Source: Sedimentisphaera cyanobacteriorum (GTDB taxonomy: Bacteria > Planctomycetota > Phycisphaerae > Sedimentisphaerales > Sedimentisphaeraceae). Taken from it: 32,000 nt of DNA. The position numbers and the translations under genes are program-made. The notes below the pieces were generated by a model. That model had not been told where the DNA came from, did no database searches, and saw only the letters and a list, made by a program, of their open reading frames with translations. The stretch spans positions 2,550,001 to 2,582,000 of the forward strand of contig NZ_CP019633.1 in the NCBI RefSeq assembly GCF_001997385.1. Direction: 5' to 3'. Of this stretch, positions 1 through 32,000 are shown in pieces; within the stretch, counting starts at the first letter, position 1; the number at the start of each line of letters is the position of its first letter.

Positions 1-143
1 AGGAAGTTTATTCTCCAGAAAACTCTCTGTTTAGAGTATCTTCTGCCCGGAGACCCGAGAAAACGGGCGGCGCAGAAGCTGGAATTTGTTGATAAAAGCT
101 GGGTTATGCGATAACCGCTTTAATTTTTTGGTAGAGTTTTAGT

Positions 144-1055
144 ATGATAACAGACTGCCAGATCAATCTTACAGGCCGTCTGAGCCCGATAGAGCTTGCA
201 GAATTTAATGAAGCTACTGAACGGCTCGATAACTATCTGGTTTTGGCATCGCCGAAGCTGGCCATGGACCCCAATGCCAATGAGGTGCTTGGAGATTTTC
301 TGAACAAAAATACAAAGGCAATAGGTTTTGGTGTTGTCAATCCGCTGGTAAAAGAAGGCCAGCAGTGCCCGCAGGAAGTAACGGAGAAATGGGGCATCAA
401 GGGTTTTGCTCTGTACTGCTCCAAGCACGGCTTCCATCCGGCAGATTCGCAGGCAATGCGTTTTTACGAATATGCAAACGAGAATTCGATGCCTATATAC
501 TTCTATATGCCCGAACAGCTCGACCCCACCGACATACTGGAGTATGGCAGGCCTTATCTCATAGACGAGATAGCAAGAAATTTCCCCGATATGAAAATCA
601 TCATCAGCAACTGCGGCGTCCCGTTTCAAAGCGAGACTGTGGCAGTTCTTGCAAAGAATAAAAACGTTTATTCCTCATTGCCAGTAAACCCTTCTAAATG
701 GTATCAGACATATACCCTTCTTGTAAGATTTTTTGAGGGCGAAGCAATCAGCAAGCTGCTCTTTGCGAGCAATTATCCCAGTCATCAGCCGAATGAATGT
801 TTGGAAACGCTGCTGGGCTTCAACAGGATGATTGCCAATACACAGCTGCCAGTAGTCCCGCTTGATGAGATTAGGAAGATTGTTAATGCAAACGTTCCTA
901 AAAAACTCTCTATAGACCTCTCTGCGCCTCCTAAATCCGAAGTAGTAGATGCGCAGACAAAACAGCCTATTGGAGAGGAAGAAAGCAGCAGCTCCTCAGA
1001 AAACGATTCAGAAGAGGAAAAGAGTGGGGAAAAAAGGGCCAAAAAGAAAAAATAA
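144..1055 (+). CDS. amidohydrolase-fold (amidohydrolase-2/PF04909-like) protein with substituted metal-ligand positions and a charged low-complexity C-terminal tail
   Basis: 303-aa ORF. It matches the TIM-barrel amidohydrolase-2 strand motifs by eye. DCQIN stands where DxHxH is expected, IIISNCG where xxxHxG is expected, and LFASNYP where GSDYP is expected. The tail is EEESSSSSENDSEEEKSGEKRAKKKK. Confidence 0.55.
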   Translation: MITDCQINLTGRLSPIELAEFNEATERLDNYLVLASPKLAMDPNANEVLGDFLNKNTKAIGFGVVNPLVKEGQQCPQEVTEKWGIKGFALYCSKHGFHPADSQAMRFYEYANENSMPIYFYMPEQLDPTDILEYGRPYLIDEIARNFPDMKIIISNCGVPFQSETVAVLAKNKNVYSSLPVNPSKWYQTYTLLVRFFEGEAISKLLFASNYPSHQPNECLETLLGFNRMIANTQLPVVPLDEIRKIVNANVPKKLSIDLSAPPKSEVVDAQTKQPIGEEESSSSSENDSEEEKSGEKRAKKKK

Positions 1056-1122
1056 ACTCACCCGCTGATTTCCGGTTCTTCGCATTGATTTTGCAATCTT
1101 GAATTTTTAAGGTACATAGTTT

Positions 1123-3252
1123 ATGACTGATCTTCTTGAAAAAAGAGAGAACTGGGGCTCTCGCGGCGGGTTTATTCTGGCTGCCGTGGGCTCGGCTGTA
1201 GGGCTGGGCAACCTTTGGGCTTTCCCGTACAAGATATACAGTTACGGAGGCGGGGCATTCCTGATCCCGTACATCATCGCGCTGTTTGCCGTTGGCCTGC
1301 CTTTAATTATTCTCGAATTCAGCCTCGGCCACTACACCCAGAGAGCTGCTCCAAATGCAATGCGGCGCTGCGTGAAGCCGTTTGAGGGGATTGGATGGCT
1401 CGGCAGCTTTATGTGCATCCTGATCATCTGCTATTATCCGGTAATCCTCGGCTACTGCCTTACATACCTCGGCTACAGCATTCAGGGTATATTCAACGGA
1501 GGCGAGCTGCCCTGGGCGGCGGAAGGAATTCAGGGGATCAATCAGGCAAAGGGCTTTTTCTTCGATAAATACCTCAACTATCAGGACAGCTTCAGCCTCG
1601 GCGGGCTTGAGCTCAAGGTTCTCGGGCCTGTAATCATAGTATGGATACTAATGTATCTTTGTATTTTCAAGGGAGTTAATCTTGTGGGCAAGATTGTATG
1701 GCTCACAGTTCCTATACCTTGGATTATGCTGATAATCCTAACCGTTCGCGGGCTTACGCTCGACGGGAGCACCGAAGGCCTTGCATACTACCTCTCTCCG
1801 GACTTCTCGGAACTTGCAAAACCGATAACTCGCAAGGCGTGCGGCGGTGTGCGCAGCTCTCCGGACTTCTCGGAACTTGCAAAACCGATAACATGGCGAT
1901 ACGCCTTCGGCCAGGTGTTTTTCTCTATGAGCCTTGGCTGGGGGACTATGATTGCATATTCCAGCTTCCTGCACAGGAAAAGCGATTTGAACAACAATGC
2001 GGGAATAATAACACTCACAGACTTTGCGACAAGCTTCATCGCTGGTATTGCGATATTCGCAACGCTCGGCGGGATGTCTTACGTTACCGCTCAGGCGGGC
2101 AATGCAGTGCCTGTGGATCAGGTGGCCGATAAAGGGGTTTCGCTTGCATTTATCGCCTTCCCCTATACTCTCGCCCAGCTGCCGTTCTCGGCTTGGTTCA
2201 GCTTTTTCTTCTTCCTCGCCCTTGTAACGCTTGGTATAGATTCGGCATTTTCTATAACAGAAACCCTGCTTGCGAGCATCGTTGATAAAACCGGCTTCTC
2301 ACGCGGGAAGGTTCTTGTGGTAATGACAGTTGCAGGGATTTTTGTGAGCTCTGTTTTCGCCACGCAAGGCGGGCTTAACTGGGTAGGCGAGATAGACGGA
2401 ATTGTAAACGGTACGTTCGGCGCCGCCTTTCTCGGCCTGCTGGAATGCCTTGCAATAGGCTGGTTTTACCGGCTCGACTACCTCAGGAAACACAGCAACT
2501 CCTGCAGTGAATGGCCTCTGGGCAAGTGGTGGGATTTGAGCATAAGGATTGTTATTCCGATAATCCTCGGAACACTTTTCTTCTGGAACATATTCGACAA
2601 GTCAACAGCGGGCACCCCTATCAAAAATCCAGAAGGCGGGTATAACATTAATGTGCTCGTTACTACCGCTGTAACCGCTTTGGGCTTCCTGCTGGCCGGC
2701 CTTGCTACGCTGGCAAAAACCAGAATACAGGATCGAGTGCCGAATATACCCCATCTCAAGCTCAACGATATGGCAAACCGCAAAAAAATCAGAAGGCACT
2801 TTTCTTCCTCGTGCGTAATATTTGCACTTTCGATTGCTGCGTTTGGATTGACGATACACAATACCACCCGCCCCGATTCGGTAATACTTGGTCAGAAGCT
2901 TGTGATGTTCCTTGCATACCTGCTTATAATATCCGCTGCGGTGGATGCGTTTCAGGCTGAGAAGAATATAAGCTGCTTGGGCGAGCTTAGAAAACTGCCC
3001 AACATCCAAGCGGGCGCATCGGGGGTTATGAGCGTTATGAGCATAAGCGCATGCCTCTCTGTAATACTTACTTACCTTTCCGAACTTCTGCTTGATGAGA
3101 AGGCAAAGGCAGAAATACCGGATTCTTTGACAACTGTTTCATATATCATACTCGCTTTTGTAACGATTGTAGTAGTGGGCGGTTTGATATGGAGCTTCCA
3201 CAGGATTAAGGCATCAAAAAATAGTGATTTGCAGGAAACTGAAGCGATTTAA
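1123..3252 (+). CDS. sodium:neurotransmitter symporter (NSS/SNF, SLC6-like) family transporter, unusually long (709 aa)
   Basis: The N-terminal signature WGSRGGFILAAVGSAVGLGNLWAFPYK and the TM6 signature WRYAFGQVFFSMSLGWG are diagnostic of the NSS family. There are many hydrophobic segments and about 200 extra C-terminal residues with further hydrophobic stretches. Confidence 0.9.
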   Translation: MTDLLEKRENWGSRGGFILAAVGSAVGLGNLWAFPYKIYSYGGGAFLIPYIIALFAVGLPLIILEFSLGHYTQRAAPNAMRRCVKPFEGIGWLGSFMCILIICYYPVILGYCLTYLGYSIQGIFNGGELPWAAEGIQGINQAKGFFFDKYLNYQDSFSLGGLELKVLGPVIIVWILMYLCIFKGVNLVGKIVWLTVPIPWIMLIILTVRGLTLDGSTEGLAYYLSPDFSELAKPITRKACGGVRSSPDFSELAKPITWRYAFGQVFFSMSLGWGTMIAYSSFLHRKSDLNNNAGIITLTDFATSFIAGIAIFATLGGMSYVTAQAGNAVPVDQVADKGVSLAFIAFPYTLAQLPFSAWFSFFFFLALVTLGIDSAFSITETLLASIVDKTGFSRGKVLVVMTVAGIFVSSVFATQGGLNWVGEIDGIVNGTFGAAFLGLLECLAIGWFYRLDYLRKHSNSCSEWPLGKWWDLSIRIVIPIILGTLFFWNIFDKSTAGTPIKNPEGGYNINVLVTTAVTALGFLLAGLATLAKTRIQDRVPNIPHLKLNDMANRKKIRRHFSSSCVIFALSIAAFGLTIHNTTRPDSVILGQKLVMFLAYLLIISAAVDAFQAEKNISCLGELRKLPNIQAGASGVMSVMSISACLSVILTYLSELLLDEKAKAEIPDSLTTVSYIILAFVTIVVVGGLIWSFHRIKASKNSDLQETEAI
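1794..1892 (+). repeat. two identical 36-bp direct repeats (1794-1829 and 1857-1892) separated by a 27-bp filler, in frame inside the NSS transporter gene
   Basis: CTCTCCGGACTTCTCGGAACTTGCAAAACCGATAAC occurs twice with a 63-bp period. The peptide SPDFSELAKPIT is encoded twice. Confidence 0.97.
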
Positions 3253-3254
3253 TA

Positions 3255-4166
3255 ATGGATTTTAGCAAAAAAATTGCTGTATTGGCCGGCGGAATAGGAA
3301 GCGAAAGGGAAGTATCGCTTGAGAGCGGGCAAAATGCACTTAGCGCAATAAAAAAAGCTGGGTACAATGCCGAGCTTATCGATGTTTCTCCCGAAACGAT
3401 AGAGAAGGCAATCGGGGAATACGGTCTTTTCTTTATTATGCTCCACGGAACGTGGGGGGAAGACGGACAGATACAGAAGATCCTCGAAAATAGAAACGCA
3501 AAATTTACAGGCAGCGGGTCTTTAAGCTCGCAAAACTGCTTCGATAAAGATATAACCCGCCTTAAGCTAATGGAAAGCGGAATAGAATGCCCTTTCGGTA
3601 TTTCTGTTGATGAAGACAGCGACTGGGACAAAGCCGAAGAGATGATAAGGGGCAAAAGCGAGAGGTTCGTAGTGAAGCCGGCCTGCGAGGGCAGCAGTGT
3701 CGGAGTGGAGATACGTGTGGGCAGTCAGGCAGCGGTGAGAAGTGCAAAGAAAACCGCCGAAAAATACGGCAAATCCCTGATCGAGTCTTACATTCAGGGC
3801 AAGGAATTCACCGTAGGCATAGCAGCTGCGAATATACTGCCTTCAATAAAGATTCAGCCTCAAACAGGCTTCTACGACTACAACGCAAAATACATCTCCG
3901 ATAACACAGGCTTCCTCTTTGGAGCTGCTGATAAACAGCTGGAAGAGCAGATGCAGCAGATATCTGAAAAGGCCTTCAACCTGCTTGAATGCAGGGATCT
4001 GGCTCGTGTGGATTTTATGATAGACAGCGGCAAACCGCTTCTTATCGAGGTGAATACCATACCTGGATTTACAAGCCATTCACTGCTTCCCGCAGCCGCT
4101 GAGCATATCGGAATAAGCCAGCCTCAGCTTTGTTCAGAGATTATTCAGTCTGCCCTTTCGAGGTGA
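3255..4166 (+). CDS. ddl: D-alanine--D-alanine ligase
   Basis: 303 aa. The N-terminus is AVLAGGIGSEREVSLESG. ATP-grasp motifs are present: KPACEGSSVGV, ARVDFMI and LIEVNTIPGFTSHS. Confidence 0.9.
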   Translation: MDFSKKIAVLAGGIGSEREVSLESGQNALSAIKKAGYNAELIDVSPETIEKAIGEYGLFFIMLHGTWGEDGQIQKILENRNAKFTGSGSLSSQNCFDKDITRLKLMESGIECPFGISVDEDSDWDKAEEMIRGKSERFVVKPACEGSSVGVEIRVGSQAAVRSAKKTAEKYGKSLIESYIQGKEFTVGIAAANILPSIKIQPQTGFYDYNAKYISDNTGFLFGAADKQLEEQMQQISEKAFNLLECRDLARVDFMIDSGKPLLIEVNTIPGFTSHSLLPAAAEHIGISQPQLCSEIIQSALSR

Positions 4167-4171
4167 GAATA

Positions 4172-5047
4172 ATGGCAGGAAAAACAAAGAGAACAGCCTC
4201 AAAGAATAAATCTCCTAAAAAATCTGCCAGAAGATCTTATTGGAGAGCCTTATTTCGGCTTCCGGGTTTAATTCTTATAATCGGTGCGGTTTATGCGTCC
4301 GTCTGGGGAATCCTTAATGCTGAAAATCACATAAAGCAGGAGATTATAAGAGAGTCTGAAAGGGAGATAAGTATGGTTCTGCGGGGCTATCCAAACTGGA
4401 TTAACGCTTCGCTTAAAAGGAGGATCGTGGAGCAGGGCTATATCGGCCTTGAAAAGCTTACTGCGAGCCCGGGAACCGCAAAGCTCGTTGCGAAGAACCT
4501 CAAGTCTAAGTTTCCCTGGCTGAAAAATGTTCGGGTTCAGACCTCGATAAACCGGCTCACAATAGATGCGGACTACCGAAAGCCCGCTGTGCTTTTAAGG
4601 CACAAATCCGCTAAATACTATATCTCTGAGGATATGACGGTGCTGGATTATATCCCTATTGACAGCTTGAGCGTGCCGGAGGTTTCGGGTGTGGTGCTTG
4701 CATCTGCGCCTTCGCCGGGCGAGCCGCTTTTTCACGAGCAGATCAAGGCTTCTGTTAAGCTAACCCAGCTGTTCAGGGCGATGGACAAATCCAGATCACG
4801 CAAATTCCTGAAGCAGGTTGAAAGCATAGACGTTGAGAACTACGGGATCACAGATTCCTCAATCCCCCAAATCGTGATCAAAACAAAGGAAGAACTGGAT
4901 ATCTTCTGGGGAGCTGCGCCGGGAGATGCCGAGGCGTATTTCGAGATGCCCGAGAAGAAAAAACTCGCTGTGCTATATACAATCTTTGAATCTCATCCAA
5001 ACCTAAAAGGCAGATACGAGAATATAGACCTGCGTTTTGAACAGTAG
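4172..5047 (+). CDS. bitopic membrane protein, putative FtsQ/DivIB-like cell-division protein
   Basis: I chose ATG 4172, with GAGGTG just upstream and 5 nt after the ddl stop. The protein has a Lys/Arg-rich N-terminus, one TM segment (LPGLILIIGAVYASVWGIL) and an extracytoplasmic domain of about 230 aa. It lies directly after ddl, as in dcw clusters. I made no motif-level identification. Confidence 0.5.
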   Translation: MAGKTKRTASKNKSPKKSARRSYWRALFRLPGLILIIGAVYASVWGILNAENHIKQEIIRESEREISMVLRGYPNWINASLKRRIVEQGYIGLEKLTASPGTAKLVAKNLKSKFPWLKNVRVQTSINRLTIDADYRKPAVLLRHKSAKYYISEDMTVLDYIPIDSLSVPEVSGVVLASAPSPGEPLFHEQIKASVKLTQLFRAMDKSRSRKFLKQVESIDVENYGITDSSIPQIVIKTKEELDIFWGAAPGDAEAYFEMPEKKKLAVLYTIFESHPNLKGRYENIDLRFEQ

Positions 5048-5182
5048 GCCCTGGCTTTTAAATTGCGGTTTTCATTACGTTAACATCGTTTTTGAGCTTC
5101 TCGATCTCCTCCACGCTCACAGGCACATCGGGAAATCTCTTGAAACCGTCTCGTATTGTATGTCCTGTTTCACCATGAAGGA

Positions 5183-5340
5183 CGCGAAGGATTATTATAA
5201 ATTGTTTTACAGCAAGCTCTTACAGTCACAAAATTATCTGTGCCATTTGTGCCATCTGTGGATAATAAACTTCGCTGCGATTTCACGAAACGAACATTTA
5301 TCTGCATTTCTCCGATAACCTCTCCGCCTGCGGCGGACAG
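5183..5340 (+). repeat. intergenic repeat family A, copy 1 (AT-rich part with CTGTGGATAATAAACTTCGCTGCG, ending in hairpin CCGCCTGCGGCGG)
   Basis: It aligns by eye over about 150 bp with the reverse complement of 12791-12934. Shared blocks are CGCGAAG..GATTwTTATAAATTkTTTT..GCTyTTACA, CTGTGGATAAwAAAyTTCGCTGCG and CTCCGCCTGCGGCGGAC. Confidence 0.75.
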
Positions 5341-5360
5341 GCTCAATGTTTAACATCCCC

Positions 5361-5436
5361 CGTACTACAGCGGAGTCCGCCGCGGCGGACCCACTAGCCC
5401 CGATTTCTCACTTAGCGTTCAAAATCGTGAAAAATC
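5361..5436 (-). repeat. intergenic repeat family B, copy in inverted orientation (contains the perfect 16-bp palindrome GTCCGCCGCGGCGGAC at 5375-5390)
   Basis: The reverse complement, GATTTTTCACG...CTAGTGGGTCCGCCGCGGCGGACTCCGCTGTAGTACG, aligns with 10906-10978, GATTTTTCGC...CTAGCGGGTCCGCCACGGCGAACACCGCTGTACG. Confidence 0.8.
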
Positions 5437-5544
5437 AAAATTTTTTCTTTGATTCTGCGTTGTAATCGGCGTTTAAAAGTCTCTTTAGTCTCTGGTACAG
5501 ACCTGCCCTATTGCAAGTGATTTTTCATCAGCAATAATATTGTT

Positions 5545-6741
5545 ATGTACTTGAAGAAGCACAAGCGAAAGAAGAATGGTAAGATCAATTCCTATTACAG
5601 CATAGCGGAGAAGCGTAAGGTTTCTCGCGGGCGTTATGTTGAGAAGATGGTGCTGTATCTTGGTGAAATCTCTGATTCTCAGAAGAAGTCTTGGCAGAGA
5701 TCCATTGAGATAATCAACGAGGACAACAAGCCTGTCCGCAAGTCATTATTCGCTTTTGATCAGGACAATCACACACATCACGACATAGATACGATTCCGG
5801 TAAAGCTCTCAAAGATGAAGCTTAACAACCCCAGAACATTCGGGGACTGCTGGCTCGGCTGCGAGATATGGGATATGCTGGGATTAGACACCTTCTGGTC
5901 GGAGAGGATAGACACTGCCAAATCGCCGGTTGACTATTCCAAAGTTGTAAAATTGCTGACAGTAAACCGTCTTATCAAGCCCGGAGCGGAGTTTTATGTC
6001 CACCGGCACTGGTTCACTCAGACCGCAATGGATGTATTGCTGGGCTGTGAATTTGATGTTGCCGAAAAAAACCGGCTTTACCGTTGTCTGGACAGGATAT
6101 TGCCGTATAAAGAAGAGCTTTGTTCTTATTTGAAAGACACATGGCAGATGATGTTCAATCTGGAATATGACATTCTGCTTTACGATATAACCAGTACTTA
6201 TTTTGAGGGATTATGCAAAAGCAATCCCAAGGCAAAATTCGGCCACAGCAAAGACCGCAGAGGCGATTGCAGGCAGATTCTTATCGCTTTGGTAGTTACC
6301 CCTGAGGGATTTCCGATCAATTATGAGATACTCGCCGGCAACACCTCAGAGAGAACAACGCTTAAACCCTTGTTAAACAAGATAGAGTCGAAATACGGCA
6401 AGGCAGGCAGGTTATGGCTGATGGACAGAGGTATTCCAACAGAAGCTGTGCTGGAGTATATGCGTGATAACGGGATTGATTATCTTGTCGGAACGCCCCG
6501 TAAGCTGCTGGATGAATTCCAAGAAGAGCTTTCTGTGAAAAGCTGGTTTGATGTAAATGGAATCGTTCGCATAAAGCATATAGCCAAAGATGACGAATGC
6601 TATATTCTTGCTCGAAGCAAAGAGAGAATGGCTAAAGAACGGGCTATGCGTAAAAGAAAGCTCCGTAATTACTTAGAAGGACTGGAGAAGTTAAAGAAAT
6701 GCCGCAGCCGAGATGTTTTTATGCAAAGGCTCGGCAAACTC
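5545..6741 (+). pseudogene. IS1634-family transposase gene (outer element), N-terminal 399 codons, interrupted by insertion of another IS
   Basis: The N-terminus MYLKKHKRKKNGKINSYYSIAEKRKVSRGRYVEKMVLYLGEI and the DDE-region motifs LLYDITSTYFEG and LWLMDRGI are IS1634-like. The ORF runs into the inverted repeat of the inserted IS at 6741 and stops at 6759. Confidence 0.85.
5941..6741 (+). repeat. 801-bp direct repeat, copy 1 (left flank of inner IS)
   Basis: I compared it line by line with 8615-9415 and found no mismatch. Confidence 0.95.
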
Positions 6742-6850
6742 CTGACTTCGGCGGTATGATTGTGGAAAACTCTGCAAAAAGTGCGTTTTGAGGCTGTTAT
6801 GAGGGTTTGTTAAGTTCGGTTCGCTCGTAGTGCCTAATTTTTTATTTTTT

Positions 6851-6878
6851 TTGACACAATGTTTTGATTTCGTATAAT
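6851..6878 (+). promoter_or_regulatory. sigma-70-type promoter of the inner IS transposase
   Basis: TTGACA (6851-6856), a 16-bp spacer and TATAAT (6873-6878), ending 8 nt before ATG 6887. Confidence 0.7.
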
Positions 6879-6886
6879 CTGCATTT

Positions 6887-8509
6887 ATGTTTATACGAGT
6901 AAAGACATCAAAAAACAGTCCGAAGCAGTCGGTACAGATTGTAGAGAGTTATCGCAACGAGAAGAACCAGCCTCGTCAGCGTATAGTTCGTCATCTCGGC
7001 ACAGCCTTCACAGAAGAAGAGCTTAAGCGGCTCAAGGATTTTGCCGAATTCGAGAAGGCCAAGCTTGAGGCCGAGAAAACGCCGGCACTTTTCAAGCCTG
7101 AGCATCTTGCAGAAGCTGCAATAGTTGCCCGCAAAAACATTGATGATAAGCCTTTGCGGGTCAATCTAAAGAATCTCAGGGAACAGGCACGCATAACTAC
7201 AGGCATCCATGAGGTATTCGGCAGCATCTACAATGAGCTTGGCTTTAACAATCTTTTCGATAGACGCAAAGAGTCTGCAGGCAAAAACCTTCGTCATATC
7301 ACAATGGCAAGGCTTGCAAACCCAGTGAGCAAACGCAGCAGCGTTCAGGATCTCTCCAAAGACTTCGGCATTAACCTTTCTTTAGACAGCGTTTACCGTA
7401 TGATGGATAATATCACAGATGATATTATCAGCAAGGCTCAAAACTGTGCTCACAGTGCTGCTAAAGGCCTTCTCGGCGAAGAGATAAGTCTTCTTTTCTA
7501 CGACTGCACCACGCTTTATTTTGAATCATTTACAGAAGATGAGCTCAAAAAGAACGGCTACAGCAAGGATATGAAGTTCAATCAGCCGCAGGTTGTCCTT
7601 GGTCTTCTGTCCACATCAGAAGGGCTTCCAGTAGGTTATGAGGTATTCCCCGGCAATCAGTATGAAGGGCATACGCTGCATACTGTAATCCCTAAGATCA
7701 AAGAGAAATACAACCTCAAGCGTGTTATCTTCACCGCAGACAGCGCAATGCTTAGCAAGGCTAATCTTGATTACCTTGAAAAGCAGGGAGTTGAGTATAT
7801 TGTGGCAGCGAGGCTTAAAAGCCTCACTGATAAATGGAAAGCAAAGGTTACAGAATCCAATGCCCCGCTTAGAAGCTTTGATTACGGCAAAGATACAAGG
7901 CTTATTGTTACCTACAGCGATAAACTCGCTAAAAAGAATAAGCACGACAGGGATGAAGCTATAAGAAAGCTCCAGGAGAAGCTTGAAAAGAGCAGCAACC
8001 CCAAATCACTTATAAGCAACTACGGCTACAAGAAGTTTATGCGTGTTACCGGCGATATAGATTGCCGGATAGATGAAGAGAAATATGAAGAGGCTGCGAA
8101 TTTTGATGGTCTTCACGGTGTTATAACGAATGTTAAGGATATGGATGATTCGGCTGTAGTAGATCATTACAGGCAGCTCTGGCTGATTGAAGAGTGCTTC
8201 AGGATAAGCAAGCACGATCTGAAGATACGGCCGATATACCACTGGACGCCGAAACGAATCAAAGCCCATATACTGATATGCTTTATCGCTCTAACCTGCG
8301 CGAGAAATCTGGCCTACAGGGTTCGGCTGAGATTTGAGCCGATGTCTGTGGCGAGGATTGTAAATTCGCTCAACCACGTGCAGCTGAGCATACTCTGGGA
8401 TAAGAAAACAGAGTGCAGATATGCCCTGCCATCAAAGATTAACGAGGACGCAAGAAAACTCTATAAAACAGTTAATCTCAGCACCAATACAACGCCTTAC
8501 AAAATGTAA
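6887..8509 (+). CDS. IS1634-family DDE transposase (intact, 540 aa)
   Basis: The N-terminus MFIRVKTSKNSPKQSVQIVESYRNEKNQPRQRIVRHLG is typical of the family. DDE-region motifs are LFYDCTTLYFE, FTADSAMLS and YRQLWLIEECFRISKHDLKIRPIYHW. Confidence 0.9.
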   Translation: MFIRVKTSKNSPKQSVQIVESYRNEKNQPRQRIVRHLGTAFTEEELKRLKDFAEFEKAKLEAEKTPALFKPEHLAEAAIVARKNIDDKPLRVNLKNLREQARITTGIHEVFGSIYNELGFNNLFDRRKESAGKNLRHITMARLANPVSKRSSVQDLSKDFGINLSLDSVYRMMDNITDDIISKAQNCAHSAAKGLLGEEISLLFYDCTTLYFESFTEDELKKNGYSKDMKFNQPQVVLGLLSTSEGLPVGYEVFPGNQYEGHTLHTVIPKIKEKYNLKRVIFTADSAMLSKANLDYLEKQGVEYIVAARLKSLTDKWKAKVTESNAPLRSFDYGKDTRLIVTYSDKLAKKNKHDRDEAIRKLQEKLEKSSNPKSLISNYGYKKFMRVTGDIDCRIDEEKYEEAANFDGLHGVITNVKDMDDSAVVDHYRQLWLIEECFRISKHDLKIRPIYHWTPKRIKAHILICFIALTCARNLAYRVRLRFEPMSVARIVNSLNHVQLSILWDKKTECRYALPSKINEDARKLYKTVNLSTNTTPYKM

Positions 8510-8614
8510 TTTCACCCGCCGAAAAACCTTCCGAAATAGGGTTTGTAGTGCCTGCGCAAAAAATCGAGTCCTTTATTGACAAGGACTTATGAAAATTTAC
8601 CGCCGAAGTCAGGA

Positions 8615-9415
8615 AAAGTTGTAAAATTGCTGACAGTAAACCGTCTTATCAAGCCCGGAGCGGAGTTTTATGTCCACCGGCACTGGTTCACTCAGACCGC
8701 AATGGATGTATTGCTGGGCTGTGAATTTGATGTTGCCGAAAAAAACCGGCTTTACCGTTGTCTGGACAGGATATTGCCGTATAAAGAAGAGCTTTGTTCT
8801 TATTTGAAAGACACATGGCAGATGATGTTCAATCTGGAATATGACATTCTGCTTTACGATATAACCAGTACTTATTTTGAGGGATTATGCAAAAGCAATC
8901 CCAAGGCAAAATTCGGCCACAGCAAAGACCGCAGAGGCGATTGCAGGCAGATTCTTATCGCTTTGGTAGTTACCCCTGAGGGATTTCCGATCAATTATGA
9001 GATACTCGCCGGCAACACCTCAGAGAGAACAACGCTTAAACCCTTGTTAAACAAGATAGAGTCGAAATACGGCAAGGCAGGCAGGTTATGGCTGATGGAC
9101 AGAGGTATTCCAACAGAAGCTGTGCTGGAGTATATGCGTGATAACGGGATTGATTATCTTGTCGGAACGCCCCGTAAGCTGCTGGATGAATTCCAAGAAG
9201 AGCTTTCTGTGAAAAGCTGGTTTGATGTAAATGGAATCGTTCGCATAAAGCATATAGCCAAAGATGACGAATGCTATATTCTTGCTCGAAGCAAAGAGAG
9301 AATGGCTAAAGAACGGGCTATGCGTAAAAGAAAGCTCCGTAATTACTTAGAAGGACTGGAGAAGTTAAAGAAATGCCGCAGCCGAGATGTTTTTATGCAA
9401 AGGCTCGGCAAACTC
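8615..9415 (+). repeat. 801-bp direct repeat, copy 2 (right flank of inner IS)
   Basis: Identical to 5941-6741. Confidence 0.95.
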
Positions 9416-9541
9416 AAACATCAGGCGGGCAGCTGCCGTAAGTGTGTAACTCTTACGATTCCCCGAAATAAGGAAAGGATTGAGAAGGCGAGTTTGATTA
9501 TAAGTTTGAAGCGAGCAAATATAAAGAAACTTAGATTTTAA
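8615..9541 (+). pseudogene. outer IS1634-family transposase gene, duplicated middle part plus 42 further codons, 3'-truncated or degenerate
   Basis: The translation VVKLLTVNRL...RLGKL is identical to residues of the 5545 ORF. It then continues KHQAGSCRKCVTLTIP... and stops at 9541. The C-terminal YxxxWxIExxF block seen in the inner IS transposase is absent. Confidence 0.8.
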
Positions 9542-9600
9542 TTTGAAGCGCAACGCTTCGCTAATTTAATCAGCCCGCGTGGCGGGCTGGAGTTTATCGC
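9534..9600 (+). repeat. possible degenerate relative of repeat family B (ACGCTTCGCTA followed by hairpin CAGCCCGCGTGGCGGGCTG)
   Basis: It shares the layout GATTTT..ACGyTTCGCTA..GC-rich palindrome with 10906-10978. Identity is low. Confidence 0.35.
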
Positions 9601-9777
9601 TTTTAGCTGCCTGAATAGATAAAGAATAAGGGCGGCGGTTAAGCCGCCTCTATCCAGTATAGATTGTTGCGGTGCTCGGGTTGCTCTCCAGCATTGCCCT
9701 ATCCCCTGCAACAAGATAATCTATTATAGCGATGGCGATTGCTTTTAAAAAGTAAAAAAGAGCACCCATTACGGTTG

Positions 9778-10905
9778 TTTTCGATAGAATGTTTTTTTGA
9801 CGAAAAAGTACTCTATTTAAGGAACCGCAATGGGCTATAGACATCTTAACATTAATGAGCGAGAAAGCATTCTAAAAATGCGATCTGAAGGAAAAAATTT
9901 ACTGGAAATCGCCATATATCTCGGCAGGAGCAAGGGCACTATCAGCCGTGAGTTGAATCGAAACATGTCCTCAACCCATGATTATAAGCCCCACCTGGCC
10001 CAGCGATATTACAGCAAACGCAGGGCCGCATCCAAGCAGCCATATCGGCTTGAACAGAATGGCCGTCTTCGTCGTCGAGTATGCAGTAAACTCGAGCAAT
10101 ATCACTCGCCTGAACAGATAGCAGGCCGTCTTGAAATCGACTATCCAGATAATGCCCAAATGCGTGTAAGCCCTTTGACCATATATAGTTGGGTTAAACG
10201 AGACAAGGTTGACGGCGGTGTTTTTTACAAGTTTTTGCGTCAAGGCCGTCGCAAACGACGAAAGAAGCACGGCAGTAATGACAAGCGTGGCCGGATACCG
10301 AACAAACGTTCGATCAGTGAGCGTCCGGAGGTTGTTGACAAGCGTAATCGCTTCGGCGATTGGGAGGGTGACAGCGTCAGCGGTAAAGGACACGGTTCAT
10401 TTATTGCGACACTTGTCGAGCGTGCAAGCCGCTATCTGCTCTCTGGCAGGATGAAAGATAAGAGTGCCCAGAGCATGAATGAAACCACCCGAAGGTTGTT
10501 CAGGAAGATACCAAAGTCCAAGCGTCAAACGATGACAGTTGACAATGGCAAGGAGTTTGCCCAGTTTAAAGAGATGGAAAAAACAGTCGGCCTATGCTGC
10601 TACTTTGCTGATCCATACAGTTCTTATCAGCGTGGAACTAATGAAAACACAAACGGCCTGCTTCGTCAGTTCTTCCCTAAGGGAACTGATTTTAAGAAAG
10701 TTAGTGATAAGGAACTTGACAAAGTTGTCGCCTTAATCAATAATCGATCAAGGAAATGTTTAAAATATCGGACACCAAATGAAGTGCTCTGGAGCGATGA
10801 AAAAAGTTGCGCTTCAGATTTTATTCTAAGTATTAAAAATAGGTAACTGTCCCCTGTTTTTACAGCGGCGCGACGCAAGTCGCCCGCTGGCATTCTTTTC
10901 GAAAA
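9778..10905 (+). mobile_element. IS30-family element, boundaries tentative
   Basis: TTTTCGATAGAATG (9778-9791) pairs imperfectly with the reverse complement of CATTCTTTTCGAAAA (10891-10905). Homology to repeat family B starts exactly at 10906. I recognised no target duplication. Confidence 0.35.
9830..10846 (+). CDS. IS30-family transposase (338 aa)
   Basis: The N-terminal HTH is LNINERESILKMRSEGKNLLEIAIYLGRSKGTISRELNRN. DDE-region motifs are FGDWEGDSV, MTVDNGKEFA and RGTNENTNGLLRQFFPKGTDF. Confidence 0.9.
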   Translation: MGYRHLNINERESILKMRSEGKNLLEIAIYLGRSKGTISRELNRNMSSTHDYKPHLAQRYYSKRRAASKQPYRLEQNGRLRRRVCSKLEQYHSPEQIAGRLEIDYPDNAQMRVSPLTIYSWVKRDKVDGGVFYKFLRQGRRKRRKKHGSNDKRGRIPNKRSISERPEVVDKRNRFGDWEGDSVSGKGHGSFIATLVERASRYLLSGRMKDKSAQSMNETTRRLFRKIPKSKRQTMTVDNGKEFAQFKEMEKTVGLCCYFADPYSSYQRGTNENTNGLLRQFFPKGTDFKKVSDKELDKVVALINNRSRKCLKYRTPNEVLWSDEKSCASDFILSIKNR

Positions 10906-10978
10906 GATTTTTCGCTTACTGCCGGCTCTTCACGTTTCGCTATCCTAGCGGGTCCGCCACGGCGAACACCGCTGTACG
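10906..10978 (+). repeat. intergenic repeat family B, direct-orientation copy
   Basis: See 5361-5436. The conserved part CTAGCGGGTCCGCCACGGCGAACACCGCTGTACG has about 4 mismatches plus a 3-nt indel relative to the other copy. Confidence 0.8.
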
Positions 10979-11276
10979 ACGCTGCATTATTAAGCAGCGA
11001 ACCGCTGGCTCTGTCCGTAAATGCTGTCCCCTATTTTGAAAGAGTGAGACAATTTTGAGACAAGATGAGCGGTAAAATGTTTGCATATTTGCTTAAGAAT
11101 TATATATTGATGTTTGGCGGGTGTCATGGGTTACTCTTAATTTGTTTAATTAGACTGAAAAATTAGTGTAACTCATACCCCGCTGATTTTAAAGAAACAT
11201 CTTGTATTTTGCTCTTCTATGAGATGTTTGTGAAATTTAATATGCATATACAACTTTAGTTTTTTGAAGGAATCAC

Positions 11277-12197
11277 ATGGGCATTATCAATAAAACTCTC
11301 TTGCTGATAACAATCCTTTTTTTAATGACCCCGGTTTACTCAAAACCTGGCCGCAAATTAAAATATCAGCCGGTTATTGAAGGCGTTCAGGTTTTAAATG
11401 ACAACGTCTGCCTTGATACTGTTATCTACAAAAAGATCGGCTCACTCGAACTTGCCGCAGACATCTATTGGCCAAAAGGCAAAAAACAAACTAAACGACC
11501 CGTCATAATCTGGGTTCACGGCGGCGGATGGGTTGCGGGCTCACGCACAGGTGAAAAACAAAAAGCTCTTGAACTTGCCCAAAAGGGTATCTCAGTAGTC
11601 AGTATCGACTACAGACTCTACGACTGGAAAAATGATCGCCACGCCAAAAAGATTGAAACAGGCCAGTTCGATAGGGCAACCTCCGATATCGCCGACGCTC
11701 TCAGATGGGTAAAACATAATGCCCAAACCTATGGTTTCGATAAAAACAGAATCGCAATGGCAGGGGGTTCGGCCGGCGCGCAGCTTTCCTCCACATTTGC
11801 CCAGAAAAATCCCGACATCAAAGTTTACGTGGGACTTTGCGGCCTCTATGATCTGGTTGACATAGGCCAGGGCAGATTCGGCAAAACATGTGAAAATTAC
11901 GGCATAGAAACCCTCAAAGACAAAAAAAACGCCTCCGCAATTTATAACATCCACCAAAAACCTCCCCGCGTTTTGCTTATGCATGGAACCGCTGACACTA
12001 CCATAGATTGTCAACAGGCCATCAGGTTTGCAAAAGCCTTAAAGCAAAATGGCTCCCATGTACAAATCGAACTTTTCGAAGGCCTGGGACACGGCTTCTT
12101 TTATCAGAGCCGGAAAACTCAAAAAAATGCAATGCCGATAATGCTCGATTTTATCACCAAAGCTTTTGACCAGATCAAAAGGGACAAAAATGAATAG
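11277..12197 (+). CDS. secreted alpha/beta-hydrolase, esterase/lipase (HGGG oxyanion-hole type)
   Basis: The protein has a signal peptide (MGIINKTLLLITILFLMTPVYS), an oxyanion motif (IWVHGGGWVAGS), a nucleophile elbow (GGSAGAQ) and the late motifs MHGTADTTI and GLGHGF. Confidence 0.8.
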   Translation: MGIINKTLLLITILFLMTPVYSKPGRKLKYQPVIEGVQVLNDNVCLDTVIYKKIGSLELAADIYWPKGKKQTKRPVIIWVHGGGWVAGSRTGEKQKALELAQKGISVVSIDYRLYDWKNDRHAKKIETGQFDRATSDIADALRWVKHNAQTYGFDKNRIAMAGGSAGAQLSSTFAQKNPDIKVYVGLCGLYDLVDIGQGRFGKTCENYGIETLKDKKNASAIYNIHQKPPRVLLMHGTADTTIDCQQAIRFAKALKQNGSHVQIELFEGLGHGFFYQSRKTQKNAMPIMLDFITKAFDQIKRDKNE

Positions 12198-12291
12198 AAG
12201 AAAATTCGTCTGGAAATGGGGGACAGTTACAATATTGTTCTGCATCCCAGTTGCTAGTAGTTGCCAATTTTGGCTTTCCCCTGTATGTTAA
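12190..12291 (+). pseudogene. 33-codon remnant of a secreted or lipoprotein-type gene (signal-peptide-like N-terminus only)
   Basis: ATG 12190 overlaps the esterase stop (ATGAATAG). The translation is MNRRKFVWKWGTVTILFCIPVASSCQFWLSPVC followed by a stop. GGGGACAGTTAC at 12219-12230 is the exact reverse complement of GTAACTGTCCCC at 10843-10854. Confidence 0.3.
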
Positions 12292-12612
12292 GTATAATCA
12301 ATTAGCTTACTGGTTTCAAATTAAAGCTTCAGATTAGTTTGTCAATATTTCATCGCAGGCTAAACCGCAGAGTGTGCGAGAATATTTTTGGCAAAGCTTT
12401 TTAAAGCCGAGTCTGTCCGCACAGACGCAGGGGAAATATTTAATCAACAGATTACACAGAGTTTTTATATAATATAACAACATCTTCCTCCGTTATTGTA
12501 AATTGCATTTACATTTGGAGGGGTACAGGCACATAAATGGGGGGCTCTCTGCCGGCAGCTAAGTTGCTGCGCAATACATAATTTTATTCTGATGCGGAAA
12601 ATGTGTTTTTTT

Positions 12613-12703
12613 CCTGACTTCGGCGGTAAATTTTCATAAGTCCTTGTCAATAAAGGACTCAATTTTTTGCGCAGGCACTACAAACCCTTTCTCGGAAGCT
12701 TTC
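12613..12703 (-). mobile_element. solo right-end fragment (about 91 bp) of the inner IS1634-family element, inverted orientation
   Basis: CCTGACTTCGGCGGTAAATTTTCATAAGTCCTTGTCAATAAAGGACTC.ATTTTTTGCGCAGGCACTACAAACCC matches the reverse complement of 8523-8613 with a few mismatches. Homology is lost after about 12703. Confidence 0.85.
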
Positions 12704-12790
12704 TATTATTAAAAATAGGCAGCTGTCCTCTATTTCTATGCCTTATTACTTTTTCCTTCTGCTTATTTGCAATGGTTTTTATCCAATTAT

Positions 12791-12934
12791 TTCTCCGCCT
12801 GCGGCGGACGCAACAAGCGGATAGATGATTTTGCGAGCCCGCAGCGAAATTTTTTATCCACAGATTACCGCTGGTTGTATTTAAGATTGTAAAGCATTGC
12901 AAAAAATTTATAAAAAATCTTCGAGGGCTTCGCG
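12791..12934 (-). repeat. intergenic repeat family A, copy 2 (inverted)
   Basis: See 5183-5340. Confidence 0.75.
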
Positions 12935-13117
12935 CGCTGCGTGGTTCAAAAAAATTACCCTCCCCAATAATCCTGTAAATCCCGTTGGAAAAGATTTTTT
13001 CGCCCTAAATAAAACAGCAAATGAAAGTTAAATTCCGAGATTGAAATATGTTTCTTGATGTTAATATTCTGAAACTTAAAATACAGCCATAGTTTACAAG
13101 AAGACACAGGAACAGAC

Positions 13118-14704
13118 GTGAATAAAATAATACACAGATACCTGCTGAAAGATTTGGTAAAATCTTTCCTGCTCGCCACAGCCGCTCTTACGCTGATTTT
13201 GAGCCTTGGAGGCCTTATTGCGCCTGCGAGGGAATACGGCGTAAGCCCTGCGCAGGCTGTGCGTCTTATCATATACTTCATCCCCGTAACGCTGGCTTTT
13301 GTTCTGCCGGTGGGTGCGGTGTTCGCCGCTGCGGTTACATACGGACGTTTTGCCGGCCAGAATGAATACAACGCCTGCCGTGCGGGCGGAATCAGCACAA
13401 CATCAATAATGCTCCCGGCAGTGTATCTTGGGCTGTTTGTTATGGCTCTGAACCTTCTGCTGAATTTTTACGTTGTCCCCCATTACATACACAAAGCCGA
13501 GGTGAACGTAAAGGCAAACATCAAGCAGATCGTATTCAGGAGCATAAAACGCAAGGGGATGTATGAGATTGAGGATAAAGACTCCAAAACATTCATCATA
13601 GCAGACAAGGTGGACGAGGAGAAAAATATCCTCTCAGGCGTAAACATTCTCAGGGTGCAGGACGGCTCGGCAGATTCACTAATAACAAGCTCTCTTGCGA
13701 AGGTGAATTTCAGCAAAACAGATAAGGGCAATGAGATTTCCGTAACCGCCTATGAGTTGTTTCAGGCGGATAAATCGGGCTACTCCTACTGCGCAAAGCT
13801 CCCGCTTACAACAAAAGTGGGGTCTCTGATTGTAGATAACATCAGGTTCAAGAAGCTCAGTATGCTCAGGGAGATAGAGAAAAAACCAGTTCTATTCGGG
13901 CCGGTTCGGGAAAAGGCAGACCAGCTTATCGAGAGGATTTCCACTGAGCTGTTAGCACAGAAGACAGCAGAGTCGGCTGAGGATGACAGCTGGATAGAAC
14001 TTGAAGGAATCAGCGAGAGGCTGCTGTTTAGAGCTGAAAGCTGCCGGCTGGATTCGGATTTGTCGCTTGAGGCAGAAGGCGTGGAAGTGCTGGAGTATTC
14101 CAAAGGCGCGGAAGTTCCTCAGAACCGCTGGAAGGCAGAATCAGCCGAGCTCTATGCCGCAGGGAGCAGCCCCGAGGATTACTGGAATTTCTCGCTGAAA
14201 AGCGTTTCCCCCGCCGAAGGGACATCCTCTCAGGCAGTAGAATCAAGAACGTTCCGGCATCTGGAAACTCCCTCTGTAATCGAAGAGATATACAGCAGTC
14301 AAGACAGCCTCTCAGCTGCTCTTGATTCCGGACTGGTAAACCCTTCCATAGATGTTAAAATGCTCAAAGAAGAGCTCAACCAGAGGATAGACGAAACAGC
14401 AGGTGAGGTGGCTATAGAGATAAACTACCGCCTCGTATTCGGGATTGCCTGCCTTTTCATTACGATAACAGGCGCCGCTTTCGGAGTAATTATGCGCAGC
14501 AGCCACGTTCTTGCATCCTTCGGAGCTGGGATAATTCCTCTTGCTGTGCTTGTTGTTTTTATAATGATGGGCAAAAATCTCACAAAAAATATAATCTCCC
14601 ATACAGACCGCTCCGGCGATTCAGGAATCGTTCTTATTTGGGCGGGGCTGGGAGTTGTTATGCTGATAATGGCCTTTGCCCAGAGAAATATACATAAAAC
14701 TTAG
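13118..14704 (+). CDS. LptF/LptG (YjgP/YjgQ) family permease with enlarged central hydrophilic domain
   Basis: The gene starts with GTG. The N-terminus NKIIHRYLLKDLVKSFLLATAALTLILSLGG is typical of this family. Hydrophobic segments at both ends flank a long hydrophilic region. Confidence 0.75.
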   Translation: MNKIIHRYLLKDLVKSFLLATAALTLILSLGGLIAPAREYGVSPAQAVRLIIYFIPVTLAFVLPVGAVFAAAVTYGRFAGQNEYNACRAGGISTTSIMLPAVYLGLFVMALNLLLNFYVVPHYIHKAEVNVKANIKQIVFRSIKRKGMYEIEDKDSKTFIIADKVDEEKNILSGVNILRVQDGSADSLITSSLAKVNFSKTDKGNEISVTAYELFQADKSGYSYCAKLPLTTKVGSLIVDNIRFKKLSMLREIEKKPVLFGPVREKADQLIERISTELLAQKTAESAEDDSWIELEGISERLLFRAESCRLDSDLSLEAEGVEVLEYSKGAEVPQNRWKAESAELYAAGSSPEDYWNFSLKSVSPAEGTSSQAVESRTFRHLETPSVIEEIYSSQDSLSAALDSGLVNPSIDVKMLKEELNQRIDETAGEVAIEINYRLVFGIACLFITITGAAFGVIMRSSHVLASFGAGIIPLAVLVVFIMMGKNLTKNIISHTDRSGDSGIVLIWAGLGVVMLIMAFAQRNIHKT

Positions 14705-14711
14705 CGAAAAT

Positions 14712-15752
14712 ATGCAGACCAGTATTTACAGAATAATAGATGCAAACTTCAACCGCTCACGTGAGGCGTGCAGGGTAATGGAGGAATTTGCAAGGTTCGT
14801 TCTCTGCTCGAAACCCCTTGCCGCAAGGGCAAAGCAGCTGCGTCATAAGATTTCTTCAGCAGCCGCTCAGCTCGATTCGAAAAAGATGCTTGCAGCAAGG
14901 GAAAGCGATAAAGACCCCGGCGCAGGGCTCGAGGTTTTCGGGCAGATGAAAAGAACCGGTGGGGAAGATGTTTTCGCCGCAGCTGCGAAAAGACTCCCCG
15001 AGGCGCTCAGGGTGCTGGCGGAAACTGCCCAAACCATCAGCCCTGAATCTGCGGGGGAGTTTGAGAAGGCAAGATTCCAAGCTTATACGCTCGAGAAGGA
15101 TATTGCACGCGCCTTGAATGCACGAGAGAAATTCGAAAACGTGCGTCTGTATGTTCTGCTTGATGCCGCAGAAGAGACGGGATTCGAGAAGATGCTCTCA
15201 GCCGCCCTCAAAGGCGGTGCAGACTGCATCCAGCTCAGGGCGAAAAATCAGGATGCGGCTTTTGTGTATCGTTTGGCCTGCATTCTTGCCCGCAGGTGCA
15301 GAGAGGCGGGGGCAGTGAGCATAGTAAACGACCGCCCTGATATCGCTGTATCCAGCGGTGCAGACGGGGTGCACCTCGGGCTTGCTGACGTGCCCGCTGA
15401 GGTTCTTCGGGATATCTCGACAAGGCCGATGGTTCTCGGGCTCACAACGCACAATATCCCCGAGCTCGAAGATGCGATTAAGCAGGGAGCCGATTATGTG
15501 GGGATAGGCCCGTTCGCACAAACGCAGACAAAGCCCGGCTTAACCCCCTCGGGATTAACATACATCAAAGAGGCGGTCAAGCATTTACAGGGAAGCGGGG
15601 TATATCACACTGCTATTGGCGGAATAAATGCCGGTTCAATACCGCAGCTCAGGGAGGCGGGCGTACGCTGCGCAGCTGTGTCTTCTGCGGTAACAAAGGC
15701 TGATAATCCTGAAAAAGCTGCTAAAGAACTGAAAAATCTGCTTCTCTTATAA
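14712..15752 (+). CDS. thiE: thiamine-phosphate synthase with an N-terminal extension of about 130 aa
   Basis: I chose ATG 14712; the ORF-track start at 14676 overlaps the preceding gene. The C-terminal part carries ThiE/TMP-synthase-like blocks: VRLYVLLDA, GADCIQLRAKN, IVNDRPDIA, GADGVHLG, GADYVGIGPF and AIGGI. Confidence 0.8.
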   Translation: MQTSIYRIIDANFNRSREACRVMEEFARFVLCSKPLAARAKQLRHKISSAAAQLDSKKMLAARESDKDPGAGLEVFGQMKRTGGEDVFAAAAKRLPEALRVLAETAQTISPESAGEFEKARFQAYTLEKDIARALNAREKFENVRLYVLLDAAEETGFEKMLSAALKGGADCIQLRAKNQDAAFVYRLACILARRCREAGAVSIVNDRPDIAVSSGADGVHLGLADVPAEVLRDISTRPMVLGLTTHNIPELEDAIKQGADYVGIGPFAQTQTKPGLTPSGLTYIKEAVKHLQGSGVYHTAIGGINAGSIPQLREAGVRCAAVSSAVTKADNPEKAAKELKNLLLL

Positions 15753-15768
15753 TAATCGCACAGCATAT

Positions 15769-15796
15769 TTGAAAATTTTACGGCGTGGGTTATAAT
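15769..15796 (+). promoter_or_regulatory. sigma-70-type promoter upstream of the CNNM/CorC-recO pair
   Basis: TTGAAA (15769-15774), a 16-bp spacer and TATAAT (15791-15796). Confidence 0.6.
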
Positions 15797-15880
15797 TGAT
15801 TCTGCCGGTACGGGGATGAGTAGTTTCTGTTTTCCGGCCTCGGAGAGAGGAAATGCTGTTAATATGAAAAGGAAAACAAT

Positions 15881-17170
15881 TTGGAAGAAATTGGATGGTT
15901 AGCCGTAATTACGGCAGTATCGGCGGTCGGGTCTTGTCTTTTTTCAGCCAGTTCTCTGTCGTTCAAGTCTTTTTCGAGAAGGAGGCTCCTGGAAACCTCC
16001 AAAAATAAGGATAAGGCTGAGGAGCTTGCGAGAAATGTTTCTGAAAATTCTGAAACTCTCAGTATGACATCGAGATTTTTTCAGCTTCTTTTTAATGCCG
16101 CTGCTATACTTACCATTGTCAGATTCTTTACCGTTGGCGAGAACAATTTCTTATCAGCTGCGGAGCTTTTTTATTGTTTTCTGATTTCGCTTGTAGTTGT
16201 CTGCACGTTTTCGATAGTAATTCCAAGACCGCTCTCGGTTTATGTGCCTGAGCATGTTATAAGGCTTATGTATGCACCTGTTTTCCTGCTTTCACAGATT
16301 ATAAAGCCGGTGATTTATATATTCCGGCTTAATGATATCGTGGTTATGCGTCTCTCAGGCGTTCAGAATTCTACCGAGGAAGAGCAGATAGAAGAAAAGC
16401 ACGACGAGATCCTCGATGTAGTTGAGAAGAGCGTGGACGAGGGAGTTGTGGACAATGAAGAGATGGCAATGATCGAGAATATCCTCGAGCTTGATGAAAC
16501 AAACGCCATCGAAATCATCACTCCCCGTACGGACCTTGTTGCGATAGAGGTGAGCACGAATTTTGAGGATGTAGTAAAGATAATCCGGGGGGCGGGGCAT
16601 TCCAGAGTCCCTGTGTATGAGAACAAGATTGATAATATCGTGGGGCTTATATACGCCAAAGACCTCTTGAGCGAATTCGATAAGAATACCGAGGATTTCA
16701 ACCTCAGAGAAAAGGTTCGTGAGGCGTATTTTGTACCCGAAACAATAACCCTCCGCGAGCTTCTGCACGAATTCCAGAAGAAAAAGCAGCACCTTGCGGT
16801 TGTGCTGGATGAGTATGGCGGCGTAGCGGGGATCGTTACGATAGAAGACGTGCTCGAGGAGCTCGTGGGCGAGATTGAGGATGAGTATGAACGAAAAGCG
16901 CCCGCCTCTATCAAGCCGGTAAACGAGAATCTCGTGGAGCTGGATGCCCAGATCTACGTGGATGATTTGAACCAGGATTTCGATATCGAGCTTCCCGAAG
17001 ATGAAGACTACGATACCGTAGGCGGATTTGTGTTCTCGCATCTTGGCTATATCCCCAAGCCCGGGGAAACCTTCACTTACCGCAACCTGCTTTTCACAGT
17101 GCTGGCAGCTGAAAAACGCAAAATCAAGCGGCTTCGAATCGAGAAGAAGGCCGAGGCTGAGGCGGTGTAG
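15881..17170 (+). CDS. CNNM/TlyC-CorC family protein (DUF21 membrane domain, CBS pair, CorC_HlyC domain)
   Basis: The gene starts with TTG, with AAGGA 7 nt upstream. It has N-terminal hydrophobic segments, a CBS-pair region (IITPRTDLVAIE...HSRVPVY...VVLDEYGGVAGIVTIEDVLEELVGEIEDE) and the C-terminal block TVGGFVFSHLGYIPKPGETF. Confidence 0.85.
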   Translation: MEEIGWLAVITAVSAVGSCLFSASSLSFKSFSRRRLLETSKNKDKAEELARNVSENSETLSMTSRFFQLLFNAAAILTIVRFFTVGENNFLSAAELFYCFLISLVVVCTFSIVIPRPLSVYVPEHVIRLMYAPVFLLSQIIKPVIYIFRLNDIVVMRLSGVQNSTEEEQIEEKHDEILDVVEKSVDEGVVDNEEMAMIENILELDETNAIEIITPRTDLVAIEVSTNFEDVVKIIRGAGHSRVPVYENKIDNIVGLIYAKDLLSEFDKNTEDFNLREKVREAYFVPETITLRELLHEFQKKKQHLAVVLDEYGGVAGIVTIEDVLEELVGEIEDEYERKAPASIKPVNENLVELDAQIYVDDLNQDFDIELPEDEDYDTVGGFVFSHLGYIPKPGETFTYRNLLFTVLAAEKRKIKRLRIEKKAEAEAV

Positions 17171-17175
17171 CAGTT

Positions 17176-17928
17176 ATGCCGGTAAAAGATACTGCTGTAT
17201 GCATCCGCAAGGTTGATTATTCCGACAGCTCGCTGATACTTACGCTTTTCGCAAGAGATAACGGAAAGCTCCGGCTGATCGCCAAAGGTGCGAGAAAGAC
17301 AAAAGGCCTAGCGGGTAATATAGAGATCTTCACATTAGGCGAGGCTGTCTTTATTCCGGCTAAATATGCAGAATCAAACCTCGGAACGCTTACAGACTTT
17401 GATATAACCGAAAAATTCCATAAGATACGCAAAAGCTGGGCGGGACTGAATTTTTCACTCTGCGCAGCAGACCTTCTGTCTTATTTTGTAAACGAATATC
17501 AGCCCAATCCTGAGCTTTATGACGGATTCATTGATTTCCTGAATGCTGTCTCAACTGCAGGCGAGCTCGCTGCTGCAAAAAAACTGATCCTCTTCCAGCT
17601 CGATATGCTTGAGCTTACCGGAAATTCGATCAATATATCGCTGTGCAGCGCATGCGGGAGGAATTTCGATTCAGGCTGGAAGGAAGCATTTTTTTCTGAA
17701 ACAGATGTTTCGCTGTACTGCCCGGACTGCAAAGACAAGGCCCGAGAGGCTTTTCCGCTCAAGCCTGCAGCTGTTTGGGCGATTCTCGAAAGAGATCCTA
17801 TCGGCAGCTCTGAGGACGGGGAGATGATATGGTATATCGAAAAGTTTATACTCAAATATATCACCTGCCATCTCGGGAAGATGCCCAAAACCGTGCAGAG
17901 CCTGAAAAGACATTTCGAAAAGCTCTGA
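17176..17928 (+). CDS. recO: DNA repair protein RecO
   Basis: 250 aa. The N-terminal OB-fold region is AVCIRKVDYSDSSLILTLFARDNGKLRLIAKGARK. A CxxC...CxxC zinc motif is present (CSACG ... CPDC). Confidence 0.8.
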   Translation: MPVKDTAVCIRKVDYSDSSLILTLFARDNGKLRLIAKGARKTKGLAGNIEIFTLGEAVFIPAKYAESNLGTLTDFDITEKFHKIRKSWAGLNFSLCAADLLSYFVNEYQPNPELYDGFIDFLNAVSTAGELAAAKKLILFQLDMLELTGNSINISLCSACGRNFDSGWKEAFFSETDVSLYCPDCKDKAREAFPLKPAAVWAILERDPIGSSEDGEMIWYIEKFILKYITCHLGKMPKTVQSLKRHFEKL

Positions 17929-18073
17929 ACCCTCGCCCTTTCTCAGCAGCATACGGCAGCTAAAATCAGCGGCAAAACCATTTCGGCGTGTGAATTGCTT
18001 ACCCAATAGATATAAACCTTAAACCCCTGCCCTGATGCCGGCGAGTGTTGATTGAAAGAATTTTTCCGAAAGA

Positions 18074-19273
18074 CTAATCAAGTCCCTCTATGTTTTCAGT
18101 GCCGAGGGGCTGATATTTCGCCCTGTATTCTTTTGGGGTGAGGCCTGTGTAATCTTTGAAATACTTTGAAATATGGTTCGAATCCGGGAAGTTGAGCCTG
18201 TATGCGATATCGGTAACCGGCAGGGTAGTTTCCAGAAGCAGTGAGGAAATCGCCTTCACTCTCGCCCTTTTTATGCATTTGTGTACAGACTTTCCCAGCG
18301 AGTTCATAAATTTTCTATGCAGATACTGCCTTGAACAGCAGGAAAAATCGCAAACCTCCTGCACCAGAATGGAGCGGTCTGAATTGAGCCTTATAAATCT
18401 AAGCGCAGCTGCCACTTCCCTGTCTTCCACTGCCACAAAATCCGAAGACTGTCGAATTATCACTTCTCTCGGTTTTACTCGAATCAACTTGGGCGGAATA
18501 TTTTTGGTTTCCGTGATCTTATCTATCAGCTCAGCGGCTTCATAGCCAGCGCTGTCGGTATCAAGGTCTATGCTTGAAAGCGTAGGCGAAGTGAAATCGC
18601 AGATGAGGTCGTCATTGTCCACTGCTACTGCAGATATGTCGTCCGGTACATTCAAGTTGGCTTTTTTGCATGCATTTATTAAATCTGCACCGCAGTTATC
18701 GTTGCAGGCCATTATGCCTGTAGGTATTGGCAGAGTTTTAAGCCAAGCGGCAATTTCTTCCAGTCCTTCGGAGGTGATGCCGGTGCTTTTGGGCATATTA
18801 TAAGAGAAGAATTTCAAAGGCAGCTTATCAGCAGGCAGATTTTTCTCGAAGCAATCTCGCCTTTCATCAGCCCAAACAACATCTTTGTAGCCGATATACG
18901 CAAAGTTTATATTGCCCATTGTGCGAAGGTGTTCGTAAGCGGCTTTGCTAACCGTAACAGGGTCTGTGGTAATTGTGTATTTATCTTCGATCTGTGAATT
19001 GTAAACATACGAATGAACTATGGGTTTATTCAGCCCTTTCACCTTATCCAAACACGTAAGCTCTACCATGATGATGCCTTGTGCCTCGTTTGCGGCCTCT
19101 ATAACACATTCTTCAAACTGTCGGGTATTCAGGTAGAGCGAGTTTTCAGAGTCGATTGTTGTAAACTCCAGATAATCCTTCGTTTTCCCATACTGTATAA
19201 TACCCCTCAAGAGCTCTCGTCCGTTGCTCTTTGTTCTGTTGATAACTAAGAGTATTTTCTTTTTCTTACGCAT
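18074..19273 (-). CDS. XylR-like transcriptional regulator (sugar-binding PBP/LacI-like domain fused to AraC-type HTH)
   Basis: 399 aa. The C-terminus carries an AraC signature, LPVTDIAYRLNFPDSNHISKYFKDYTGLTPKEYR. The N-terminal 270 aa or so resemble a periplasmic-binding-protein fold (GIMACNDNCGADLINACK). Confidence 0.8.
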   Translation of the reverse strand: MRKKKKILLVINRTKSNGRELLRGIIQYGKTKDYLEFTTIDSENSLYLNTRQFEECVIEAANEAQGIIMVELTCLDKVKGLNKPIVHSYVYNSQIEDKYTITTDPVTVSKAAYEHLRTMGNINFAYIGYKDVVWADERRDCFEKNLPADKLPLKFFSYNMPKSTGITSEGLEEIAAWLKTLPIPTGIMACNDNCGADLINACKKANLNVPDDISAVAVDNDDLICDFTSPTLSSIDLDTDSAGYEAAELIDKITETKNIPPKLIRVKPREVIIRQSSDFVAVEDREVAAALRFIRLNSDRSILVQEVCDFSCCSRQYLHRKFMNSLGKSVHKCIKRARVKAISSLLLETTLPVTDIAYRLNFPDSNHISKYFKDYTGLTPKEYRAKYQPLGTENIEGLD

Positions 19274-19469
19274 AAAGCATCCTGCCGGCTGAAAAATTAC
19301 AAATAAATCCCTTAATTCTAAACGAATTATAACCTTTCGTCCGCTGTTTACAAACTTCAGAGTCAGCGATGGGAGGCAAGTTTCGGGGATATTGCGTAAA
19401 GAGCTGTTTAGCGGCCATCATGGAGGGGATTCGAATTTTCTTGTTTTTTTATTCTTAGATGAAAATTAT

Positions 19470-19497
19470 TTGAAAATAGATGCTTGCTTGTTACAAT
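19470..19497 (+). promoter_or_regulatory. sigma-70-type promoter of the abiE cassette, overlapped by TGAAAAT direct repeats
   Basis: TTGAAA (19470-19475), a 16-bp spacer and TACAAT (19492-19497). TGAAAAT occurs at 19460-19466 and 19471-19477, 11 bp apart. Confidence 0.55.
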
Positions 19498-19544
19498 ATG
19501 ATGACAGATATTTATAAGTGTCACTGAATTGTAGTGCTGCGAAA

Positions 19545-20147
19545 ATGAACGACAAAGAAAAAATACTGAAATATGCTGCTAAAAAAGGGGCAATCAGTCC
19601 CAGAGAAATCGAGAGTGTGGGTATTTCACGGCAAAAGCTCTATAGACTTTATCGTGAAGGCAAACTGGTTCGAGTAGACCGTGGTACATATTCTATTCGG
19701 AATGTTGAGCCGACCGAATGGCATACTTACGTTACTGTAGCAGTGGCTTTCCCTAAATCTGTAATATGTCTGCTTTCCGCACTTCAATTTCATAACCTTA
19801 CAACACAGAATCCCCATAACGTTTGGATTGCTCTTGACCGAGAAGCGGACAGAAGGAATCCGAAACGCAGTCGCCAGCCGGTTTCGATTGTTCGATTTTC
19901 AGGAGATTCTTTTTCACAGGGTATTGAAACTCACAGTATCGAAGGGGTTCACGTTCAAATATACAGTGCAGCGAAAACCGTGGCAGACTGCTTTAAGTAT
20001 CGCAACAAGATAGGGCTGGAAATAGCAATAGAAGCAATGACTGATTGTATTCGTAAGAAAAAAGCTACGCGAGATCGAATCTGGCAGTTCGCCAAAATAT
20101 GCAGAGTATCAAAAGTCATCAGACCTTACATGGAGGCAATAACGTGA
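19545..20147 (+). CDS. abiEi: type IV toxin-antitoxin/abortive-infection antitoxin, AbiEi family
   Basis: I chose ATG 19545. The N-terminal wHTH, KGAISPREIESVGISRQKLYRLYREGKLVRVDRGTYS, is characteristic of AbiEi. The stop overlaps the next gene's GTG (GTGA). Confidence 0.75.
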   Translation: MNDKEKILKYAAKKGAISPREIESVGISRQKLYRLYREGKLVRVDRGTYSIRNVEPTEWHTYVTVAVAFPKSVICLLSALQFHNLTTQNPHNVWIALDREADRRNPKRSRQPVSIVRFSGDSFSQGIETHSIEGVHVQIYSAAKTVADCFKYRNKIGLEIAIEAMTDCIRKKKATRDRIWQFAKICRVSKVIRPYMEAIT

Positions 20148-21049
20148 CATCCAGAAAAGCTCAGTCCATTCGACAACAACTTCTTAATATCACCAATGAA
20201 AGATCTGTCGATTATAACCTCACTCTAATCTGGTATGCCCTGGAACGGCTGCTCTATAGACTTAGCAGGTCTAAGTATTCAAGTCGTTTCATTCTTAAGG
20301 GTGCTATGCTTTTTACTGTTTGGTCAGGGAGATCATTCAGACCAACAAAAGATATTGATTTTTTAGGTTTTGGCAAATCTTCAGCGCAAGATCTCAAGAA
20401 TCTATTTACTGAGATTATTCAAATAAATGACGACTTGAATGACGGCCTTGTGTTTTTAAGTGAAAGCCTTAGTGTACAGCCTATTCGTGAAGAGCAGGAA
20501 TACGGAGGACAGCGAATTACCCTGAATGCCTTGCTTGGAAATGCCCGTATTCGTTTGCAAATTGATATTGGCTTCGGAGATGCCATAACGCCTGTACCGG
20601 AAAAGATTCAGTTTCCCACTCTGTTAGAGATGCCTGCACCAGAAATTCTAATTTATAATAGAGAGACGGTAATTGCAGAAAAATTTCATGCCATAAATGT
20701 ACTGGGGCTTGCAAGTAGCAGAATGAAAGACTACTACGATCTGTGGATACTATCGAAGCAATATGAGTTCGACGGAAATCTTCTGGCAAAAGCTATCCAG
20801 ACAACTTTTGAGAGGCGAAAGACATCGTTGCCAGAAAAAATGCCGCTTGGGCTAACAGATGAATTTTACAAGGATGAAATTATTCTTACACGATGGAATG
20901 CTTTTGTTAGAAAAACAGAATTGGGCATAGTCGAGAAAAGATTGGAAGCAGTCGTTGAAAGATTACAGCTATTTTTCGATGATGTAATCAGGGCGTTAGC
21001 GACAAGCGAAAATTTTGACAAAAAATGGGACAAAAATCAATGGAAATAA
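20144..21049 (+). CDS. abiEii: nucleotidyltransferase toxin, AbiEii/AbiGii family
   Basis: GTG 20144 overlaps the abiEi stop by 4 nt. Motifs FILKGAMLF and PTKDIDFLG (the NTase G[GS]...DxD region) are present, and the size of about 300 aa fits the family. Confidence 0.8.
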   Translation: MTSRKAQSIRQQLLNITNERSVDYNLTLIWYALERLLYRLSRSKYSSRFILKGAMLFTVWSGRSFRPTKDIDFLGFGKSSAQDLKNLFTEIIQINDDLNDGLVFLSESLSVQPIREEQEYGGQRITLNALLGNARIRLQIDIGFGDAITPVPEKIQFPTLLEMPAPEILIYNRETVIAEKFHAINVLGLASSRMKDYYDLWILSKQYEFDGNLLAKAIQTTFERRKTSLPEKMPLGLTDEFYKDEIILTRWNAFVRKTELGIVEKRLEAVVERLQLFFDDVIRALATSENFDKKWDKNQWK

Positions 21050-21627
21050 AGAATCCCTATCCTAAAGAAGTTTCATACTATCTCGATAAATGGGACACCC
21101 TTGAAAACTACGTGTTACAGGAAAGCAGCCTTAGAAAGTTATTCACACAAACATATCCACTGAACATTGAAATGGATGATGTTTTGATAAAAGTCTGCTC
21201 ATTAAATGATTTTTACAGCACTAACATTTTTTCCCCTTTCAACGTAGCGAAACATATTGTTGGATTACAAATAGATCAGCGGCTTGCTGATAGAGACTTC
21301 AACCTTGTAAATGATATTGCTACTGTAAAAGTAAATGACCATAAAACCATCAATTTCTACTCCTTCGCTACCAAATATTGCAGCCATCACTTGCCTGAAG
21401 ATTACCCCATATATGACAGCTTTGTGGAAAAAATGCTCATGTATTTCAAAGGAAAGGACAAGTTTTTCAGGTTCAAGGCAAATGACCTCAAGCACTATCC
21501 AACTTATCGAAAAGTTTTAATGCAATTTAGAAAATTTTATGAACTTGGAGATTTTACACTAAAACAAATTGATAAGTATCTGTGGCAAGCAGGGAAGGCC
21601 TATTTCCCCAAAAAATACGGGGCCTGA
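21040..21627 (+). CDS. uncharacterised protein (about 195 aa) translationally coupled to abiEii; possible OGG-fold/HhH-like motif
   Basis: ATG 21040 lies 10 nt inside the end of abiEii; the alternative ATG 21025 gives a 25-nt overlap. There is no TM segment or signal peptide. The motifs YSFATKYCSHHLPEDYPIYDSFV and IDKYLWQAGK resemble what I recall for proteins annotated as 8-oxoguanine DNA glycosylase OGG-fold. This is unverified. Confidence 0.6.
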   Translation: MEIKNPYPKEVSYYLDKWDTLENYVLQESSLRKLFTQTYPLNIEMDDVLIKVCSLNDFYSTNIFSPFNVAKHIVGLQIDQRLADRDFNLVNDIATVKVNDHKTINFYSFATKYCSHHLPEDYPIYDSFVEKMLMYFKGKDKFFRFKANDLKHYPTYRKVLMQFRKFYELGDFTLKQIDKYLWQAGKAYFPKKYGA

Positions 21628-21644
21628 TTTTGAAAGGTAAATTC

Positions 21645-22142
21645 ATGTTCGCATTACACTGCACAAAAAAGGCACAGGATCGCCTGAAGGTTAAACCGGT
21701 TAGTGCCTTGCCCGAGCCAACCACCCGATTGGGGAATTGGTATTGTAATGAATTTACCACATCCAGGCGAAAATACCTGATCTTCGTCAATGTACGCACA
21801 TTGCTGCCAATTGTGGTTTCAGTTAAAGGATTGAAAACAAGCAGGGATATTCTTGAACTTTTCAAGCAACGGTTGTTCAAAGCATTTCTTCTTCTACAAT
21901 TGCCGGAAGAAAAATTTATGCCAGAGCTTGTGGAGATGGATGAAGCGGTCTTCGCAAAAACGTCTAACCGAAGCATTGTTGGTTCAATGAACGATATTAT
22001 AGCACAGGCCAAATTCTCATCTGATTACCATGAAATTGATGTGGATAGTCCGGCGATGTTTGAGAGCCTTTCGCAAATACCGTTAAAAGCCAATGGCTAC
22101 AAGCGTTCAACCGAGTTGGTGGCTGAATTGCTACGACCTTAA
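21645..22142 (+). CDS. uncharacterised protein (165 aa), resembles a widespread family of about 160 aa (possibly Pfam DUF6933, unverified)
   Basis: ATG 21645 has AAAGG 6 nt upstream and lies 17 nt after the previous stop. The N-terminal pattern is MFALHCTKKAQDRLKVKP...LGNWYCNEFTTSRRKYLIFVNVRTLLPIVV. Confidence 0.6.
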   Translation: MFALHCTKKAQDRLKVKPVSALPEPTTRLGNWYCNEFTTSRRKYLIFVNVRTLLPIVVSVKGLKTSRDILELFKQRLFKAFLLLQLPEEKFMPELVEMDEAVFAKTSNRSIVGSMNDIIAQAKFSSDYHEIDVDSPAMFESLSQIPLKANGYKRSTELVAELLRP

Positions 22143-22148
22143 AGAGCT

Positions 22149-22339
22149 TCACCGGCATGACTCTTTTCCTGCCTGATAGGCTTTTTCGAGGGCTTCTTTG
22201 ATGCTCCAGACGGCGTGTTCATGGAAATCGTGGGTATCCCAGTTGCGGGTTTCAAGCGTTTCAAGGAAAAGCACTTCCTTGGCTATTTGCAGTAAGGTCT
22301 CGTCGCGTTTTTTATCAGCTTTTGCATTTGCTTTTTCAT
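22149..22339 (-). pseudogene. small (about 63-codon) gene, apparently frameshifted at an A6 run
   Basis: ATG 22339-22337 has GAAAGG upstream and opens MKKQMQKLIK, then hits a stop. The -1 frame is open from 22340 to the TGA at 22151-22149. It encodes ...KRDETLLQIAKEVLFLETLETRNWDTHDFHEHAVWSIKEALEKAYQAGKESCR. One extra A in the run at 22308-22313 would fuse the two frames. Confidence 0.5.
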
Positions 22340-22376
22340 CTTAAAACCTTTCTATTCAATGGTTTACGTTTACTTT

Positions 22377-23910
22377 AGTCGCCCCTGAAAAAGTTTAAAA
22401 TTTTCCTTAAATTCTTTCCTGATAATGGTTTATATGATTGAAAAGCTTTCGAGATATGGTATAATATTGCAAGTGTTTATCTTACATCTATCAAAACATT
22501 GCAATATTGGGACAAAATAATGAAGGCAAAAAACAATAAAGCAGGCTTACTCTTTCAGCAGCCATTAAAACCTCTTGTAAATCCTGATCACTCTTTAGTC
22601 CAACTCTCAGAGGTTGTCAACTGGTCTCGCTTTGAAGAAAAGTTTGGCAGTTTATACAGTCCTGATTCAGGCAGGCCGGCCAAGCCGATTCGCCTGATGG
22701 TCGGCCTTCAGTATCTCAAGTACACTTTCAATCTCAGCGATGAAGCAATCGTTGCCGGCTGGGTTGAGAATCCTTACTGGCAGTATTTCTGCGGCGAAAG
22801 ATACTTCCAGCACGAGCCTCCTATTGATCCAACCAGTATGACTAAGTGGCGTAATAAGGTAAAATCTGATGGTCTTGAAGAGCTGCTCGAAGAAACTATC
22901 AAAGCCGGCTTGAAGCTTAAGGTTATCAAAAAGAACGATTTCAACAAGCTCGTTGCAGATACAACCGTTCAGCAGAAGAACATCACTTATCCGACCGACG
23001 CAAAACTCTGCCACAAACTGCGCATTAAGCTTGTAGATCTTGCAAAAGCATCAAAACTCCAACTTCGCCAAAGCTACGAAAGGGTTGGGAAAAGGGCGTA
23101 TGTAATGCAGGGCAGGTATCGACGTGCAAGACAGTTCAAAAGAGCTAAAAAAGAAGTGAAGAAATTAAGGAACTACCTGCGGCGAATTACGAAAGAGGTC
23201 GAGCGGAATATAGCAGGCAATGAGCAGTTAAGAATAATTTTTGATACATTGCTTCAAGCCGCTAAGAAGCTTTTAGCCCAGACAAAGAAAAGCAAAAATA
23301 AACTCTACAGTATTCACGAACCTCACGTCTGCTGCATTGGGAAAGGCAAAAGCCACAAGAAATATGAGTTTGGAAATAAGGTTGGAATTGTAACTACTGC
23401 CAAGAATAATTTTATCGTAGGAGCGTTGGGCTTTGAAGGAAACCCTTATGATGGCCATACTCTTCGGGCTAATCTGAAGCAGACAATGAATTTAATCGGG
23501 AGAGAAAAGCTTGGAGATGTTTATGTTGATGGAGGATACAAGAAACACGGCTGCGAGGATATTGGAAATGTTGAAATTGTAGAAAAGGGCTGGCGAAAAA
23601 AGAAACGAAGTATCAAGAGGTGGATTAAGAGAAGATCGAGCATAGAACCAACGATAGGCCACCTCAAAGAAGACAACAGGTTGGGAAGAAACTTCTTGAA
23701 AGGTGTAGAAGGGGACAAAATGAACGCCCTCGGCAGCGCTTTTGGGTACAATATGCGTAAACTTCTAAAGAAGTTTACTTTTGCCTATATTTTTATGCTT
23801 AAAATTATTGAATTTTACAGAAATTTGGCAATGAAAAGCAAATTAAAGACTCGATTAGCCTGATATATTTTTTTAGTTTCCCCAAAATCATTGATTTTTC
23901 AGGAACGACT
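22377..23910 (+). mobile_element. intact IS5-family insertion sequence (1534 bp) with a 5-bp target-site duplication
   Basis: The terminal inverted repeats are AGTCGCCCCTGAAAAA (22377-) and the reverse complement AGTCGTTCCTGAAAAA (-23910), matching at 14 of 16 positions. ACTTT occurs at 22372-22376 and again at 23911-23915. Confidence 0.85.
22520..23863 (+). CDS. IS5-family DDE transposase
   Basis: The N-terminal block is GRPAKPIRLMVGLQYLKYTFNLSDEAIVAGWVENPYWQYFCG. DDE-region motifs are LVADTTVQQKNITYPTD, VYVDGGY and IEPTIGHLKEDNRLGRNFLKG. I preferred ATG 22520 over the TTG at 22499. Confidence 0.9.
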   Translation: MKAKNNKAGLLFQQPLKPLVNPDHSLVQLSEVVNWSRFEEKFGSLYSPDSGRPAKPIRLMVGLQYLKYTFNLSDEAIVAGWVENPYWQYFCGERYFQHEPPIDPTSMTKWRNKVKSDGLEELLEETIKAGLKLKVIKKNDFNKLVADTTVQQKNITYPTDAKLCHKLRIKLVDLAKASKLQLRQSYERVGKRAYVMQGRYRRARQFKRAKKEVKKLRNYLRRITKEVERNIAGNEQLRIIFDTLLQAAKKLLAQTKKSKNKLYSIHEPHVCCIGKGKSHKKYEFGNKVGIVTTAKNNFIVGALGFEGNPYDGHTLRANLKQTMNLIGREKLGDVYVDGGYKKHGCEDIGNVEIVEKGWRKKKRSIKRWIKRRSSIEPTIGHLKEDNRLGRNFLKGVEGDKMNALGSAFGYNMRKLLKKFTFAYIFMLKIIEFYRNLAMKSKLKTRLA

Positions 23911-24226
23911 ACTTTATAACCCCATTAAGCCATTGATTCGGGCAGTCATCAAGTCAATTAAGCTGTTTAATTGCAATAACTTAGCTTATTTTATGGATTG
24001 CCTGCTGGTTTGGTGGCGAATCTGGCGTTATCAGTGACCACGGGCAGTAAACCTCGGATACCGGGCCGATCTCGCTACCATCGGGACGAATGGCGGCGCC
24101 GGCGGCGGACAGGCGGATTTTAGCGCTGCTCGGTTTGAATATAAGCCTTGTTCTGTAAATAATCTTTGGGTGCTGTGAGTTTTAGTTCAGGCGAGGGGTT
24201 TAGGATAATAGAAAGGAGCGTTTTGA

Positions 24227-26494
24227 TTACTCAAGCCAGCTTTCTGCAAGCTCAATCAAATCATCCGTGTTTACAAATCCGTCGCGGCTAAAGTCAGCAT
24301 AGCTGCATCCCTGTTTATTCGGGCAGTCTTCAGCGAGCCACCAATACGCTATATGCGAAAAGTTTAGATATGAGTTATCAGGCGAAATCTCTGCTTTTCC
24401 GTTTGAGTACAGCATAGAGCTGTCCCACGAAAGCCCCTCCGGGAGAACGGGCATAATCTCTAAGTAGAATTCACTGCTGAGATGGTTTACCCCTTCCATC
24501 AGCTCATAAGAAGCGTTTGGCTCAAGGCTTAGGCTTTCGTGGGGGTTGAAATACAATCTGCCGGTAATAAAAGTTTGGCTGGTCTGCGTGAAGCTGAGCT
24601 TGGCTGAGCCGTCTAATTCTAAAGTTCCGCTGCTCATTTTGAAGGTATCTTCGATATAAACCGTGCCTTCTCCTTTTACAGCGAGCTTTTTATAGTTTAG
24701 ATCTACCTCGCCGGTAAGGTGCAGTTCAGCTCCGTTTTCAACAATAATATCAATATGATTGTTCAGCCACACAGGCACTGCTATCTCGTGGCTGCCTCTT
24801 CGCACTTCAATCACGCTTTGATAAGTATCTGATTCAAATGTGATGCTGCCCGGGCCCTGCAGAGTGTAGCCGGAGTCATTATTGAATCGGATAGACTTGA
24901 TCGCGTAGTCTTTATTCAAGCTCACAGAGGCAGGCGATCCGGCTGCGCTTCCAAAATTCGCTGTTTCGCTGTTATTCTCAGGTCTTCCCCAGTAGTACCA
25001 GTTGGTAAGGTCTTCCCAGTTTCCCGAGCCGCTTTTTGTCCAAGCCTTTTCTCCCTCAGCGGGCTGGGAGATATCCAGCTGCCCGCTCTGAAAAGCTGCC
25101 GGCGAGCTTGCCGGGGAATCAATATAATTGCCCAGCGCATCAAAACGCAGTATTTTCCCGTTCTGCTGGCGGATATATACATCACCATTGTCGTCCTGAG
25201 CTAATGCTTCAGGGTTATTAAGCGGCTGTCCTTCGAAAGTGCTGCCCAGCGTAAAACTTCCGAGAGGTGCATCCTGATGCTGCGTTTTTTCGAATCTGAG
25301 AACATCTCCATTTGCTGAATCAATAACGAGGAAATGCTCAGGCGAGGCTTGCCTGAAATTTTCGATTTTGTGGAAAGTCATCAGGTTACTGTCGTGGCCG
25401 CGGGGCGGTTTTTCATCGCCCCCGCCTACGTCAAAAGCGGTGCGTGAGGCTATAACCATATCATCTCCGTCGAAGTCAAAATTGAAATACTGAAAACCCT
25501 CGCCGAAAGAGCCGTTATCGAGGTTTTCGGTGAAAATGAAAATCTTCTGCAGCTCCCAATTGATCAAGTCTTCCGAGCTGAGCAGTCCTCCCGCAGTGCG
25601 AACAAGCTCAGGCGGAGTGCCTTCTCCCTTGTGAACGTCTAATACAGGATTGCTAAGCACATAAAACTTGCCGGAAACAGGGTCGTATGAAGCTCCGAAC
25701 TTTTTCTCGCCTCCGGGCAGATGCGGGAAGGCATCTTCAGCGGATGCATTGAATTTTACCTTAGAAGGGGATTTTGCTTTTATACGAGCTGTATGAGGAA
25801 GTCCGCGGATTTTGGGCAGAATATAAACCCCGGTTTGAGCCGATGCCACGGCCTGACCTTCAGTCCAGCCTCCGTCCCATTCGTCTCCCAGCGGATGCCC
25901 GTTTGGGGATGCCCAGTTGGTCATTGTCCAAGAGCTTGCTTTGAGCAAATCTGCGCCGGTTGGAGCAGAAATAAGACGTCTTGTCGCTCCTGACCAAATT
26001 CGCCCGTTAAAAACCAGGGGATTATTCGGTGAGCCTATGCCTTGATTGCCGAGAAGGCCTGTCTGCGAATTATCTGCATTTGTCCAAGTATTGCCGTTGT
26101 CTGTAGATTTGCGTATTACATTCTGTCCGCCGTCGGAGTTGTAGGAACCGAGCAGGTATAAATCACCATTATGAACGAAAAGACTGGCTCTGAGAATGCC
26201 GTTAAGGGTGGCTGAATGAGTCCAGCTTGCACCTTTGTCTGAAGAACGAAACACTGAGGTTTTGCCGGAATTATCGGCATCAGAGCCCCCTCCAAATCTT
26301 GCATGAGAGGTGATATAATCCCCGTTCGGGAGCACTGTTATACAGGGGTCTGAAATATAAACCGGATTTATTGGTACTCCAAAAAAGCGTGAAGGCGATT
26401 CGATGTAGTTGATAACACTGCCAGGGACTGAGCTGAAATCTGCTTTAACAAAACAGAATACGCTTAAAAATAACACAAAACCAAACTTTTTCAT
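24227..26494 (-). CDS. secreted BNR/Asp-box (sialidase-superfamily-like) protein with autotransporter-type beta-strand repeat region and dockerin-like C-terminal tail
   Basis: The protein has a signal peptide (MKKFGFVLFLSVFCFVKA) and Asp-boxes SSDKGASWT and STDNGNTWT. A central segment, WTKSGSGNWEDLTNWYY...ANFG...IKSIRFNN..GYTLQG, resembles PATR-type repeats. The C-terminus is DFSRDGFVNTDDLIELAESWLE. Confidence 0.7.
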   Translation of the reverse strand: MKKFGFVLFLSVFCFVKADFSSVPGSVINYIESPSRFFGVPINPVYISDPCITVLPNGDYITSHARFGGGSDADNSGKTSVFRSSDKGASWTHSATLNGILRASLFVHNGDLYLLGSYNSDGGQNVIRKSTDNGNTWTNADNSQTGLLGNQGIGSPNNPLVFNGRIWSGATRRLISAPTGADLLKASSWTMTNWASPNGHPLGDEWDGGWTEGQAVASAQTGVYILPKIRGLPHTARIKAKSPSKVKFNASAEDAFPHLPGGEKKFGASYDPVSGKFYVLSNPVLDVHKGEGTPPELVRTAGGLLSSEDLINWELQKIFIFTENLDNGSFGEGFQYFNFDFDGDDMVIASRTAFDVGGGDEKPPRGHDSNLMTFHKIENFRQASPEHFLVIDSANGDVLRFEKTQHQDAPLGSFTLGSTFEGQPLNNPEALAQDDNGDVYIRQQNGKILRFDALGNYIDSPASSPAAFQSGQLDISQPAEGEKAWTKSGSGNWEDLTNWYYWGRPENNSETANFGSAAGSPASVSLNKDYAIKSIRFNNDSGYTLQGPGSITFESDTYQSVIEVRRGSHEIAVPVWLNNHIDIIVENGAELHLTGEVDLNYKKLAVKGEGTVYIEDTFKMSSGTLELDGSAKLSFTQTSQTFITGRLYFNPHESLSLEPNASYELMEGVNHLSSEFYLEIMPVLPEGLSWDSSMLYSNGKAEISPDNSYLNFSHIAYWWLAEDCPNKQGCSYADFSRDGFVNTDDLIELAESWLE

Positions 26495-26608
26495 AATCAG
26501 CCTCTTAAAAAGGTTTGCAAAGTCTTAGAATAAATATCTGTTTAACATTTCTAATATTTAATGTTCGGGCAGGGCGAATGTTTGACTTTTTTTTTTGATT
26601 TACTTTGC

Positions 26609-26636
26609 TTGACCGTCAAATTTAATGATGTAAAAT
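26609..26636 (+). promoter_or_regulatory. sigma-70-type promoter of the sigma-54 activator gene
   Basis: TTGACC (26609-26614), a 16-bp spacer and TAAAAT (26631-26636). TTGGCGCA (26641-26648) and TTAGCGCA (26652-26659) lie immediately downstream. Confidence 0.5.
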
Positions 26637-26689
26637 TAAGTTGGCGCAGAGTTAGCGCATTTGAATTGCATTTTATTTCTGAGGCATAT

Positions 26690-28057
26690 ATGGCAGGTTC
26701 AAGCAATCTGAATTCACATTTCCGGGAGGCTCTGATAGAAACAGTTCCGTGCTCGGTTTTTATAGTGGACAAGAATCGCAAGATTATATTCTGGAGCAAA
26801 TCCGCCGAGCAGCTCACAGGCTACAGCGCTGAGGAGATTATCGGGAGCACCTGCTACAAGCTCAGGATGAATATATGCGCGAGCAAGGATCCGGAAATCC
26901 GCAAAACTTTCTGCCCACTTGAATCTGGGAACGAAGGGGCTGAGGTAGAATGCGAGATGATCCGCAAAGACGGCAGCACAGTTCCCGTTATGCGGCGCAG
27001 CAAGCCTGTTTACGATGATGCAGGGCAGATGATCGGAGCGATCGAGGCTCTTATAGATGTGAGCCTGATAAAGCAGGCGAGAACAGAAATCAGCATACTA
27101 AAGCATGAAATCGCAAGGCGGGGCAGCTTCGGGCAGCTCGTTGGCGGGTCTTCAAGAATGCAGAAGCTTTACGAAACGATTAAAGTGGTCTCGCAGACCG
27201 ATGCGAATGTAGTTGTGGAAGGTGATACCGGCACAGGCAAAGAGCTTATCGCCAAAACCATCCACAACGAGAGCCTGAGGTCTAAGGGGATATTTCTGGC
27301 TGTAAACTGCGGGGCTCTTCCCGAATCTCTGCTGGAGGCAGAGCTGTTCGGTCATGCAAAGGGCGCGTTCACAGGGGCTGTTCAAGCTCGTACAGGCTGC
27401 TTTGAGGCCGCCGGCGGAGGCACGCTTTTCCTCGACGAGATTGGCGAGATGCCGCTTACATCTCAGGTGAAGATACTCCGCGCTATACAGGAGAAGGAAA
27501 TAACGAGAATCGGCGAAACGGCTCCCCGCAAGATTAACGTTAGGATTATTGCCGCCTCAAACCGAAACCTTTATAAGATGGTTCAGGAAGGCATTTTCCG
27601 CGAAGACCTTTACTACAGGCTCAATGTGGTTAATTTGCGTGTCCCATCGCTTTCCGAACGAACGGAAGATATACCTGATCTGGTTACCCATTTCATCCAT
27701 CAGTTCAATTCCGAGTACAGCAGGAACATCGAAGGCTGCTCGCCTTCTGCTATGGAGAATCTGCTCAGCAGAGAGTGGCCAGGGAATGTCCGTGAGCTCA
27801 AGCATTCTATAGAGCATGCGTTTGCCGTTTCGCTGAGGGGGCAGAAAACTATTACTATTGAATCTCTGCCTGCGGTGAAACCGAGGTCAATCAGTCTTGA
27901 AGAAGAACATACCAGCCTTCACTCAGATCCCAAAACCGAGCTTTTGGAGACGTTAAAAAAGACTGGCGGAAATAAAACCAAGGCAGCGAAACTGCTCGGG
28001 ATAACAAGGGCAGGGCTTTACAAAAGGCTGAAGCGTTTCGGCATAGATGCCGGTTAG
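26690..28057 (+). CDS. sigma-54-dependent transcriptional activator (Cys-rich PAS domain, AAA+ sigma-54 interaction domain, Fis-type HTH)
   Basis: I chose ATG 26690; the 43 upstream codons in the ORF track run through the promoter. Motifs present: Walker A GDTGTGKE, the sigma-54 contact loop GAFTGA, Walker B LFLDEIGEM and the HTH KTKAAKLLGITRAGLYKRLKRFGI. The PAS-like N-terminus is VFIVDKNRKIIFWSKSAEQLTGYSAEEIIG. Confidence 0.9.
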   Translation: MAGSSNLNSHFREALIETVPCSVFIVDKNRKIIFWSKSAEQLTGYSAEEIIGSTCYKLRMNICASKDPEIRKTFCPLESGNEGAEVECEMIRKDGSTVPVMRRSKPVYDDAGQMIGAIEALIDVSLIKQARTEISILKHEIARRGSFGQLVGGSSRMQKLYETIKVVSQTDANVVVEGDTGTGKELIAKTIHNESLRSKGIFLAVNCGALPESLLEAELFGHAKGAFTGAVQARTGCFEAAGGGTLFLDEIGEMPLTSQVKILRAIQEKEITRIGETAPRKINVRIIAASNRNLYKMVQEGIFREDLYYRLNVVNLRVPSLSERTEDIPDLVTHFIHQFNSEYSRNIEGCSPSAMENLLSREWPGNVRELKHSIEHAFAVSLRGQKTITIESLPAVKPRSISLEEEHTSLHSDPKTELLETLKKTGGNKTKAAKLLGITRAGLYKRLKRFGIDAG

Positions 28058-28147
28058 CGCAAACCTCATCCTGTTAGCGCATATTTAATTAGCGCATCGG
28101 TTTATAACACGCAAAACAAAGGCCTTTAGGGCTTTTTGAAAGCGCAT
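28054..28147 (+). promoter_or_regulatory. cluster of four direct (T/A)(T/A)AGCGCA repeats, candidate enhancer (UAS) sites
   Basis: TTAGCGCA occurs at 28054-28061, 28074-28081 and 28089-28096, and AAAGCGCA at 28139-28146. The same motif occurs at 26652-26659. Confidence 0.5.
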
Positions 28148-28165
28148 ACTTCCTTTTTTGTTTTT

Positions 28166-28181
28166 TGGCATACTTCTTTCT
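28166..28181 (+). promoter_or_regulatory. candidate sigma-54 (-24/-12) promoter
   Basis: TGGCAT-ACTTC-TTTCT compared with the consensus TGGCAC-N5-TTGCW. The spacing is correct and the -12 G is replaced by T. It lies about 35 nt upstream of ATG 28216. Confidence 0.5.
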
Positions 28182-28215
28182 TAGCTCTATGTAAGTGGTT
28201 ATACAAGGCTATTAA

Positions 28216-28551
28216 ATGAATCAAGAGAGCAAAGCAACATCCATAAAAGAACTCGGCAGCAGAATAAAAAACGGCACCTGGCTGGTAATGTTTGCTGCTG
28301 AATGGAGCAGTCCGTGCATGCGTCAGGCTGAAATACTCGAAGCGGTAGAAGACAGCCTTCGCGAGATGGGCTTAAAAACAGCTCAACTGAGCTCTGAGAA
28401 CTTTCCTGAGCTTGCAGAAAGATGGAGTATTCTTGCCTACCCGACAATCCTTATAATCCGAAACGGAAGTGTAAAATGCCGGCTTATAGGTGTGCAGTCT
28501 GCTGAGTCTATATGGAAAGCTGCTGACAGAATTAACAAAAAACAAAATTAA
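28216..28551 (+). CDS. thioredoxin-fold protein with SxxC (WSSPC) in place of the CxxC active site
   Basis: 111 aa. LVMFAAEWSSPCMRQAEIL aligns with the thioredoxin WCGPC region, and AYPTILIIRNG matches the cis-Pro strand. Confidence 0.7.
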   Translation: MNQESKATSIKELGSRIKNGTWLVMFAAEWSSPCMRQAEILEAVEDSLREMGLKTAQLSSENFPELAERWSILAYPTILIIRNGSVKCRLIGVQSAESIWKAADRINKKQN

Positions 28552-28559
28552 CAAAGGAG

Positions 28560-30260
28560 ATGGCAATGGGAAAAGGTATGAAGGTAGTGGTTATAGGTGC
28601 AGTGGCTGCGGGGCCGAAAGTGGCTTCGAAGATTATTAGGCAGATGCCTGATGCAGAGGTAACCTGCGTTGAGAAGGGCAGATTCCTTTCTTATGCAGGC
28701 TGCGGGCTTCCATACTATGTATCCGGCGTAGTGGAAGATCAGGCAGAGCTGATGAGTACGCCTGTAGGTGTGGTTCGGGATCCGGTGTTTTTCAGGAACG
28801 TGAAAAACGTGCACGTTCTCGAGCAGACAGAGGCAGTATCGATAGACCGTAGCGGAAAGAAGGTTTATGCGAAGGATATCAGAACGGGCAATGAGATCTC
28901 GCTGGATTATGATAAGCTTGTGCTTGCAACGGGTGCATCGCCCTTTATTCCTCCGATTGAAGGCACGAAACTTAAGAACGTATTCACTCTGCACGGGGTG
29001 GATGATGCAGAGGGCATAAAGGCTATGCTCGCGGAGCATAAGGCCAGAGATGCAGTGATAATCGGCGGCGGTCTTATCGGCGTCGAGATAACCGAATCTC
29101 TCGTTCATACAGGCTGCAGGGTAACGATGGTTGAGATGATGCCCCAGATCCTCACCATGCTCGACTGGGAGATGGCAAAGCTCGTTGAGCAGCACATGGA
29201 GGCAAAGGGGGTTAAGGTTCTGACAAGCACGAAGGTTGAAAAGGTGGATGGAAAATCAGGCGTTGTTGAGGCCGTGCGGACTTCCAACGGGAAAATATGC
29301 ACCGATATGGTTATTATGGCTGTAGGGGTGCGCCCGAATACAAAGCTCGCCAAAGATGCGGGTCTCGAGCTGGGAGTTGGCGGGACGATTAAAGTGAACC
29401 AGAAGATGCAGACAACAGACCCCGATATCTACGCCGCCGGAGACTGTGTGGAGATGGAGAACCTTATCACCAAAGACAAATGCTATGTTCCGCTTGGCTC
29501 AACGGCCAATAAGCAGGGCAGGGTGGCAGCGAATAATATCTCCGGCAGAAAAGATTCATTCCCGGGCATTCTCGGAAGCGCAGTATGCAAGGTGTTTGAT
29601 TTCTGCGTTGCTCGAACCGGCCTGAGCGAAGAGCAGGCAGCTAATGCCGGATTTGACGTGGAAACTGTGCTTTCCCCGTCCCCGGATAAGGCGCATTTTA
29701 TGCCCGAGGCGAAGATGCTGATGCTGAAGCTGGTGGCTGATAAGAAATCAGGAAGGCTGCTCGGGCTTCAGGCAATAGGTCCGGGGGCAGGTGACAAGCG
29801 GGTTGATGCAGCAGCAGCGGCAATCTCTGCCGGTATGACGATGGAGCAGATATCAAACCTCGATCTGTGTTACGCTCCGCCATTCTCTCCTGCAATGGAC
29901 AATCTCATAACAGCAGCAAACGTTATGCGGAACAAGCTTGAAGGGGATATGGAAGGCATTTCTCCTCGAGAGCTGAAAGACAAGATGGACAGCGGAGAAG
30001 ATTTATTCCTGCTTGATGTAAGAAGCGAGGGCGAATTCAATGAAGTTCGGATTCCCGGGGCAGTGAATATCCCGCTCGGAATGCTTCGCAAGAGGCTTGA
30101 TGAAGTGCCCGAAGACAAAAACACGCAGATTGTTGTTTTCTGCAAGATTTCTTTGAGAGGATACGAAGCAGGGCTCATACTCGAAAACGCAGGCTGGAAG
30201 GACATAAAAGTTCTCGACGGCGGCGTTGTAATGTGGCCTTTCGAAAAGATTACACCATAA
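28560..30260 (+). CDS. CoA-disulfide reductase/NADH-dependent persulfide reductase-type flavoprotein with C-terminal rhodanese domain
   Basis: Motifs present: VVVIGAVAAGPKVASK (FAD), SYAGCGLPYY (redox Cys), VIIGGGLIGVEITE (NAD(P)H) and IYAAGDC. The C-terminal rhodanese has FLLDVRSEGEF and the active-site loop FCKISLRG. The start is ambiguous among ATG 28560, 28566 and 28578. Confidence 0.85.
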   Translation: MAMGKGMKVVVIGAVAAGPKVASKIIRQMPDAEVTCVEKGRFLSYAGCGLPYYVSGVVEDQAELMSTPVGVVRDPVFFRNVKNVHVLEQTEAVSIDRSGKKVYAKDIRTGNEISLDYDKLVLATGASPFIPPIEGTKLKNVFTLHGVDDAEGIKAMLAEHKARDAVIIGGGLIGVEITESLVHTGCRVTMVEMMPQILTMLDWEMAKLVEQHMEAKGVKVLTSTKVEKVDGKSGVVEAVRTSNGKICTDMVIMAVGVRPNTKLAKDAGLELGVGGTIKVNQKMQTTDPDIYAAGDCVEMENLITKDKCYVPLGSTANKQGRVAANNISGRKDSFPGILGSAVCKVFDFCVARTGLSEEQAANAGFDVETVLSPSPDKAHFMPEAKMLMLKLVADKKSGRLLGLQAIGPGAGDKRVDAAAAAISAGMTMEQISNLDLCYAPPFSPAMDNLITAANVMRNKLEGDMEGISPRELKDKMDSGEDLFLLDVRSEGEFNEVRIPGAVNIPLGMLRKRLDEVPEDKNTQIVVFCKISLRGYEAGLILENAGWKDIKVLDGGVVMWPFEKITP

Positions 30261-30288
30261 CACTAATTACCTATTACCACTCCTTGCA

Positions 30289-30312
30289 AGGGGCGGCGCA
30301 ATGCCGTCCCTT
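30289..30312. terminator. GC-rich hairpin between convergent genes, candidate bidirectional terminator
   Basis: AGGGGCGGC-GCAAT-GCCGTCCCTT forms an 8-9 bp stem with one bulge. T-rich sequence follows on the + strand. Confidence 0.45.
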
Positions 30313-30318
30313 CTCTTG

Positions 30319-31419
30319 TTATGGCTGAACAGCTTTAAGCAGCTCGCTGTCTATGAGCCGGGCTGTTTTTGCCAGTTTGAATCTGCCGGCGTTTTCTATT
30401 GCCTCTCGGGCGTTCCTTTCGCGAAAGGCTTTGTCTGTTATGAGGGTTTCAAGCCTTTCTGCTAAGTCTTCAGCGGTGCTTCCGTAGAGCAGCAGTTCGC
30501 TTTTTTGGAATGTTTCGGGGTATGCGAGCCTGTTTGGAACCGCACAGGCGCAGCCCGCAGAGGAGGCCTCCAGAGCAGAAATCCCGAAGAACTCGTGATT
30601 GGCAGTGGAAACGAATATATCGCTGTCTTTGAGCACACCCAGATATTCCCGCTTTGATTGTTTGAAGCCCCAATTCTCTATGATATCCGCAAATTCAGTT
30701 TTTGCCTGTTCGAAAATCGAAGGCGAGTTTGCAAAGCTCTGCCCCAAAACGTTCAGCCTGAATTCGATTCCCTTCTCCTGCAGAATCCTTGCGGCAAGGA
30801 AGAAGTCTTCGGGGTTTTTATCGTGTTCCCATCTGGCTGCCCAAGAGATTCTTGGCACATTGCGAAGCGGAATCCTGCTTTCTATTTCACCGCTTATTCC
30901 GGGGTATGTGATTTGGGATTTTTCTCTTATTTGCTCGAGAATTTCGAGGCACTTGAAGTCCGGCATCTTCCTGAGAACTTTTTCCGATTCGCTGAGGAAG
31001 TCTTCCAGATGATACCCGGAATTGAACATCACCTTATCAGCTGCCAATGCGCTTGATAGGTTCGTTATTCCAAACTGAAAATCTCTCTTGTCTTCCACCT
31101 GATTGGGATAGGTAAACTGATTTTCGTGGAAATAGATAACAGAGGGCAGATTCGCTGCCTTACAAATTCCCTTGAGCTCTGAGAGGTTGAGCATATCCGA
31201 GCAGAAGATTGCATCAAATTTCTGTCCTTTGGATTTCAGCTCATCTATTCTTCCCGCCATCTCAAATGCGCTTGCCCGCATACGCCATTTCCACTTCCTT
31301 GCGGGCATAGTCAGCAGATGACTGCTGTGCCGGCTGTTTTCGCAGAAGCCCTCGAGAAATTCCTTGTGGCTTCCGTCGAAGTAGGGCTCTATGATAAGTA
31401 TGTTCAGCTTTTCATCCAT
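30319..31419 (-). CDS. DUF3524-type N-terminal domain plus group-1 glycosyltransferase (GTDC1/QTMAN-like)
   Basis: ILIIEPYFDGSHKEFLEGF and ARKWKWRMRASAF match what I recall for the DUF3524 N-terminal domain. The C-terminal half, FVSTANHEFFGISALEASSAGC, is GT4/GT1-like (EX7E region). Confidence 0.7.
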   Translation of the reverse strand: MDEKLNILIIEPYFDGSHKEFLEGFCENSRHSSHLLTMPARKWKWRMRASAFEMAGRIDELKSKGQKFDAIFCSDMLNLSELKGICKAANLPSVIYFHENQFTYPNQVEDKRDFQFGITNLSSALAADKVMFNSGYHLEDFLSESEKVLRKMPDFKCLEILEQIREKSQITYPGISGEIESRIPLRNVPRISWAARWEHDKNPEDFFLAARILQEKGIEFRLNVLGQSFANSPSIFEQAKTEFADIIENWGFKQSKREYLGVLKDSDIFVSTANHEFFGISALEASSAGCACAVPNRLAYPETFQKSELLLYGSTAEDLAERLETLITDKAFRERNAREAIENAGRFKLAKTARLIDSELLKAVQP

Positions 31420-31429
31420 TCGGGCTGTT

Positions 31430-32000
31430 TCACGAAAACAGGATTGTATGTTTGCCGCTTTTCTTGGCCTTCATAAGGGCGCTGTCTGCTGATTCGAGCA
31501 GTTTGTCAAGCTCCCTGCCTCCCTCGGGATACGCGGACATCCCGCCGCTGAGAGTGAGCCGGCCGCGTGAAGTTTCCACCTCCACCACGTTTTTGCTGAT
31601 TCGCTTTGAAATCTCAGAGCTTTTCACTGGATGTTTGTAGTAATGCCGTCTTTCCTCGTCTTCGGTTTCGAGGGATTCATTTTTGATTTCGAAATCCCAG
31701 ATCATAACCGCAAACTCATCTCCGCCAATCCTTGCGAGCAAATCGTGGGGACGGAATGAATTTCTCAGTGCGCCGGATGTGTCTTTTATAATCTGATCAC
31801 CTGCAAAATGGCCGTATTGGTCGTTGTACTTTTTGAAGTTGTCTATATCGAAAAGGAACACAGAAACAGCTATCTCGCAGCATTCACCAAGCCTTAAAAT
31901 CTGATTTCCCGATTCTATGAAAAACCGCCTTCTGTTAAGGCCGGTGAGCTCGTCGCAGTAGGCAATTCTGCTGAGCTTGCGGATTCGAGCTTCGTATGAA
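31430..32000 (-). CDS. GGDEF-domain diguanylate cyclase, 5'-truncated by the window edge
   Basis: The frame is open to the window edge (SYEARIRKLSRIAYCDELTGLNRRRF...). Motifs present: DIDNFKKYNDQYGHFAGD, RIGGDEFAV and SGGMSAY. The stop lies 10 nt upstream of the glycosyltransferase ATG. Confidence 0.85.
   Translation of the reverse strand, partial: SYEARIRKLSRIAYCDELTGLNRRRFFIESGNQILRLGECCEIAVSVFLFDIDNFKKYNDQYGHFAGDQIIKDTSGALRNSFRPHDLLARIGGDEFAVMIWDFEIKNESLETEDEERRHYYKHPVKSSEISKRISKNVVEVETSRGRLTLSGGMSAYPEGGRELDKLLESADSALMKAKKSGKHTILFS

Follow-up and report, generated by a model that had tools for sequence, protein, structure and literature searches.

An 800-bp perfect duplication flanking an IS1634-family element in Sedimentisphaera cyanobacteriorum, and long, variable duplications at insertions of its relatives

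Two nested IS1634-family elements and the duplicated segment

The window, that is, the whole 32,000-nt stretch of Sedimentisphaera cyanobacteriorum DNA analysed here, contains a complete insertion sequence of the IS1634 family (the inner IS). It sits exactly between two copies of a segment of another element of the same family (the outer IS). The features are, in window coordinates:

5398–5940, + strand: left end of the outer IS (CCCCGATTTCTCACTTAGCG), with the transposase gene beginning at the ATG at 5545
5941–6740, + strand: left copy of the duplicated target segment, which lies within the outer transposase gene, identical to 8615–9414
6741–8613, + strand: complete inner IS, 1,873 bp, IS1634 family, with the ends CCTGACTTCGGCGGTA / TACCGCCGAAGTCAGG
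6741–6756, + strand: left terminal inverted repeat of the inner IS, 16 bp (17 bp with the flanking T at 6740)
6851–6878, + strand: putative promoter ahead of the transposase gene, TTGACA-16-TATAAT, proposed from its 12/12 consensus match
6887–8509, + strand: inner transposase gene, 540 aa (AQQ10217.1 / WP_077541224.1), an uninterrupted ORF with DDE_Tnp_1
8598–8613, + strand: right terminal inverted repeat of the inner IS, 16 bp
8614, + strand: single A between the right end of the inner IS and the right copy, an exception to the junction rule given below
8615–9414, + strand: right copy of the duplicated target segment, identical to 5941–6740
9415–9528, + strand: further part of the outer transposase gene beyond the right copy, frameshifted near 9487 and cut off at 9528
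9529–10831, + strand: IS30-family element truncating the outer IS, recognized from its inverted repeats and NF033563
12612–12702, − strand: solo inverted remnant of a further inner-IS copy, comprising its right end (94 nt, 96% identical to 8524–8617)

Members of the IS1634 family are 1,500–2,000 bp long, end in C-----YT and typically make AT-rich target-site duplications (TSDs) of 5–6 bp (PMC2266710). The length of the inner IS lies inside this range. Both of its ends read CCTGACTT, in agreement with the terminal consensus, and they belong to perfect inverted repeats (TCCTGACTTCGGCGGTA / TACCGCCGAAGTCAGGA) at 6740–6756 and 8598–8614. The 16-bp repeats, the promoter and the intact transposase of the first-pass annotation were thus all recovered. 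The inner IS departs from the family in its duplication, which is 800 bp here and 19–1,743 bp in its relatives. However, IS1634 and IS1549 are named in that description as exceptions whose direct repeats are long and variable, in a combined range of 8–514 bp (PMC2266710), so a long TSD is compatible with membership of the family.

The inner transposase is a 100% match to the S. cyanobacteriorum protein, and NCBI names it 'IS1634 family transposase'. It scores 375.2 bits against the NCBIfam model NF033559 (IS1634; cut-off 100) and covers profile positions 1–482 of 483. The DDE transposases of the family have an unusually long D-to-E spacer and a YREK-like motif usually without the R (PMC2266710). 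In an alignment of ten sequences, D206, D285 and E435 are invariant with a D-to-E spacer of 150 aa, and probably form the catalytic DDE triad. The motif Y428-(6)-E435-(6)-K442 is YREK-like and lacks the R, with L431 at the place where IS4 has it. The sequence Q-x-S-[I/L]-L, a candidate beta-clamp motif, is conserved in the transposases of the inner-IS lineage, with Q499, S501, I502 and L503 in the inner transposase. The genome carries at least nine copies of the inner IS, and their transposases include AQQ08391, 08610, 08643, 09023, 09585, 09746, 09945 and 10122. The similarity of the remnant at 12612–12702 ends at position 8524 of the inner IS.

The duplication had been described in the first-pass annotation as an 801-bp repeat of the target, 5941–6741 recurring at 8615–9415. 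Pairwise comparison in the window gives indeed an identity run of 801 bp with 0 mismatches, and the flanks immediately beyond the two copies have no similarity to each other. The IS ends from 21 related insertions read CC[T/C]GAC...GTC[A/G]GG, which fixes the inner IS at 6741–8613, the same limits as those annotated, and the TSD at 800 bp (5941–6740 = 8615–9414). The C at 6741, which equals 9415 and brings the run to 801 bp, already belongs to the IS as its first base and matches the target by chance. Hence, the identity run stands, while the length of the duplication itself is corrected by one base.

The target belongs to a second lineage of the IS1634 family, as had been proposed, and is a dead copy. 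The left end of the outer IS matches the ends of its relatives L049–L051. The outer transposase is 25% identical to the inner one and scores 186.8 bits against NF033559 (cut-off 100) over profile positions 33–354 of 483, which is consistent with a truncated gene. The annotation had also advised looking for uninterrupted copies of the outer IS, and an intact 586-aa copy (P0126, a cluster of five members, the outer IS being multicopy) is present in the same genome. The reconstructed outer ORF is 97% identical to it overall, with one substitution over residues 1–423 and divergence past the frameshift, where the match shifts into another frame. At the protein level P0126 aligns gap-free across the insertion point (...RLGKL on one side, KHQAG... 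on the other); hence, nothing was lost or gained except the duplication.

The IS30-family element has 26-nt inverted repeats at 9529–9554 and 10806–10831, which are 85% complementary. The ORF at 9830–10846 scores 308.7 bits against NF033563 (IS30; cut-off 80) and carries HTH_38 and rve domains. No coding sequence of the outer IS was found downstream of this element.

Duplications and junctions in related insertions

The closest comparison is offered by S. salicampi, where six copies of an IS are 87% identical to the inner IS at the nucleotide level over the full length. All six have perfect duplications adjoining the IS ends, of 43, 73, 97, 186, 355 and 1,743 bp. The targets are ordinary, unrelated single-copy genes, and the longest duplication spans a whole, intact sulfatase gene. 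In the searched genome contigs, a set without the source genome, the best relative has 59% amino acid identity. More distant relatives from at least four phyla have duplications of 19 to about 1,190 bp: about 57 bp in Limihaloglobus, 19–222 bp in two genomes of Melioribacteraceae, 59–478 bp in a Pseudomonadales genome, 52 bp in a Cytophagales relative, about 1,190 bp in a Bacteroidales relative, and 780 and 894 bp in metagenome contigs. The 77 metagenome contigs are mostly IS-only fragments of ~2 kb, with flanks too short for scoring. One insertion (L034) was left unscored; the sequence of its left flank reappears in the right flank at a distance of 1.8 kb and does not adjoin the IS.

Taken together, the 24 events have a median of about 170 bp and a range of 19–1,743 bp. 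Five of them exceed 514 bp, the longest published length found, and each of these five is at least 780 bp long. Within its own lineage the duplication in the window is therefore not the extreme case for which it had been taken. Length varies from copy to copy within one IS in S. salicampi and in three other multicopy relatives. About nine related copies have no duplication, and a short-duplication copy of the inner-IS lineage was not seen among the relatives examined. The relatives strongly support the view that long, variable, abutting duplications are the normal insertion behaviour of the inner-IS lineage, as far as it can be read from sequence.

The junctions follow simple rules. The left copy in the window ends with T, followed by the IS end CCTGAC, and a T directly precedes the left IS end in the same way in 21/21 related insertions. 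The base that follows the right IS end is identical to the one preceding the left copy in 18 of 19 events (A in 15, G in 3) and is thus target-derived. The A at 8614 is the sole exception; it has no partner because the target base 5940 is C. Each IS 3′ end thus appears to join next to a purine, with a strong A-tract preference probably at the left end only. Duplication lengths look roughly log-uniform from 19 bp upward and show no helical periodicity (P about 0.96–1.0 versus jittered nulls). No replication-strand bias was seen in the orientation of the IS versus the local GC skew (11 positive, 10 negative).

Origin of the 800-bp duplication

We conclude that an active IS1634-family IS very probably entered a different IS1634-family element and made the 800-bp TSD during the insertion. 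A very long TSD was also the reading preferred in the first-pass annotation, and it gains support from all six S. salicampi copies (43–1,743 bp) and from the other phyla. We suggest the following course of events. The two IS 3′ ends would join opposite target strands at sites without fixed spacing, each next to a purine, with an A-tract favoured by the left end. From the two target 3′-OH ends, strand-displacement or repair synthesis could then proceed in converging directions over the intervening segment, so that both flanks of the IS would end up with a copy of it. A candidate beta-clamp motif, which is conserved, may serve to recruit the replication machinery of the host. The uncoupled strand transfers, the displacement synthesis and the participation of the clamp are proposed steps of such an insertion.

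The same end product could arise by homologous recombination, if two copies of the outer IS carried the inner IS at 5940/5941 and 6740/6741 with short TSDs and a crossover inside the inner IS duplicated the 800 bp. In favour of this route, both elements are multicopy (five members in the P0126 cluster, at least nine copies of the inner IS), and exchange between copies seems to happen in relatives, where the left flank of L014 is the right flank of L016. However, the route requires that one 1.3-kb target was hit twice independently, in addition to the crossover, and no copy of the lineage with a short duplication was seen. Moreover, the same architecture is found at all six S. salicampi copies and at some 17 further insertions, in ordinary single-copy genes, where recombination of this kind is unavailable. 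We therefore regard it as a very improbable origin. Least credible of all is an assembly artefact, in which a single 800-bp segment was traversed twice in a repeat loop or copies of the IS were mis-joined. IS copies and repeats are a classic source of misassembly, but the contig requires reads with both junctions, target end to IS left end and IS right end to target start, and these junctions follow the T/purine rule of the lineage. In addition, the structure recurs in independent assemblies, namely the finished S. salicampi chromosome, OY782765 (deposited as one chromosome record), other MAGs and several metagenome contigs. With long abutting duplications found throughout the lineage, neither recombination nor misassembly is needed.

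Insertion at a replication fork is a further route to a long duplication, although an unlikely one. Here each IS end would join one of the two sister duplexes, at positions that do not correspond, and after resolution the IS would have a copy of the segment on either flank. Bacterial Okazaki fragments are of the order of about 1–2 kb, and the upper duplication lengths (about 1–2 kb) are comparable to them. IS1634-family transposases bind the beta sliding clamp (PMC4549789), and the matching motif is conserved in the inner-IS lineage. Against this, the orientation of the IS is balanced with respect to GC skew, and the lengths, which look log-uniform, are not clustered at a fragment size.

A tandem dimer or a pre-existing tandem duplication was also considered and rejected: the internal 800-bp segment adjoins the ends of the inner IS exactly, and many unrelated targets show this arrangement as well.

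Comparison with known elements and implications

IS1634 of Mycoplasma mycoides subsp. mycoides SC is about 1.87 kb in size. It reportedly has long direct repeats with a length that varies by copy (an observation attributed to Vilei et al. 1999). The inner IS resembles it in the transposase family (NCBIfam model), in size and in the long repeats, but its host is a planctomycete (Phycisphaerae) and not a mollicute. The inner IS is also similar to IS1549 of Mycobacterium smegmatis (PMC2266710) in belonging to the IS1634 family and in having long repeats, which in IS1549 are variable, a likeness drawn from the published description; unlike the inner IS, IS1549 comes from a different phylum and has shorter published lengths. 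With the mycobacterial repeats already known as long and variable (PMC2266710), the trait is not new outside Mollicutes, contrary to what the annotation had supposed. The 800 bp here and the 1,743 bp in S. salicampi exceed the range quoted for IS1634 and IS1549.

ISGka5 (Geobacillus kaustophilus) and the outer IS share with the inner IS the family model, the long-spacer DDE and the terminal C-----YT. However, the measured duplication of ISGka5 is 6 bp and that of the outer-IS relatives is 4 bp (TTAA/CTAA), versus 800 bp for the inner IS. These short fixed TSDs indicate that the long-duplication habit is lineage-specific rather than family-wide. A literature search for long duplications in prokaryotes, in the parts of the sources that it covered, returned only a 55-bp case of ISH2, called "extremely long", and a paper on the IS1202 family (PMC10132070). 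The Microcystis mobilome paper does not mention duplications.

Long variable repeats are thus already known from IS1634 and IS1549; what is new here is the extended length range, from 514 bp to 800–1,743 bp, and the junction rules, drawn from 24 natural events of a lineage-wide trait in several phyla. We incline, if only slightly, to a wider view: a widespread IS1634-family lineage (Planctomycetota, Ignavibacteriota/Bacteroidota, Gammaproteobacteria) routinely makes TSDs that range from some 20 bp to 1.7 kb or more, the longest reported for a prokaryotic IS, and its junction rules suggest two spatially uncoupled single-end strand transfers. The purine joining, the left-only A-tract, the absence of helical periodicity and the roughly log-uniform lengths all point in this direction. 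A fixed TSD length is a signature of target holding by the transposase, and a departure from it by two orders of magnitude would mean that the joining of one end need not be coupled to that of the other. The mechanism of long variable repeats was described in 2008 as being without a model (PMC2266710). If the proposed view is correct, the junction rules may give a first handle on it.

In that case these elements would also constitute a transposition-coupled mechanism of segmental duplication that copies whole genes. The sulfatase gene of S. salicampi is an example, and insertions with long TSDs can thus duplicate complete genes. The long perfect repeats that such insertions leave break short-read assemblies and may be mistaken for artefacts or recombination products.

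The 800-bp duplication and its target

The sequence at 5941-6741 recurs at 8615-9415 as a single unbroken identity run of 801 bp with 0 mismatches in a base-by-base comparison, and the flanks directly beyond the two copies are unrelated to each other. The following features are involved.

5398: left end of the outer IS, CCCCGATTTCTCACTTAGCG, matching the ends of its relatives
6741-8613: inner IS, with perfect 17-nt terminal inverted repeats, TCCTGACTTCGGCGGTA / TACCGCCGAAGTCAGGA
6851-6878: TTGACA-N16-TATAAT in the inner IS, a 12/12 match to consensus
6887-8509: 540-aa open frame of the inner IS, with a DDE_Tnp_1 domain
9529-10831: IS30-family element (NF033563, 309 bits, cut-off 80) with 26-nt inverted repeats

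The repeat, the inverted repeats, the promoter match and the open frame are all present as the first-pass annotation had described them. It had also put the duplication at 801 bp. This holds for the identity run, but with the IS ends defined as CC[T/C]GAC...GTC[A/G]GG the duplication proper is 5941-6740 = 8615-9414, or 800 bp, and the 801st matching base is the C with which the inner IS begins, coincident with the target by chance. The ends, CCTGACTT, agree with the family consensus C-----YT (PMC2266710).

AQQ10217.1 / WP_077541224.1 of Sedimentisphaera cyanobacteriorum (Planctomycetota, Phycisphaerae) matches the inner transposase at 100% identity, and at least 8 more near-identical copies are annotated in the genome of this organism. 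The element is assigned to the IS1634 family by NCBIfam NF033559 (375 bits, cut-off 100). D206, D285 and E435 are invariant, with a spacer of 150 residues, and the arginine of YREK is absent from Y428-E435-K442.

The target had been described as the transposase gene of a different IS1634-family element, and so it proves: the interrupted gene matches the initial two thirds of the NF033559 profile at 187 bits (cut-off 100), and its protein is only 25% identical to the inner one. An uninterrupted copy, which the annotation proposed to look for, is present in the same genome as P0126 (586 aa). When the outer gene is reconstructed by deleting one copy of the repeat along with the inner IS, it aligns to P0126 without gaps and with one substitution in residues 1-423, crossing the junction ...RLGKL|KHQAG... 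uninterrupted. Hence, the insertion added exactly the IS and a further ~800-bp copy of target sequence, and nothing was lost. The outer copy is otherwise dead, with a frameshift near 9487; it is severed at 9528/9529 by the 1,303-bp IS30-family element and lacks its distal third (~150 codons plus the right end).

Relatives of the outer IS make 4-bp duplications, TTAA or CTAA, seen with ends at 4860 and 6844 in the ERZ21862665 contigs (L049-L051). CTAG precedes the outer copy of the window. In L050/L051 two copies of such a relative, 2.9 kb apart, flank a 237-aa HTH_17/PTS_EIIA_2 gene in a composite-transposon-like arrangement.

Duplication lengths in the lineage and origin of the repeat

The plausibility of such a length was judged on copies of relatives of the inner IS.

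Duplications flanking relatives of the inner IS (host; identity to the inner IS; lengths)
S. salicampi chromosome, 6 copies; 87% nt, 90% aa; 43, 73, 97, 186, 355, 1,743 bp, all perfect
Limihaloglobus sulfuriphilus; 68% aa; about 57 bp
Melioribacteraceae, two genomes; about 57% aa; 19, 28, 42, 80, 185, 209, 222 bp
Pseudomonadales genome; 47% aa; 59, 133, 154, 202, 478 bp
Cytophagales contig; about 50% aa; 52 bp
Two metagenome contigs; 52-56% aa; 780 bp (12 mismatches), 894 bp (perfect)
Bacteroidales contig; 49% aa; about 1,190 bp (96% identical)

With the window included (24 events) the lengths are roughly log-uniform with a median of ~170 bp, and five exceed 514 bp; no duplication is seen at ~9 related copies. 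All six S. salicampi insertions lie in ordinary chromosomal sequence, and at each the left duplication copy stops at the left end of the IS and the right copy begins at its right end. The 1,743-bp duplication (L039, S. salicampi CP021023.1, 1576410-1588032, reversed; 3112-4854 and 6727-8469) holds a complete 462-aa sulfatase gene, both copies of which are intact and identical; thus, this insertion duplicated a gene.

The duplication in the window is real and was very probably made as a long target-site duplication on insertion, the reading preferred by the first-pass annotation and supported by the exactly abutting duplications of 19-1,743 bp in relatives. Recombination between a pair of outer-IS copies that had been hit at separate positions has in its favour that both elements are multicopy. 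However, it demands two separate hits and a crossover and cannot account for the same layout at ~23 other insertions in unrelated, mostly ordinary chromosomal sequence, which makes it highly improbable. Misassembly is very unlikely, as the structure is present in chromosome-level records, MAGs and metagenome contigs that were assembled independently, with junctions that follow the rule of the lineage.

A multicopy IS with long perfect flanking repeats would break short-read assemblies, so that short contigs are expected and long duplications are probably under-observed. The metagenome contigs carrying the lineage (L052-L128) are mostly ~1.9-2.5 kb, about the IS alone. At three Pseudomonadales loci (L014 5756-5867, L016 7759-7870, L022 5735-5865; CBDBDZ010000013/14), where no IS copy has its own duplication, the sequence to the left of two copies recurs to the right of the third over ~112-130 bp. 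These look like duplication halves parted by inter-IS recombination, and their history is not simple.

Duplications in the IS1634 family are typically 5-6 bp, while IS1549 (Mycobacterium smegmatis) and IS1634 (Mycoplasma mycoides) make long, variable repeats of 8-514 bp, for which no mechanistic model had been proposed as of 2008 (De Palmenaer et al. 2008, PMC2266710). The phenomenon is therefore already known, also outside Mollicutes. The duplication had been called extreme and outside Mollicutes; it is indeed longer than the published range, but IS1549 is already a non-Mollicute case. Unlike the inner-IS lineage, the family member ISGka5 made a 6-bp duplication experimentally (PMC8024623) and the outer-IS relatives make 4-bp ones, hence the long-duplication habit is confined to particular lineages. 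The inner IS stretches the known length range. The literature searched, ISfinder and the original 1998/1999 papers aside, gave no planctomycete host, no multi-phylum lineage-wide distribution, no lengths of 780-1,743 bp, no whole-gene duplication and no junction rules of the kind described below; an earlier description of some of these points is possible. The feature matters mainly as a way into an unexplained transposition mechanism.

Junction rules and a possible mechanism

T immediately precedes the left end in 21/21 events. In 18 of the 19 scorable events, three of them with G at both places, the base 3' of the right end is the same as that preceding the left duplication copy and is thus target-derived. 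By these rules the joining partner of either IS 3' end is a purine, most often A. The two ends differ in site choice: outward from the left end runs an A-tract (positions 1-5 are A in 21, 12, 16, 13 and 13 of 21 events), whereas at the right end there is no more than a weak A-R-R-W pattern. The sole exception to the right-end rule is the window, with A at 8614 and C at 5940; this A could be a later mutation or a terminal base supplied by the IS (e.g. a 5' T on the non-transferred strand).

In the simplest account that we infer, the two IS ends would be transferred to opposite strands at sites without fixed spacing. The two target 3'-OH ends would next prime converging displacement or repair synthesis, and the segment between them would thereby be copied to both sides of the element. 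Such uncoupled transfer is suggested by the differing site preferences of the ends, the broad lengths and the lack of helical periodicity in them. A replication-fork version, with the IS ends joining sister duplexes, is rather unlikely, since IS orientation is unbiased with respect to local GC skew. The beta sliding clamp is a binding partner of IS1634-family transposases (PMC4549789). The motif Q-x-S-[I/L]-L, in which Q499 never varies, is kept across the inner-IS lineage (transposase alignment A1; QLSIL, residues 499-503, at 8381-8395 in the window). By its resemblance to the reported beta-clamp motif (PMC4549789) it could be a candidate link of insertion to the host replication machinery, and we take it only as a lead.

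Other repeats in the window

The right end of another inner-IS copy survives as a solo, inverted remnant at 12609-12702 (4 mismatches in 94 nt), cut at IS position 8524 by sequence beginning TATTAAAAATAGGCAGCTGTCC. Immediately beyond the IS30 right end (10831) lies a similar sequence (10831-10862, 84% over 32 nt); this type of sequence may represent either a preferred target or the terminus of an additional repeated element. The IS cluster is bracketed by 5254-5338 and 12778-12865, which share 32 nt directly (84%) and 37 nt in inverted orientation (81%) and contain CTCCGCCTGCGGCGGAC; these pieces may be part of an intergenic repeat family. Within the open frame of a 709-aa sodium:neurotransmitter symporter (1123-3252), a perfect 36-bp direct repeat occurs at 1794-1829 and 1857-1892, with both copies in one reading frame owing to the spacing of 63 bp.

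Follow-up and report, generated by a model that had tools for sequence, protein, structure and literature searches.

An AbiE toxin–antitoxin pair extended by two genes in Sedimentisphaera cyanobacteriorum: a probable mosaic operon with a recurrent DUF6933 neighbour and an inserted PF27257 gene

Do four genes packed behind a single promoter in a defence island form one system, or several? The question is raised by a locus of S. cyanobacteriorum within the 32,000-nucleotide stretch of DNA analysed here (the window), where abiEi and abiEii are followed on the same strand by two further genes, ORF3 and ORF4 (Table 1). The initial annotation described the anatomy of the locus correctly: abiEi and abiEii overlap by 4 nt (GTGA), ORF3 begins 10 nt inside abiEii, and the ORF4 ATG lies 17 nt past the ORF3 stop and is preceded, 7 nt upstream, by AAAGG. 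An alternative ORF3 ATG exists at 21025, and the start at 21040 is favoured by homologues and by the NCBI protein L21SP3_02056 (195 aa). The GC content of all four genes is low (0.38–0.41, compared with 0.45–0.52 in the flanks), marking a low-GC island. No terminator-like site was found on the + strand in 19000–22600, no Rfam family within 18500–24500, and no direct or inverted repeats bounding the island in the flanks; the window contains only an insertion sequence and no recombinase. Judged from its layout, the four-gene block is a tight, co-oriented cluster that probably constitutes a single operon. Such packing in a defence island can arise by secondary insertion and is not proof of a multi-gene system, a point that bears on the system boundaries drawn by automated tools.

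Table 1 Features of the AbiE locus in window coordinates.
Feature	Position	Strand	Description
Direct repeats TGAAAAT (two)	19460–19477	+	11 nt apart; operator candidate of the initial annotation
σ70-like promoter TTGAAA-N16-(TG)TACAAT	19470–19497	+	10 of 12 positions in the scan; TG extension
42-bp imperfect palindrome	19492–19533		18-nt arms, 6-nt spacer; starts at the −10 box
abiEi	19545–20147	+	200 aa; putative antitoxin and transcriptional regulator; ATG 19545, stop 20145–20147
abiEii	20144–21049	+	301 aa; putative DUF1814 nucleotidyltransferase toxin; GTG 20144, stop 21047–21049
ORF3	21040–21627	+	195 aa; PF27257 member; ATG 21040, stop 21625–21627
ORF4	21645–22142	+	165 aa; DUF6933/PDC-S63-like
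DUF6900 homologue	22149–22339	−	convergent on ORF4; apparent frameshift near start

The first two genes are, by profile matches, a canonical AbiE type IV toxin–antitoxin/abortive-infection pair, and both identities given in the initial annotation were upheld. AbiEi matches Pfam AbiEi_4 (PF13338, 6e-10, residues 6–50) and, over residues 2–200, the PADLOC AbiEi model PDLC02265 (5e-80), while AbiEii matches PF08843 (6e-48; 164 bits, cut-off 22.5) and PADLOC AbiEii (4e-103) and has homologues of 301–306 aa. AbiEii carries the motif K-G53-A-x15-D70-I-D72, and conservation of G53, D70-x-D72, K180, R193, D196 and D199 in alignment A7 indicates that its predicted catalytic motifs are intact. The AbiE pairs most closely related to this one stand in plain two-gene operons or precede a different downstream gene, AEP-TOTE, and they lack both ORF3 and ORF4.

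The scan found no good promoter match on the + strand ahead of the cassette other than the one in Table 1, and an internal match (20955–20983) reaches only 9 of 12 positions. Promoter-like matches in the region are no more frequent than in shuffled sequence (11 against 8.6 ± 3.1), so the call rests on position and conservation rather than on count; the −35 and −10 hexamers recur at the same place ahead of the four most closely related AbiE pairs (alignment A6). The TGAAAAT repeats that overlap this promoter had been put forward as the AbiEi operator. The pair is present and statistically unusual, occurring once in the window and in 0 of 100 shuffles, yet the repeat is not conserved in the related promoters (L231–L233) and its second copy is the −35 box, and it was rejected in this role. 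AbiEi probably binds instead at a conserved 42-bp palindrome overlapping the −10 box; the arms of this palindrome match, at the same position, at 12 of 18 nucleotides in the window, 17 of 18 in L231, 16 of 18 in L233 and 14 of 18 in L232. AbiEi proteins autoregulate through inverted repeats (PMC3985639, PMC7319586).

ORF3 is 100% identical to L21SP3_02056 (P0001), which carries a precomputed hit to PF27257, as do 120 of 120 ORF3 homologues among the matches listed. With 2602 clusters, PF27257 is, by these sequence data, a very large, widespread and highly conserved family. Its members have no constant partner: the 134 neighbours of ORF3 homologues are spread over 113 Pfam families, and the only domain fusions are to DUF7662 and DUF7669. 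Among 108 ORF3 loci elsewhere (80 in genomes, 28 viral), AbiE or DUF6933 adjoins the ORF3 homologue just once, in a genome locus. This single case, L063 from a Pirellulales metagenome-assembled genome, repeats the AbiEii–ORF3–ORF4 order at 90–96% DNA identity and is what is left of the window cassette after truncation and internal deletion; neither AbiEii nor DUF6933 was found in the other 107 loci (1.0 Mb including L063). Conversely, the L063 remnant apart, ORF3 was found in no AbiE–DUF6933 locus and in no other DUF6933 locus examined. DNA homology of ORF3 to other loci is restricted to its coding part (21043–21620), and the plasmid collection held no close relatives. Since ORF3 stands beside AbiE and DUF6933 only in a decayed copy of the same cassette, it is best regarded as an insertion.

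Profile searches with ORF3 against PADLOC, NCBIfam, PHROGs, the PDB and a Pfam copy without the PF27257 model gave no match, and a literature search for PF27257 returned nothing relevant. Foldseek searches of the structure model against the PDB and BFVD yielded nothing significant (best PDB match 3knt, E = 0.21, TM = 0.35), with a weak but consistent glycosylase-like trend among the top matches, which belong to the HhH-GPD superfamily (MjOgg, AlkA and the DUF2419 queuine salvage enzyme). The conserved stretch SFATKYCSHH-x-P-x3-P-I-Y-D may resemble the Lys…Asp region of Ogg2-type enzymes. The data do not support placing ORF3 among the HhH-GPD DNA glycosylases, there being no significant fold match and no match in Pfam, NCBIfam or PDB sequences; at E values of at least 0.2 and a TM of ~0.35, the modelled likeness to these enzymes is a weak hint of a glycosylase-like helical domain only.

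ORF4 is a full-length member of DUF6933 (PF22016; 3e-36, 124.9 bits, cut-off 27), its residues 4–157 aligning to positions 2–156 of 157. It also matches the PADLOC phage-defence candidate PDC-S63, which has no curated cut-off, through PDLC05054 (1.4e-12, nearly full length) and PDLC05056 (1.8e-5). ORF4 is a distant member with respect to these models, and PDC-S63 is listed as a single gene whereas ORF4, like its counterparts in at least 8 other contexts, closes a probable AbiE operon. The structure model (pLDDT 94) resembles integrase catalytic cores, with retroviral/DDE integrase cores as the best Foldseek matches (probability 0.97–1.0, E = 1.6e-3 to 1e-2, TM 0.37–0.49), and we assign the predicted fold as RNase H-like with moderate confidence (E about 2e-3, TM 0.45–0.49). 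ORF4 differs from the DDE integrase core in lacking sequence similarity to it and in comprising 165 aa without further domains. When residues were mapped onto the predicted secondary structure, no obvious D-D-E triad lay on the expected strands, and in alignment A2 neither the first hairpin strand nor the part following strand 4 has an invariant acidic residue. The residues that are invariant in DUF6933 are K9, W32, N49, T52, R109, G113 and D134, and the conserved positions are basic and polar. A sequence search of the PDB with ORF4 found no match.

The neighbourhoods of ORF4 differ sharply from those of ORF3. AbiEii lies immediately 5′ of a DUF6933 gene in loci that group as L081, L083, L164/L165, L166/L167, L168/L169, L170, L171/L172, L082 and L234/L235. 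Within the ORF4 clade, AbiEii is directly upstream, at a spacing of 9–17 nt, in 8 of 9 contexts, a fraction that overstates independence because some AbiE–DUF6933 loci may share ancestry; at least three of the AbiE-type joins are independent. The AbiE proteins beside ORF4 relatives fall into three subfamilies that are mutually 25–48% identical, and the gene trees are incongruent: L083 and L168 both have AbiE of type C, yet their DUF6933 proteins share only 65% identity, whereas the L083 protein reaches 80–82% identity with its counterparts in the window (type A) and in L164 (type B). Because adjacency to AbiEii is kept across three AbiE subfamilies with incongruent trees, AbiEi–AbiEii–DUF6933 is a recurrent three-gene architecture, and on these sequence comparisons DUF6933 appears to join AbiE repeatedly, as a third partner that seems not to have been described before. 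A literature search for DUF6933, PDC-S63 and AbiEii three-gene systems returned nothing relevant. The extended AbiE variant suggested by the initial annotation holds to this extent for ORF4 and is not supported for ORF3.

Across the family the picture is broader. Among 121 DUF6933 loci, the upstream partner is AbiEii in 12, a ParB-methylase in 28, a Fic protein in 23 and another or no recognisable gene in 48; distant members come after Fic, ParB-methylase or AAA_14–DUF4143 genes, and the plasmid collection contained only distant relatives in varied contexts. Since AbiEii is a minority partner family-wide, its link to ORF4 may be clade-specific or merely positional.

How the four genes came together can be weighed against these data. 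We favour, with a probability of about 0.65, a mosaic operon made of three evolutionary units, namely the AbiE pair, ORF4 and an inserted ORF3. It is very improbable that all four genes form one four-component defence system, or that ORF3 and ORF4 constitute a second two-gene system, both of which had been considered from the sequence. The tight junctions, the single promoter-like site, the lack of an internal terminator and the recurrence of the gene order in L063 would fit either, but L063 is a remnant of the window cassette and not an independent case, the co-occurrence counts for ORF3 and DUF6933 loci argue against a conserved four-gene cassette and an ORF3–ORF4 pair alike, and the three parts are separate homology blocks, with DNA homology breaking at the ORF4 start codon. 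The ORF4–DUF6900 block (21645–22371) has 94% DNA identity to L161–L163 and begins exactly at this ATG (21645); the DUF6900 homologue itself is 91% identical to that of L163 (PF21841, 3e-23).

A breakpoint of this kind is also what would be expected if DUF6933 were an autonomous, promoterless single-gene defence or accessory gene of the PDC-S63 kind that lodges at the 3′ end of available operons, its adjacency to AbiE reflecting defence-island packing and shared mobility rather than cooperation with the toxin. PDC-S63 is a single-gene candidate in PADLOC, the nearest homologue of ORF4, at 92% identity, lies behind an AAA_14–DUF4143 ATPase rather than AbiE, and the upstream partners further include pRiA4b ORF-3, a SEC-C protein or none. 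We nevertheless consider such lodging doubtful: random lodging should yield many more partner types than the near-constant AbiEii of the ORF4 clade, the adjacency and its spacing were retained while three AbiE subfamilies were swapped in, and these AbiEii types occur in 0 of 107 comparable ORF3 loci. Less probable again, and in our judgement unlikely, is that DUF6933 and DUF6900 belong to the backbone or the end of integrative mobile elements and that the site just upstream is a cargo hotspot for AbiE, the ATPase or ORF3. L161 and L164 do share a DUF2924 and serine-recombinase module and DUF6933, and differ between them in carrying AAA_14–DUF4143 and AbiEi/AbiEii, respectively; L165 differs from L164 by an indel of DUF6900 exactly after the DUF6933 stop, and L166 has a second, truncated AbiEii 3′ of DUF6933–DUF6900. 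However, AbiE–DUF6933 also occurs without this recombinase backbone and in unrelated surroundings, in L166, L170, L171 and, with a tyrosine integrase, L168. A recombinase is likewise missing from the window, and the cargo hardly varies, being AbiE almost throughout.

Under the favoured mosaic reading, transcription would start at the promoter of Table 1, AbiEi would probably repress it through the 42-bp palindrome, and one AbiEi-controlled transcript would probably carry all four genes, with AbiEii as the nucleotidyltransferase toxin. DUF6933 and the convergent DUF6900 gene would form a discrete block that in the ORF4 clade nearly always follows AbiEii at the short spacing given above; because the block is placed behind AbiEii whatever the subfamily, AbiEi–AbiEii–DUF6933 would be a selected architecture. 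In the window lineage, ORF3 would have entered the junction of abiEii with the DUF6933 gene, its ATG apparently derived from the final abiEii codons (CAA TGG AAA TAA), and it would act independently. DUF6933 would depend on the expression signals of the gene upstream, and a module of this kind also appears plugged behind Fic AMPylases, ParB-methylases and AAA_14–DUF4143 ATPases in other mobile elements. DUF6933 most likely plays an accessory part in which it binds nucleic acid, whether as sensor/modulator or as second effector. If it interacts functionally with AbiEii, it might, for example, bind nucleic acid as a trigger or modulator through which the sensing of phage leads to activation of the nucleotide-transferring toxin. 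More tentatively, DUF6933 may be a portable third component that makes the two-gene AbiE system tripartite and does likewise for single-gene Fic, ParB-methylase and AAA_14–DUF4143 enzymes. If so, AbiEi–AbiEii–DUF6933 would be a previously unrecognised AbiE defence subtype. Kept behind AbiEii through repeated subfamily swaps, DUF6933 is a candidate for a missing sensor, modulator or co-effector, which bears on how phages trigger AbiE/MenT-type nucleotidyltransferase toxins. These results also place two uncharacterised families, DUF6933/PDC-S63 and PF27257, in a functional setting for the first time.

Among known systems, MenAT of M. tuberculosis contains DUF1814 toxins (MenT) of the same superfamily as the window AbiEii (PMC7450476, PMC11375011). 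MenT proteins transfer nucleotides to tRNA acceptor stems and are regulated by antitoxin-induced auto-phosphorylation (PMC7450476, PMC11375011), and by analogy a MenT-like transfer is the likely activity of AbiEii. Some MenA proteins are a different type of antitoxin, and the literature searched describes no DUF6933-like third gene for MenAT. The AbiE systems of S. agalactiae and L. lactis (Dy et al. 2014, PMC3985639) likewise combine an AbiEi_4 winged-helix antitoxin/regulator with a DUF1814 nucleotidyltransferase bearing motifs I–IV, and they resemble the window pair in the inverted repeat at the promoter and, in S. agalactiae, in the same 4-nt start/stop overlap. In AbiE, motifs I–II read hG[G/S]x15DhD and motifs III and IV are a Lys and an Asp; motif I is G-[G/S], whereas the window subfamily has G-A, with Ala at the second position throughout. 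AbiE has been described as bicistronic (PMC3985639); the window operon is not, because the GTGA-overlapped pair is followed by two more cistrons with no room for a promoter between them.

The four genes of the Sedimentisphaera cyanobacteriorum L21-SP3 cassette, abiEi, abiEii, ORF3 and ORF4, share one orientation and lie behind a promoter-like site, the sole strong one found upstream of them, and a scan of the plus strand found no terminator-like site inside the cassette. Their GC content is 0.38–0.41 against 0.45–0.52 in the flanks. Coordinates, promoter and terminator scan and GC profile agree with the initial annotation, which had described this layout accurately, including the tight junctions, single promoter and low GC. 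ORF3 and AbiEii correspond at 100% identity to L21SP3_02056 and L21SP3_02055, respectively; the latter is publicly annotated at 247 aa, against 301–306 aa in homologues, with a start placed ~54 codons too far downstream.

Features of the cassette and its downstream flank (window coordinates)
Feature	Position	Strand	Details
Sigma-70-like promoter	19470–19497	+	TTGAAA-16-TACAAT; 10/12 positions, TG-extended
Palindrome	19492–19533		42 bp; 18-nt arms, 6-nt spacer; starts at −10 box
abiEi	19545–20147	+	GTGA overlap with abiEii
abiEii	20144–21049	+	GTG start; 10-nt overlap with ORF3
ORF3	21040–21627	+	ATG start; 17-nt gap before ORF4
ORF4	21645–22142	+	ATG start; AAAGG 7 nt 5′ of ATG
DUF6900 (PF21841) homologue	22149–22339	−	91% identical to 63-aa gene of homologous locus L163
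IS element	22438–23863		directly 3′; 454-aa transposase, DUF772 + DDE_Tnp_1
Promoter match in IS	22438–22465		TTGAAA-16-TATAAT; 11/12, best of region

From their profile matches, the identities of AbiEi (Pfam AbiEi_4; PADLOC AbiEi, 5e-80) and AbiEii (PF08843, 6e-48; PADLOC AbiEii, 4e-103) are unambiguous. In an alignment of homologues (A7), AbiEii retains residues G53, D70-x-D72, K180, R193, D196 and D199, which match the nucleotidyltransferase motifs defined by Dy et al. 2014 (PMC3985639). Its four closest relatives (71–75% identical) all lack DUF6933, the family of ORF4, as well as ORF3: two form plain two-gene operons, and two are followed 20–32 nt downstream by an AEP-TOTE protein (PF22548; L231 2592–3449 and L232 4941–7373, one fused to a DEAD/ResIII helicase), apparently another undescribed gene joined to AbiE operon 3′ ends.

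Alignment of the window promoter with those of its closest AbiE relatives revealed that the −35 and −10 boxes are kept, as is the palindrome, whose arms match at 12 of 18 positions in the window, 17 in L231, 16 in L233 and 14 in L232. The TGAAAAT repeats initially proposed as the AbiEi operator form a statistically unusual pair in the window, but it is not kept in the promoters of the relatives, and its second copy is the −35 hexamer. Because inverted repeats mediate the autoregulation of AbiEi proteins (PMC3985639, PMC7319586), the palindrome is the better operator candidate. Its right arm covers GTG 19518, which makes ATG 19545 the likelier start of abiEi.

ORF3 had no match in the local Pfam, PADLOC, NCBIfam and PHROGs libraries, and precomputed annotation assigns it to PF27257. 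When clustered at 90%, this family yields >4000 matches, and at 50% identity (E<1e-3) it comprises 2602 clusters; its members are 57–84% identical across Patescibacteria, Bacillota, Bacteroidota, Planctomycetota, Spirochaetota and Proteobacteria. We surveyed 108 loci (80 from genomes and 28 from viral contigs; 1.0 Mb together) for three AbiEii subfamilies, AbiEi and DUF6933, and any of these adjoined an ORF3 homologue only in L063, a Pirellulales MAG contig. L063 is 96% identical to the window over 20858–21404 and 90% over 21598–21805, and its remnant (1617–2473) comprises a 63-aa AbiEii tail, a deletion-truncated ORF3 and a 54-aa ORF4 fragment. It is a truncated, internally deleted copy of the window cassette rather than an independent occurrence, and its presence there in decayed form indicates that the cassette has been transferred among Planctomycetota and is open to loss. 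The 134 nearest neighbours of ORF3 homologues fall into 113 Pfam families with no constant partner, those recurring more than once including the defence-type ResIII, Fic, GIY-YIG, GmrSD, type I R-M subunits and HerA.

Compared at the DNA level with ~85 other ORF3 loci, the window shows similarity solely within the coding region (21043–21620). The window abiEii terminates 1–4 codons before the ends of its relatives (A7), and the ORF3 ATG sits in its last codons (CAA TGG AAA TAA), as a secondary joint would be expected to look. ORF3 is thus an independent, inserted gene. Its predicted structure (pLDDT 91) is all-helical, with only non-significant matches, led by the DNA-glycosylase superfamily (MjOgg, E 0.2, then DUF2419 and AlkA), and a weak aGPT-Pplase match in BFVD; the glycosylase likeness may be taken as a lead, not an assignment. 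In nine loci (L001, L003–L005, L007, L008, L010, L012 and L052), a larger gene, usually of 371–378 aa (three partial), ends 5–8 nt before the ORF3 homologue and encodes a PF27257-like paralogue without a Pfam match. Elsewhere many PF27257 members are N-terminally extended, at 290–340 aa, and fusions to DUF7662 or DUF7669 occur in some.

ORF4 is a DUF6933 protein (PF22016, 3e-36) with a further match to PDC-S63, a phage-defence candidate in PADLOC (1.4e-12). Its exact 165-aa product is absent among the database matches and may be unannotated or annotated with another start. Close relatives (64–92% identity) occupy nine distinguishable genomic contexts including the window, and in eight of these (window, L081/L164/L165, L166/L167, L170, L082, L083/L234/L235, L168/L169 and L171/L172) an AbiEi-like gene and AbiEii lie directly upstream, the AbiEii stop being 9–17 nt from the DUF6933 ATG except in the window, where ORF3 is interposed. 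The exception, L161–L163, holds the closest homologue (92%) behind a gene for an AAA_14-DUF4143 ATPase; the stop of that gene and the start of DUF6933 overlap. The AbiE pairs of this clade belong to three subfamilies, type A (window), type B (46–48% identical to A) and type C (25–27% to A and B). The DUF6933 of the type C locus L083 is 80–82% identical to the DUF6933 proteins that accompany types A and B but only 65% identical to that of another type C locus; since DUF6933 identities do not track the AbiE subfamilies, the partners have recombined repeatedly while adjacency was kept.

DNA homology of the ORF4 block begins precisely at ATG 21645 and extends 84–229 nt beyond the stop into the convergent DUF6900, ending at ~22371, just short of the IS element. 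Six nucleotides separate the ORF4 and DUF6900 stops. The DUF6900 ATG (22337–22339) is out of frame by a single base, with an A5 run at the place where A6 would be expected in intact copies, pointing either to a pseudogene or to a sequencing error in the homopolymer; this gene also matches the phrog_2555 C-terminus (1.8e-20). L166/L167 carry, 3′ of their own AbiEi-AbiEii-DUF6933-DUF6900 block, a second, truncated AbiEii (5780–6499; 72% protein and 76% DNA identity to the window type A gene), suggesting tandem or successive cassette insertions.

The AlphaFold model of ORF4 (pLDDT 94) is confident, and its top PDB matches are retroviral integrase catalytic cores of RNase H-like fold (Foldseek probability 0.97–1.0, E 1.6e-3 and above, TM 0.37–0.49). 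The invariant DUF6933 residues are K9, W32, V48, N49, T52, R109, G113, M115 and D134; on our reading of the secondary structure, they put no acidic residues at the positions expected of a DDE triad, which would favour a binding or non-canonical role.

In a tally of 121 DUF6933 loci (metagenomic, viral-contig and plasmid), the directly upstream gene was ParB_N plus an N6/N4 DNA methylase in 28 (mostly phage contigs, gaps 77–150 nt), a DUF4172-Fic protein in 23 (gaps 9–13 nt), AbiEii in 12, AAA_14-DUF4143 in three, a pRiA4b ORF-3 family protein in one and another or no recognisable gene in 48; in six the contig was too short for assessment. Plasmid copies have a type ISP R-M enzyme or DUF262/DUF3696 genes in their vicinity, or else follow a SEC-C protein. 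On the IMG/VR contigs (L205–L229), DUF6933 almost always follows a ParB_N + DNA methyltransferase gene (same gaps) or a Fic gene, so the family is also carried by phages or prophages. The tally and plasmid contexts identify DUF6933 as a small mobile-element module, usually the trailing cistron downstream of an enzyme that modifies nucleotides or DNA; the link to AbiE belongs to the ORF4 clade.

The best-supported reading of the cassette, judged from sequence comparison, is a mosaic operon in which AbiE is followed by the inserted ORF3 and then by the DUF6933(/DUF6900) block, and AbiEi-AbiEii-DUF6933 is best read as an evolutionarily maintained architecture. We give this account as a whole a probability of about 0.65. 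The conserved four-gene system envisaged initially is not supported, as among the 108 surveyed loci ORF3 accompanies AbiE/DUF6933 only in the L063 remnant. Rather than cooperating with AbiEii, DUF6933 could be an autonomous gene that relies on expression signals ahead of it, or it could mark the fixed edge of a hotspot for cargo. In favour of a hotspot, L161 and L164 have a common serine-recombinase backbone with different cargo: L161–L163 and L164/L081 share DUF2924 and a large serine recombinase, and between this module and DUF6933 lie the AAA_14-DUF4143 ATPase and AbiEi/AbiEii, respectively, a clear exchange of cargo whose breakpoints fall on gene boundaries. Within the mosaic account, true functional cooperation between DUF6933 and AbiEii is a tentative, somewhat doubtful proposition; a cooperating DUF6933 could act as a sensor, modulator or second effector.

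AbiE is described as bicistronic (PMC3985639), whereas in related loci DUF6933 forms a regular third gene and here two genes follow the pair. As the searchable literature yielded no mention of DUF6933, PDC-S63 or PF27257, the three-gene AbiE-DUF6933 arrangement seems to represent a hitherto undescribed variant of a known system, of which the four-gene form in the window is a lineage-specific elaboration.
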